Origin: a virus
Lineage: Duplodnaviria; Heunggongvirae; Uroviricota; Caudoviricetes
Length of the DNA stretch: 11,593 nucleotides
Reading direction: 5' to 3' (one strand)
Virus record (IMG/VR): IMGVR_UViG_2724679172_000001
Location: 1 to 11,593 of that record
Part shown: positions 1-11,593 of the stretch, in pieces
How the letters are laid out: each line of letters begins with the position of its first letter
How positions within the stretch are numbered: the stretch's first letter is position 1
The notes under the pieces: generated by a model
Told to the model about the DNA's origin: nothing
Database searches by the model: none
The model's input: only the letters and a program-made list of their open reading frames with translations
Translations under genes and position numbers: made by a program

Positions 1-55
1 GTGAGAGTCTGAAATAACCGCAAGCCGGAGATCAGCACCGGTCGCCACAATAACG

Positions 56-142
56 GGAGAGTAGGGAGCATGGTGCTCAAGCGGTCTTGAAAACCGTCCC
101 ATTGCGCAAGCGATGATGGTTCGATTCCATTACTCTCCGCCA
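56..142 (+). tRNA. tRNA-like gene, class II (long variable arm), anticodon UGA, so tRNA-Ser(UGA)-like; atypically short D-arm
   Basis: Manual fold: perfect 7-bp acceptor stem GGAGAGT (56-62) with ACTCTCC (132-138); discriminator G139; encoded CCA 140-142; T-arm GATGG / TTCGATT / CCATT (115-131) with the conserved GTTCGA box; anticodon stem 81-85 with 93-97 and 7-nt loop CTTGAAA (86-92) giving U33 then UGA; 17-nt variable arm (98-114) with a 5-bp stem. The D-arm is only a 4-bp stem with a 5-nt loop, which is unusual. G73 plus a long variable arm plus UGA are mutually consistent with Ser identity. Confidence 0.5.
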
Positions 143-388
143 GTGCAACGTTAAGAGTATTTGGCTAATTAAGCGAATGCCGGAAGCAGAACCGGATCAC
201 CAAATGCGTACAGGCGTCATCGCCGCCCAGCCAGCCAAGTGCTCTTACCATTGCGGTGAATGCGGCTAAGCGCACGCGGAACAGTTAAAACAATCCTCCT
301 TAGTGGTTAAGTCAAACATCCCGGCGTTAATTGTTAACTGGTTAACGTCACCTGGAGGCACCAGGCACCGCAACCTAATAAATACGTC

Positions 389-844
389 ATGTTTATTGAG
401 GGAAAACCAATGTTCGGTAAATTTTTCGGTAAGAAAGTCGCTTCAGCAAAAGTAGAGCTGAAAAGGGTTGAGAATCGCGATCTGATGGAGGCCATTATCG
501 GTGGCTGTTTGTTGGTGTCTGCCGCAGATGGTGAAATCGAAAAGGAAGAAACAGCGAAACTTGATCAGCTTGTCCGCTCTAATCCTCGCTTAAGTCATTT
601 TGGCAACGAAATTACCGCAACAATCACCCGATTTACTGAGCAACTGGAAGCTGGTTTCCGTGTTGGTCGCATGAATATCCTTCGCGAAATTGAAGATATC
701 AAAAATGATCCAAAAGAAGCGGAAGAAGTATTCGTTAACATGCTGACGATTGCAGAAGCGGACGGTGAAATCGAGCCAGCAGAACACAAAGTACTGGAAG
801 AAGTAGGCCGTCGTTTGGGCCTTCGTGTGGAAGATTATCTGTAA
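389..844 (+). CDS. TerB-family (tellurite-resistance TerB-like) protein; resembles the TciA-type gene of P1-like phages. Likely true start is the ATG at 410.
   Basis: ORF in the track. Acidic protein with two ADGEIE-type motifs (AADGEIEKEE, AEADGEIEPAE) typical of TerB domains as I recall them. The second in-frame ATG at 410 has an RBS-like GAGGGA at 398-403 with 6-nt spacing, giving MFGKFFGKK. Sits next to tRNA genes, as the P1 tciA region does. Confidence 0.65.
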   Translation: MFIEGKPMFGKFFGKKVASAKVELKRVENRDLMEAIIGGCLLVSAADGEIEKEETAKLDQLVRSNPRLSHFGNEITATITRFTEQLEAGFRVGRMNILREIEDIKNDPKEAEEVFVNMLTIAEADGEIEPAEHKVLEEVGRRLGLRVEDYL

Positions 845-1008
845 TGATTGGCAAGGCGCGTATTGCGTGCGCCATTGGTTTTCTCGTTTTGTCCGTGCTG
901 GTGGATTTCACCAGCAAAGTGATGTCGGTGTTGGCTGATGGGGCACTGGTTTCAGTAGCTGTGGTATTGCTATTGCCGATTATTAAAGCTGCGTTCAGGA
1001 ACTCATGA
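844..1008 (+). CDS. small hydrophobic protein (54 aa, MIGKARIACAIGFLVLSVLVDFTSKVMSVLADGALVSVAVVLLLPIIKAAFRNS), putative membrane peptide
   Basis: Hand-translated; below the length cutoff of the ORF track. Its ATG (844-846) overlaps the TAA stop (842-844) of the TerB-like gene, suggesting translational coupling. Predicted transmembrane-like hydrophobic stretches. Positional analogy to the small tciB/tciC genes of P1 is an inference. Confidence 0.35.
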   Translation: MIGKARIACAIGFLVLSVLVDFTSKVMSVLADGALVSVAVVLLLPIIKAAFRNS

Positions 1009-1118
1009 TGGATTTTTGGACGTATATTGATAAGAACCCTGGATGGTCTTTGCTATTTCTGCTTGTGATCGTATACGGAGTAGAACAAGTAGCGAAGAAT
1101 CTCAGGCGTCGAAAATAA
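1005..1118 (+). CDS. small hydrophobic protein (37 aa, MMDFWTYIDKNPGWSLLFLLVIVYGVEQVAKNLRRRK)
   Basis: Hand-translated. ATG at 1005 overlaps the end of the preceding small ORF (ATGA overlap with the TGA at 1006-1008). One hydrophobic helix followed by a basic tail. Ends 9 nt before the tRNA. Confidence 0.3.
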   Translation: MMDFWTYIDKNPGWSLLFLLVIVYGVEQVAKNLRRRK

Positions 1119-1127
1119 AAACTAATT

Positions 1128-1203
1128 GGCCCCTTAGCTCAGTGGTTAGAGCTGGCGACTCATAATCGCACGGTCACCGGTTCAAGTCCGGTAGGGGCCA
1201 CCA
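1128..1203 (+). tRNA. tRNA with CAU anticodon; closely resembles enterobacterial tRNA-Ile2 (ileX/ileY type, lysidine-modified to read AUA); would be typed Met(CAT) by anticodon alone
   Basis: 76 nt: GGCCCCTTAGCTCAGTGGTTAGAG...GACTCATAATCGC...GGTTCAAGTCCGGTAGGGGCCACCA. 7-bp acceptor stem GGCCCCT with AGGGGCC, canonical D-arm, anticodon loop CTCATAA, T-arm GGTTCAAGTCC, encoded CCA. The 5' half matches E. coli ileX/ileY as I recall them. P1-like phages are known to carry a tRNA for the rare AUA codon. Confidence 0.85.
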
Positions 1204-1656
1204 TATTTGGTTGTAACACGGCGTATGGCACATGCGTCGTTAGCGGTCTGGTGACGTTAAAGGGGTTACCTTTTCCCCTAGCTCAGGCAACAAACCAGGT
1301 AGCCGGAATGTGCAAGCCCCGTTCATATCGTCGGACCGAGGACTCACCATCCTGGCGATTCGGTGTGACAGCCGGAAGAGTACGGCGCACAACAGGAAAA
1401 GGCGTTTAATTAGCGTGAGCGCCGTTTCCGTTGTGGTAATTGCGGCTATGCGCTCGTGACGAAGCCATTTTCATTCACTACGTTCTGATAAGTGACGTCG
1501 CCAGGAGTGGCTAACCTGGCAGGTGGAGGCACCACCGCCACAACTCCTTTCAATTCATCATATAGCCGCTCAGGCTGTAACCCTTAATTAATACGAAGTT
1601 TCGACATCTCTATCGGTTTAACCGAGGGATGGTCGCGCGTGTAAAAAGGAGACGTT

Positions 1657-2232
1657 ATGTTAACGGCGAACGATAACGCGTATGCAGAAGCAGATCTCAT
1701 ATTGAGTGACTTCATCGGTCAGCGGGAACGCTGGACACAAAAGCGAGAGGAACTTTATGCCTCGTTAGTTCGCAAAGGTGTCAACATTGAAACCGCTCAA
1801 AGCGGCGATATGACGGTAGTCAGTGTTGGATTACATGGTGTGAGCGTGTCCGCAGCCAATCATGAGCCATACGTAGCGTTATCAGAGTCGATGGCAAGGC
1901 TAATTAAGTTTCTGAAGCAAACAGAAGCCAATAATGTTTTCATCGCCAAAAAGAACATCAATTTTTCTGCCGCCGTGTTCTGGATGATGAAGGGGCTTGA
2001 CGCCCGCCGGGCATCATGGCCTAAAGGGAGCTATATGTCGATGTTCCGTGGCAGTATAGGCAGCAAAGAAAAGCTCGTCGAATTCCTGCCGGAAGAAGCA
2101 TTCGATATTGTGGAAGGGTGCGATGTGATGGTTATGCCTCGGCTGGTAATGATGAATGGAGACTTACAGGCACAGACAGACTGGTTCGCCACTGGCGTGG
2201 ATATTATCGCGACTGACTGGGAGGCATTCTGA
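1657..2232 (+). CDS. hypothetical protein (191 aa); C-terminal ~90 aa is a DUF2829/Tad2-like domain paralogous to the C-terminus of the 9880-10542 product
   Basis: ORF with a strong RBS (AAGGAG at 1645-1650). C-terminal FSAAVFWMMKGLDARRASWPKGSY ... DWFATGVDIIATDWEAF aligns with FSDALMWLKDGKKVARRGWNGENQF ... PWVPSVGDLLACDWFVVE of the 220-aa ORF. The shared pattern FS-A--W-K-G--ARR--W--G ... W---V-D--A-DW is visible directly; the DUF2829 name is from memory. Confidence 0.6.
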   Translation: MLTANDNAYAEADLILSDFIGQRERWTQKREELYASLVRKGVNIETAQSGDMTVVSVGLHGVSVSAANHEPYVALSESMARLIKFLKQTEANNVFIAKKNINFSAAVFWMMKGLDARRASWPKGSYMSMFRGSIGSKEKLVEFLPEEAFDIVEGCDVMVMPRLVMMNGDLQAQTDWFATGVDIIATDWEAF

Positions 2233-2624
2233 TGTACGAGACCACAAAATTAAGCATTCACGAAGTATCCAATGTGGAGTGGAATATCGTCACCTGTAAG
2301 ATTGTATCGTGTAATGCTGCGCGTACTGATGCAGGCCATAAGAGCACGATAACAGGCTACATGGTAATGGCTTATAGGGGATTGAGAGTTCGCTTTATCT
2401 GGAAAGCTCGGCAATTGACACCATTCAGAGAGCCGTCAATGCCATTAGAGGTAGAACAGGATTATTTAAGCCTGCCGGAAATAGACGGTGCAACGCTGGT
2501 GGATTCTGATGGTCGTAAGGCTGATTTTGAAGTCAGCTTAAAGGTGGCGCAGGCCGTAATTAATAACTCACGTGGTAAGTGGATCGCTAAGGTAAAACAC
2601 GTCGTTCGCTTATCTCGCTGGTAG
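2232..2624 (+). CDS. hypothetical protein (130 aa), translationally coupled to the upstream ORF
   Basis: ATG at 2232 overlaps the TGA stop at 2230-2232 of the preceding ORF (TGATG). No motif recognised. Confidence 0.5.
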   Translation: MYETTKLSIHEVSNVEWNIVTCKIVSCNAARTDAGHKSTITGYMVMAYRGLRVRFIWKARQLTPFREPSMPLEVEQDYLSLPEIDGATLVDSDGRKADFEVSLKVAQAVINNSRGKWIAKVKHVVRLSRW

Positions 2625-2732
2625 TGTTAGATGAATGGAATTAATTTTCTAATATAACCAACTTTTTGCCAGTCTATACAGAAATAACATTCTCATTATC
2701 ATCCCCTCGGTCATTTCCTGCCTGGGGGATTA

Positions 2733-3125
2733 ATGGAGCATATCAGCAGCGCAGAAATTGCGGATATCATGATTAGGGCTGACTGCTATCTGACAGTCAC
2801 CGAAATCACCACTCTAGCTAAAGAAAAATATCCTCACCTTCATGTTTCACGCGTAAGTGTAACCAACATCATTCGGCATTTTGTGCGGTCAAGCCGAGCT
2901 ATTTGTGAGCTTGATGATCGTGTTTACCCACGGAAATACTGGTTGCATGGCCTGAACGGATATCAGTTCAAGGTGCGCGGGCGCACGCCTGAATACGGTA
3001 GCTTACTGGTTAAAAACTGTAGCAGGAAATCAGTCGAACAGGCGCGAAAAGAGCAACGAGAGCTGGTGGACATGGCGAATAAGCTGTGGAATGCCGCCGT
3101 TAAAAAGCGTGGTGTTGCTTTATGA
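2733..3125 (+). CDS. putative winged-helix DNA-binding protein; positional candidate for an Lpa-like late-promoter activator immediately upstream of pacA
   Basis: RBS GGGGGA 5 nt upstream of the ATG; stop overlaps the pacA start (ATGA at 3122-3125). Sequence LTVTEITTLAKEKYPHLHVSRVSVTNIIRH looks like an HTH. In P1, lpa lies directly upstream of pacA. The function is by synteny only. Confidence 0.45.
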   Translation: MEHISSAEIADIMIRADCYLTVTEITTLAKEKYPHLHVSRVSVTNIIRHFVRSSRAICELDDRVYPRKYWLHGLNGYQFKVRGRTPEYGSLLVKNCSRKSVEQARKEQRELVDMANKLWNAAVKKRGVAL

Positions 3126-4486
3126 GTCTGGTTAATTGGGAGGAGCACCGCGCCCGCTTTATAGCGTTGCGTGAAGAAAAAGGGATCACTGTAAAGGAAT
3201 ACTGTGAGGAGCATGGCCTTAGCTTCAATACAGCCAGAAAGCATCTCAATATGAAAAAAAATGAGGTGCGGTCGCAGGTAAAGACAACAAAAAAAAGCAC
3301 CAAATCACCTGAAAAAAAACGGGCGGGAAGAGCAACAAAAAAGCTGGAAGAGGGTGCAGAAAAAACAAAATTTACAGAAATTGACAATTCGCAGGGCGCA
3401 GGTTCTTTCCGAAGTATGCCGAGAAAGAAAACTTCGGATCATGAAAATAATGCAAATAATAACAATGAGATAAAAGAATCTGTCAGGAGATCATTGCGCG
3501 AAAAAATGGCGAAAATGATCCCCGAAGAAGATAAAAGCGCCCCAAAAATTGAGGGATCTTCAGCAATGATCCCTGGCGGTGCTGTGCAGCGTGCCACATT
3601 GCCCACTACGAATGTGGCTCGCGATATGATGAAGAACGGCGCAGAAGAACACCTGCGGTTAGCAATTCAAATGGCGCAAGAGCGCGCACTTCAGTATCAA
3701 AGCATTGTTGATCAGGAGGCCGAACGTCTACAGGCGGAAATAGACGCCTTGGGCGATAAAGAGCCAGAAGGAATGCACCCTGGGCAGCGCCTTCTCGGTC
3801 TAATCAGTGACGCTGCCTACTACATGAATGATTTTATCAGTAGGTTGGCAGCTATATATCAGTCCGAACAAAAGCTGCGACAGGGGGATGAAAAGCTTCG
3901 TCAGAGCGCTCGCCAGCAAGCATTCAAAGAGGCTGAGGCCAGAGAAAAACTCGAATTAGCACGCCTACAGGCCGAACAGCGTGGCAAAGAGATTGAATAT
4001 CGCATTGGCGCTGACGCACGCGCAGCCAGAGTTATCGCCGCCGCTATACGTATGCGTGAGCGCGAGGAACTGGATGATATCGGTGTTGCTGAATACATCG
4101 AGCGCCAGGGGGTCAGCGTCCCGGCTATCCTCGCGGCGCGCGCGGCGAAAGCTATCACTCTTCTCGAACCACCTGTTTCTGACGTCAATGATGTTGATGA
4201 TGAACAGCTGGACAAAGAGGCAAGGGAGTTTGCGACGCTTCAGGCTAACCATCCGCAATGGCTGGCAGAGCGCCGGGCGGATGTGGCAACCATTGTTGAA
4301 GAATTGGGGTGCGGAGATTACGACCGCAATGGCGAGCGTAAAGCTGGAGAATTCGAGGCCAACGACGAAGAGCTGGATATTGACCCTTCGGCAACGGCTG
4401 AAATTTACGGTGATTATGATGCATCTGATGCAGGGTATGACGCCGGAGATGAAGATATCGCGATAGAACCGCCGGAGGATGATTAA
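3122..4486 (+). CDS. pacA: terminase small (pac-recognition) subunit, PacA-like
   Basis: N-terminus MSLVNWEEHRARFIALREEKGITVKEYCEEHGLSFNTARKHL follows the HTH pattern of the P1 PacA N-terminus as I recall it (W--H--F--L---G-T---Y--E--L--NTAR--L). Long acidic C-terminus. Immediately upstream of, and translationally coupled to, the large terminase gene (TAATG at 4484-4488). Contains a GATC-hexamer cluster. Confidence 0.8.
   Translation: MSLVNWEEHRARFIALREEKGITVKEYCEEHGLSFNTARKHLNMKKNEVRSQVKTTKKSTKSPEKKRAGRATKKLEEGAEKTKFTEIDNSQGAGSFRSMPRKKTSDHENNANNNNEIKESVRRSLREKMAKMIPEEDKSAPKIEGSSAMIPGGAVQRATLPTTNVARDMMKNGAEEHLRLAIQMAQERALQYQSIVDQEAERLQAEIDALGDKEPEGMHPGQRLLGLISDAAYYMNDFISRLAAIYQSEQKLRQGDEKLRQSARQQAFKEAEAREKLELARLQAEQRGKEIEYRIGADARAARVIAAAIRMREREELDDIGVAEYIERQGVSVPAILAARAAKAITLLEPPVSDVNDVDDEQLDKEAREFATLQANHPQWLAERRADVATIVEELGCGDYDRNGERKAGEFEANDEELDIDPSATAEIYGDYDASDAGYDAGDEDIAIEPPEDD
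3436..3714. other. candidate pac (packaging initiation) site: cluster of Dam-site hexamers (NGATCN) inside pacA
   Basis: GATC-containing hexamers at 3436-3441 GGATCA, 3488-3493 AGATCA, 3516-3521 TGATCC, 3554-3559 GGATCT, 3567-3572 TGATCC and 3709-3714 TGATCA; five of them fall within 137 bp. The P1 pac site is known to lie within the 5' part of pacA and to consist of clustered TGATCA/G hexamers whose methylation controls cleavage. Confidence 0.45.
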
Positions 4487-5994
4487 TGGCTGGAGGGCGC
4501 AAGATTAAATGCGTCACCAGCGATCCACGCTGGCGCGATATGGTAATCAAATACCGCTACAACTTTACCCAGGCTGTTGTCGATATTTTTGGGATGTTCC
4601 CCTCCCACCAGCAGCAGCAGATCATTCAGTCCGTGCAGGAAACGGGGAGTAGGACGACCGTCACGTCCGGACACGGAACTGGGAAGTCGTCCCTTACCGC
4701 GATGTTGCTGTTGATTTTTATGATCCTGTTCCCCGATGCCCGTGTCATCATTGTTGCTAACAAGATAGGCCAGGTAAAAACAGGCGTATTCAAATACGTT
4801 AAACAGTATTGGGCGAATGCAGTTAAGCGTCATGGGTGGTTGCAGACCTATTTTGTCCTCTCTGACACCATGTTTTATGAGCGCTCCCGTAAGGGGATTT
4901 GGGAAGTTCTCTGCAAAGGTTATCGACTCGGCAACGAAGAAGCGCTGGCGGGGGAACATGCGGCACATTTGCTTCTAATTCTGGATGAAGCATCTGGTAT
5001 ATCTGATAAGGCGATCGGCGTAATGACCGGTGCTCTTACTGAAGAAGATAACCGGATGTTGATGCTATCCCAGCCAACAAGGCCAAGTGGTTATTTCTAC
5101 GATTCGCACCATTCTCAAGCAAAAACCCCAGACAACCCGAAAGGGATCTGGACAGCAATTGTTCTTAACTCGGAAGAATCACCGTTCGTCACACCACAAT
5201 TCATCAGGCAGAAGCTTCTGGAATATGGTGGGCGCGATTCTATTGAGTATATGGTCAAGGTGCTTGGTCAGTTCCCACGAGAAATTAACGGCTATTTGCT
5301 TGGTCGTGATGAATGCGATCGCGCTGCTCGCCGCAAGGTGTTGTTGGAGAAAAACTGGGGATGGGTGGCAACGGCTGACGTTGGTAATGGGCGAGATAAG
5401 TCGGTCCTCAACATCTGCAAGGTATCTGGTCACAGGGATAAGCGGCGCGTTGTTAACTTTAAGGTAATGGAGATGCCTGGCACTATGGACCCATTGGCCT
5501 TTGCTGACTTTATATATAACGAATGTACGCCGGAAAAATACCCGAATATAACAATCGCGGTTGATGCCGATGGTTTTGGTTCTGATACGTGTGCGCAGTT
5601 GGTACGTCGTGGTGCGAACCCGGTACGTATTCGGTGGGGAAAACCCATGTTTGCGAACAAAGACAGGGAGCGATTTGTTAATCAGCGTGCCTACGCAAAT
5701 ATTATGGCGCGTGATGCCATAAAGTCAGGGCGTATGCGGATAGACAGTGACCCTAAAACGGCAGAGCAAGCGTCAAAAATCCCCTTTTTACTGAATGAGG
5801 AAGGGAAAATGGCGATGATGCGCAAAGAGCACATGCGGCAAAAGCTAAACATCAAATCGCCTGACCGATGGGATACCTACTGCTTCACTATGCTGGTGGA
5901 CTATGTGCCTGCTAATGAAGATATTGGTGCCGAAATGGCAACTTTCCGAGATCAGGTTCTGGCGGATATCGAAATGCCGGATCTGGATATATAA
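4486..5994 (+). CDS. pacB: terminase large subunit (ATPase/nuclease), PacB-like
   Basis: Walker A VTSGHGTGKSS, Walker B LLLILDEASG, ~500 aa, directly downstream of and coupled to pacA. Gene order matches the P1 pacA-pacB arrangement. Confidence 0.85.
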   Translation: MAGGRKIKCVTSDPRWRDMVIKYRYNFTQAVVDIFGMFPSHQQQQIIQSVQETGSRTTVTSGHGTGKSSLTAMLLLIFMILFPDARVIIVANKIGQVKTGVFKYVKQYWANAVKRHGWLQTYFVLSDTMFYERSRKGIWEVLCKGYRLGNEEALAGEHAAHLLLILDEASGISDKAIGVMTGALTEEDNRMLMLSQPTRPSGYFYDSHHSQAKTPDNPKGIWTAIVLNSEESPFVTPQFIRQKLLEYGGRDSIEYMVKVLGQFPREINGYLLGRDECDRAARRKVLLEKNWGWVATADVGNGRDKSVLNICKVSGHRDKRRVVNFKVMEMPGTMDPLAFADFIYNECTPEKYPNITIAVDADGFGSDTCAQLVRRGANPVRIRWGKPMFANKDRERFVNQRAYANIMARDAIKSGRMRIDSDPKTAEQASKIPFLLNEEGKMAMMRKEHMRQKLNIKSPDRWDTYCFTMLVDYVPANEDIGAEMATFRDQVLADIEMPDLDI

Positions 5995-5996
5995 AA

Positions 5997-6013
5997 GCCC
6001 CGCGATGCGGGGC
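5997..6013. terminator. GC-rich hairpin between convergent genes (pacB on plus, 345-aa gene on minus); likely bidirectional intrinsic terminator
   Basis: GCCCCGC (5997-6003), loop GAT, GCGGGGC (6007-6013): perfect 7-bp stem. An A-run lies just upstream on the plus strand, which is a U-tract for minus-strand transcripts. Confidence 0.5.
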
Positions 6014-6022
6014 CGGTTGTGA

Positions 6023-7060
6023 TTACCAGAGCTTCGCGGCGTACTGCGTTTGGGGGAATGTGTATCCGTAACGTTCTTCGATTGCTTTGCCGTATTTTTT
6101 ACGAGCTTCATTCAGTTTAATGCCGGTCAGGTCGTCTCCAGAGGCCATCATTACGTCTAACAATTCCAGATCCATTTTATCCAACCTTGCCATTGCTTCA
6201 CGTGATGTACGTATCTTACGTTCAATGATATGGCGAATAGCCGGATCGGCATCCTCCAGCATCTTAGCGGATTTCTGCTTAAGGCTTTCATTGCGAATAT
6301 CGATGTTCCTTAAGATGTACGACTTCGCAACGTAGCTTGGCTGGTGTTTTTCCAGGTCACGAACACGATATAAGTTAAAATCGCCGAGAAGGCTGCATGG
6401 TACCGATTCGACGCCAGAATAAATTGTAATGCTCCGGCGTTCACCAACATTATTGACAACGGGGATCGTTGTCTTCGGTAGTCTTGCGAAAACCAATGCG
6501 CCATGTGCGCCAACTCTAAAGCGAGAAAGGGCATTGCTGCCTTCGATGTTTGTTGTCAGCACAACATCTGTATATGCCTCTTTACGCGCCCGGTAGATCT
6601 CGCCTTCAGGCTCAGCTTCAAAGAAGCGCTGTTCTTCTTCAAGAGCACCTACGATTTGAGAAAAAACCCTATTTTTCAGGCTTTTCTTTATGATTTTGTC
6701 GTATTTTTTTAGCAATTGTTCACGTGTAAATGTACGTGTTGTTGTAGCGCTTTGCACAACGACATGCGTGCTTTGATTGGTGTCCTCAATGATGAATGGG
6801 ATCGGAGAATATACAGACTCAACAATGTTCGACGCTTTGCCGTCGGCATCGCGGCACATGTCAACGAAGGCTTTCCATTCAGCAAGACATTTTTCAGCTT
6901 CTTCTAATATGTTTTGGTCATGCGTTAATGCAACATGGCGGAATTCCTCGCCAGCATAACTGGTATCATGGAAAACAGAGTTTGCGACCACCAGCTCTTT
7001 CCACCGTTCAGCGGTTTGCAGGAACCGTTTGTACTCTTTCTCGATCGACTTCTTACTCAT
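6023..7060 (-). CDS. hypothetical protein (345 aa) occupying the position of the P1 c1 immunity repressor (convergent with pacB, adjacent to the lox-type site); function unassigned
   Basis: Long ORF on the minus strand with an RBS-like AGGAAT before the ATG (reverse complement of 7061-7071). No catalytic motif recognised. I could not see convincing similarity to the P1 C1 sequence as I remember it. Looks somewhat more AT-rich than its neighbours by eye. Confidence 0.65.
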   Translation of the reverse strand: MSKKSIEKEYKRFLQTAERWKELVVANSVFHDTSYAGEEFRHVALTHDQNILEEAEKCLAEWKAFVDMCRDADGKASNIVESVYSPIPFIIEDTNQSTHVVVQSATTTRTFTREQLLKKYDKIIKKSLKNRVFSQIVGALEEEQRFFEAEPEGEIYRARKEAYTDVVLTTNIEGSNALSRFRVGAHGALVFARLPKTTIPVVNNVGERRSITIYSGVESVPCSLLGDFNLYRVRDLEKHQPSYVAKSYILRNIDIRNESLKQKSAKMLEDADPAIRHIIERKIRTSREAMARLDKMDLELLDVMMASGDDLTGIKLNEARKKYGKAIEERYGYTFPQTQYAAKLW

Positions 7061-7270
7061 TATTCCTACTCGATTTAGTTTTCTAACATAAAATTACTAT
7101 GACAAATTTATGTCGAATAACAGGGTGAGTAAAGGATCGAACTGTGATTTTTTGTCATCAATTTTAGAAAACCAACCGTAGAAACCACACTTCGCAAATT
7201 AAAGACCATGAAGGCAACGTGTTACTGGTCATCATCAATCTATGATGGATTAAAAAAAATCGGCATTTTA

Positions 7271-7302
7271 TAACTTTAAATAATTGGCATTATTTAAAGT
7301 TA
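7271..7302. other. rox-type recombination target site for the adjacent Dre recombinase (14-bp inverted repeats around a 4-bp spacer)
   Basis: TAACTTTAAATAAT TGGC ATTATTTAAAGTTA: the right arm is the exact reverse complement of the left arm. The 32-bp sequence is the reverse complement of the rox site as I recall it (TAACTTTAAATAATGCCAATTATTTAAAGTTA). The outer ATAACTT also matches the loxP arm start. Lies ~150 bp upstream of the recombinase gene. Confidence 0.85.
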
Positions 7303-7311
7303 GGCTATAAT
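7284..7311 (+). promoter_or_regulatory. candidate sigma70-type promoter overlapping the rox site and reading toward dre
   Basis: -35 TTGGCA (7284-7289, spanning the rox spacer), 16-bp spacer, -10 TATAAT (7306-7311). Recombinase binding at rox would be expected to occlude it. Confidence 0.35.
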
Positions 7312-7454
7312 CATGGGTAGATGATCAGTGTTGACATTACTAAAAATACGTGTCTCGAATCAAAGGCTTGTATTTTGAAAATTAACTTGTAGCTACCCTG
7401 TCATTTTTATATTTTTCGCGTAGCGTCATCTGTATATAGAGGCGAAATAGTTTC

Positions 7455-8483
7455 ATGAGTGAATTAATTATCTCTGGCAGTTCCGGTGGTTTTCTGCGCA
7501 ACATTGGCAAAGAGTACCAGGAAGCCGCAGAAAACTTTATGCGGTTCATGAATGACCAGGGGGCTTACGCGCCGAATACTTTGCGCGATCTCCGGTTAGT
7601 GTTTCACTCCTGGGCGCGATGGTGCCACGCTCGCCAGCTCGCCTGGTTCCCGATCTCACCAGAGATGGCCCGCGAGTATTTTCTTCAGCTGCATGATGCT
7701 GATCTGGCTTCGACCACCATTGATAAGCACTACGCCATGCTTAACATGCTGCTTTCGCATTGTGGCCTTCCGCCACTTTCGGATGATAAAAGTGTTTCTC
7801 TGGCTATGCGGCGCATCCGGCGCGAAGCGGCAACGGAAAAAGGCGAACGAACAGGCCAGGCTATACCGCTGCGGTGGGACGATCTGAAACTGCTCGACGT
7901 CCTGTTGTCCAGGTCAGAACGGCTGGTGGACCTGCGTAACCGGGCTTTCCTCTTCGTTGCATACAATACGCTGATGCGAATGTCTGAAATCTCGCGTATT
8001 CGTGTAGGAGATCTGGACCAAACAGGTGACGCTGTCACGCTACATATTTCACACACGAAGACAATAACGACCGCCGCCGGGCTTGATAAGGTGCTTTCCC
8101 GTCGCACTACCGCAGTGCTGAATGACTGGCTGGATGTTTCCGGGCTTCGTGAATATCCTGACGCGGTGCTGTTCCCGCCGATACACCGTAGCAATAAAGC
8201 CAGGATTACGACAACTCCCCTTACTGCACCTGCAATGGAGAAAATATTCAGCGACGCCTGGGTGTTGCTGAATAAAAGGGATGCCGCGCCAAACAAAGGG
8301 AGATACCGGACGTGGACCGGGCATAGTGCTCGTGTCGGGGCCGCTATCGATATGGCTGAAAAGCAGGTGTCTATGGTGGAGATCATGCAGGAAGGAACCT
8401 GGAAGAAACCGGAAACACTTATGCGGTATCTGCGCCGTGGCGGCGTGTCTGTGGGGGCTAATAGCCGCTTGATGGATTCGTAA
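7455..8483 (+). CDS. dre: Cre-family tyrosine site-specific recombinase, Dre
   Basis: 342 aa. Aligns along its length with P1 Cre from memory (for example HSWARWCHARQLAWFP against RSWAAWCKLNNRKWFP; LSDDKSVSLAMRRIRRE against PSDSNAVSLVMRRIRKE; GHSARVGAAIDMA against GHSARVGAARDMA; catalytic Tyr in LMRYL). The N-terminus MSELIISGSSGGFLRNIGKEYQEAAENF matches Dre of phage D6 as I recall it. A perfect rox site lies upstream. Confidence 0.9.
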   Translation: MSELIISGSSGGFLRNIGKEYQEAAENFMRFMNDQGAYAPNTLRDLRLVFHSWARWCHARQLAWFPISPEMAREYFLQLHDADLASTTIDKHYAMLNMLLSHCGLPPLSDDKSVSLAMRRIRREAATEKGERTGQAIPLRWDDLKLLDVLLSRSERLVDLRNRAFLFVAYNTLMRMSEISRIRVGDLDQTGDAVTLHISHTKTITTAAGLDKVLSRRTTAVLNDWLDVSGLREYPDAVLFPPIHRSNKARITTTPLTAPAMEKIFSDAWVLLNKRDAAPNKGRYRTWTGHSARVGAAIDMAEKQVSMVEIMQEGTWKKPETLMRYLRRGGVSVGANSRLMDS

Positions 8484-8544
8484 ATTAAATTTCTAACACA
8501 TCTTTTTAGATTGATATCTTTGCTGTAAAGTACCCTCGCCTATT

Positions 8545-8901
8545 TTGGAGGGTGCTTTGCAGAGTCAAATCACGGAATCAAGACGCTTCACGGTGGATGG
8601 TTACACCGTAACCTTCGCCGCTGGTGTTAAGAACAGTCATGCTGTCGTTGTATTCGGCATCATGACCGGGCTTGAGGCCGTCCCTGTGTTTACCCTCGAA
8701 AAAAACTGGCGAAATCTGGAGGAAGCGGAAAGCTACGTCCGGAAAGTAACCATCATTGCCGCCGAAAAACTCCTGGCTCACTATCAGGAAAATTATCGCA
8801 CTATGGTCGAGAAAATTAATCTCGCTTTCACTCGCCCCACTACAGGCTTCATCGCACCGGAGACTAATACAGGTCGCTATCCTGCAAGGGGGCGTCGGTG
8901 A
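8545..8901 (+). CDS. hypothetical protein (up to 118 aa; start uncertain), first gene of the post-dre operon
   Basis: ORF in the track. The 8545 start is a TTG; an in-frame TTG at 8557 is preceded by GGAGGG (8547-8552); in-frame GTG at 8593 and ATG at 8662 are alternatives. Stop TGA at 8899-8901 overlaps the GTG start of the next ORF. Confidence 0.45.
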   Translation: MEGALQSQITESRRFTVDGYTVTFAAGVKNSHAVVVFGIMTGLEAVPVFTLEKNWRNLEEAESYVRKVTIIAAEKLLAHYQENYRTMVEKINLAFTRPTTGFIAPETNTGRYPARGRR

Positions 8902-9374
8902 AAAATTATTACCCATCTCTGAATTGTTACCCGTCTTCGTATCCGGAATTGTCCGGGAAGCTGTTAGCTCTATTGGCTAAATCACCAACTGAATGGTTTA
9001 AGCCTGTCGTTATCAATCCGCACTTCCTGGATTACGGATCTGTTCGCACTCGTAACGAACTCAAAAACCTGCTGGCGCATGGATTCATTCGACACCGTGC
9101 CGGGAAAGGCTATCAGTTAGCGATTTCGCCAGAAGAGGCCGTGCAGCTATTCGCATATCGTGACAGCCAGACAAAAGCTCGGGTAATAGCTCAAATACTT
9201 CATAACGGCAGCACCTATGCCCGCCAGTTTGGCGGCGACACGTCGCAGTTCTTGCGGGCGGTGCGATCGCTGGAGGAGCAAGGAGTTATTGAAAGTTCCT
9301 GTATTCCTGTTCCTACCGTTCCACATATCAAACGTCGGGTTTACACCTTCACGCAGAGAGCTAAAAAACAATGA
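8898..9374 (+). CDS. hypothetical protein (158 aa), possible winged-helix DNA-binding protein
   Basis: GTG start with RBS AGGGGG (8886-8891) at 6-nt spacing. Coupled both upstream (GTGA) and downstream (ATGA at 9371-9374). The region LSGKLLALLAKSP...GFIRHRAGKGYQLAISPEEAVQLF resembles MarR/winged-helix recognition helix plus wing; this is pattern-based, not verified. Confidence 0.5.
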   Translation: MKNYYPSLNCYPSSYPELSGKLLALLAKSPTEWFKPVVINPHFLDYGSVRTRNELKNLLAHGFIRHRAGKGYQLAISPEEAVQLFAYRDSQTKARVIAQILHNGSTYARQFGGDTSQFLRAVRSLEEQGVIESSCIPVPTVPHIKRRVYTFTQRAKKQ

Positions 9375-9865
9375 TTTACGTAAAAGTGAAACGCCTACAT
9401 CCGGCAGCAAAACTTCCAGCTTATGCCACCTCCGGATCGGCGGCGATGGATTTTGAGGCTGTTGAAATAAAACCATGTGTCGATAGCAATGGTGCAATTT
9501 CCTCAAGCTGGTGGGTGTACACCGGACTGGCTATGGAGATCCCGCCCGGCTGGTGTCTGAAACTCTATCCGCGTTCCGGATTGGGCTGCAAAAAACATAC
9601 TCGCCTGGCTAACTGCGTAGGAATTATCGACTCCGATTATCGCGGTGAAATCATGGCAAAACTGATTACAGATCCCGGTGGTGAAGGCGTTTGCCTCAAG
9701 CCAGGAATGGCGGTCATGCAAGGCATTTTTGAGCGTGTTGAACCGGTATCGCTGGTAGAAGTTGATGAACTCGATGAAACAGAGCGAGGCGCTGGTGGCT
9801 TTGGTAGCACATCGGAAGACCGCGTTGAAATCAAGCGTACACCGCTTCAGTACGCAAAGTTTTAA
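9371..9865 (+). CDS. dut: dUTP diphosphatase (trimeric dUTPase)
   Basis: The five canonical dUTPase motifs are present: GSAAMDF (I), YPRSGLG (II), GIIDSDYRGEI (III), MAVMQGIF (IV), RGAGGFGSTSE (V). Confidence 0.9.
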   Translation: MIYVKVKRLHPAAKLPAYATSGSAAMDFEAVEIKPCVDSNGAISSSWWVYTGLAMEIPPGWCLKLYPRSGLGCKKHTRLANCVGIIDSDYRGEIMAKLITDPGGEGVCLKPGMAVMQGIFERVEPVSLVEVDELDETERGAGGFGSTSEDRVEIKRTPLQYAKF

Positions 9866-9879
9866 GTAGAGGAAGGATT

Positions 9880-10542
9880 ATGGTCAGCACTTTTCAGGTG
9901 TTCCCCAAATACAAATGCCACAGCATCATTCGGGCATCGAAAATCAAAGATATTGTTATTGTCGGCAAAGCTTATGCGCCCATTTTTGGCAGTATCGAAG
10001 TCGTTGAGCCAAAAGGAATGACGCTTCGTGTTGATGGTGTGTTCTTGGAAAAATTCCGACCGCAAATAGGAGGATATCTCGTCACTGCTGAAAATGGCTA
10101 TCTGGTCTATGTGCCAGAGAAAGCATTTGAAAAATGCTATAGCCGGGTTAACGACGCCTCCGAAAATGGGGTATCGCTCAGCATTGAAGGTCACAATGGG
10201 GTGACATTCATTACAGCCAGGGACGTAACTATTTCTGCTGGCGGTATCGCTACTCTACAAGAAGAAATCGACCTTGAAGCAGCCGACTTTTCTGACGCGC
10301 TGATGTGGCTGAAGGATGGCAAGAAAGTTGCCCGGCGCGGGTGGAACGGCGAAAACCAATTCTGCTGGCTGGTTCCTGAAGGACAGTACCCGGCACGAAT
10401 GGAAGCCATTAAGGGATATTTCCCCGGCGATCTCGTTCCGTATGGTGCTTATTTCGCCTTAAAAAATGCACAAGGTGTAGTTGTTCCGTGGGTGCCTTCG
10501 GTAGGCGACTTACTGGCGTGTGACTGGTTTGTAGTGGAGTGA
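9880..10542 (+). CDS. two-domain protein (220 aa): N-terminal domain of unknown function plus C-terminal DUF2829/Tad2-like domain
   Basis: Strong RBS AGGAAGG before the ATG. C-terminal FSDALMWLKDGKKVARRGWNGENQF ... VVPWVPSVGDLLACDWFVVE fits the DUF2829 signature as I recall it (F-EAL-ALK-GKKV-R-GWNG ... LA-DW-IV) and is paralogous to the C-terminus of the 1657-2232 product. Confidence 0.65.
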   Translation: MVSTFQVFPKYKCHSIIRASKIKDIVIVGKAYAPIFGSIEVVEPKGMTLRVDGVFLEKFRPQIGGYLVTAENGYLVYVPEKAFEKCYSRVNDASENGVSLSIEGHNGVTFITARDVTISAGGIATLQEEIDLEAADFSDALMWLKDGKKVARRGWNGENQFCWLVPEGQYPARMEAIKGYFPGDLVPYGAYFALKNAQGVVVPWVPSVGDLLACDWFVVE

Positions 10543-10548
10543 TTTGAC

Positions 10549-11349
10549 ATGGAAAGCACCAAAACAATTCAATACCGCTTGCGTAATGGCCTGCTGGTGG
10601 CTGTTAACGCTGATATGTCACTGCCGTTTGACACGATAGAACGCACTATCATGACGTATCTCGGCTTTAATGAAGAGCTGAATGAAGAGCATGGCGTAGC
10701 TATATGGAGTGATGCAGAAAGCGGCGTTCATCGTTACATCACCGCCAGGGGCAAAGACTACTCTCTGGAAGAACTGTTTACCCTTGCACAGTCTTTCGAA
10801 TGTGTAGCATTAGACATGTTTAATGATCCTGCTATAGCGCAACGACTTATACGCGAGCTTGGACTATCCGTTACACCAATTATCTTTAAGAATGGCAGCC
10901 TGACTGGCACATGGCGCGTAGAACGCATCTCAAACTACCTTCCATATAACCGACAGTTAAATGGAGTAATCTCCGGCGTTAATCAGCCCGTAGCGTGTGA
11001 AAATGTAAACCTGGTTGCCGCTGTTTTGGCAACCGCATGTCGTGTTATCGGTTTGGCTAAACAGGCTTTTATTCATTTCCCAAATGGTGCAGAAGGTAGC
11101 GCAGAGATTATCGCGTGTGATTTCGAATTTACCTGGATGCTACGCGAATATCTGGACCAAACAGTGTTCCGCGCCGAAGAACTGGATATGTATATCACGT
11201 CAACGATTCCTGATGATGTGCGTGCTGAAGCAATCGCCACAGCAAGGGCCAAATGCCGTGCGGCGATTGCAGAGCAGGCCAAAGAAGAACCGTCCGATGA
11301 AGCCGTGGCTGATGTTGAAGCAGAGGTAGCGGAGGATGCTGACGCCTAA
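10549..11349 (+). CDS. hypothetical acidic protein (266 aa) with a poly-acidic C-terminal tail
   Basis: ORF with GGAG 9 nt upstream. By my hand count about 41 Asp+Glu against 22 Lys+Arg. C-terminus EEPSDEAVADVEAEVAEDADA. Last gene of the operon; followed by an intrinsic terminator. Confidence 0.6.
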   Translation: MESTKTIQYRLRNGLLVAVNADMSLPFDTIERTIMTYLGFNEELNEEHGVAIWSDAESGVHRYITARGKDYSLEELFTLAQSFECVALDMFNDPAIAQRLIRELGLSVTPIIFKNGSLTGTWRVERISNYLPYNRQLNGVISGVNQPVACENVNLVAAVLATACRVIGLAKQAFIHFPNGAEGSAEIIACDFEFTWMLREYLDQTVFRAEELDMYITSTIPDDVRAEAIATARAKCRAAIAEQAKEEPSDEAVADVEAEVAEDADA

Positions 11350-11404
11350 AAACATCACCGAATTAGCTGGCTGACAGCAGAAAAAATCATTGAGTGATAG
11401 TAGG

Positions 11405-11434
11405 AAGCCCGCCTGGTTGAGCGGGCTTCTTTTC
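11405..11434 (+). terminator. intrinsic terminator closing the post-dre operon (also immediately downstream of the convergent doc gene)
   Basis: AAGCCCGC (11405-11412), loop CTGGTTGA, GCGGGCTT (11421-11428), followed by CTTTTC. 8-bp stem plus T-tract. Confidence 0.6.
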
Positions 11435-11593
11435 AAATATTGGAACCAAATAATTCACGTAGTTTTTCCGCTACTGAAGATACGGGGATTTCACCAGTTG
11501 CGGCCCCCACCGCAAGTTCCACCAGCACGGGAGAATCATATACCTGTATACCGTTACGGCGTAGAAATAGCAGCGCACTGTTTAGCGCGGTAC
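11433..11593 (-). CDS. doc: Doc toxin (Fic-family kinase of the phd-doc addiction module), C-terminal part; gene continues beyond the window end
   Basis: Reverse-strand translation reads ...TALNSALLFLRRNGIQVYDSPVLVELAVGAATGEIPVSSVAEKLRELFGSNI*, which matches the C-terminus of P1 Doc as I recall it (...TALNSALLFLRRNGVQVFDSPVLADLTVGAATGEISVSSVADTLRRLYGSAE). Stop is the reverse complement of 11433-11435. Truncated by the window edge, so absent from the ORF track. Confidence 0.8.
   Translation of the reverse strand, partial: TALNSALLFLRRNGIQVYDSPVLVELAVGAATGEIPVSSVAEKLRELFGSNI

Follow-up and report, generated by a model that had tools for sequence, protein, structure and literature searches.

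A serine tRNA gene with a probable 8/4 cloverleaf in D6- and P7-type plasmid prophages of Escherichia coli

Introduction

In 2017, tRNAs with an 8/4 or a 9/3 acceptor branch were reported among the false positives of the Rfam model for selenocysteine tRNA (tRNASec), and the main text of that study also describes (8/4) tRNASer from phages (Mukai et al. 2017, Nucleic Acids Res 45:2776, PMC5389517). It was further reported there that 8/4 allo-tRNAs with serine identity are folded, processed and serylated in E. coli, where they are used by EF-Tu and by the ribosomes (PMC5389517). The phage examples in the main text come from unidentified metagenomic phages and from alpha-proteobacterial phages; no mention of P7, D6, rV5 or the enterobacterial plasmid prophages was found in that main text (PMC5389517). 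As presented in the main text, metagenomes were the source of the 8/4 and allo-tRNA classes, which were tested in E. coli as foreign genes only. For phage tRNAs in general, it has been hypothesized that they serve as nuclease-resistant replacements of host tRNAs, the signature being changes in the anticodon loop (PMC10264068).

The tRNA gene considered here lies at positions 56..142 of a stretch of viral DNA of 11,593 nucleotides (IMG/VR record IMGVR_UViG_2724679172_000001), which is called the window below. It is a real, conserved serine tRNA gene of D6/P7-type plasmid prophages of E. coli, and it exemplifies a class that has already been published rather than being an element of a new kind. 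It is probable that the gene yields a functional tRNASer(UGA) in a D6-type P1-family plasmid prophage, most likely with an 8/4 cloverleaf, and that it contributes to codon supply.

The gene and its genomic setting

Over its positions 17..9675, the window matches Escherichia phage D6, a plasmid prophage of the P1 family, with 96-97% identity, and the genes of the window fit D6 (TerB/TciA, DUF3927/TciB, Lpa, PacA, PacB, a C1-like repressor and a Cre-like recombinase). ARAGORN called tRNA-Ser(tga) at 56..142 on the plus strand, with coordinates matching those of the feature exactly and the anticodon at tRNA position 33. An earlier note, made from the letters of the window, had described a Ser-type class II tRNA gene with anticodon UGA, G73 and encoded CCA and had proposed ARAGORN as a check; the call and the long variable arm bear this description out, and G73 and CCA are in place (Table 1). 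A second tRNA, with anticodon cat, was called by ARAGORN at 1128..1203. The strand folds more stably at 56..142 than shuffled sequences do, with a z-score of -2.97. A scan of the window found no promoter or terminator consensus adjoining the gene.

Table 1. Parts of the serine tRNA gene in the window, drawn as the 8/4 cloverleaf
Feature	Positions	Strand	Sequence or description	Basis
Whole tRNA-Ser(UGA) gene, class II	56..142	+	87 nt, CCA encoded; GGAGAGUA-GG-GAGCA-UGG-UGCUC-AA-GCGGU-CUUGAAA-ACCGU-CC-CAUUGC-GCAA-GCGAUG-AUGG-UUCGAUU-CCAU-UACUCUCC-G-CCA	ARAGORN; Rfam tRNA-Sec model; identical copies in P7 and many plasmids
Acceptor stem, 5' strand (probable extent)	56..63	+	GGAGAGUA, 8 nt; with G1-C72, G2-C71, A3-U70	Pairs with 131-138
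Connector, acceptor stem to D-stem	64..65	+	GG, 2 nt	First base G in 33/38 relatives
Compact D-arm, tRNASec-like	66..78	+	GAGCA-UGG-UGCUC, 13 nt; D-loop GG kept	4-6 pair types per stem position across relatives
Connector, D-arm to anticodon arm	79..80	+	AA	AA or AAA in 30/38 relatives
Anticodon arm	81..97	+	GCGGU-CUUGAAA-ACCGU; anticodon UGA at 88-90	Sequence; ARAGORN; covariation in all 5 stem pairs
Long variable arm	98..115	+	18 nt: CC, 6-bp stem CAUUGC/GCGAUG, loop GCAA	Closing pair C100-G115 in 38/38 relatives, 5 pair types
T-arm (probable extent)	116..130	+	AUGG-UUCGAUU-CCAU, 4-bp stem	100% of cells paired; covariation in 4/4 pairs; RNAalifold 4 bp
Acceptor stem, 3' strand (probable extent)	131..138	+	UACUCUCC, 8 nt	Alignment; energies; RNAalifold
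Discriminator and CCA end	139..142	+	G73 (139); CCA (140-142)	Sequence; ARAGORN gene end

The tRNA genes of phage P1 (trnA Asn, trnT Thr and trnI Ile2), which belong to the C1-controlled ban operon, occupy the same slot and have the same orientation as those of the window. The layout is a common one, with Asn and Thr tRNA genes upstream of the Ser slot and tciA, tciB and a CAU-anticodon tRNA gene downstream of it. In classic P1, which has no Ser tRNA, plp and upl occupy the slot between trnT and tciA, both on the opposite strand; the Ser tRNA is found at this place in P7, D6 and the window, and the copy in P7 is identical over all 87 nt. The expectation of the earlier note that a Ser-type tRNA would amount to a repertoire different from that of P1 was therefore correct, and the comparison with P1-like phages that it had suggested places the gene in D6 and P7 and not in P1. 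The Asn, Thr and CAU-anticodon tRNAs are canonical class I molecules, unlike the class II Ser tRNA; the cognate codons of the P1 tRNAs are over-used by the phage, as is the case for the Ser tRNA. As annotated in the P1 and P7 records, the slot belongs to the C1-repressed ban operon and follows downstream of its C1-controlled Pban/Oban. A search for P1-type C1 operators recovered both P7 operators, which served as the positive control, and found no such operator there in D6 within 3 mismatches. For this reason, C1/Pban control was not extended to D6.

Distribution

The gene had already been annotated as tRNA-Ser in the RefSeq record of D6, where it is accompanied by the remark 'has apparent UGA Serine anticodon but AA not called by tRNAscan-SE'. 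The annotators of the rV5 copy noted that it was 'discovered using ARAGON'. Copies in E. coli genomes and plasmids are labelled tRNA-Ser by PGAP, occasionally tRNA-OTHER, and the record of P7 has no feature at the corresponding place, even though the 87 nt are identical. With the D6 annotation, the PGAP labels in hundreds of plasmids and a published structural class, the novelty implied by the earlier note does not stand.

The host gene serT is chromosomal in all 5,426 complete E. coli genomes compared; the phage tRNA occurs in 331 of them, where 334 of its 336 places are on plasmids. In PLSDB, 577 plasmids carry it (319 from Escherichia, 223 from Klebsiella, 20 from Salmonella and 13 from Shigella), and 566 of these are non-mobilizable. 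The conserved tRNA sequence was also found in 351 phage records and, counted by record, in 335 records of E. coli genomes. An identical tRNA is present in a second plasmid or plasmid-prophage type of about 110 kb, within an Asn-Tyr-Thr-Ser cluster whose neighbours are a ligase, Gp49, a glutaredoxin and an integrase. The copies in rV5-like Vequintavirinae are about 90% identical to that of the window, and more distant relatives, with 73-79% identity, occur in Klebsiella Sugarlandvirus and Jiaodavirus, in Acinetobacter Saclayvirus and in Pseudomonas and Streptomyces phages. The family is kept across phages of several bacterial phyla.

A scan with the subfamily pattern of one genome per species, which is uninformative on host range, returned three MAG contigs only and no representative of the Enterobacterales. 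The tRNA was accordingly read as cargo of mobile elements in enterobacteria and not as a host gene, a reading with which the scan is consistent.

Detection by Rfam models

At the curated Rfam thresholds, applied to the whole window, the general tRNA model RF00005 stayed below its cut-off of 29 bits at 56..142, and the sole tRNA that reached the gathering threshold in the window was the CAU-anticodon tRNA at 1128-1200 (RF00005, 66.2 bits). Under permissive settings, the best family at 55..139 was selenocysteine tRNA, RF01852, which prevailed over RF00005 within the clan with 43.5 bits (E=1.3e-7), a sub-threshold score given the gathering score of 47 bits. The same was observed for the relatives of the gene: tRNA-Sec was the best Rfam family for 7 of the 7 that were tested, at 34-44 bits. 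Canonical class II tRNAs that neighbour them in the same genomes match RF00005 at 46-51 bits.

Fold of the tRNA

Three drawings of 56..142 were compared, namely a 7/5 cloverleaf with a 4-bp D-stem, as the earlier note had it, the 7/5 cloverleaf of ARAGORN (1-nt spacer, GGG/CUC D-stem and 9-nt loop) and an 8/4 cloverleaf. In the 8/4 drawing, A63 (nt 8) pairs with U131 (nt 65), the T-stem has 4 bp and G115 (nt 49) closes the variable stem with C100. When 56..142 is drawn as 7/5, there is an A and not a U at position 8, the connector between acceptor stem and D-stem has 3 nt instead of 2 nt and no nucleotide 48 is left.

Relatives were collected from annotated phages and by a scan of IMG/VR with a pattern that left positions 8, 49 and 65 free; they were chosen for a compact D hairpin, which makes the D-stem statistics partly circular. 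Covariation was evaluated in a MAFFT alignment of 38 distinct members with Ser anticodons. In this set, 94.6% of the cells of the cloverleaf are paired and 25 of the 26 pairs have changed on both sides; none of 500 shuffles equalled this, and slid controls reached 38-54%. The D-helix is 75.5% paired in the alignment, an understated figure, since the D-arm is misaligned in several rows. The register GAGC/GCUC, which the earlier note had proposed for the D-stem with a 5-nt loop, is the one that covaries; its counterparts in the relatives include GGGC/GCCC, GCUC/GAGC, GUCA/UGAC, GCUA/UAGC and GCGGA/UCCGC, and the D-arms of the relatives have stems of 4-6 bp and loops of 3-6 nt. The D-arm register of ARAGORN was rejected, as no more than 10 of the 38 relatives fit it and its energy is worse by about 10 kcal/mol. 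At 66-78, the stem of the D-arm has 4 bp and the loop 5 nt, which become 5 bp and 3 nt if the A-U pair closes; the 13 nt of the arm compare with about 17 nt in host serT, so that the D-arm is indeed shortened, as the earlier note had it.

The pair 8:65 is kept in 35 of the 38 relatives (AU 24, GC 8, UA 2, UG 1) and is of the Watson-Crick type in 34. Nucleotide 49 takes part in the closing pair of the variable stem in all 38 (CG 29, GU 3, UA 3, GC 2, UG 1). When RNAalifold was given the alignment as sole input, it arrived at 8 bp for the acceptor stem and 4 bp for the T-stem, and it placed the 48:66 pair in the variable stem. The energies of the window sequence itself are -33.3 kcal/mol for the 8/4 drawing, -29.9 kcal/mol for the 7/5 drawing with the same D-arm and -23.1 kcal/mol for the ARAGORN drawing, and the unconstrained minimum is -33.6 kcal/mol. 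In the window's own subfamily A8, U65 and G49 are invariant, and a G49.U65 pair can also be formed; the 8/4 fold is therefore preferred in the window sequence because of its energy and the homology to the relatives. By these models, 8/4 is the better-supported and most likely fold of 56..142, and a 7/5 fold containing a G.U wobble is the less probable one. The canonical acceptor stem and T-arm described in the earlier note are probably wrong on the same grounds, as covariation, energies and RNAalifold favor 8-bp and 4-bp stems, respectively.

In the predicted molecule, the 8-bp acceptor stem would stack on the 4-bp T-stem, and their sum of 12 bp would equal that of normal tRNAs; there would also be a 2-nt connector, a compact tRNASec-like D-arm and a variable arm that is long and ends with a base paired inside the variable stem. 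With this structure, the disagreement between tools about the locus is accounted for, including the missing amino-acid call of tRNAscan-SE for D6, the recourse to ARAGORN for the rV5 copy, the PGAP label 'tRNA-OTHER', the missing annotation in P7 and the failure of the Rfam tRNA model; the structure that ARAGORN draws for 56..142 differs from the conserved one.

Integrity and decoding role

Nine close variants of 87 nt were compared with the tRNA of the window. Of 15 changed pairs, 12 stay paired, four of them by double compensatory changes, such as C-G to U-A in the variable stem of variant L107, and three are broken. The broken pairs are a D-stem pair of D6 (A12 to C, giving a C.U mismatch), a variable-stem pair of variant L020 and the optional fifth D-stem pair of a Klebsiella plasmid copy. 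The A-U pair of the D-stem is replaced by G-C in the Klebsiella plasmid copy, by G.U in variant L139 and by the C.U mismatch in D6. Substitutions at unpaired positions are limited to two, a linker base and a base of the variable loop, and no change falls in the D-, anticodon- or T-loops. In the tRNA of the window, U33 and A37 are intact, and so are the T-loop UUCGAUU, the D-loop GG, G73 and CCA.

The marks by which E. coli seryl-tRNA synthetase recognizes its tRNAs are a long variable arm, G73, G2-C71 and A3-U70, and all of them are found in the tRNA at 56..142. We infer that the transcript is processed and that the host synthetase charges it with serine. EF-Tu would then deliver the charged tRNA to the ribosome, where it would be expected to read UCA and the other UCN codons, and the phage would benefit by topping up the decoding of UCA, which it uses at about twice the host frequency.

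Codon usage was compared between 46 CDSs of D6 (14,443 codons) and 39 CDSs of E. coli K-12 (12,889 codons). UCA occurs 14.5 times per thousand codons in D6 vs 7.8 in K-12 (1.87-fold, Fisher p=1e-7), and by frequency it ranks first among the Ser codons in D6 and last in the K-12 sample. The codons cognate to the other three phage tRNAs likewise rank among those most enriched in D6 (AUA 3.1-fold, ACA 2.1-fold and AAU 1.7-fold). AGA and AGG are more enriched in D6 than UCA, yet the phage has no matching tRNA. This codon bias fits a supplementation of the host's decoding capacity, and the effect is moderate.

Alternative readings

A canonical 7/5 class II tRNASer, whose sole oddity would be the short D-arm, would have the same translational role; it would contain a G49.U65 wobble, an unpaired A8 and a 3-nt connector. 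The wobble can be formed in the window, position 49 can pair with 65 in 31 of the 38 relatives (GU 22, GC 7, UA 2), and ARAGORN itself draws a 7/5 fold. Of the three relatives without 8:65 (L011, L040 and L051), L040 and L051 form 49:65 and L011 forms neither pair. In a wider set of 50 class II tRNAs with a compact D-arm, six have 8:65 only and 11 have 49:65 only; the latter mostly have non-Ser anticodons, the Ser ones being again L040 and L051. Against this, 49:65 is Watson-Crick in 9 of the 38 relatives, as compared with 34 for 8:65, and is broken in seven, nucleotide 49 covaries within the variable stem, the window sequence, with its D-arm unchanged, loses 3.4 kcal/mol of stability in going from the 8/4 to the 7/5 fold, RNAalifold chooses 8/4, and RF00005 remains below threshold at a site where the tRNA-Sec model scores highest. 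The canonical fold was hence considered unlikely. The top rank of RF01852, an acceptor stem of 8 bp and a compact D-arm would at first sight speak for a selenocysteine tRNA or another recoding or suppressor tRNA. The anticodon is, however, UGA, which reads the Ser codon UCA, and not UCA, which reads the UGA stop. The branch of bacterial tRNASec has 13 bp (8/5) vs 12 bp (8+4) here, the 43.5 bits fall short of the 47-bit gathering score and the window contains no sel genes. Identity as tRNASec was rejected because of these differences in anticodon, branch length and score, and a recoding role of any kind is scarcely credible.

It was also considered in the earlier note that the gene might be a decaying tRNA or a tRNA-like structural element, to which a recombination element without a decoding role may be added. 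Such a reading could draw on the failure of the general tRNA model at 56..142, on the problems with tRNAscan-SE remarked by the D6 and rV5 annotators, on the D-stem mismatch of D6 and the tRNA-OTHER label of some copies, and on the fact that similarity between plasmid types frequently stops right at the 3' end of the tRNA. Decay is contradicted by the conservation of the family across phages of several phyla and by the compensatory substitutions. Since all stems covary, the changes in the close variants are largely compensated with invariant loops, the marks of a tRNA are intact and, according to the main text of the study that described them, other members of the class (8/4 allo-tRNAs) are active in E. 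coli (PMC5389517), the pseudogene reading is very unlikely. Another proposal is that the gene is an anti-defence back-up tRNASer whose divergent 8/4 body and compact D-arm would evade a nuclease or toxin of host or competitor that depletes host tRNASer, so that the translation of the phage could continue. It can appeal to the general hypothesis for phage tRNAs (PMC10264068), to the movement of the same tRNA among unrelated phages and plasmid prophages and, circumstantially, to other genes of the region that are candidates for a counter-defence or stress function (those of TerB/TciA, of TciB and of a Tad2-like protein). The 7-nt anticodon loop CUUGAAA is, however, the same as that of host serT, so that the signature named in that hypothesis is missing; evasion of anticodon nucleases by way of the loop was rejected, and any resistance would therefore have to lie in the tRNA body. 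An E. coli nuclease directed at tRNASer(UGA) is not known to us, and none was found. The match with codon usage offers a simpler account, and the anti-defence role is improbable.

A functional tRNASer that supplies codons is thus retained as the preferred reading, and a related, more general idea may be added to it. The 8/4 body and the tRNASec-like D-arm may set this Ser tRNA apart from host tRNASer in the eyes of host or competitor enzymes, either through escape from a nuclease or toxin or through binding of SelA, the selenocysteine synthase, which recognizes long D-stems (PMC7590224). The chance of this is small. If enzyme behavior were altered in such a way, this would be directly testable in E. 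coli, where the tRNA is resident in about 6% of the complete genomes.

Significance

Nothing fundamental is changed by these results, because both the gene and the class were known before. What they add is a natural Ser tRNA, most likely of the 8/4 type, that already resides in E. coli on common plasmid prophages (P7, D6 and the second type of plasmid, about 110 kb long) and that rV5-like phages carry as well. It offers a tractable natural system for the question of why some phages retain a non-canonical tRNA body.

Comparison with known tRNA classes

The host counterpart, serT, has the same anticodon, an identical 7-nt loop (CUUGAAA) and a near-identical anticodon stem, and the two tRNAs share G1-C72/G2-C71/A3-U70, G73, a long variable arm and an encoded CCA. 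They differ in that serT is a canonical 7/5 tRNA with U8 and the longer D-arm, whereas in the phage tRNA A8 is predicted to pair with U65 and the T-stem to have 4 bp. The features of a canonical class II tRNASer that are missing from 56..142 are a score above the RF00005 gathering threshold, U8, a 2-nt connector in the 7/5 drawing and a D-loop of about 8-11 nt with G18 G19, the loop being one of 3-5 nt with GG retained.

With selC and the RF01852 family, the tRNA shares the 8-bp acceptor stem of the preferred fold, the 2-nt connector, the compact small-loop D-arm and the long variable arm. It differs from tRNASec in its anticodon (UGA, not UCA), in the T-stem (4 and not 5 bp) and in the D-stem (4-5 and not 6 bp).

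The closest likeness is to the (8/4) tRNASer class as described in the main text of the 2017 study (PMC5389517). In common with that class, the tRNA at 56..142 has a 12-bp branch that is probably split 8+4 and a compact D-arm which, like that of tRNASec, ends in a small loop, and it also shares the long variable arm, G73 and a serine anticodon; it is phage-borne, occurs in tRNA clusters and gives a sub-threshold match to the tRNA-Sec model RF01852, as was the case when the class was discovered. Its relatives have G73 or U73 as the discriminator and the anticodons UGA, AGA, GCU or CGA. A difference from the allo-tRNAs, as these are characterized in the same text, is the D-arm, whose stem of 4-5 bp, with a loop of 3-5 nt, does not reach the length given there as a 'long stem and tetraloop'. 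At the level of sequence, all the characters of the (8/4) tRNASer class are thus found in the tRNA of the window, and by analogy with the members that were tested in E. coli it would be serylated and used in translation.

Sequences surrounding the Ser tRNA gene

Downstream of the gene for the Ser tRNA, tRNA-Ser(UGA), about 70 nt of the flank (roughly window 165-235) are conserved, along with the tRNA itself, in unrelated lytic phages of the rV5-like type. On the other hand, in many plasmids the similarity to the window ends exactly at the 3' end of the gene, with the matches stopping at window 143. Because the similarity stops there in plasmids while the flank is kept in the rV5-like phages, the 3' end of the tRNA looks like a mosaic junction.

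Directly upstream of tciA, a segment matches the Rfam sRNA family STnc100 below threshold (39.4 bits against a gathering score of 47). Matches to this segment at 82-87% were observed in 4,481 of 5,426 E. coli genomes, K-12 derivatives included, mostly on the chromosome and at no more than nine places per genome; one of them overlaps an annotated dicB. The segment has the look of a leader or sRNA element from a lambdoid or cryptic prophage. Farther downstream lies a 191-aa ORF, of which residues 102-190 match the Pfam domain Tad2-like (Thoeris anti-defence 2) with 37.7 bits against a cut-off of 25.

Coordinates of the features in the window and in related phage stretches (L001, D6; L002, P7; L004, rV5; L003 and L005, further related stretches)
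Feature	Position	Strand	Annotation or detection
Flank 3' of Ser tRNA	window 143..235	+	
STnc100-like segment	window 252..372	+	Rfam
Canonical tRNA, anticodon CAU	window 1128..1203	+	RF00005 (general tRNA model), 66.2 bits; ARAGORN
191-aa ORF	window 1657..2232	+	in D6 only 'orf6 hypothetical protein'
Promoter-like site	L001 1222..1250		
Terminator-like hairpin	L001 1938..1955		
CAU tRNA of D6	L001 4113..4188		ARAGORN
Ser tRNA of P7	L002 2041..2127		
tRNA-Tyr of rV5	L004 200..282		
'tRNA-?(atcc)'	L004 590..688; L003 2690..2788; L005 589..687		ARAGORN

Other tRNA genes and their annotation

The second tRNA of the window was called Met by ARAGORN; its homologue is annotated in the P1 and P7 records as tRNA-Ile2, which is ileX-like and presumably carries the lysidine modification. 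The AUA codon is enriched 3.1-fold in D6. In rV5, a further ARAGORN call, 'tRNA-?(atcc)', lies about 100 nt downstream of the Ser tRNA; it is 99 nt long, its anticodon loop has 8 nt, and it scores 35.5 bits on RF00005. Inspection by eye also suggests a long extra arm and a D-arm that could fold into a 6-bp stem with a 4-nt loop. For the tRNA-Tyr of rV5, as for the Ser tRNA, the tRNA-Sec model (RF01852) is the best match, with 33.7 bits.

The public records of D6 (NC_050154.1 7145..7850; stretches L001 and L135) and P7 have tRNA annotation problems: the three tRNA features of D6 are entered on the strand opposite to the genes found by ARAGORN, its CAU tRNA is missing from the record, and the P7 record is without any Ser tRNA feature. 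It was also observed that the Ser tRNA of the rV5 type is present in 18-19 records named 'Campylobacter phage', where its identity of 90% equals that in E. coli Vequintavirinae; the two records listed, MG065655.1 and MG065674.1 (phages C2 and A140), have lengths of about 140 kb. These records may belong to rV5-like phages that bear questionable host labels.

Region upstream of tRNA-Asn

In D6, a promoter-like site lies upstream of tRNA-Asn, and a strong terminator-like hairpin is located between pmgS and tRNA-Asn. A P1-type C1 (repressor) operator was not found upstream of the D6 tRNA cluster in the region searched (L001 1100..2400), whereas in P7 such an operator is present upstream of the tRNA cluster.

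Follow-up and report, generated by a model that had tools for sequence, protein, structure and literature searches.

An overlapping gene pair encoding a Tad2-like domain upstream of lpa in D6-like phage-plasmids

Between a tRNA gene and the packaging genes of a D6-like phage-plasmid of E. coli, which is maintained as a low-copy plasmid prophage, two small genes overlap by a single base. What kind of unit do these genes form, and does each protein need the other? We analyzed them within the window, that is, the whole stretch of 11,593 nucleotides under study, together with their relatives in other phage-plasmids. The locus is best read as a small accessory operon confined to those D6-like phage-plasmids of the P1 family that occur in Escherichia, Salmonella and Shigella. 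The features discussed below are collected in Table 1.

Gene order, spread of the pair and loss of ORF-B

The first-pass annotation described the two genes, here ORF-A and ORF-B, as a translationally coupled module with a strong ribosome-binding site, placed ahead of lpa and pacA, and all of this stands. The AAGGAG in front of ORF-A is kept in the window, in D6 and in L006 and L003 by sequence comparison. The last base of the ORF-A stop codon TGA (2230-2232) serves as the first base of the ORF-B start codon ATG (2232-2234), and the ribosome-binding site of ORF-B, GGGAGG, lies within the W-E codons of ORF-A, 7 nt ahead of that ATG. This GGGAGG/TGATG junction is conserved in six of the seven lineages. 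A programmed frameshift fusion of the two proteins was ruled out because ORF-B has its own conserved Shine-Dalgarno sequence and ATG. Downstream of the pair lie lpa, pacA and pacB, in this order; upstream, the tRNA gene precedes it in every lineage whose sequence extends that far in our alignments.

Table 1. Positions of the features in and around the ORF-A/ORF-B locus
Feature	Position	Strand	Basis or remark
tRNA, anticodon CAT (P1 trnI/ileX-like)	1128..1203	+	ARAGORN; Rfam tRNA, 66 bits; P1 homologue annotation
Structured RNA-like element	1214..1400	+	alignments A11-A13, covariation; conserved, about 170-190 nt
Helix H1 of the element	1219-1223/1235-1239	+	loop UAUGGCACAUG
Helix H2 of the element	1244-1252 with 1294-1298 and 1302-1305	+	
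Helix H5 of the element	1345-1348/1362-1365	+	
Helix H6 of the element	1371-1374/1383-1386	+	
Possible pseudoknot of the element	1228-1233 with 1308-1313	+	loop-to-strand
Putative terminator-like hairpin	1401..1423	+	consensus scan; weak T tail; between RNA element and module
Spacer block	1424..1540	+	patchy similarity to window 249-363
Shine-Dalgarno AAGGAG of ORF-A	1646..1651	+	5 nt before the ATG; read from the sequence
ORF-A	1657..2232	+	191 aa; D6 orf6, YP_009914683; two-domain, by comparison Tad2-family
N-terminal domain of ORF-A (residues 1-100)	1657..1956	+	orphan; seen only fused to the Tad2-like domain of ORF-A
Tad2/DUF2829 domain of ORF-A (residues 102-190)	1960..2226	+	Pfam, 8wjd match, hhalign, invariant columns
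Coupling junction ORF-A/ORF-B	2219..2234	+	GGGAGG 2219-2224, then TGATG 2230-2234
ORF-B	2232..2624	+	130 aa; D6 orf5, YP_009914682; orphan protein
Operator-like motif TTAATTTTCTAATATAA	2641..2657	+	repeated near c1 and dre; resembles P1 C1 operator Olpa
lpa, late promoter activator	2733..3125	+	PF25716, E 1.4e-56
Second Tad2-domain protein (220 aa)	9880..10542	+	PF11195, E 1.6e-22; GWNG kept

The pair was found again in seven lineages, at identities down to 28-35%, and is carried by more than 100 sequenced phage-plasmids of E. coli, Salmonella and Shigella. Its synteny is conserved in all 37 loci that contain ORF-B. Wherever this gene exists, down to about 30% identity, it comes directly after ORF-A, and the same held for nine divergent contexts and for 118 versus 119 plasmids. 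Among 50,697 phage records searched by tblastn with both proteins, D6 was the sole match, and neither protein proved homologous to the P1 genes upstream of lpa. According to the P1 gene map, the slot before Olpa/Plpa-lpa is filled there by phd-doc-pdcA-pdcB.

Both ORFs are real genes under purifying selection. Between the window and D6 the dN/dS ratio was 0.08 for ORF-A and 0.11 for ORF-B, at dS of 0.6-1.2. Identity to D6 amounted to 91.6% for ORF-A, 77% for ORF-B and 99% for lpa, so the pair diverges faster than its flanks, a pattern that would be typical of accessory or arms-race genes.

Is ORF-B then an obligate partner, as had been proposed at first? One Enterobacter-associated lineage argues against this. 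It comprises three independent sequences (L040, L041 and the complete plasmid NZ_CP074151) in which ORF-B is deleted, leaving the TGATG junction as a relic with a stub of six codons, while ORF-A is intact and lpa follows 160 nt further on. Since both domains of ORF-A stay under purifying selection in this lineage (omega 0.03-0.14), ORF-B is not obligate, and because the N-terminal domain itself remains constrained there (0.07-0.14), this domain has a function without ORF-B. By this comparison, ORF-B is coupled but evidently dispensable. Damaged copies occur elsewhere as well: in L043 ORF-B is broken into two ORFs while its neighbour ORF-A is intact, both genes are interrupted in L034, and three ORF-B-derived fragments (P0005, P0020 and P0021) match its N-terminal part only. 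Sequencing or assembly error is possible in all these cases.

The Tad2-like domain of ORF-A and the orphan parts

Tad2, Thoeris anti-defence 2, is known from SPO1 (gp34.65, PDB 8SME/8WJE), and its characterized homologues include HgmTad2/AcrIIA7 (8KBI), SptTad2 (8WJD) and ModTad2 (9EIB). Homotetramers with ligand pockets between protomers are a mark of the family. The first-pass annotation had seen a DUF2829-like domain at the C-terminus of ORF-A, and profile comparisons identify it as a genuine one. Residues 102-190 matched Pfam PF11195 (Tad2-like, formerly DUF2829) with E 3e-9 and 37.7 bits, where the curated cut-off is 25 bits, and the match spans profile positions 2-72 of 73. In an hmmsearch against the PDB, SptTad2 (8wjd) was matched by residues 100-189, the whole domain, with E 0.0087. 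Alignment of the ORF-A family by hhalign to a reference alignment, built from ModTad2, HgmTad2, SPO1 Tad2, SptTad2 and a second Tad2-domain protein of 220 aa encoded in the window, gave a probability of 94.7% and E 5.9e-8 over 90 columns. These matches place ORF-A in the Tad2 family.

The likeness extends over the whole DUF2829 domain, to which the C-terminal 90 residues of ORF-A align, and includes the alpha1 motif NIPFSxAxxWM, the W of GWNG and the C-terminal W...D..A.DW; ORF-A is likewise phage-encoded. Throughout the seven lineages of the ORF-A family, whose identity falls to 33%, residues W121, W176 and D182 are invariant; their counterparts, W25/W73/D79 of SPO1 Tad2 and W21/W87/D93 of HgmTad2, contact gcADPR.

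In contrast to these similarities, the site for phosphate contacts is altered. In the GWNG motif, Asn26 of SPO1 Tad2 and Asn22-Gly23 of HgmTad2 contact the diphosphate, and GWNG is shared without exception by the five reference Tad2-domain sequences in the alignment, the four solved ones and the 220-aa protein. Of the four core ligand residues, ORF-A retains three, whereas the Asn is replaced by Pro122. The window and most lineages have S/N-W-P-K-G instead of GWNG, and elsewhere in the family the Asn position is occupied by Ala (L040) or Arg (L038) or is deleted (L035). Several adenine-side contacts have changed, and further contact changes are T78/T92 to Val and, relative to HgmTad2, A78 and V84 to Asn and Gln. 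In the judgement of Li et al., a functional gcADPR site is missing from only about 1% of short Tad2s, so the pocket of ORF-A is atypical. In the supplementary files available from the 2025 Tad2 survey, the ORF-A subfamily was not found.

ORF-A differs from the known Tad2 proteins also in its extra, family-specific N-terminal domain of 100 residues and in the coupled orphan gene that comes after it. A profile of this N-terminal domain returned the ORF-A family alone from 5.8 billion proteins, and the domain had no match in Pfam or the PDB. ORF-B had been described from the outset as a protein unrelated to ORF-A, and our searches agree. Profile searches of Pfam, PADLOC, NCBIfam and the PDB matched it to no known family, and those with ORF-B and the N-terminal domain returned only the unnamed PHROGs 7362 and 7004 plus noise. 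The single match of 496 aa to the ORF-B profile, P0024, turned out to be a repeat protein, and the match was discounted as spurious. Nothing emerged from hhalign of ORF-B against Tad2, ORF-A or the N-terminal part of the 220-aa protein, or of the ORF-A N-terminal domain against that same part. Both the N-terminal domain and the whole of ORF-B are limited to the D6-like phage group. AlphaFold2 models built on shallow alignments reached a pLDDT of 42.2 for ORF-A and 36.5 for ORF-B, too low to be of use.

The 220-aa protein belongs to phrog_872 and has homologues in SJ46, RCS47 and Ro157c2YLVW. It shares with ORF-A the C-terminal placement of the Tad2 domain in a longer chain, and both are encoded by the same phage-plasmid. 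In contrast to ORF-A, it has the canonical GWNG pocket, is very close to ModTad2 (9eib, E 5.8e-20) and scores 80 bits against PF11195 where ORF-A scores 38. Its N-terminal part is unrelated to the N-terminal domain of ORF-A and to ORF-B, and the next gene (266 aa) follows without overlap.

Candidate functions of the pair

With ORF-A placed in the Tad2 family and its pocket changed, what would such a protein do, and what would ORF-B contribute? We propose that ORF-A is a variant nucleotide-signal sponge and ORF-B its coupled, dispensable accessory, a reading that we hold in even balance with doubt. By analogy with the solved Tad2 structures, the C-terminal domain would oligomerize, and W121, W176 and D182 would line a pocket between subunits. 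This pocket would bind and sequester a nucleotide-derived host immune signal of the Thoeris, CBASS or Pycsar type, and the phage would thereby be protected against defence that relies on signalling. Since the phosphate-contacting Asn of GWNG is replaced, ORF-A and the canonical Tad2 elsewhere in the genome probably have different ligands. A changed pocket is plausible since the family is experimentally very plastic in its ligands: its members bind 3'cADPR, His-ADPR, N7-cADPR, cyclic dinucleotides, or cCMP/cUMP. The presence of a second, canonical Tad2 in the same phage would fit paralogue specialisation. ORF-B would be made by translational coupling from its own Shine-Dalgarno sequence inside the 3' end of ORF-A and, as an accessory without which ORF-A manages, may be either a modulator or an independent moron product. 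We infer the anti-defence role from family membership, as we infer sponge activity, ligand, oligomerisation, timing of expression and any contact between the two proteins.

A closer partnership of the two proteins has to be weighed against this proposal. ORF-B was never seen without ORF-A directly upstream, the N-terminal domain of ORF-A and ORF-B are confined to exactly the same phage group, and the conserved 1-nt overlap with its internal Shine-Dalgarno sequence favours equimolar co-synthesis, which is typical of complexes. The N-terminal domain might thus dock ORF-B, which would tune or extend the ligand specificity or target another host factor. We consider such a heteromeric complex rather unlikely, and equally so that the pair is the two-component anti-defence unit it would create, given the purifying selection that persists on the N-terminal domain where ORF-B is lost; the interrupted and truncated copies, if not sequencing or assembly errors, point the same way. 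It is about as improbable that ORF-A has the Tad2 fold without the sponge function. It could then have an anti-CRISPR-like or other protein-binding role, sequester a housekeeping nucleotide such as c-di-GMP and so alter the physiology of the host in the lysogen, or possess a degenerate pocket with its function residing in the N-terminal domain. The loss and variability of the GWNG Asn would agree with this, as would the two-domain build of ORF-A compared with sponges of about 90 aa, the first report of a DUF2829 protein as AcrIIA7 (for which a protein-binding role was once proposed) and the picomolar affinity of HgmTad2 for c-di-GMP. The pair also follows a structured RNA that heads post-repressor cassettes in other prophages, hinting at expression in the lysogen. 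However, the aromatic and acidic residues W121, W176 and D182 of the pocket do not vary anywhere in the family, and all DUF2829 proteins biochemically characterized so far are nucleotide sponges.

Could the pair instead act in plasmid addiction or abortive infection in the manner of a toxin-antitoxin module, as a counterpart in position to phd-doc? The architecture is as expected: the genes are small, adjacent and co-oriented, and the stop codon of one overlaps the start codon of the other. The carrier, moreover, is a low-copy plasmid prophage. In P1, a plasmid prophage of the same family, phd-doc (88046..88267 / 88267..88647) likewise overlaps by one base and lies just upstream of the C1-controlled lpa promoter, with only pdcA and pdcB between it and Olpa-lpa. 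The interrupted or truncated copies of ORF-B, and also of ORF-A, in several assemblies would fit loss of a toxin. Yet the pair has no sequence similarity to phd-doc and no toxin or antitoxin domains, and searches of Pfam, NCBIfam and PADLOC linked neither protein to a family of toxins, antitoxins or defence proteins, the Tad2-like match of ORF-A being the only hit. A DNA-binding domain is missing from ORF-A, and directly upstream of it no promoter was detected. Because ORF-A survives intact in the lineage that lost ORF-B, it is excluded as a toxin neutralised by ORF-B; that ORF-B is never seen alone is compatible with ORF-B as the toxin and is no proof of it. RefSeq labels some ORF-A homologues 'MW1434 family type I TA system toxin', a label that is the DUF2829 family name. 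Type I toxins are short hydrophobic peptides, so it is implausible for a soluble protein of 191 aa, and experiments show DUF2829 proteins to be sponges. We therefore regard an addiction module as very improbable.

As a variant sponge with an accessory gene, the pair would be of interest in two respects. The current picture of Tad2 sponges is one of proteins with a single domain of about 90 residues, and their ligand range is still being mapped. The ORF-A subfamily, with a rewired phosphate-contact site, a private N-terminal domain, a co-translated orphan and a canonical Tad2 in the same genome, is unusual among them and offers a cheap, well-defined test case of how sponge specificity diversifies and whether sponges use helper subunits. 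D6-like phage-plasmids are common in enteric bacteria, and an anti-defence function, if true, could influence their host range.

The spacer upstream and the operator-like motif

The 453 bp between the tRNA gene and ORF-A (1204-1656) had been called free of ORFs. No annotated or conserved ORF was indeed found, although mechanical ORFs of 49-52 aa are present and the spacer contains a structured RNA-like element. Its alignments have 96.6-97.6% of cells paired, and 13 of the 28 pairs are changed on both sides; the observed value was reached in 0 of 500 shuffles. The single-sequence folding z-score is only -0.75, so the case for the element rests on covariation. It belongs to no Rfam family, also when chromosomal copies were searched again, and a literature search by sequence string returned nothing relevant. 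About 40% of the complete E. coli genomes have matches to it, and in other prophages the element heads cassettes that follow the repressor gene. A 19-mer of the element had 16 matches in genome contigs where roughly 17 were expected by chance, and about half of these 16 (in cyanobacteria, Actinomycetota and others) are chance matches. The put RNA of HK022, about 70 nt with two stem-loops, was set aside.

We tentatively suggest, with more doubt than conviction, that the spacer RNA represents an undescribed class of structured phage RNA that heads accessory-gene cassettes and controls or enables their expression, for instance by acting in cis as an antiterminator or a processing element. It would have five covarying helices and possibly a loop-to-strand pseudoknot. 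The cassettes so headed would be the Tad2-like pair here, ban in P1, the post-repressor genes in lambdoid prophages and a small cassette that lies on the opposite strand between the terminase and portal genes of epsilon15-like phages. If this is true, ORF-A and ORF-B are part of an RNA-led accessory module. The upstream RNA, unannotated, covarying and widespread in E. coli, may matter more than the pair itself.

How is the pair transcribed? A sigma-70 scan of 1204-1656 found no promoter for it. A Lpa-dependent promoter was rejected, as the -22 box of P1 late promoters, AAGTKACTT, is not enriched and its copy at 1490 has no -10. The region of the window to which the spacer block is similar, 249-363, is a sub-threshold Rfam match to STnc100.

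Between the pair and lpa, the motif TTAATTTTCTAATATAA probably acts as the operator of a promoter that serves lpa separately, judging by its resemblance to Olpa. The P1 C1-operator consensus ATTGCTCTAATAAATTT has no match within three mismatches anywhere in the window, and the D6-type operator variant was derived from the repeats within the window. L040, L041 and L044 also have the motif ahead of their lpa genes.

The gene pair, its setting and its selection

Escherichia phage D6, a plasmid prophage of the P1 family, matches the window with 96.5% identity across 63% of the window length. An 87.6-kb E. coli plasmid shares the 1.55-kb stretch around ORF-A and ORF-B at 99.6% identity. Genes follow each other in the order tRNA-Ser, tciA-like terB, tciB, tRNA(CAT), ORF-A, ORF-B, lpa, pacA, pacB, then c1 (minus strand), rox/dre, two unnamed ORFs, dut, a 220-aa Tad2-domain gene and a 266-aa gene. 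ORF-A and ORF-B correspond to D6 orf6 and orf5, both annotated there as 'hypothetical protein'.

Features of the window, with some of the copies of the RNA element at other loci
Feature	Position	Strand	Remark
ORF-A	1657-2232	+	191 aa
ORF-B	2232-2624	+	130 aa
Conserved structured RNA-like element	about 1214-1400	+	alignment, covariation
Second Tad2-domain protein	9880-10542	+	220 aa, canonical GWNG pocket
RNA element copy, P1	L039:2452-2644
RNA element copy	L047:6395-6570
RNA element copy, SPN1S	L064:1496-1670
RNA element copy, mEp390	L065:1496-1665

The first-pass annotation had described two ORFs joined by a TGATG overlap, and this observation holds in its coordinates, junction, Shine-Dalgarno (SD) sequences and reading frames, while its interpretation is supported only in part (see below for the partner gene). 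In the TGATG at 2230-2234 the final A of the ORF-A stop codon is the A of the ORF-B ATG. GGGAGG (2219-2224) lies 7 nt ahead of this start and is coded by conserved Trp-Glu codons at the ORF-A C-terminus; AAGGAG (1646-1651) lies 5 nt ahead of the ORF-A ATG. Both reading frames are under purifying selection: between the window and D6, omega is 0.08 for ORF-A (dN 0.044, dS 0.59) and 0.11 for ORF-B (dN 0.127, dS 1.17). For lpa, omega is 0.01 and dS 0.35. B evolves faster than A, and A faster than Lpa. The dS of the pair is high against the overall nucleotide identity and the dS of lpa, which shows the segment to be a mosaic stretch of more distantly related origin and not one under positive selection.

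B is extremely restricted in distribution. A word-indexed search over 5.8 billion clusters returned 5 matches; an exhaustive profile search with HMMER over 1.84 billion representatives found about 9 true relatives, the most distant at 28% identity. In all recovered B contexts (27 IMG/VR loci, 9 metagenome or genome contigs and D6) the gene directly before B codes for a Tad2-like protein of 191-204 aa, and lpa-pacA-pacB follow. Six of 7 divergent lineages retain the TGATG junction with its SD; the seventh has TGAATATG. In PLSDB, 119 plasmids carry A and 118 carry B; most are from Escherichia, followed by Salmonella and Shigella. Among GenBank phages D6 alone carries A or B; the pair is therefore not homologous to the genes before lpa in P1 (phd, doc, pdcA, pdcB), a homology that would have counted against the first reading of the locus.

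Between B and lpa lies the motif TTAATTTTCTAATATAA (2641-2657), which resembles the P1 operator Olpa, itself located at this place ahead of Plpa. Motifs of this type repeat adjoining c1 (7075-7091, and 7162-7176 on the minus strand) and after dre (8485-8498). Their consensus, about TTARTTTTCTAAYATAA, is similar to the P1 C1 operator without matching the consensus of that operator within 3 mismatches; it is probably the D6-type C1 operator. Given the Olpa-like motif, lpa probably has its own repressor-controlled promoter, with A-B as a separate unit. The stretch from the tRNA to A has neither a sigma-70-like promoter nor an operator-like motif, nor any convincing late promoter of the Lpa type. 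The homologous stretch in P1, tciA-tciB-tciC-trnI, is part of the C1-controlled ban operon, and read-through from the upstream unit past a hairpin at 1401-1423 is the most economical guess for A-B transcription.

Some tRNA annotations differ from D6. The tRNA(CAT) gene (1128-1203) is absent from the D6 RefSeq annotation (L001), whose tRNA-Ser, tRNA-Thr and tRNA-Asn features lie on the strand opposite to the ARAGORN/Rfam tRNA-Ser call (56-142). This tRNA-Ser(UGA) also has a tRNA-Sec-like Rfam score of 43.5 bits, under the gathering score.

Domains of the two proteins

The DUF2829-like domain proposed for the C-terminus of the 191-aa protein was borne out. Residues 102-190 of A match Pfam PF11195 (Tad2-like, formerly DUF2829) over the curated cut-off, the A-family profile matches SptTad2 (PDB 8wjd) along the entire domain, and hhalign gave 94.7% probability (E 6e-8, 90 columns) with a profile built from four solved Tad2 proteins and the 220-aa protein of the window itself. 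In published structures Tad2 is a homotetramer with two pockets, each between non-dimeric protomers; SPO1 Tad2 holds 1''-3' gcADPR by van der Waals contacts of W25 and W73 and polar contacts of N26 and D79 (10.1101/2023.05.01.538930), to which W21, N22/G23, W87 and D93 correspond in HgmTad2 (10.1101/2023.11.15.567273). W121, W176 and D182 stay invariant across the A family even where identity falls to 33%. At the position of SPO1 N26 most lineages have Pro, L040 has Ala, L038 has Arg and L035 has a deletion; several secondary contacts also differ, with T78/T92 replaced by Val, and HgmTad2 A78 and V84 by Asn and Gln. With the domain matches and the three residues kept, and the Asn and secondary contacts changed, A is a real member of the Tad2 family with a partly rewired pocket. 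Since the ligands of Tad2 homologues are very varied (3'cADPR, His-ADPR, N7-cADPR, cyclic dinucleotides, cCMP/cUMP; 10.1101/2025.08.24.671296), altered specificity would be more likely than a dead pocket. Residues 1-100 have no relative in Pfam or PDB, and a profile search found this domain only fused to the Tad2-like domain of A.

B was correctly described at first as unrelated to A, and it has no known family. It has no match in Pfam, NCBIfam, PADLOC or PDB, its sole match being the unnamed phrog_7004, and no relation was found to Tad2, to A or to the N-terminal part of the 220-aa protein. The invariant residues W17, C22, G42, W57, Q61, G86, G94, W117 and K120 suggest a folded protein and do not suggest a catalytic motif.

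The 220-aa protein matches ModTad2 (9eib) over residues 132-220 (E 5.8e-20) and, weakly, the phage L Dec protein (6e3c) over residues 57-98 of its N-terminal part (E 0.002). Its gene is followed by a 266-aa ORF (10549-11349, phrog_2326, called isaA in SJ46). The stretch is about 87% identical to SJ46 and Ro157c2YLVW; no D6 match was reported.

Loss of ORF-B and the role of the pair

How far does A depend on B? Three sequences of one lineage, the metagenomic contigs L040 and L041 and the complete Enterobacter plasmid NZ_CP074151, carry an intact 191-aa A without B, with lpa 160 nt after A. The junction relic reads ...GGCATTYTGATGACC..., then a six-codon stub (MTGLQK*), and neither six-frame HMM nor tblastn searches found B-like sequence in this lineage. 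A is strongly constrained there (overall omega 0.05-0.10; N-domain 0.07-0.14, C-domain 0.03-0.06, dS 0.7-1.7); both domains therefore work without B, and the first-pass idea of an obligate partner fails. Elsewhere B is split into 40-aa and 85-aa ORFs beside an intact A (locus L043, 1547-1936), or both A and B are interrupted (locus L034, 3207-4170); this reflects decay of the module in certain lineages or else errors of assembly. Several database entries for A and for B are shortened, and some may be assembly errors.

We give about even chances to A being a variant sponge of the Tad2 type, acting on a host immune nucleotide, with B as a co-translated, dispensable accessory; such a sponge would complement the canonical Tad2 encoded further along the same phage. 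An obligatory or functional A-B complex is unlikely; strict co-occurrence and coupling speak for it, and the lineage that lost B weakens it. A non-sponge role for the Tad2 fold of A is also rather doubtful. Very improbable is a toxin-antitoxin-like addiction module, a positional analogue of phd-doc: A cannot be the toxin, toxin-antitoxin domains are absent, and the RefSeq name 'MW1434 family type I TA system toxin' on some A homologues is a family label unfit for a 191-aa soluble protein. The pair is a new variant of the Tad2 family, with an extra domain, an altered pocket and a coupled dispensable orphan partner, and not a new kind of system.

A structured RNA element in the spacer

The spacer before ORF-A had been called ORF-free; it is not empty, as it carries a conserved structured element. 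This lies 3' of trnI in all D6-like lineages, in the lineage without B and in P1 (between trnI and ban). Without a tRNA it occurs in chromosomal prophages of Escherichia, Kluyvera, Citrobacter, Erwinia and Pseudescherichia, and phages SPN1S, Tyrion, mEp390, SopranoGao and others carry it too. Of 5426 complete E. coli genomes, 2163 have it by blastn, and it is never annotated; no Rfam 15 family matches. Lambdoid prophages have it immediately 3' of repressor genes on the same strand; in epsilon15-like phages it heads small cassettes that lie on the opposite strand, between terminase and portal. Directly ahead of the SopranoGao copy are a terminator and a TTGCAA-18-TATATT promoter. Identity with the HK022 put RNA was rejected, put RNA being 70 nt.

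A five-helix model with a loop-strand pseudoknot was counted on 20 sequences (a 15-sequence version was also counted) and has 96.6% paired cells. Thirteen of 28 pairs are altered on both sides (59 cells), a level reached by 0 of 500 shuffles, against at most 12 double-changed cells in slid controls. Fixed G-U pairs place the structure on the plus strand. The pseudoknot, GCACAU (1228-1233) with AUGUGC (1308-1313), shows a single compensatory event and is possible. The element deserves separate follow-up.

In many copies (L061-L064, L067, L068) a further long-range helix, GAGAGCAY ... RTGCTCTC, lies 3' of the element, with compensatory GAGCGCAC/GTGCGCTC variants; beyond it are a tRNA in L063 and a GTTGTGGTRAWTGCG block in L062. 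At this position the window carries just the short hairpin 1401-1423. The complete RNA may reach some 300 nt.

Upstream of the tciA-like gene, positions 252-372 (+) gave a sub-threshold Rfam match to the sRNA STnc100 (E 8e-6), its 39.4 bits falling short of the gathering score of 47. Positions 1424-1540 (+) of the spacer share with this stretch two blocks in the same order, TTGYGGTRAWTGCGGCTAWGCGC and GGAGGCACCA, which suggests a diverged second copy.

Follow-up and report, generated by a model that had tools for sequence, protein, structure and literature searches.

In a D6-like plasmid prophage, comparison of related genes points with good confidence to five GATC motifs inside pacA as the recognition part of the pac site; they lie at positions 3436-3573 of the DNA stretch analysed here (11,593 nucleotides, referred to below as the window). 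Across related pacA genes, the pattern of change indicates that the constraint on these five GATCs acts on DNA, not on protein. By analogy with phage P1, the site is probably a Dam-sensitive, single-armed variant of the P1 type, built on an oriented GGATCA hexamer. A sequence-only reading of this DNA had proposed the region as the likely start of headful packaging, and the comparative evidence supports it as the D6-type counterpart of the pac site within P1 pacA, although the position of the cut is predicted only by homology. Such a homologue of a classic element was to be expected, and the D6-type site does not represent a new type of system. Full-text searches, whose coverage excluded the D6 genome paper (Gilcrease & Casjens 2018), returned no description of a D6 pac site.

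Source element and density of the GATC cluster

By sequence similarity the source element is a D6-like plasmid prophage: a megablast search with positions 3000-6100 aligned the entire query to phage D6 at 99.2% identity. In D6 records the annotated order over the matching stretch is lpa, pacA, pacB, c1, rox, dre and a dUTPase gene, and the following features were located in the window.

2733-3125: lpa (PF25716 match, 1.4e-56)
3122-4486, plus strand: pacA, small terminase (pacase A subunit), 1365 nt (PHROG 1711 'terminase', 1.5e-183; pacA annotation in D6 record AY753669)
4486-5994, plus strand: pacB, large terminase (pacase B subunit) (PHROG_2 terminase large subunit, 2.4e-40; D6 annotation)
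6023-7060, minus strand: c1 (D6 annotation)
7271-7302, no strand assigned: rox site, target of the Dre recombinase (sequence located at 7271; annotated in AY753669)
7455-8483: dre (D6 annotation)

The predicted PacA protein has an N-terminal helix-turn-helix at residues 7-42 (a weak HTH_23 match), a variable linker at about residues 46-160 and a conserved C-terminal part. Its alignment with P1 PacA spans the full length at 21% identity. D6 was the only match for PacA in a tblastn search of a phage collection, and a PacA profile search against solved structures (PDB) gave nothing meaningful. PacB, presumed to be the nuclease/ATPase partner of PacA, matched Terminase_6N weakly (E 5e-4; 20.1 bits, below the Pfam gathering cut-off of 22 bits). 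The D6 reference genome also encodes a D12-class N6-adenine methylase (D6_63; PF02086, 1.9e-56), whose gene lies outside the window.

GATC occurs in this part of pacA at positions 3437, 3489, 3517, 3555, 3568 and 3710, within the hexamers GGATCA, AGATCA, TGATCC, GGATCT, TGATCC and TGATCA, respectively. The six hexamers occupy 3436-3714 (279 bp) and the first five, here called the core, occupy 3436-3572 (137 bp), exactly reproducing the coordinates of the sequence-only reading. That reading had placed all of them in the 5' third of pacA, which holds for the five core sites (offsets 315-450 of the gene, downstream of the helix-turn-helix-coding part), but the six together extend over offsets 315-592 of 1365 nt. 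The core sites are 52, 28, 38 and 13 bp apart and form a single cluster over 135 bp.

The density of GATC was compared with the background, a check that the sequence-only reading had itself suggested. Numerically the cluster stands out, with 37 GATC per kb in the core and 21.5 per kb in the six-site interval, against 3.57 per kb in the D6 genome and 3.9 per kb in the window, and nowhere else in the D6 genome (91,159 bp) do at least four GATCs fall within 137 bp. Statistically the comparison is not decisive. When 325 sites were placed at random on the 91-kb genome under a uniform null, the probability of at least five GATCs in 135 bp was 0.27, and such a cluster arose in 81 of 300 genomes simulated by a third-order Markov model. 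For the 11.6-kb window the corresponding probabilities were 0.054 (at least five in 135 bp) and 0.11 (at least six in 277 bp). GATC density was accordingly rejected as proof of a pac site, the genome-wide and window-wide scans not being significant, and because the cluster is not significant in an unguided scan the case rests on its location and its conservation.

These scans are what a chance cluster without function would have in its favour. Against such an origin, the cluster falls in a segment of pacA specified in advance, the 345-bp linker-coding segment, where its GATC density has a probability of about 0.001, and parallel GATC clusters are found in the other P1-group lineages examined. 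Together with the invariance of the GATCs in a rapidly diverging linker, described below, this makes a chance origin scarcely credible; the conservation and synonymous-site evidence effectively refutes it.

Conservation of the core sites at the DNA level

To describe the sites individually we number the core hexamers in order along the plus strand.

3436-3442, plus strand: site 1, GGATCAT; frame 0, GAT-CAT encoding Asp-His
3488-3495, plus strand: site 2, AGATCATT; frame 1; GGATCATT in the 74% relatives
3513-3522, minus strand: site 3, GGGATCATTT (plus strand AAATGATCCC); frame 2, Met-Ile-Pro
3554-3559, plus strand: site 4, GGATCT; frame 1; GGATCA or AGATCA in relatives
3565-3573, minus strand: site 5, GGGATCATT (plus strand AATGATCCC); frame 2, Met-Ile-Pro
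3709-3714, no strand assigned: sixth hexamer, TGATCA; GACCAG or GACATT in the 73-74% relatives
3182-3189, plus strand: a further, isolated GGATCA hexamer, GGGATCAC, in the helix-turn-helix-coding part of pacA

Read on both strands, the core sites have an asymmetric consensus, GGATCA(T), with sites 1, 2 and 4 on the plus strand and sites 3 and 5 on the minus strand; the order along the gene is plus, plus, minus, plus, minus, with 52, 28 and 51 bp between sites 1 and 2, 2 and 3, and 3 and 5. In a 74% relative, GGATCA is present at all five sites. The hexamers had been described as less uniform than those of P1 and as diverged from them. They do differ from TGATCA/G, but they are not merely degenerate, having an oriented GGATCA(T) consensus in common. 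The D6 genome contains 14 copies of the heptamer GGATCAT, three of them in the cluster; the window contains six, where 1.5 would be expected. The cluster is itself the source of the motif, so that these numbers have descriptive value only.

Homologous pacA genes were drawn from PLSDB, from one-genome-per-species contigs and from IMG/VR. The D6-lineage set comprised 28 distinct pacA genes that align without gaps, ranging from 100% to about 75% DNA identity (73-74% protein identity). In 26 of them all five GATCs are found at identical offsets (315, 367, 395, 433 and 446). Each of the two exceptions (L025 and L049) has lost one of the five by a point change, and no single site is therefore indispensable.

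This conservation is embedded in a poorly conserved part of the gene. Between D6 sub-lineages, protein identity is 39-40% in the linker compared with 78-89% in its flanks, and among four sub-lineage representatives only 46% of the linker columns and 13% of the linker 4-mers are invariant. All five core GATCs are invariant in these four representatives, and the probability that five random linker 4-mers would be so is about 1e-5. The linker has ten invariant stretches of 5 nt or longer, four of which are CGGATCA, GATCATT, AAATGATCCC and AATGATCCC.

The individual sites are consistent with this pattern. At site 1, CGGATCA is invariant across D6 sub-lineages while the flanks diverge, and the Asp codon is GAT in all representatives. 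GATCATT is invariant at site 2 although the encoded residues shift from Arg-Ser-Leu to Gly-Ser-Phe. Site 3 lies in a 10-nt run that is invariant in D6 sub-lineages, and site 5, a 9-nt invariant run, is an exact direct repeat of site 3 at a distance of 51 bp. At site 4 the GATC is invariant even though the codon changes from Gly to Arg and the flanks vary.

Selection on the linker peptides (Asp-His, Gly/Arg-Ser and Met-Ile-Pro twice), with the GATCs as a by-product, offers an alternative account of this conservation. The two Met-Ile-Pro peptides and Asp-His are indeed invariant, and the peptide alone produces GATCs: when codons were randomised with the peptide held fixed, the mean was 2.0. The same randomisation gave at least five GATCs with a probability of only 0.013. 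Moreover, GATC persists at sites 2 and 4 despite residue changes (Arg/Gly, Leu/Phe, Ser/Leu). Every clade keeps the synonymous positions of the GATCs (GAT not GAC, ATC not ATT or ATA), compared with 36% identical codons for conserved residues across pacA as a whole. Finally, a single DNA motif occurs on either strand and in each of the three reading frames. We consider selection on the peptide very improbable as the explanation. Constraint on the DNA itself is the reading that follows from the use of three frames, the persistence of GATC through residue changes and the fixed synonymous positions. The linker-coding location of the cluster is one that tolerates such constraint.

The sixth GATC serves as an internal control for the synonymous-site test, because at this position a synonymous change (GAT to GAC, giving GACCAG at 3710) removed the motif. 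The sixth hexamer had been counted as a member of the proposed pac cluster. The five core hexamers of that cluster are conserved, but the 73-74% relatives have lost the sixth, in one case through this synonymous change, for which reason it probably lies outside the element. A perfect IHF consensus at 3695-3707 adjoins the sixth hexamer and is likewise not conserved in relatives. The two were considered together as a possible right arm, and this candidate was rejected since neither is kept in the 73-74% relatives. The isolated hexamer at 3182-3189 is kept in all D6-lineage genes, but its conservation is uninformative because the segment is conserved in protein; it might, speculatively, be a distal element.

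Comparison with P1 pac and other lineages

The pac site of P1 is a 161-bp segment within pacA that contains seven Dam hexamers, and their methylation state governs cleavage; synonymous mutation of the hexamers lowered titre about 9-fold (PMC10028697). In the P1 gene the hexamers fall into two groups, four TGATCA at pacA offsets 194-233 and three TGATCA/G at 324-352, and the annotated pac cuts lie between them at offsets 275-285 with an IHF site just to the left. Sternberg and Coulby reportedly found in 1987 that both hexamer arms matter in P1.

The D6-type cluster resembles this arrangement in several respects. Both sites lie within pacA, in the linker-coding segment downstream of the helix-turn-helix-coding part, and by protein alignment the D6 cluster begins at the position of the right-hand HEX3 group of P1. 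Both consist of multiple hexamers with a GATC core distributed over several reading frames. The gene order lpa-pacA-pacB-c1-lox/rox-cre/dre is common to the two phages, and both encode a Dam-type methylase.

There are also clear differences. The P1 hexamer is the palindromic TGATCA (or TGATCG), whereas that of D6 is the asymmetric GGATCA(T) in both orientations. In P1, four plus three hexamers flank a spacer of about 90 bp that holds the cut and the IHF site; D6 has one cluster of five sites, and the D6 lineage is without a left (HEX4-like) arm or a clear spacer, and no conserved IHF consensus was found in it. No GATC was found at pacA offsets 63-314 in the D6 lineage, and the largest gap inside the cluster is 52 bp. 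A scan for the IHF consensus WATCAANNNNTTR, allowing at most one mismatch, found none inside 3436-3573, a consensus scan being a weak test for IHF. The earlier proposal that the region mirrors the P1 arrangement thus stands for the placement of hexamers inside pacA and fails for their layout, which is one cluster with no left arm and, as far as the scan shows, no conserved IHF consensus. A further candidate for a shared element was the 6-mer ATGCCG at 3416-3421, which does not vary within the D6 lineage and matches the 6-mer just left of the P1 cut. Neither the P1 relatives L086 and L094 nor the spacers of other lineages contain it, and it was therefore dismissed as a chance match.

GATC clusters are not confined to P1 and D6. 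A GATC cluster conserved within the lineage is present in the pacA linker of each of the P1, Serratia, Pantoea, Citrobacter and Enterobacter lineages, and a Leclercia-type group (L014, L055 and L059) has three to five linker GATCs that are partly conserved. Among the other sampled lineages, those of Enterobacter, Pantoea, Serratia, Citrobacter and the P1 relatives all have a bipartite cluster, with a left and a right group, in contrast to the single cluster of D6. The left group in these lineages often has a strict 12-bp spacing, with three to six copies (up to six in Pantoea). Our literature searches found no experimental study of pacA GATC clusters in other P1-group phage-plasmids.

The closest of these comparisons is with the Enterobacter p60214CZ_1 type (L011; 56% PacA identity), which has in common with D6 the GGGATCATT motif, sites 2, 3 and 5, and the 28-bp spacing. 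Its site 2 is at offset 379, and the aligned counterpart of site 3, at offset 407, reads AAATGATC and keeps the 28-bp spacing to site 2; the counterpart of site 5 is at offset 470, where the sequence reads AAAATGATC. The Enterobacter relative differs in having three left-arm hexamers at the place where, in D6-type genes, there is a gap of 12 nt and the sequence is A-rich. Inspection of flanks, as opposed to formal alignment, also found AAAA[AT]GATC in the right-hand group of Citrobacter, Leclercia, Pantoea and Serratia pacA. On the basis of this inspection, site 3 (AAAATGATC, Lys-Met-Ile) appears to be an ancestral anchor common to most P1-group lineages.

One possible history, which we put forward tentatively and at somewhat less than even odds, is that the D6 lineage carries a re-engineered P1-type pac, in which the left arm was lost and the palindromic TGATCA was replaced by an oriented GGATCA(T) in a rough inverted array. 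Loss of the left arm in the D6 lineage is the parsimonious direction, given that the examined outgroups have one. In its putative recognition helix, PacA has NTARKHL in both GGATCA lineages, as against NTARR[E/Y/Q]L in every TGATCA lineage. This change coincides with the switch in hexamer, which is suggestive, and it represents a single evolutionary event. If this history is correct, D6 would present a natural specificity switch of a methylation-sensing terminase, and also a second packaging signal, orthogonal to that of P1, for phagemid tools.

Predicted role in packaging

Placing a pac site within the small-terminase gene is a familiar arrangement: in P22 (gene 3), SPP1 (gene 1) and Sf6 the site lies in that gene and is read by the gene's own product. 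The pac sites of these three phages are not built of Dam hexamers and are not known to respond to methylation, and their terminases are unrelated in sequence. A further example, in which a pac peak falls within termS, has been published (PMC9928086).

By homology with P1, the N-terminal helix-turn-helix of PacA would bind the GGATCA(T) hexamers during lytic growth, and either binding or cutting would be gated by N6-adenine methylation of the GATC cores. This methylation could come from host Dam or from the phage's own D12-class methylase. PacA would be expected, again as in P1, to bring in PacB, which would cut the concatemer in or beside the cluster. Headful packaging would then probably head towards pacB, c1 and rox; this direction is supported by the location of rox, 3.7 kb downstream of the D6-like cluster, as lox is 4.0 kb from pac in P1. 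In P1, the recombination site falls within the terminal redundancy of the first headful. The rox site would thus lie in the terminal redundancy of the first D6 headful, and Dre could circularise the injected DNA.

We also looked at contig termini for evidence of physical ends. In one IMG isolate assembly a contig breaks off at 3441-3450, directly 3' of site 1, which is an anecdote; 13 other IMG/VR contigs continue across the site, and of 10 metagenome contigs none was seen ending there. With one break against 13 IMG/VR contigs running through, contig termini were set aside as evidence.

A cis element with a function other than packaging could also be built of GATCs. Clustered GATCs are in general a target of SeqA and of Dam-dependent regulation, and the cluster could sequester DNA left hemimethylated by replication or make transcription or translation from pacA into pacB sensitive to methylation. 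The conservation described above proves a constraint on GATC at the DNA level and is silent on which protein reads it, and the missing left arm and the lack of a conserved IHF match weaken a strict analogy with P1. However, the position is homologous to that of the experimentally defined P1 pac in the same gene, and the D6 genome has no second cluster of this kind. The motif extends past GATC to the asymmetric GGATCA(T) with conserved orientation, which argues for a sequence-specific reader rather than SeqA, for which GATC suffices. No sigma-70-like promoter overlaps the interval and no promoter-like site was found in 3000-4600. Since no Rfam family overlaps the interval either, a promoter or RNA element was rejected as an explanation of the cluster. 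On balance we regard a Dam/SeqA element as unlikely, though less so than selection on the linker peptide, and favor recognition of the five sites by the packaging machinery.

The location of pac would set the start of headful packaging, and hence of the transduction of adjacent DNA. Some P1-like phage-plasmids carry resistance genes (PMC5241659, PMC9603915). A known D6 pac would permit D6-based phagemids orthogonal to P1-based ones. D6 and P1 together provide a natural experiment on site recognition by a methylation-gated terminase, in which the GATC core is common and the flanking base, orientation and arms differ. D6-like phage-plasmids are common in E. coli and Salmonella; a tblastn search of PLSDB returned 142 plasmids with a PacA match, chiefly from these two hosts.

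Contig ends at the GATC cluster and conserved sequence to its left

The five core GATC sites at 3436-3573 within pacA, read here as the probable DNA-packaging start (pac) site, were examined for DNA ends in related assemblies. In the IMG isolate assembly 2537562191, one contig stops and another starts at 3441-3450 (loci L043 and L054), and the two share a 10-nt overlap, ATGAAAATAA, directly 3' of the first GATC site. This break could represent a physical DNA end, or it could be a mere assembly break. Thirteen further IMG/VR contigs continue uninterrupted across 3441-3450, and ends at this position were seen in none of the ten metagenome contigs in which they were looked for.

Three features were observed within pacA to the left of the cluster:
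3182-3189: GGGATCAC, an additional GGATCA-type hexamer in the helix-turn-helix (HTH)-coding part of the gene
3250-3380: a series of long A-tracts (A8, A8, A8, A6, A6) in Lys-rich coding sequence
3369-3387: AATTTACA-N5-TGACAA, 50-70 bp left of the first GATC site

The last of these forms a conserved DNA island amid the otherwise divergent linker, the variable part of PacA, and is retained even in the Enterobacter relative with 56% PacA identity. The island might be a piece of the pac site, or its retention might instead reflect a conserved Phe-Thr-x-x-Asp peptide. The A-tracts lie just upstream of the GATC cluster, where the left hexamer arm sits in other lineages, and may bend the DNA intrinsically. 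The GGGATCAC hexamer is kept across the whole D6 lineage and also occurs at the equivalent position in the Serratia lineage; however, because this segment is conserved at the protein level, the conservation of the hexamer is uninformative.

The D6-type pac core is also matched exactly on a contig of 718,899 bp (VFQR01000010.1, locus L117), which points to integration of a D6-like element there or else to a faulty assembly.

The rox-dre region

The target site of the Dre recombinase and a perfect IHF consensus were located upstream of dre:
7271-7302: rox site, TAACTTTAAATAATTGGCATTATTTAAAGTTA
7358-7370: IHF consensus, AATCAAAGGCTTG, between rox and the start of dre

Genes upstream of lpa and pacA

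Three genes were identified in the first part of the window:
56-142: tRNA-Ser(UGA)
1128-1203, + strand: tRNA gene with anticodon CAT (Rfam tRNA, 66 bits)
1657-2232, + strand: D6 orf6, annotated as hypothetical, with a C-terminal Tad2-like domain (PF11195, E 3e-9)

Tad2 is Thoeris anti-defence 2, and orf6, which lies a short way upstream of lpa and pacA, is on the basis of this domain match a possible anti-defence gene. The CAT-anticodon tRNA was called tRNA-Met by ARAGORN and could alternatively be of the Ile2 or fMet type; the D6 record (MF356679) has no feature annotated over the matching stretch. The tRNA-Ser(UGA) agrees with the annotated D6 tRNA.

Follow-up and report, generated by a model that had tools for sequence, protein, structure and literature searches.

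A distant C1 repressor homologue of a D6-like plasmid prophage, its candidate operator set and a predicted Tus-like fold

The open reading frame at positions 6023..7060 (minus strand) of the viral DNA analysed here, a stretch of 11,593 nucleotides that we refer to as the window, is very probably c1 of a D6-like plasmid prophage and encodes a maintenance (immunity) repressor that is a distant homologue of the C1 proteins of P1 and P7. The gene, whose coordinates include the stop codon, opens with an ATG and specifies a D6-type C1 prophage repressor of 345 amino acids. Its identity is already known, as it has been annotated as D6 c1 since 2004, when the dre/rox system was described. Taken together, our results describe a known gene; its product belongs to a diverged subtype of otherwise ordinary immunity repressors and apparently recognises an operator set of its own. 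This operator set, the C-terminal domain of the protein and the Tus-like fold predicted for its core exceed the GenBank annotation of D6.

The only matches of positions 5800-7500 of the window in a megablast search were records of Escherichia phage D6, namely AY753669 (“immC region”, 99.0% identical) and the complete genome MF356679/NC_050154 (99.6% identical). Aligned with MF356679 from end to end, the window shows about 96% identity, and two segments, 9883-10219 and 11301-11475, are replaced and not alignable. This level of identity and the two replaced segments indicate that the source is a D6-like plasmid prophage and not reference D6. ORF 9880..10542 encodes 220 aa in the window versus 146 aa for D6 orf114. 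The protein encoded at 6023..7060 is 100% identical to AAV84948 and ASR76322, and the annotation of this ORF in AY753669 and MF356679 is c1 / “prophage repressor, similar to P1 C1”. The neighbours of the gene in both records are pacB on one side and rox with dre on the other. In 2004 Sauer and McDermott reportedly recognised that D6 has terminase, C1 and recombinase genes related to those of P1, and are said to have described D6 as strongly diverged from P1, with deletions or substitutions. The D6-type c1 locus is carried by 125 plasmid records and matched by 196, and D6-like plasmid prophages are thus common in E. coli and Salmonella.

The location of D6 c1 is the immC position, between pacB and a lox/rox-type recombination site. 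In accordance with the initial annotation, a single minus-strand ORF of 345 aa fills the space between pacB and rox. It is preceded by an AGGA ribosome-binding site (7064-7067, minus strand) and separated from the convergent pacB gene, which ends at 5994, by a G+C-rich hairpin (5996-6014) that is terminator-like on the minus strand. The rox site of the Dre recombinase, TAACTTTAAATAATTGGCATTATTTAAAGTTA (7271-7302), is annotated in AY753669; it lies 210 bp from the start of c1 and has only three variable columns across the D6-like plasmids aligned. The dre tyrosine recombinase gene (7455..8483, plus strand) starts 394 bp from the start of c1. P1 c1 and D6 c1 occupy equal genome positions, both being convergent with pacB and beside a site-specific recombination site. 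The order recombinase gene, gap of about 400-450 bp, c1, pacB, pacA, lpa is also kept in two metagenomic elements, L013 and L014, whose C1 proteins are only 51% and 44% identical to D6 C1, respectively.

The relationship between D6 C1 and P1 C1 (283 aa) is detectable by pairwise BLASTP over aa 7-237, with 21% identity (E 2e-8). Both proteins match phrog_1678, D6 C1 at profile positions 2-347 (E 3e-170) and P1 C1 at positions 1-280 (E 3e-140). In precomputed annotations, PF27008 (Phage_P7_repressor_C1) is present in all relatives of both proteins; it appears in those annotations only, and a search of a local copy of Pfam gave no match for D6 C1 or for P1 C1. The NCBIfam equivalog NF041318 (phage_rep_C1) matches aa 7-240 of D6 C1 with 25.4 bits (E 9e-6), far short of its equivalog cut-off of 500 bits, and we therefore infer a function equivalent to that of P1 C1 from distant homology and context. 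The profile comparison with P1 C1 that the initial annotation had proposed thus bears out homology over about 240 aa and stops below the equivalog level. Judged by sequence, D6 C1 is a distant subfamily member of the C1 family and not an equivalog. When 20 D6-type and P1-type sequences were aligned, they proved collinear and shared 15 invariant columns. Only 84 clusters emerged from an exhaustive profile search of 1.84 billion representative proteins, which indicates that the C1 family is small, and in this search the D6-type profile recovered P1-type proteins. Most of the clusters are 250-300 aa long and span only profile positions ~5-245, and about 12 are long forms that reach profile position ~340.

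These comparisons divide the protein into two parts. The module common to P1/P7 C1 and D6 C1 comprises codons 1 to ~240 (6341..7060, minus strand), is homologous throughout at about 20% identity, and is predicted to have a Tus-like alpha/beta DNA-binding fold. The remainder, codons ~241-345 (6026..6340, minus strand), is a helical C-terminal extension found in the D6 subfamily only: its ~100 residues are conserved among D6-type proteins and absent from P1-type C1, and no family match was found for them. D6 C1 is 62 aa longer than P1 C1, which carries a basic tail of about 40 aa where D6 C1 has the helical region. In the AlphaFold2 model the C-terminal helices comprise residues 233-269, 276-307 and 316-342, with pLDDT values of 86-95. 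We considered whether the extension could be a fused P1 Lxc and rejected this, as there is no similarity between the two. Conservation of D6-type C1 covers the full length of the protein (44 to 100% identity in many plasmids), and eight D6-type sequences share 78 invariant columns, the C-terminal part included.

The surroundings of c1 differ from those in P1, where coi, imcB, imcA, lox and cra, together with five C1 operators, occupy the counterpart interval. There are no ORFs of at least 34 aa between D6 c1 and rox, and dre is 394 bp away, in keeping with the earlier proposal that the coi/imcBA space has collapsed to about 400 bp. When P1 Coi, ImcA, ImcB and Lxc were compared with the whole 91-kb D6 genome by tblastn, the best E value was 0.48. 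Lxc also went undetected in a D6-like plasmid, and its absence has been taken to suggest that the control of lysogeny in D6-like phages departs in major ways from that of P1 (PMC6799933). The annotation of D6 contains two icd-antirepressor modules and no other repressor candidate. In P1, Lxc is a co-repressor that brings about tighter operator binding and looping, and Coi is the inactivator of C1. No homologue of either was found in D6, where their functions must come some other way. The absence of coi, imcA and imcB, along with collinear homology over about 240 aa, supports the initial reading of the gene as a strongly diverged C1-type repressor with an altered circuit.

The P1 operator ATTGCTCTAATAAATTT has no match at up to three mismatches in the window and none that is meaningful at up to four mismatches in the D6 genome, where its 11-bp core has 0 matches at up to one mismatch. 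P1-type operator sites are thus absent from both the window and D6. MF356679 annotates no protein-binding sites, and a search for a LexA box in 7001-7500 gave no match. For motif discovery, each 14-mer of the c1-dre intergenic region was counted genome-wide with mismatches. The 14-mer TGTTAGAAAACTAA, just upstream of c1, has 16 matches in D6 at up to two mismatches, compared to 0.8 expected (maximum 5) from Markov-simulated genomes; when the count is limited to intergenic DNA, 13 matches remain compared to 0.13 expected. A position weight matrix (PWM) made from these sites adds two strong copies and brings the set to 17 D6 sites scoring at least 15, with the caveat that the scores are partly circular because the matrix comes from the same sites; only the number of 14-mer matches, the bias towards intergenic DNA and the conservation across elements are independent of it. 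All 17 sites are intergenic, compared with an intergenic share of 10.2% of the genome (binomial P = 1e-17).

The consensus of the motif, ttTgTGTTAGAAAAyTAA (TTArTTTTCTAACAcAaa on the other strand), is asymmetric and about 18 bp long. Sites are found in or close to the DNA upstream of c1 (two), lpa, repL, ref, mat/simB, hrdC, pmgS and pdcB, in the region upstream of the icd-antirepressor genes and just past dre. Several of these positions are places of C1 operators in P1, whose asymmetric operators of about 17 bp are numerous and scattered, with examples at c1, lpa, ref, mat, repL and immI; the D6 candidate sites are at equivalent genes. The operators of P1 differ in sequence, and no site of the P1 type occurs in D6, yet a core of about 5 bp, TCTAA, is common to ATTGCTCTAATAAATTT and the D6 motif when the latter is written in the P1 convention, the reading in which the two align best. 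Overlapping inverted pairs of the motif, with an offset of 17 bp, lie upstream of hrdC and pdcB at MF356679 64112-64149 (starts 64112/64129) and 80705-80742 (starts 80705/80722), or 19112-19149 and 35705-35742 in L006 numbering. These two pairs look like the bivalent C1 operators of P1. On this basis we regard the 17 motif sites as a candidate C1 operator set, to which C1 would bind.

Within the window, two copies of the motif lie at some distance from c1. One (2638-2658, minus strand, PWM 20.9) is upstream of lpa (2733-3125), at the position of Olpa, and, read in the P1 convention, its orientation relative to lpa matches that of P1 Olpa. It is 17 bp upstream of, and does not overlap, the sole promoter-like site there. 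The other (8482-8502, minus strand, PWM 24.7) overlaps the stop codon of dre and lies before the operon that follows (orf117, orf116, dut), the ORFs of which begin at 8545. The same arrangement at the end of the recombinase gene is present in L013 (8416-8436) and L014 (8456-8476). In both of these elements, one copy of the motif immediately precedes c1 and a second lies about 86-98 bp beyond it on the upstream side; further copies are located ahead of lpa and past the recombinase gene.

The two copies next to c1 bear directly on the possible control of the gene. The top-scoring one, O1 (TTTATGTTAGAAAACTAAATC, 7072-7092, minus strand, PWM 26), is 12 bp upstream of the c1 ATG and is a candidate C1 operator for autoregulation. 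In an intergenic alignment of the window and four D6-like plasmids, which are 70-87% identical in this region, O1 is nearly invariant across the five elements (two variable columns), and it is placed alike in L013 and L014. The c1 ribosome-binding site is almost invariant in the same alignment. O2 is a weaker copy in the opposite orientation (7158-7178, plus strand, PWM 15), with a core, TTAGAAAA (7164-7171), that does not vary although the sequence around it has diverged. From the O1 core to the O2 core there are 85-86 bp in six elements and 98 bp in L014, the most distant one (the O1-O2 spans are 7072-7178 in the window, 9877-9984 in L013 and 9871-9990 in L014). The spacing in L014 is longer by about one helical turn, which hints at a phase-dependent interaction between O1 and O2.

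Between the two sites is a putative c1 promoter (7105..7133, minus strand) that consists of a -35 element TTTACT (7133-7128), a 17-nt spacer and a -10 element TAAATT (7110-7105). It agrees with the consensus at 8 of 12 positions and was missed by a consensus promoter scan. Its columns are conserved in the alignment of D6-like plasmids; L013 has identical hexamers and spacing, and L014 has TTTACG-17-TATAGA. O1 would lie at about +6 to +26 of this promoter. In P1 the c1 operator is over the -35 element, whereas O1 of D6 is downstream of the -10 element and 12 bp from the ATG. The initial annotation had proposed a different operator, the inverted repeat ACATAAA-N14-TTTATGT at 7086-7113. The repeat is indeed present (arms 7086-7092 and 7107-7113), but it does not hold up as an operator unit: only its left arm, which is the edge of O1, falls within that site, and its right arm overlaps the putative -10 element. 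In D6-like plasmids the right arm reads TCTATGC, TTTATGC or TTTAAGC, and 30% of shuffles would be expected to contain one such 7-bp inverted repeat within 7061-7270 by chance (P = 0.30). We rejected the repeat as an operator because it is not conserved, is within chance and is not repeated elsewhere.

Several other explanations of the gene and of the motif deserve consideration. An unrelated superinfection-exclusion or abortive-infection protein in the c1 slot, the replacement gene suggested in the initial annotation, might account for the additional 62 aa relative to P1 C1, for the lack of a match in the local copy of Pfam, and for the fact that tblastn of D6 C1 against 50,697 phage records found D6 itself only. 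Against this, four independent comparisons agree on collinear homology to P1/P7 C1 over about 240 aa, no family (0) in PADLOC-DB matches at E ≤0.1, the order of genes is conserved in distant relatives, and an operator-like motif site precedes c1. Given that the protein is a C1 homologue without a PADLOC match, we consider the probability of a replacement gene to be close to nil. It could also be argued that this homologue is a decayed or repurposed relative of C1 and that another gene carries the immunity of D6-like elements, given the ~20% identity to P1 C1, the loss of coi, imcA/B and lxc, and the suggestion of major differences in lysogeny control where Lxc is missing (PMC6799933). The full-length conservation at 44 to 100% identity, the 78 invariant columns among eight sequences, the presence of the locus in 125 plasmid records, the intact motif network and the lack of a second repressor candidate in the D6 annotation make such decay or repurposing very improbable.

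For the motif, the alternative is that the protein is a C1 homologue but the TGTTAGAAAA sites belong to another factor, such as a late-gene activator or a host protein, with the true operator elsewhere, for example at 7086-7113. The existence of the inverted repeat and the position of the lpa copy, upstream of the only promoter-like site and not on top of it, are compatible with this possibility. Counter to this, copies of the motif precede c1 itself, lpa (the late activator gene) and further P1 operator positions; the TCTAA core and the orientation at lpa match the P1 operator; and the repeat, as noted above, is unconserved, unrepeated and at chance level. We also evaluated the motif as a late-promoter box and rejected this, as it has no resemblance to the P1 -22 box (A/T)GTGACTT. 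Overall, recognition of the motif by another factor seems unlikely, and we favour the reading of the sites as candidate operators of D6 C1.

A model of the D6 C1 structure may clarify how such asymmetric sites are read. The AlphaFold2 model, built from the 20-sequence alignment, is a confident one (mean pLDDT 85, pTM 0.54) and has an alpha/beta body, two long strands (99-112 and 155-170) and then the long C-terminal helices. In a Foldseek comparison with solved structures, the sole matches at E ≤0.001 were four entries of Tus, the replication terminus-binding protein of E. coli (PDB 1ecr and 4xr0-4xr2; Pfam PF05472), with E 2.7e-8 and probability 1.00 for the top match and TM scores of 0.38-0.44. 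Two hhalign runs placed D6 C1 87-198 opposite Tus 147-270 with a probability of only 13-15%, and the link to Tus therefore rests on the predicted structure. PF05472 is touched by two of 62 C1 family members (best E 0.012), and no other Pfam family is touched by more than a single member. The evidence from sequence is weak, yet it agrees in direction with the structural match. As a separate observation, R157 and R159, which are invariant in the family, lie on the long strand and are opposite Tus 227-244 in the hhalign alignment. Searches of PDB sequences with C1 family profiles returned chance coiled-coil or LigA matches only and no Tus, the BFVD library of viral structures gave no significant match, and a search for Tus homologues retrieved only sequences more than 80% identical. 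We thus predict that the D6 C1 core has a Tus-like fold, at TM scores of 0.38-0.44, and do not claim membership of the Tus family.

The two proteins have different roles, Tus being a replication fork barrier and D6 C1 a transcription repressor, and they share no significant sequence similarity. Tus binds its asymmetric Ter site as a monomer via interdomain beta-strands, and monomeric binding to asymmetric operators is also known for P1 C1. Since both act as monomers on asymmetric sites, the resemblance is mechanistically sensible. No mention of a link between C1 and Tus was found in the searchable literature. If true, the Tus-like fold would be the first structural rationale for the reading of asymmetric sites by C1 repressors.

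From these observations a picture of immunity in D6-like prophages can be assembled. The N-terminal ~240 residues of C1, predicted to be Tus-like, would constitute a DNA-binding body that recognises asymmetric sites of about 18 bp of the TGTTAGAAAA type. Occupation of ~17 such sites before lpa, repL, ref, mat, hrdC, the icd/antirepressor region and the post-dre operon would keep the prophage silent, and C1 would also repress lytic replication and other early genes. Expression of c1 would come from a weak promoter; as O1 is just downstream of it, C1 bound there would limit its own synthesis, and O2 may assist. Given a specificity unlike that of P1 and the lack of a P1-type operator in D6, the two phages should be heteroimmune. 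With Coi, ImcA/B and Lxc absent, it would fall to the two icd-antirepressor modules to bring about induction. The data establish the homology, the synteny, the repeated motif with its conservation, and the lack of coi, imcA, imcB and lxc; we infer the binding of C1 to the motif, the mode of induction, the position of the promoter, the binding stoichiometry, the oligomeric state and the immunity conferred by D6 C1.

Given the conserved spacing of O1 and O2 and the added helical domain, self-association or looping may stand in for Lxc. One tentative and somewhat doubtful extension of this idea is that the C-terminal helical module lets D6 C1 self-associate, bridge O1 and O2 and replace Lxc, making coi and imcAB dispensable, and that the C1 family may be one of Tus-fold repressors, which would account for its monomeric binding to asymmetric operators. 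Neither a Tus-fold C1 nor an Lxc-replacing module was found in the searchable literature.

The resulting picture of D6 immunity is testable: it defines a consensus for the operator and maps the sites, predicts that D6 and P1 are heteroimmune, and has a simpler circuit without Coi and Lxc. Since D6-like plasmid prophages are common, the repressor/operator pair should help to annotate and engineer them. It would also supply an orthogonal repressor/operator pair beside the widely used Dre/rox tool.

Other features of the window may be mentioned briefly. ARAGORN places a tRNA-Ser(UGA) at 56-142 on the plus strand, and the annotation in MF356679 corresponds to the minus strand. This candidate is below the Rfam gathering score, and either the strand in the record or the gene call is doubtful. 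At 1128-1203 (plus strand), ARAGORN and Rfam (RF00005, 66 bits) both detected a tRNA gene whose anticodon is CAT (Met, or Ile if lysidine-modified); its counterpart in MF356679, at ~6084-6159 in the orf6-tciB gap, is without annotation. Finally, a strong sigma-70-like promoter that points at dre (7284-7311, plus strand; TTGGCA-16-TATAAT) agrees with the consensus at 11 of 12 positions. Its -35 hexamer falls within rox, and five D6-like plasmids conserve the promoter. Recombination at rox would leave this promoter unchanged, and Dre bound to rox could occlude it.

Follow-up and report, generated by a model that had tools for sequence, protein, structure and literature searches.

Recombinase sites and recombinase promoters in related systems

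Dre recombinase and its target, rox, are widely used as a genome-engineering tool, and, to our knowledge, their native regulation is essentially undescribed. The best studied relative is the Cre/loxP system of phage P1. Cre is homologous to Dre and also has a single target just upstream of the recombinase gene. In P1, the c1 immunity region lies on one side of the site and the recombinase on the other, and several promoters point at the recombinase gene. P4cre is positioned about 15 bp upstream of loxP, under the C1 operator Oc1e, and P3cre is about 87 bp downstream of loxP, with Dam sites. None of the annotated cre promoters uses loxP bases as its -35 or -10 element. The two systems also differ in the site itself, which has a 13-8-13 organization in loxP compared to 14-4-14 in rox, and in that P1 has cra between loxP and cre.

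Promoters that are located within a recombinase site and are controlled by the recombinase are found in the res/TnpR system of Tn3 and in the irs/TnpI system of Tn5401 (PMC7157771). TnpI is a tyrosine recombinase (PMC7157771). Both sites are transposon-borne and consist of several subsites or accessory repeats, whereas rox is a minimal two-arm site. Panto, with its site pox, is a Dre-like recombinase; each of the enzymes Dre and Panto can recombine the site of the other (PMC4957104).

The D6-like prophage and its recombinase

The DNA analyzed here, called the window, is a stretch of 11,593 nucleotides from the virus record IMGVR_UViG_2724679172_000001. It differs from both D6 records, being 98.1% identical to the D6 immC record AY753669 over 2.6 kb and 99.6% identical to the complete D6 genome MF356679 on the c1 side. 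Among complete matches, an E. coli plasmid is the closest (99.1%). Judged by these identities, the window is a D6-like plasmid prophage of the P1 family and not D6 itself. Phage-plasmids of the D6-like type are common on E. coli and Salmonella plasmids, and 132 of 5426 complete E. coli genomes carry the locus, which nearly always resides on a plasmid of about 90 kb. The neighboring genes, lpa, pacA, pacB, c1, dre and dut, are the same as in D6. Two tRNA genes, tRNA-Ser (TGA) at 56-142 and tRNA-Met (CAT) at 1128-1203, are situated upstream of the lpa-pacAB block.

The dre gene (7455-8483, plus strand) encodes a Cre-type tyrosine recombinase of 342 residues, of which 339 (99%) are identical to those of the published Dre, AAV84949. 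The protein carries the phage-integrase domain PF00589 (E = 3e-16, Pfam) and aligns with Cre (1nzb) over its full length (E = 9e-69). The catalytic residues R173, K201, H289, R292, W315 and Y324 are conserved in this alignment. The prophage repressor gene c1 (6023-7060, minus strand), annotated under this name in AY753669 and MF356679, is divergent from dre; the D6-type C1 repressor has no match to a Pfam family. The rox-dre module is also present near IS26 on pHS30-1 (L011, NZ_CP029493; 179 kb, IncFIB/IncHI1B), a large mobilizable plasmid of the resistance type. No c1 is annotated beside the module on this plasmid, and the module therefore also occurs outside intact phage-plasmids.

The rox site

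Positions 7271-7302 form a perfect 14-4-14 inverted repeat, TAACTTTAAATAAT-TGGC-ATTATTTAAAGTTA, the 14-nt arms of which are 100% complementary. The palindrome is far beyond chance. The 32-mer has no mismatch to positions 4909-4940 of AY753669, annotated as 'region of crossover (rox) site for Dre recombinase', and, as in that record, it is located between c1 and dre. The circular map of MF356679 opens in the middle of rox. The same 32-mer is printed as rox, in both orientations, in PMC4777119 and in other engineering papers. An earlier note on this DNA had described a flawless inverted repeat, had matched it to the Dre target and had regarded the identity of the element as confirmed. The repeat and its coordinates are exact, the match is correct, and the identity is strengthened by the adjoining gene, which codes for a nearly unchanged Dre. 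The assignment of 7271-7302 as rox is practically certain. The element was already known as a recombination site, and its recombination by Dre is hardly in doubt, given that a site of identical sequence has been tested.

The left arm (7271-7284) is the predicted binding site of one Dre monomer, and the right arm occupies 7289-7302. The 4-bp spacer, TGGC at 7285-7288 of the plus strand (usually printed as GCCA), is asymmetric and sets the direction of the site. According to a mutational analysis of rox, the innermost arm bases (positions 2 and 7) function as part of the crossover region, which comprises about 8 bp (PMC4777119). It corresponds to 7283-7290, ATTGGCAT on this strand and ATGCCAAT as published (PMC4777119). 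The two rox arms are the only arm matches in the window apart from one with three mismatches, which is at chance level, and there are no extra Dre half-sites nearby that could serve as accessory or regulatory sites.

A promoter-like motif overlapping rox

A promoter-like motif on the dre strand overlaps the site. The hexamers TTGGCA (7284-7289, plus strand; 5/6) and TATAAT (7306-7311, plus strand; 6/6) together match the sigma-70 consensus at 11 of 12 positions and are 16 nt apart, within the separation of 16-18 nt seen between sigma-70 hexamers. The optimal promoter spacer is 17 nt, and there is no extended -10. Three parts of the site contribute to the -35-like hexamer: the final base of the left arm, all 4 bp of the spacer and the opening base of the right arm. 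Together these are exactly the central six bases of the crossover region (positions 2-7). The rest of the right arm fills the promoter spacer, so that the -35 and the promoter spacer are within rox, and the -10 begins at a distance of 4 nt from the end of the right arm. The earlier note had proposed a near-consensus promoter with 16-bp spacing and a -10 at 7306-7311, overlapping the site and pointing at dre, and was right in spacing, position and direction. Its statement that the -35 lies inside the spacer and right arm stands as regards the overlap with rox but needs correction as regards composition, because the last base of the left arm is included.

Transcription usually starts 6-8 nt after the -10 element, which would place the start at 7317-7320 on the plus strand. 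The leader between the predicted start and dre is about 136 nt long. It has no Rfam match and folds no better than shuffled sequences (z = 0.32), and a regulatory RNA in the leader was rejected on these grounds. A divergent promoter running through rox toward c1 was also rejected: the equivalent hexamer of the opposite strand, ATGCCA, has no -10 at 16-18 nt, and the minus strand contains no promoter-like match there. Neither of the two D6 GenBank records annotates a promoter between rox and dre.

The motif is the only match of at least 11/12 on either strand of the 11.6-kb window, for which 0.185 would be expected. Dinucleotide shuffles of the 394-bp intergenic region yield at least 11/12 on the plus strand in 2.1% of cases. 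If TTGGCA is kept fixed, a perfect TATAAT appears at 16-18 nt in 0.43% of shuffles of the downstream sequence. Taken alone, the promoter match exceeds chance only moderately; conservation is what gives it weight.

Conservation among relatives of D6

The relatives were gathered without selecting on rox. Plasmid relatives were obtained by a search with the c1-dre intergenic DNA and viral contigs by a search with the Dre protein. The resulting set comprises 35 distinct sequences of the D6 clade, in which the identity of Dre falls to 70% and the flanks are down to about 68% identity or cannot be aligned. TATAAT is altered in one of the 35, a Shigella plasmid with TGTAAT, a split c1 and decayed rox arms. 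The triplets on the two sides of TATAAT vary in 3, 7 and 8 and in 9, 10 and 7 sequences, respectively, and the 3-nt linker between rox and TATAAT is found as GGC, GAC, AGC, GTA, TCA and GGT. With a summed variant count of 1, hexamer 7306-7311 is the most conserved of the 120 hexamer windows outside rox, where the median variant count for a single column is 6, and its conservation thus exceeds the background. The dre start codon is 152 nt downstream of rox, and this distance is constant among the relatives, except for 153 nt in one contig (L120).

These patterns support the view that the promoter-like motif is under purifying selection. The motif is probably a functional promoter, mainly because the conservation footprint is that expected of a functional -10. 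The overlapping promoter can be regarded as a credible feature, conserved and apparently without annotation. For the -35, conservation cannot be told apart from that of rox itself. Natural rox spacers include TAGC, TAGT, TGGA and GGGG, and the natural variants with a poorer -35 are TTAGCA, TTAGTA, TTGGAG and TGGGGA. The contig with the GGGG spacer (L109) would have its -35 abolished. Within the arms, position 9 (A/G) is the only commonly variable position, differing in 12 of the 35 distinct sequences. Many natural rox sites have the left arm TAACTTTAGATAAT (A9G), resulting in imperfect symmetry; the relatives with this arm include L089, L092, L095, L097, L105, L107, L115, L117, L007 and L009.

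Possible autoregulation by Dre

The arrangement described above suggests how dre might be controlled. Rox is the single target of the adjacent Dre, which acts there to cyclize infecting DNA and to resolve dimers of the plasmid. A sigma-70 promoter would lie across rox, with its -35 at the center of the crossover region and the right Dre-binding arm in the 16-nt spacer. Transcription, starting near 7318, would run through the leader into dre and the co-oriented genes behind it. In Cre-loxP structures, recombinases of the Cre type clamp around each arm. Dre at rox and RNA polymerase at the promoter would be mutually exclusive because the arms are clamped in this manner and the -35 and promoter spacer are inside rox. 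Such exclusion would amount to negative feedback and would hold Dre at a low steady level. We infer promoter activity, the start site and repression from the sequence, and assign a probability of roughly 0.55 to the full account, in which a D6-like rox carries an overlapping promoter subject to negative feedback by Dre. The single step of repression of the rox promoter by Dre is given odds just short of even.

Autoregulation by occupation of rox, which the earlier note had proposed, is plausible because the -35 coincides with crossover bases and the promoter spacer is filled by the right arm. It has a precedent in Tn3 res and Tn5401 irs, where each recombinase controls the promoter within its own site. 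In these two sites, as in rox, promoter elements are found inside the binding site of the recombinase, although repression is demonstrated for the transposons and inferred for rox. The resemblance would be one of mode of action and not of family membership, since rox has no accessory subsites. By this analogy, rox may represent a new instance of a known regulatory design, and the principle would be extended to minimal sites of the Cre type. The D6 arrangement is not shared by the best studied relative, P1, the cre promoters of which only flank loxP.

The 11-nt sequence TTTTCTAANAT is put forward as an operator of the D6-type C1 repressor. It occurs exactly three times in the window, at 2645-2655 (plus strand), 7079-7089 (plus strand) and 7161-7171 (minus strand), compared to 0.08 expected occurrences, a ratio to be read with the fact that the pattern was derived after seeing the data. 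The first copy is upstream of lpa, and the other two are near the start of c1, between c1 and rox. None of the three overlaps rox or its promoter. The rox promoter would therefore be independent of C1 and active in the lysogen.

If Dre does repress this promoter, the low steady level of a potentially harmful recombinase would be explained without C1, and Dre/rox would constitute a compact repressor-operator pair. The spacer variants of rox that are used for heterospecific recombination would also alter the native promoter. The practical effect on engineered constructs would be small because the 32-bp rox alone does not contain the -10.

Putative site-adjacent promoters in the wider Dre/Panto family

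A Dre protein search of bacterial genomes identified 74 loci in Pantoea, Erwinia, Rahnella and Mixta, with 41-47% identity. Most of these loci have a lox/rox-like site about 150-300 bp before the gene. Among the 48 non-redundant Dre/Panto-like loci, 33 contain a -10-like hexamer on the recombinase strand 22-24 nt after the right arm, whereas none of the 48 has one at the mirrored position. The hexamers of the Pantoea, Erwinia, Rahnella and Mixta loci are TATGAT, TATCAT, TAAGAT and TAATCT. The implied -35 in the 48-locus set (from L015-L088) abuts the right arm, and GATC sites are located between the two elements. In L015-L088, GGATCC directly follows the site, and more GATC sites precede the -10-like hexamer. 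The pattern suggests a family-wide promoter adjacent to the site, possibly sensitive to Dam methylation. Thus the Panto/pox and other Dre-like loci, like the D6 clade, have a promoter-like element tied to the site on the recombinase strand, but their -10 starts 22-24 nt after the site, whereas in the D6 clade it starts after 4 nt and the -35 is in the crossover region.

A different register is present in two viral contigs, L122 and L123, which encode Dre relatives with 55-56% identity. Their site, ATAACTTTATATA-ATGTCAGT-TATATAAAGTTAT, is intermediate between loxP and rox and is positioned about 184 nt upstream of the recombinase start. TTTACA-16-TATAAT is found with it, and this -10 falls within the site. 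Judging from the similarity of the spacers, the site appears to have the opposite orientation to rox when both are viewed relative to the gene. In P1 (L013 34-39), TATGAT is found 17 nt after loxP on the cre strand, where it overlaps the annotated Dam site 1. It echoes the family-wide -10-like element and is preceded by a poor -35 only, inside the lox arm.

A promoter tied to the site and directed toward the recombinase recurs in at least three registers. This recurrence supports a functional link between site and promoter and is silent on repression. The coupling looks family-wide on the loci compared. A broader proposal, which we hold only tentatively, is that the coupling is old and extends over Dre/Panto/Cre-type modules, with the recombinase acting as a transcription factor of its own gene and the promoter shifted into the site in D6. 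According to this proposal, the D6 clade would have moved the promoter 18 bp into the site, and the crossover spacer would have a double role, determining recombination compatibility and providing the -35. If so, promoter function would constrain the evolution of the spacer, and hence heterospecificity between related plasmid prophages.

A possible C1-independent promoter without feedback

The rox promoter might be real and yet not regulated by Dre. It would then provide basal, C1-independent transcription of dre and of the downstream genes, and Dre would be too scarce or too briefly bound to repress. The conservation of the -10 fits such a promoter, since it supports promoter function and is silent on repression. 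The two candidate C1 operators near this region, TTTTCTAANAT at 7079 and 7161, are not over rox, and the -35 implied for the wider family only abuts the site instead of being inside it. A full-text search of the literature other than the original D6 papers returned no report of autoregulation by Dre or Cre; the rox promoter may have been described earlier. What speaks for feedback is geometry. The -35 and the whole promoter spacer, up to the 3-nt linker, are inside the 32 bp clamped by two Dre monomers, and some interference would therefore be hard to avoid when rox is occupied. A promoter without feedback is considered rather unlikely, although it survives better than the explanations discussed below.

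The second downstream element

Another promoter-like element is present 44 nt downstream, at 7331-7360 on the plus strand. It consists of TTGACA (7331-7336) and TCGAAT (7355-7360), separated by 18 nt, and matches the consensus at 10 of 12 positions. Among the hexamers outside rox, TTGACA ranks second in conservation over the 35 relatives. TCGAAT lacks the critical A at position 2 of the -10. The element may serve dre as a further promoter or may bind a protein. Because a second conserved promoter-like element is found downstream, the rox-embedded promoter may be neither the only nor the main promoter of dre, and dre may have tandem promoters.

It could be argued from this element that the motif over rox is not an active promoter at all. 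In that case dre would be read from the TTGACA element or from elsewhere, and TATAAT would have been kept for another reason, such as a site for a host factor or an accessory site in recombination. The strong conservation of TTGACA, the suboptimal 16-nt spacer of the rox motif and the loose resemblance of 7322-7347 to the P3cre region of P1, with its Dam sites, are in line with this explanation. However, the conserved hexamer at rox equals the -10 consensus and is correctly spaced from a -35 that matches at 5/6, conservation is confined to the hexamer while its flanks vary, and the best -10 of the downstream element, TCGAAT, lacks its critical A. The properties of the recombinase also speak against an accessory function: Sauer and McDermott in 2004 reportedly found that Dre recombines without the help of further proteins from the phage or the bacterial host. 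Beside P1 loxP, tests for an adjacent PepA/ArgR accessory function were negative (PMC2409434). Inactivity of the rox motif is therefore judged improbable, slightly more so than a promoter that escapes feedback.

The weakest explanation, that the match arose by chance from an AT-rich palindrome within an intergenic region of 32% G+C, can draw on the AT-rich arms and on the single promoter-like match in this region at a threshold of 9/12, where shuffles give 2.2, but it is already disfavored and very improbable, because the 11/12 match is unique in the window (P about 0.004-0.02 by shuffling) and chance cannot explain the retention of TATAAT across lineages in which all neighboring bases have changed.

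Other motifs between rox and dre

The resemblance of 7322-7347 to the P3cre region is a lead only. The alignment of the region after rox with the P1 region after lox is weak, with a mean column identity of 59% and an inconsistent register, and is not sufficient to settle homology of the two regions. No claim is made for Dam control of the rox promoter, as the GATC at 7323-7326 of the window is GAAC in D6 itself. On direct reading, 7303-7454 contains no LexA box (CTGT-N8-ACAG) of the kind found beside P1 lox. The 12-mer TTTCGCGTAGCG at 7414-7425 is invariant in the D6 clade and is present exactly in P1 (L013 162-173), where it is unannotated. The gene that follows it, dre in D6 and cra in P1, begins about 30 nt further on.

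Follow-up and report, generated by a model that had tools for sequence, protein, structure and literature searches.

An accessory operon downstream of dre in a D6-like phage-plasmid, probably a mosaic of lineage backbone and cargo with a predicted Tad2 sponge

The Tad2 family has a known sponge function and a described range of ligands (10.1101/2023.05.01.538930, 10.1101/2024.01.03.573942, 10.1101/2025.08.24.671296). A 2025 survey counted Tad2 as anti-Thoeris and found it in 93% of the D6-like elements and 56% of the P1-like ones, with a complete defence system in only one D6-like element. Both kinds of phage-plasmid are frequent in E. coli, Shigella and Salmonella, clinically important lineages among them. 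In P1, the recombinase gene cre is followed by c8, ref and mat and then by res/mod on the opposite strand; the original prediction had this order right for ref, mat and res/mod but also placed cra there, which lies upstream of cre. P1 has isaA and c8 but lacks Tad2, dut and g2. Its isaA gene is transcribed together with ssb, their promoter being under C1 control, a Tad2 gene is absent from P1 itself with a clean junction, and neither c8 nor isaA is required for plaques to form, which fits accessory roles. P1-like phages carry the Tad2-isaA pair after ssb, in the C1-repressed ssb operon and not after cre, and in P1-like SJ46 and Ro157 an OB-Tad2 gene stands directly upstream of isaA.

The window analysed here, by which we mean the whole stretch of 11,593 nucleotides, is a D6-like phage-plasmid with 99.6% identity to plasmid NZ_AP027678 and 95.6% identity to phage D6 (NC_050154). 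The five genes downstream of dre (Table 1) correspond to orf117-orf113 of phage D6, with the same gene set and order and 94-99% protein identity for g1, g2, dut and IsaA, and this operon is kept in more than 115 plasmids. Given this counterpart, and given that Tad2 has already been counted as anti-Thoeris in D6-like elements, the combination cannot be called undescribed, as it had been at first. The D6 protein encoded by orf114 (a DUF2829 protein of 146 aa), unlike g4 of the window, is devoid of the OB domain. From our point of view, the stretch is probably an accessory operon after dre in D6-like phage-plasmids that combines backbone and cargo in a mosaic, and not a five-component machine; a new five-part defence system it is not. 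The findings refine the annotation of a known element and leave current concepts unchanged.

Table 1. Features of the dre-doc region, in coordinates of the window
Feature	Position	Strand	Description
rox recombination site	7271..7302	.	14-bp inverted arms, 4-bp spacer; upstream of dre; read from sequence
Sigma-70 promoter-like site	7284..7311	+	TTGGCA-16-TATAAT, 11/12 consensus matches; overlaps rox
dre	7455..8483	+	tyrosine recombinase, 99% identical to D6 Dre; gene preceding the operon
RNA hairpin	8523..8562	+	15 bp, 10-nt loop; encloses g1 Shine-Dalgarno GGAGGG (8547-8552) and TTG start (8557-8559)
First operon ORF, as in ORF list	8545-8901	+
g1	8557..8901	+	114 aa, basic; phrog_1968; remote P1 C8 homolog
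g2	8898..9374	+	158 aa, basic, pI 9.9; start overlaps g1 stop
g3 (dut)	9371..9865	+	164 aa, trimeric-type dUTP diphosphatase; start overlaps g2 stop
g4	9880-10542	+	220 aa, three modules
g4 N-terminal domain, aa 1-93	9880..10158	+	probably related to OB fold of Dec, decoration protein of phage L
g4 middle segment, aa 94-131	10159..10272	+	beta-rich linker, two alleles (alignment)
g4 Tad2 domain, aa 132-220	10273..10542	+	predicted sponge for immune signalling nucleotides
g5 (isaA)	10549..11349	+	266 aa, acidic; P1 IsaA homolog
PacB-like terminase-ATPase paralog remnant	11336..11397	+	first 10 and last ~11 codons left
Intrinsic terminator	11402..11436	+	hairpin and U-tract; ends operon; abuts stop of convergent doc

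All five reading frames are real genes and not chance, since each of the proteins matches a PHROG family (E 2e-47 to 5e-135) and is conserved in many relatives. The coupled arrangement on the plus strand was confirmed, including the overlaps GTGA (8898-8901) and ATGA (9371-9374), the gaps of 14 nt (9866-9879) and 6 nt (10543-10548) and the clean intrinsic terminator (-19.8 kcal/mol, z -3.7), with which doc on the minus strand is convergent; within the operon, no terminator-like site was found on the plus strand. Through the directly visible stop/start overlaps, g1, g2 and dut are translationally coupled, and g4 and g5 each possess a ribosome-binding site of their own. The first gene, originally given as 118 aa, is real, but its start is most likely TTG 8557 and not 8545, a choice favoured by the start annotated in D6, by a PHROG match that begins at residue 5 and by TTG-CAG in all relatives.

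A simple replacement of the P1 locus, as had been proposed, does not describe the situation, as g1 is a remote c8 homolog in the same place and g5 is an isaA homolog; D6-like elements carry g2, dut, Tad2 and isaA where P1 has ref, mat and res/mod. In tblastn maps of 20 related loci, c1, dre, g1, g2 and IsaA are present throughout, and what varies is the slot between g2 and IsaA. It holds dut alone in pK91, L011 and L018, dut together with Tad2 in the window as in L016-L024, a dUTPase-Tad2 fusion in a single ORF in L015 (a Klebsiella michiganensis relative, one assembly only), and an N6/N4 methyltransferase, Tad2 and a 169-aa ORF without dut in L013 and L014. The synteny comparison that had been suggested as a check of a likely cargo hotspot therefore upholds a variable slot, but with constant g1, g2 and IsaA at its sides. 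Nor are the five genes one co-inherited module, given that relatives which keep the other genes lack Tad2 or have dut replaced. The middle and Tad2 modules of g4 are, at the protein level, 100% identical to those of P1-like SJ46 and Ro157, whereas the adjacent IsaA shares only 47%, and in other D6-like elements the flanks are 93% identical but the Tad2 allele only 63%. In this, g4 behaves like a cassette within a small exchangeable cargo slot; g1, g2 and IsaA are lineage backbone. Such a layout shows where new counter-defence genes should be sought in these elements, and g1, g2 and IsaA can be left out of this search.

The fusion protein g4 was expected to end in a DUF2829/Tad2-like domain, and this proved to be a true Tad2 domain, so that counter-defence content is present. 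PF11195 scores 80.2 bits (cutoff 25) over aa 136-219, and the C-terminal 89 residues align with residues 2-89 of the 89 residues of ModTad2 (9eib) at 45% identity with a single one-residue gap (E 6e-21); further solved Tad2 structures aligned by g4 are 8v3e (ModTad2), 8kbi (HgmTad2/AcrIIA7), 8sme (SPO1 Tad2) and 8wjd. The SPO1 Tad2 pocket residues W25, N26, W73, S76 and D79, which contact gcADPR, are kept in g4 as W155, N156, W204, S207 and D210, whereas peripheral contacts are changed (I63L, T65N, D67Q, H71V, T78G), among them four adenine-side contact positions (T65N, D67Q, H71V, T78G). Of the five proteins, g4 is hence the only one with an evidence-based counter-defence function, namely that of a predicted sponge for Thoeris-type signals. 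By homology, its Tad2 domain would assemble like the solved Tad2 proteins and bind TIR-derived signals, the most likely ligands being His-ADPR or cyclic ADPR isomers, with a second site that possibly accepts cyclic mononucleotides or dinucleotides. With the signal bound and removed, a Thoeris-type effector, perhaps also Pycsar or CBASS effectors, would never be switched on. Ligand specificity within the Tad2 family is, however, not readable from sequence, and g4 was not found among the tested proteins in the supplements of 10.1101/2025.08.24.671296.

In contrast to the assayed Tad2 proteins, which are single domains of ~90 aa, g4 is an architectural variant in which a predicted Dec-like OB domain and a linker precede a complete Tad2 domain. 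The profile of the N-terminal domain matches Dec (PDB 6e3c) with E 2.5e-5 and shares the motif P-E-x-G-G-Y-L. Dec of phage L decorates the capsid, whereas the family of the g4 domain is also encoded in early or accessory parts of genomes and takes part in other fusions; in Ralstonia phage GP4 it stands alone between portal and capsid genes. The middle segment is 100% identical to that of P1-like SJ46 and 53-55% identical to that of other D6-like elements. Since Tad2 forms homotetramers, with ligand pockets between the subunits, and Dec trimers, the 131-residue N-terminal extension might alter assembly; one could further imagine that the OB domain and linker provide Tad2 with a new assembly, with an additional site for ligands or with a tether, for instance to capsids. 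The joining of a Dec-like domain to Tad2 is possibly new. Together with the dUTPase-Tad2 fusion and the occurrence of two Tad2 paralogs in one element, the OB-Tad2 fusion could help to explain how sponge specificity and assembly evolve. A second Tad2-like gene lies in the window at 1657-2232, which is possibly also a new detail.

The last gene, g5, encodes a protein with 47% identity to P1 IsaA over aa 1-225 (E 6e-62; phmmer E 2e-77). Its description as strongly acidic is correct for the protein as a whole (pI 4.5, net charge -20), but half of the excess resides in a 26-residue C-terminal tail that is missing in many homologs, and for this reason a DNA-mimic reading was considered and dropped. 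Pfam at relaxed thresholds gave nothing consistent for 13 members of the IsaA family, and a BFVD search returned only the P1 protein itself. IsaA, which in two lineages invariably comes right after the Tad2 cassette, could be a new anti-defence protein or a partner of Tad2. This constant place could mean a functional link; we treat it as coincidental.

As regards the first three genes, g1 is a C8-family protein, judged by sequence a remote homolog (hhalign of the two families: probability 96.9%, E 1.6e-10, 88 columns), and g1 and c8 share the position directly after the recombinase gene, dre and cre, respectively. An exhaustive HMMER search of 1.84 billion proteins yielded only 11 representative clusters of g1 relatives, none of them informative. 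The winged-helix character ascribed to g2 was borne out by the topology H1-H2-H3-strand-wing-strand in tandem units, and g2 is thus a tandem winged-helix protein that probably binds DNA. It differs from winged-helix repressors such as BlaI/MecI, PadR, MarR and ArsR in that it carries two units in one chain and cannot be placed by its sequence in any of the Pfam wHTH families. For both g1 and g2, searches of Pfam, NCBIfam and PDB sequences gave chance-level matches only; a relationship of g2 with P1 Mat was ruled out (hhalign probability 2%). Going by the g2 fold and by the P1 annotation of C8 ('establishment of lysogeny, putative'), the two proteins would act as small regulators in the life cycle of the element itself. 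That g3 is a canonical dUTPase was right, as it exceeds the equivalog cutoffs of NF001862 (118.2 bits, cutoff 103) and TIGR00576 (116.6 bits, cutoff 102.55), scores 51 bits with PF00692 and displays PRSG, GIIDSDYRGE and RGAGGFGSTS, with motifs II, III and V visible. The enzyme keeps the DNA of the element uracil-free.

Could the five proteins nevertheless constitute one integrated counter-defence system, in which g2 regulates and Dut, Tad2 and IsaA jointly act on the nucleotide signals of immunity or on the resulting damage? The genes are tightly packed, with g1-g2-dut coupled in translation; a complete dUTPase is fused to a Tad2 domain in the K. michiganensis relative, a Tad2 gene adjoins that of a dUTPase in Bacillus phage Shanette, and in two operons, that of dre in D6-like and that of ssb in P1-like elements, IsaA comes immediately after the Tad2 cassette. 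The fusion could even mean that Dut helps to neutralise nucleotide-based immunity. It is, however, known from one assembly only, and the parts are found without each other: pK91, L011 and L018 keep g1, g2, dut and IsaA but no Tad2, L013 has Tad2 but no dut, isaA and c8 persist in P1 without Tad2, dut and g2, Klebsiella phage SopranoGao has an OB-Tad2 fusion without IsaA, and stand-alone Tad2 proteins of ~90 aa suffice in published assays. We consider such an integrated system quite unlikely, and give similarly little credit to the idea that the frame of g1, g2, slot and IsaA is a dedicated counter-defence cargo platform whose unassigned parts have new anti-immune functions. Far less credible still is an anti-phage defence cargo analogous to EcoP1I res/mod of P1, in which IsaA would be the nuclease-like effector and g2 would sense or regulate. 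The position after the recombinase gene is indeed a cargo region in P1-like elements, but PADLOC, against which the candidate defence module did not hold up, matched none of four proteins and g2 only at chance level (E 0.022, 12 bits). In addition, the five proteins show no motif of an ATPase, TIR, cyclase or protease and none that clearly marks a nuclease, the only one of them that can be clearly linked to defence is a sponge directed against it, the genes belong to the backbone that D6-like elements share and are not sporadic cargo, and a complete defence system was found by the survey in just one such element.

An operon that, apart from Tad2, has nothing to do with immunity is improbable. 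Here, g1 and g2 would serve lysogeny or plasmid establishment, Dut pool hygiene and IsaA replication or recombination as an accessory, and the slot would simply be permissive. This agrees with the homology of g1 to C8, with a g2 fold that is that of transcription regulators, with the co-transcription of P1 isaA and ssb under C1 control, and with the fact that dut is carried by many phages as a housekeeping gene. However, the slot occupants other than dut are annotated as counter-defence types (an orphan DNA methyltransferase and Tad2 variants), and shuffling of Tad2 alleles is typical of arms-race genes. Largely, this reading overlaps with the mosaic of backbone and cargo, which we hold to be the probable one; the two differ only on whether the slot is specialised.

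With respect to expression, the promoter-like site upstream of dre could, by its consensus match only, be the promoter of dre and of the genes that follow. It overlaps the rox site, which was assigned by the rox consensus, and the D6 record has a rox half-site annotated at the equivalent place. The gap between dre and g1 yielded no promoter-like site, and transcription of the operon probably starts upstream of dre. An operator of the P1 C1 type was not found in the whole window with up to 3 mismatches allowed, and therefore C1 control of the operon could not be shown; D6 operators may differ in sequence.

The start of g1 itself lies in an RNA hairpin of -25.6 kcal/mol (z -6.1) that was equalled in stability by none of 200 shuffled sequences and that, due to two G-U pairs, can pair fully only in the plus-strand RNA. 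Across 9 diverged relatives, 86.7% of the cells are paired, compared to 38-56% in slid controls, and compensatory changes occur at two pairs, a modest covariation in 9 related sequences, with part of the 3' arm also under constraint from ribosome binding and from coding. No Rfam family matched at this place, and the P1 cre-c8 junction differs in having no hairpin of this type. By burying the ribosome-binding site and TTG start of g1, the structure probably gates g1, g2 and dut, and it may hold expression off until infection or induction. This offers a simple and testable model for how such an operon is kept quiet, and the conserved hairpin is possibly new. At the opposite end of the operon, phage D6 has pdcA between isaA and doc, whereas the window shows there the scar of a deleted PacB-like terminase-ATPase paralog gene, which is intact in some relatives (364-366 aa).

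The operon 3' of dre is a mosaic, in which a lineage backbone consisting of g1, g2 and isaA (g5) surrounds a small exchangeable slot. When the five proteins together with dre, c1 and pacB were mapped onto 20 related loci from E. coli, Salmonella, Klebsiella, Enterobacter and Raoultella, c1, dre, g1, g2 and isaA were present in the same order in all D6-like relatives mapped. The synteny bears out a variable position and places it between g2 and isaA; g1, g2 and isaA themselves are constant. Depending on the relative (L-numbers denote the loci compared), this slot contains dut only (S. Typhi pK91, L011, L018), dut plus a Tad2 gene (the window, L016-L024), a single 304-aa ORF encoding a dUTPase-Tad2 fusion (K. 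michiganensis, L015), or, without dut, genes for an N6/N4 DNA methyltransferase, Tad2 and a Cys-rich 169-aa protein (Enterobacter hormaechei, L013, L014).

In the fusion (L015:6434-7348), which is known from a single assembly, a complete dUTPase including motif V is followed by a linker of ~80 aa and then by Tad2. In L013 and L014 (3711-6004), the methyltransferase of 385 aa stands in the place of dut, with a Tad2 protein of 212 aa and the Cys-rich ORF behind it. A second, unrelated instance of dUTPase-Tad2 adjacency is found in Bacillus phage Shanette (93206-93475), where a Tad2 homolog adjoins a gene annotated as deoxyUTP pyrophosphatase. Two D6-like loci of Klebsiella variicola (L016, L017, 2979-3848) further carry an extra 289-aa ORF between dre and g1 with a weak, below-cutoff MspA-like Pfam match (E 6e-4).

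Features of the operon and its surroundings in the window
Feature	Position	Strand	Remarks
tRNA-Ser(tga)	56-142		
TerB-domain ORF	389-844		151 aa
tRNA-Met(cat)	1128-1203		
Second Tad2-like gene	1657-2232	+	191 aa
rox site	7271-7302		upstream of dre
Hairpin at g1	8523-8562	+	15 bp
g1	8545-8901	+	ORF calling
g2	8898-9374	+	ORF calling; GTGA overlap with g1, 8898-8901
g3 (dut)	9371-9865	+	ORF calling; ATGA overlap with g2, 9371-9374
g4 (Tad2)	9880-10542	+	ORF calling; 14-nt gap after dut
g5 (isaA)	10549-11349	+	ORF calling; 6-nt gap after g4
Deletion scar	11336-11397	+	
Terminator at operon end	11402-11436		GC-rich hairpin and U-tract

The Tad2 gene behaves as a cassette. The linker and Tad2 modules of g4 are 100% identical at the protein level to those of the P1-like SJ46 and Ro157, with only 47% identity in the neighbouring IsaA. 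In other D6-like elements, the flanks are 93% identical, yet Tad2 is present as an allele of only 63% identity. According to a recent survey, Tad2 AcrIIA7 (anti-Thoeris) occurs in 93% of the D6-like and 56% of the P1-like phage-plasmids, and only one D6-like element carries a complete defence system (2025 survey, 10.1101/2025.09.12.675607).

Two findings speak for one integrated five-gene system, the single candidate module of the original prediction: dUTPase and Tad2 occur fused, and isaA keeps its place beside the Tad2 cassette. Such a system is unlikely, however, as relatives without Tad2 or without dut keep the other genes, and the five genes are better described as the backbone and slot of a mosaic. 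What else fills the slot in relatives, in this small sample, is an orphan methyltransferase or a different form of Tad2, which suggests that the slot tends to gather counter-defence genes. A PADLOC scan of the five proteins gave no support for the operon as a defence system. Of the suspected involvement in defence or counter-defence, it is the latter that holds, and it does so for g4 through its Tad2 domain.

The g4 product is the sole operon component with an evidence-based role in host-phage conflict and is, judged by its sequence, a predicted sponge of the Tad2 family that carries an unusual extension at its N-terminus. It comprises three modules, namely an N-terminal domain, a linker and a Tad2 domain that is complete within the C-terminal 89 residues (PF11195, 80 bits; cutoff 25). 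With ModTad2, this domain gives a nearly gapless alignment (9eib, 8v3e; E 6e-21, 45% identity), and with HgmTad2/AcrIIA7 and SPO1 Tad2 a weaker one. In SPO1 Tad2, gcADPR is contacted by W25, N26, W73, S76 and D79 (10.1101/2023.05.01.538930); g4 keeps these residues as W155, N156, W204, S207 and D210 and differs at four peripheral positions. Members of the family sequester 3'cADPR, His-ADPR, N7-cADPR, cUMP/cCMP or CBASS dinucleotides, the choice being member-dependent, and ModTad2 binds His-ADPR and cUMP, each at its own site. The N-terminal 93 residues form a distinct domain whose profile matches the OB-fold domain of phage L Dec (6e3c, E 2.5e-5). This type of domain stands alone in Ralstonia phage GP4, between portal and capsid genes; Klebsiella phage SopranoGao has it joined to Tad2, and a Burkholderia phage has it joined to a different domain. 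D6 orf114, unlike g4, lacks it. The linker of 38 residues is beta-rich, and two alleles of it are known.

The element has two Tad2-family genes, since the product of a second, divergent gene upstream also matches PF11195 (aa 102-190, 37.7 bits; cutoff 25). In this product, the W-N of Tad2 is replaced by W-P, and the W...D motif is kept. Its counterpart in phage D6 is 91.6% identical and annotated as hypothetical, and a 130-aa ORF follows, with its start overlapping the stop of this gene.

Dut is a canonical trimeric-type dUTPase, as predicted (NCBIfam equivalog, 118 bits, cutoff 103; PF00692). Sequence-level searches with g2 returned no family match, but its predicted model (pLDDT 72) contains two winged-helix units, so that the earlier winged-helix-like call was correct. 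The g1 family is tiny, as 1.84 billion proteins yielded 11 representative clusters, and its profile matches that of the P1 C8 family (hhalign probability 96.9%, E 1.6e-10, 88 columns). In P1, c8 lies directly 3' of cre and is annotated as 'establishment of lysogeny, putative'; g1, located likewise after the recombinase gene, therefore corresponds to c8 in position and is remotely homologous to it in sequence, which contradicts the notion that the operon replaces the P1 accessory locus. The g5 product shares 47% identity with P1 IsaA, and its family consists of 14 clusters limited to enterobacterial phage-plasmids. Its AlphaFold model is good (pLDDT 82, pTM 0.77) and displays a pair of alpha/beta subdomains, one long helix and an acidic tail, the last of which is missing from many homologs; a BFVD search returned solely P1's own protein. 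In P1, isaA is not needed for plaque formation.

The ORFs, overlaps, gaps, terminator and convergent doc (C-terminus, minus strand) had been described accurately. All five ORFs match phage protein families (E 2e-47 or better) and are therefore real genes. The start of g1 is most likely the TTG at 8557 instead of 8545; the D6 annotation uses this start, and all relatives keep TTG-CAG. A window scan revealed no further plus-strand terminator-like sites within the operon, and a sequence scan found no promoter-like sites between dre and g1. As a near-consensus sigma-70 promoter-like site (TTGGCA-16-TATAAT, 11/12 matches) overlaps rox 5' of dre (the two together span 7271-7311), the five genes are probably transcribed together with dre. 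The rox site itself was assigned from the rox consensus.

The 73-nt spacer between dre and g1 carries a hairpin (-25.6 kcal/mol, z -6.1) that takes in both the ribosome-binding site of g1 (GGAGGG) and its TTG start codon and, because two of its pairs are G-U, is fully paired only as plus-strand RNA. It was found in 9/9 diverged relatives examined, in whose alignment 86.7% of cells pair, compared with 38-56% when partners are slid. Compensatory changes occur at two pairs in three sequences each, and the observed values were attained in only 3-4 of 500 shuffles; an Rfam search yielded no family match. The hairpin probably acts as a translational gate on g1 and, via coupling, on g2 and dut, a reading with moderate support since the sequences are few and related.

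In P1, there is no such hairpin before c8. P1-like phages carry the same Tad2 gene directly 5' of isaA within the ssb operon, which in P1 is under C1 control; P1 itself lacks the Tad2 gene and shows a clean junction. As annotated, P1 'IsaA' begins with 56 residues (L004:2070-2240) that nearly match the annotated N-terminus of the SJ46 Tad2 fusion (L002:4791-4960). The true start is probably Met57 in both, and the common leader marks the presence/absence junction of the Tad2 cassette. In a P1-like plasmid of Salmonella arizonae (L026), a sequence near the P1 C1 operator consensus (ATTGCTCTAATAATTTT, 3960-3985) lies just 5' of a c8-like gene. As this plasmid has four extra ORFs between c8 and ref, one with a DUF2591-like N-terminus, P1-like elements are also variable 3' of c8.

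The combination of genes is not undescribed. E. coli plasmid NZ_AP027678 matches the region at 99.6% identity and phage D6 at 95.6%; in D6, the operon genes are already annotated as orf117, orf116, orf115 (dUTPase), orf114 (DUF2829) and orf113 ('similar to P1 gene isaA'); >115 plasmids contain >=80% of the stretch 7400-11593. UniRef names the Tad2 product 'Thoeris anti-defense Tad2 family protein', and surveys had already flagged Tad2. In the literature searched, we did not find the relation of g1 to C8, the conserved hairpin at g1, the Dec-like domain attached to Tad2, the second Tad2-like gene or the variable slot with its dUTPase-Tad2 fusion; these points refine a known element.

The remainder of the window, with tRNA genes, lpa (late promoter activator), pacA, pacB, c1 (minus strand), rox and dre, fits a D6/P1-type layout. 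At the end of isaA, a deletion scar retains 10 codons from the start and ~11 from the end of a gene for 364-366 aa, which is intact 3' of isaA in some relatives (L005:4408-5502, L023:8457-9557, L024:8457-9557) and whose product is paralogous to the ATPase domain of the PacB terminase (~36% identity to PacB aa 8-264).

Follow-up and report, generated by a model that had tools for sequence, protein, structure and literature searches.

Analysis of an 11.6-kb stretch of phage DNA, referred to below as the window, revealed two genes on the plus strand (9880..10542, 220 aa, and 1657..2232, 191 aa) whose products both end in a Tad2-fold domain and carry unlike domains in front of it. Judged against the published members of the family, both are probably Tad2-family anti-defence proteins of a D6-like phage-plasmid and would act by sequestering immune signals. 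The two reading frames were found exactly where an earlier note on this DNA had placed them. Their Tad2 identity is not new, since RefSeq and a 2025 phage-plasmid survey already carry Tad2 in D6/P1 phage-plasmids; the survey puts Tad2 in 93% of the D6-like phage-plasmids and in 56% of the P1-like ones. Seemingly undescribed are the OB-fold partner of Dec type in the 220-aa protein, a rare second Tad2 lineage without the phosphate loop, to which the 191-aa protein belongs, and the swapping of modules at one fixed locus. The OB-fold and alpha/beta partner domains are without a Pfam family, and neither a mention of them nor a published description of a Dec-like OB module was found in the literature searched.

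Few phage counter-defences are as versatile as Tad2 sponges, one of whose fusion partners, Sequestin, has already proved to be a new sponge family. Phage-plasmids of the D6/P1 type circulate in clinically important lineages of E. coli, Shigella and Salmonella. If the two proteins work as inferred, each element would carry two different Tad2-type proteins, and this, if true, could help explain how such elements become established in hosts with signalling immunity. The locus behind the recombinase gene would then be a recombining site at which sponge modules are swapped. The Dec-like OB fold, the alpha/beta domain of the 191-aa protein, the 130-aa protein encoded next to it and IsaA would be candidate modules against Thoeris, Pycsar and CBASS; if these modules are inert, the finding shrinks to two already annotated Tad2-family genes.

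Comparison of the window with phage-plasmid sequences revealed 95-97% identity over its whole length to D6-like P1-family phage-plasmids of E. coli, Shigella and Salmonella. Phage D6 also matched the window across the parts covered by D6 records. Judged by this identity, the window is a D6-like P1-family E. coli phage-plasmid. The gene carrying the 220-aa protein was found in 213 and that carrying the 191-aa protein in 98 of 5,426 complete E. coli genomes, and both were almost always plasmid-borne.

Genes across the window were assigned from the ORF list, Pfam, PHROG, RefSeq names and the D6 annotation. The plus strand begins with tRNA-Ser (56-142), a TerB/TciA-like gene (389-844) and tRNA-Met (1128-1203), followed by the 191-aa gene (PF11195, phrog_7362). 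The stop of the latter is overlapped by the start of an ORF for a basic protein of 130 aa (2232..2624, +; phrog_7004, function unknown), and lpa (2733-3125), pacA (3122-4486) and pacB (4486-5994) follow on the same strand. A C1-type repressor gene (6023-7060) is the sole minus-strand feature in the gene order. The window's best sigma-70-like promoter match (7284..7311, +; 11 of 12 consensus positions, a consensus match only) lies 5' of the recombinase operon, in which a Cre/Dre-type recombinase gene (7455-8483, +; D6 annotation), small ORFs of 118 aa (8545-8901, +) and 158 aa (8898-9374, +) and a dUTPase gene (9371-9865, +; Pfam match) form a tightly packed string (7455..9865) with gaps or overlaps of 6-61 nt. 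No terminator-like site was seen between the genes of this string. The 220-aa gene comes behind it, with an IsaA homologue (10549..11349, +; 266 aa) directly 3', and a terminator-like hairpin (11411..11426, +; a pattern match only) closes the gene string. Shine-Dalgarno-like sequences occur 5' of the ATG in both the 220-aa and the 191-aa ORF. Given the packing and the consensus promoter match, the position of the 220-aa gene behind the recombinase would permit its expression while the element is a plasmid and also soon after it enters the cell.

The earlier note had reported a likeness between the C-termini of the two proteins, had assigned both to DUF2829 and the Tad2 fold, and had asked for a proper alignment statistic and a Pfam search. 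Alignment of the two family alignments with hhalign gave a probability of 98.8% and an E value of 9.8e-17 over 81 columns, and hence the likeness was upheld. The aligned region was confined to residues 130-220 of the 220-aa protein and 96-191 of the 191-aa protein. Direct BLASTP of the two proteins was marginal (E 0.001, 27% identity over 89 residues). Within the motif described by the note, FS-A--W, the G, the W and the terminal W......D--A-DW align, whereas 'ARR' and the V are shifted by a single position between the two proteins. No hhalign alignment was obtained for the N-terminal halves, for which an OB fold and an alpha-beta3-alpha arrangement respectively are predicted, and they are unrelated, as the note had judged. 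The N-terminal domain of 135 aa that had been proposed for the larger protein in fact consists of an OB domain of ~91 aa followed by a low-confidence linker of ~40 aa.

Both proteins match Pfam PF11195 (Tad2-like, formerly DUF2829) above its curated gathering score of 25 bits. The 220-aa protein scored 80.2 bits (E 1.6e-22, residues 136-219) and the 191-aa protein 37.7 bits (E 3e-9, residues 102-190), as the assignment to DUF2829 had anticipated. The Tad2 fold was likewise recovered: both AlphaFold models match solved Tad2 structures, and each predicted model shows the arrangement that defines the fold, a helix at the N-terminus and after it an antiparallel sheet interrupted by helical insertions. 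The helical C-terminal PF21825 (Sequestin) domain was absent from both window proteins in a Pfam scan, and NCBIfam and PADLOC scans of the two proteins and their neighbours gave no match.

The AlphaFold2 model of the 220-aa protein is confident and beta-rich over residues 1-91 (pLDDT about 85-90), of low confidence over residues 92-132 and confident again over residues 133-220. The last segment (10276..10539, +) is a Tad2 domain of the ModTad2 type. Comparison with solved Tad2 proteins by phmmer found ModTad2 (E 6e-20) and also HgmTad2/AcrIIA7, SPO1 Tad2 and SptTad2; ModTad2 is the nearest, with about 50% identity to the domain. ModTad2, also named MoTad2 (Myroides odoratus prophage; PDB 8V3E, 9EIB), is a stand-alone protein of 88 aa, whereas the 220-aa protein has an N-terminal extension of 132 aa. 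Pocket residues were identified by mapping the published HgmTad2 contacts by alignment, these contacts standing in for those of ModTad2 itself. The core of the gcADPR site is kept in the 220-aa protein (W155, N156, G157, L194, W204, S207 and D210), and the identical set occurs in ModTad2; the terminal DW is D215-W216. The central loop, from which HgmTad2 and MoTad2 build a second pocket, follows the ModTad2 pattern (V165-P166, Y170, Y188). Among the cyclic-dinucleotide contacts of HgmTad2 (R31, P32, L36, S47, F70, N85) only P32 is kept, as P166. Four mapped pocket positions differ between ModTad2 and the 220-aa protein, namely T64/N196, A70/V202, T73/V205 and S77/G209.

Overall, these residues suggest that the ligand of the 220-aa protein is most likely an ADP-ribose-derived Thoeris signal, which by nearest-relative logic would be His-ADPR, and that the second pocket possibly accepts a cyclic pyrimidine mononucleotide. 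Since Tad2 specificity shifts between close homologues, the His-ADPR assignment is a nearest-neighbour guess, and a His-ADPR/cUMP specificity is put forward as speculation. The comparison refines the expectation of the earlier note, as the nearest characterised relative binds His-ADPR and cUMP/cCMP rather than gcADPR.

The ligands of several Tad2 proteins are reported in the literature. SPO1 Tad2 sequesters gcADPR (10.1101/2023.05.01.538930), and HgmTad2 binds gcADPR and cyclic dinucleotides (10.1101/2023.11.15.567273). ModTad2 sequesters His-ADPR, the type II Thoeris signal, and does not block type I Thoeris (10.1101/2024.01.03.573942); it binds cUMP/cCMP in its second pocket, by which Pycsar is inhibited (10.1101/2025.08.24.671296). 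As a family, Tad2 inhibits Thoeris I, II and IV, CBASS and Pycsar, with a specificity that differs by homologue, and 19 of the 84 sponge homologues assayed by others inhibited none of seven systems. Fusions of Acb4 to Tad2 and of Tad2 to PF21825 are functional; the former counters Thoeris as well as CBASS, and PF21825 (Sequestin) came to be recognised as a sponge from its fusion to Tad2 and Acb4 (10.1101/2025.07.12.664507). In Acb4-Tad2 (Pasteurella phage Pm86) and Tad2-Sequestin, as in the window proteins, Tad2 is linked to a second, independently occurring phage module. The partners in the published fusions are Acb4 and Sequestin, whereas the 220-aa protein has a Dec-type OB fold in their place and the 191-aa protein an alpha/beta domain. 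These published fusions accord with the suggestion that the two window genes encode sponge modules, each with a partner of its own. Because the fusion screen that led to Sequestin used Pfam families, a module without a Pfam entry would have been missed by it.

In the mechanism that we propose, the Tad2 domain of each protein would assemble, as in other family members, into a homotetramer with inter-subunit pockets. These pockets would bind and sequester nucleotide-derived immune signals, as they do in relatives, and the effector of Thoeris, Pycsar or CBASS would then never be activated. The N-terminal domains would be separate, exchangeable modules. The Dec-type OB fold would most likely add a second activity, either by binding another ligand or by anchoring the sponge to a partner, of which the capsid would be an example. 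A bulky N-terminal domain beside helix alpha-1, which lies at the tetramer interface, could alter the assembly.

The 191-aa protein (model mean pLDDT 88.5) consists of a small alpha/beta N-terminal domain and a divergent Tad2 domain. Residues 1-95 (1657..1941, +) form an alpha-beta3-alpha domain according to the secondary structure of the model, in which residues 10-90 comprise a helix, a three-strand sheet and a long helix; no Pfam or NCBIfam match was found for this domain. A dsRBD-like reading of it, based on weak Foldseek matches (E 0.01-0.1), is not relied upon here. Residues 96-191 (1942..2229, +), identified as a divergent Tad2 domain with a long insertion by Foldseek and the pocket alignment, match Tad2 structures at E 2e-4 to 7e-4 with a probability of 1.0 (9eib, E 2.2e-4; 8wjd, E 3.8e-4). 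The best PDB sequence match of the protein is SptTad2 (E 0.12). HgmTad2 (AcrIIA7) and SptTad2 (PDB 8KBI-8KBM, 8WJD) have the same fold, and the long insertion with a conserved 'LP' motif is common to them and the 191-aa protein.

Analysis of the canonical pocket residues revealed the full set in the 220-aa copy and a part of it absent, the Asn-Gly pair, in the 191-aa copy. The latter keeps W121, W176, D182 and D187-W188, with T179 in place of Ser; D182 aligns with HgmTad2 D93. Across the subfamily W121, W176, D187-W188 and several structural positions are invariant. HgmTad2 N22 and G23, the Asn-Gly that contacts the ligand diphosphate, are missing and are replaced by P122 and a one-residue deletion, and a variable residue plus the deletion occupy this position throughout the subfamily. 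None of the six cyclic-dinucleotide contacts of HgmTad2 listed above is kept. The family is rare: it is represented by 10 clusters in the indexed database, with E. coli as each named source, and a search of 1.84 billion proteins gave 17 cluster representatives at E <= 1e-3; of 50,697 phage records, that of phage D6 alone contained it. The gene always overlaps the 130-aa basic ORF (pI 9.4) upstream of lpa, even in a homologue of 56% identity.

On this alignment the 191-aa copy represents a rare divergent Tad2 subfamily or paralogue with a long central insertion and without the Asn-Gly phosphate contact, and it probably, if speculatively, recognises another signal or has another mode of binding. 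It may also not be a nucleotide sponge at all. The Tad2 fold would then be kept and nucleotide sequestration lost, for instance in a protein-binding inhibitor or regulator that works with the alpha/beta domain and the co-transcribed 130-aa protein. Loss of the phosphate loop in the whole subfamily and of every HgmTad2 cyclic-dinucleotide contact, the very narrow distribution, the constant pairing with the overlapping basic protein and the weak dsRBD-like matches noted above all point in this direction. However, the invariant W121, W176, D182 and D187-W188 line the canonical pocket in solved Tad2, the Pfam and structural matches are significant, and Tad2 relatives bind very different ligands through altered pockets. 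We therefore regard the loss of sequestration as possible but clearly the less probable account, and retain a nucleotide-binding sponge as the preferred reading of the 191-aa protein.

[quoted passage not shown] Homology covers Dec residues 12-89. The domain matched Dec by phmmer at E 0.002 and by Foldseek at E 1.2e-3 with 27% identity, and a profile of the 22-sequence OB family searched against PDB matched Dec at E 2.7e-5 with the whole domain covered. The order and positions of strands and helix agree with those of Dec (PDB 6E3C), and the sequence signal is concentrated in '...P-x-x-GGYL...G.L.Y......FE..Y'. Pfam scans of the 22 OB-module sequences found no consistent family. When the N-terminal 127 residues were used in a word-indexed search for homologues, the same family only was returned, and the wider distribution of the module was reached by tblastn against phage records. 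The module occurs alone in Ralstonia phage QkW1_30 (86 aa) and E. coli phage Dewey (95 aa), as OB-Sequestin in Burkholderia phage BCSR129 and as OB-X-Sequestin in Klebsiella phage SJM3.

Residues 92-132 (10153..10275, +) form an acidic, beta-rich linker of variable type with pLDDT below 50; relatives of the 220-aa protein have another linker or none. No significant PDB match was found for the linker, including the Dec beta-helix spike; the best was a VgrG beta-helix (E 0.29). The linker may or may not be a Dec-like trimeric beta-helix, since the PDB similarity is not significant and the linker is not conserved among relatives.

Architectures were classified with local HMMs for 120 listed relatives of the 220-aa protein and the query (n=121), and 14 architectures were identified. 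OB-Tad2 was predominant (65 cluster representatives), followed by X-Tad2 (19), X-Tad2-Sequestin (10), Tad2-Sequestin (7), OB-X-Tad2 (5) and OB-Tad2-Sequestin (3), along with several single cases. Sequestin (PF21825) is C-terminal in close relatives including P0061, P0071, P0081 and P0104. Natural variants without the OB core also occur, among them P0053, an in-frame dUTPase-Tad2 fusion, and the phage D6 orthologue orf114 (146 aa), so the Tad2 module is independent of the OB fold. Identity differs from module to module within single proteins: P0012 has 52% identity in the OB domain and 100% in Tad2, P0013 has 99% in the OB domain and 21% in the Tad2 loop, and P0010 has 54% in the linker with its remaining modules 100% identical. 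These module-wise identities indicate recombination in which linker, OB fold and Tad2 are exchanged independently. At the corresponding position downstream of the recombinase, other Tad2 fusions occur in related plasmids of ~90 kb, and three central-loop alleles of Tad2 were found among P1/D6 plasmids.

As the OB module recombines independently and occurs alone or fused to Sequestin, it is a candidate for a new anti-defence or tethering module. Its role may be, speculatively, that of a second ligand-binding module, as Acb4 and Sequestin are, or, as in Dec, that of a tether to a partner of acidic character, for example the capsid. A bolder reading holds that the basic OB module is an anti-defence module in its own right, either an unrecognised sponge for another immune signal or a capsid tether that gathers sponges at capsids under assembly, the place where immune sensors of capsids would be triggered, and that the 191-aa subfamily is a second Tad2 lineage retargeted to a new ligand; we offer this reading with considerable doubt.

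Less likely still is that the 220-aa protein is mainly a capsid-associated, decoration-type protein, whose Tad2 domain would be displayed on or recruited to capsids or procapsids instead of serving as a free cytoplasmic sponge. Homology to the capsid-binding OB fold of Dec favours this, and so does the basic nature of the module (pI 9.3), capsid binding by Dec being electrostatic. An OB-only relative in Pantoea phage PdC23, annotated as Dec, is encoded directly after the major capsid protein gene, and the weak, non-significant beta-helix-like similarity of the linker recalls the trimeric spike of Dec. However, the spike is replaced in the 220-aa protein by a variable linker, absent from some relatives, and the Tad2 domain. 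The gene is located in a non-structural setting, outside the head module, within an accessory string between the dUTPase and isaA genes behind the recombinase, and most relatives are found among small accessory or early genes. The phage D6 version is without the OB core, and the module is also fused to Sequestin, a cytoplasmic sponge. The capsid-contact residues K30 and Y49 of Dec align to V26 and R50, which counts against conservation of the Dec contact, but the loss is uninformative on capsid binding because the capsids differ. A free sponge with an additional N-terminal module remains the preferred reading of the 220-aa protein.

RefSeq names the 220-aa protein 'DUF2829 domain-containing protein'. 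For the 191-aa protein newer records give 'Thoeris anti-defense Tad2 family protein' and an older one, for the orthologue in NZ_CP061103.1, 'MW1434 family type I TA system toxin'. That name and the first publication of HgmTad2 as AcrIIA7 would speak for a type I toxin-antitoxin toxin or an anti-CRISPR, but such functions are very improbable and both labels were rejected as legacy names: MW1434 is a bioinformatic prediction only, from an S. aureus prophage, no current NCBIfam model matches, the newer RefSeq records say Tad2 family, the predicted structure of each protein is soluble, acidic and globular with two domains, unlike small membrane-active type I toxins, and the anti-Cas9 activity of HgmTad2 and its homologues was not reproduced by Li et al.

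The IsaA homologue encoded directly 3' of the 220-aa gene, which carries the D6 note 'similar to P1 gene isaA', is very acidic, with a net charge of -20. IsaA as an obligatory partner was rejected, since Klebsiella-type plasmids do not have the two genes side by side, as D6-like and P1-like elements do. Among the P1-like elements, IsaA adjoins the Tad2 gene in phage Ro157c2YLVW too, with 47% identity.

Alignment of the Tad2 domain of the 220-aa protein (window 9880-10542, + strand) with its relatives revealed at least three alleles of the central loop among otherwise near-identical proteins of P1/D6 plasmids. The loop, located at columns 200-240 of alignment A1 and equivalent to residues 164-190 of the window protein, reads 'PEGQYPARMEAIKGYFPGD', 'LAGSVNLHGIH' or 'PDKQGASRLTPIKHAANGELEINFDSPL', and it corresponds to the second-pocket region of the solved Tad2 proteins HgmTad2 and MoTad2. 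The presence of these alleles suggests that ligand specificity is diversifying.

Among the relatives, an E. coli protein of 241 aa (P0053; 15 member sequences, 4 contigs) is a natural in-frame dUTPase-linker-Tad2 fusion in which the OB module is deleted; it looks like the product of a deletion between the neighbouring genes corresponding to window 9371-9865 (dUTPase) and 9880-10542. The OB core is also absent from the 146-aa version encoded by orf114 of the type phage D6 (L006 2594-3034), where the first ~20 residues lead through the linker directly into Tad2; the only remark of the D6 authors on orf114 is that it resembles the C-terminal half of a protein from SJ46. Some relatives (P0057, P0068, P0071 and P0076; also L003 2486-3361) carry a second beta-rich module, 'PGDW...F-E-x-T-Y', located after the OB fold and ahead of Tad2 or Sequestin. 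This module matched the local OB HMM weakly (E 6e-9 to 5e-5), as it did Pfam PGDYG (E 0.023), and could be a distantly related copy of the OB fold. Another E. coli protein (P0023, 306 aa) begins with a phage tail-fibre repeat (PF03406), which is joined to Tad2 through a truncated OB fold; it may reflect a genuine rearrangement, or else an artefact of assembly or gene calling.

Directly 3' of the 220-aa Tad2 gene lies a gene for an IsaA homologue of 266 aa (window 10549-11349, + strand). The two genes adjoin in D6-like and P1-like elements (47% identity), and in Klebsiella-type plasmids the IsaA homologue is not beside the Tad2 gene. With a net charge of about -20 and a pI of 4.5, the protein is extremely acidic, and its tail is rich in Asp/Glu/Ala; as a guess, it could be an anti-restriction protein of the DNA-mimic type.

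The 191-aa gene (window 1657-2232, + strand) is followed by a gene for a basic protein of 130 aa (window 2232-2624, + strand; phrog_7004; no Pfam match), whose start overlaps the stop of the 191-aa gene as ATGA. In a homologue at 56% identity this gene pair is likewise found upstream of lpa. RefSeq names for this one 191-aa family are inconsistent between records: L001 7632-8207 carries 'MW1434 family type I TA system toxin', and newer records (matches H128-H134) carry 'Thoeris anti-defense Tad2 family protein'. None of the current NCBIfam models matches the family.

The TerB/TciA-like and DUF3927 genes are flanked by tRNA-Ser(UGA) (window 56-142) and tRNA-Met(CAU) (window 1128-1203), the same two-tRNA arrangement as in P1 and P7. 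In related plasmids of ~90 kb (L007, L008 and L010; SRA assemblies and Klebsiella aerogenes), the gene string behind the Cre-like recombinase also includes NinX-like, RecA-dependent nuclease and HigB/HTH genes; its content varies, and it has the look of a hotspot for accessory or anti-defence genes.
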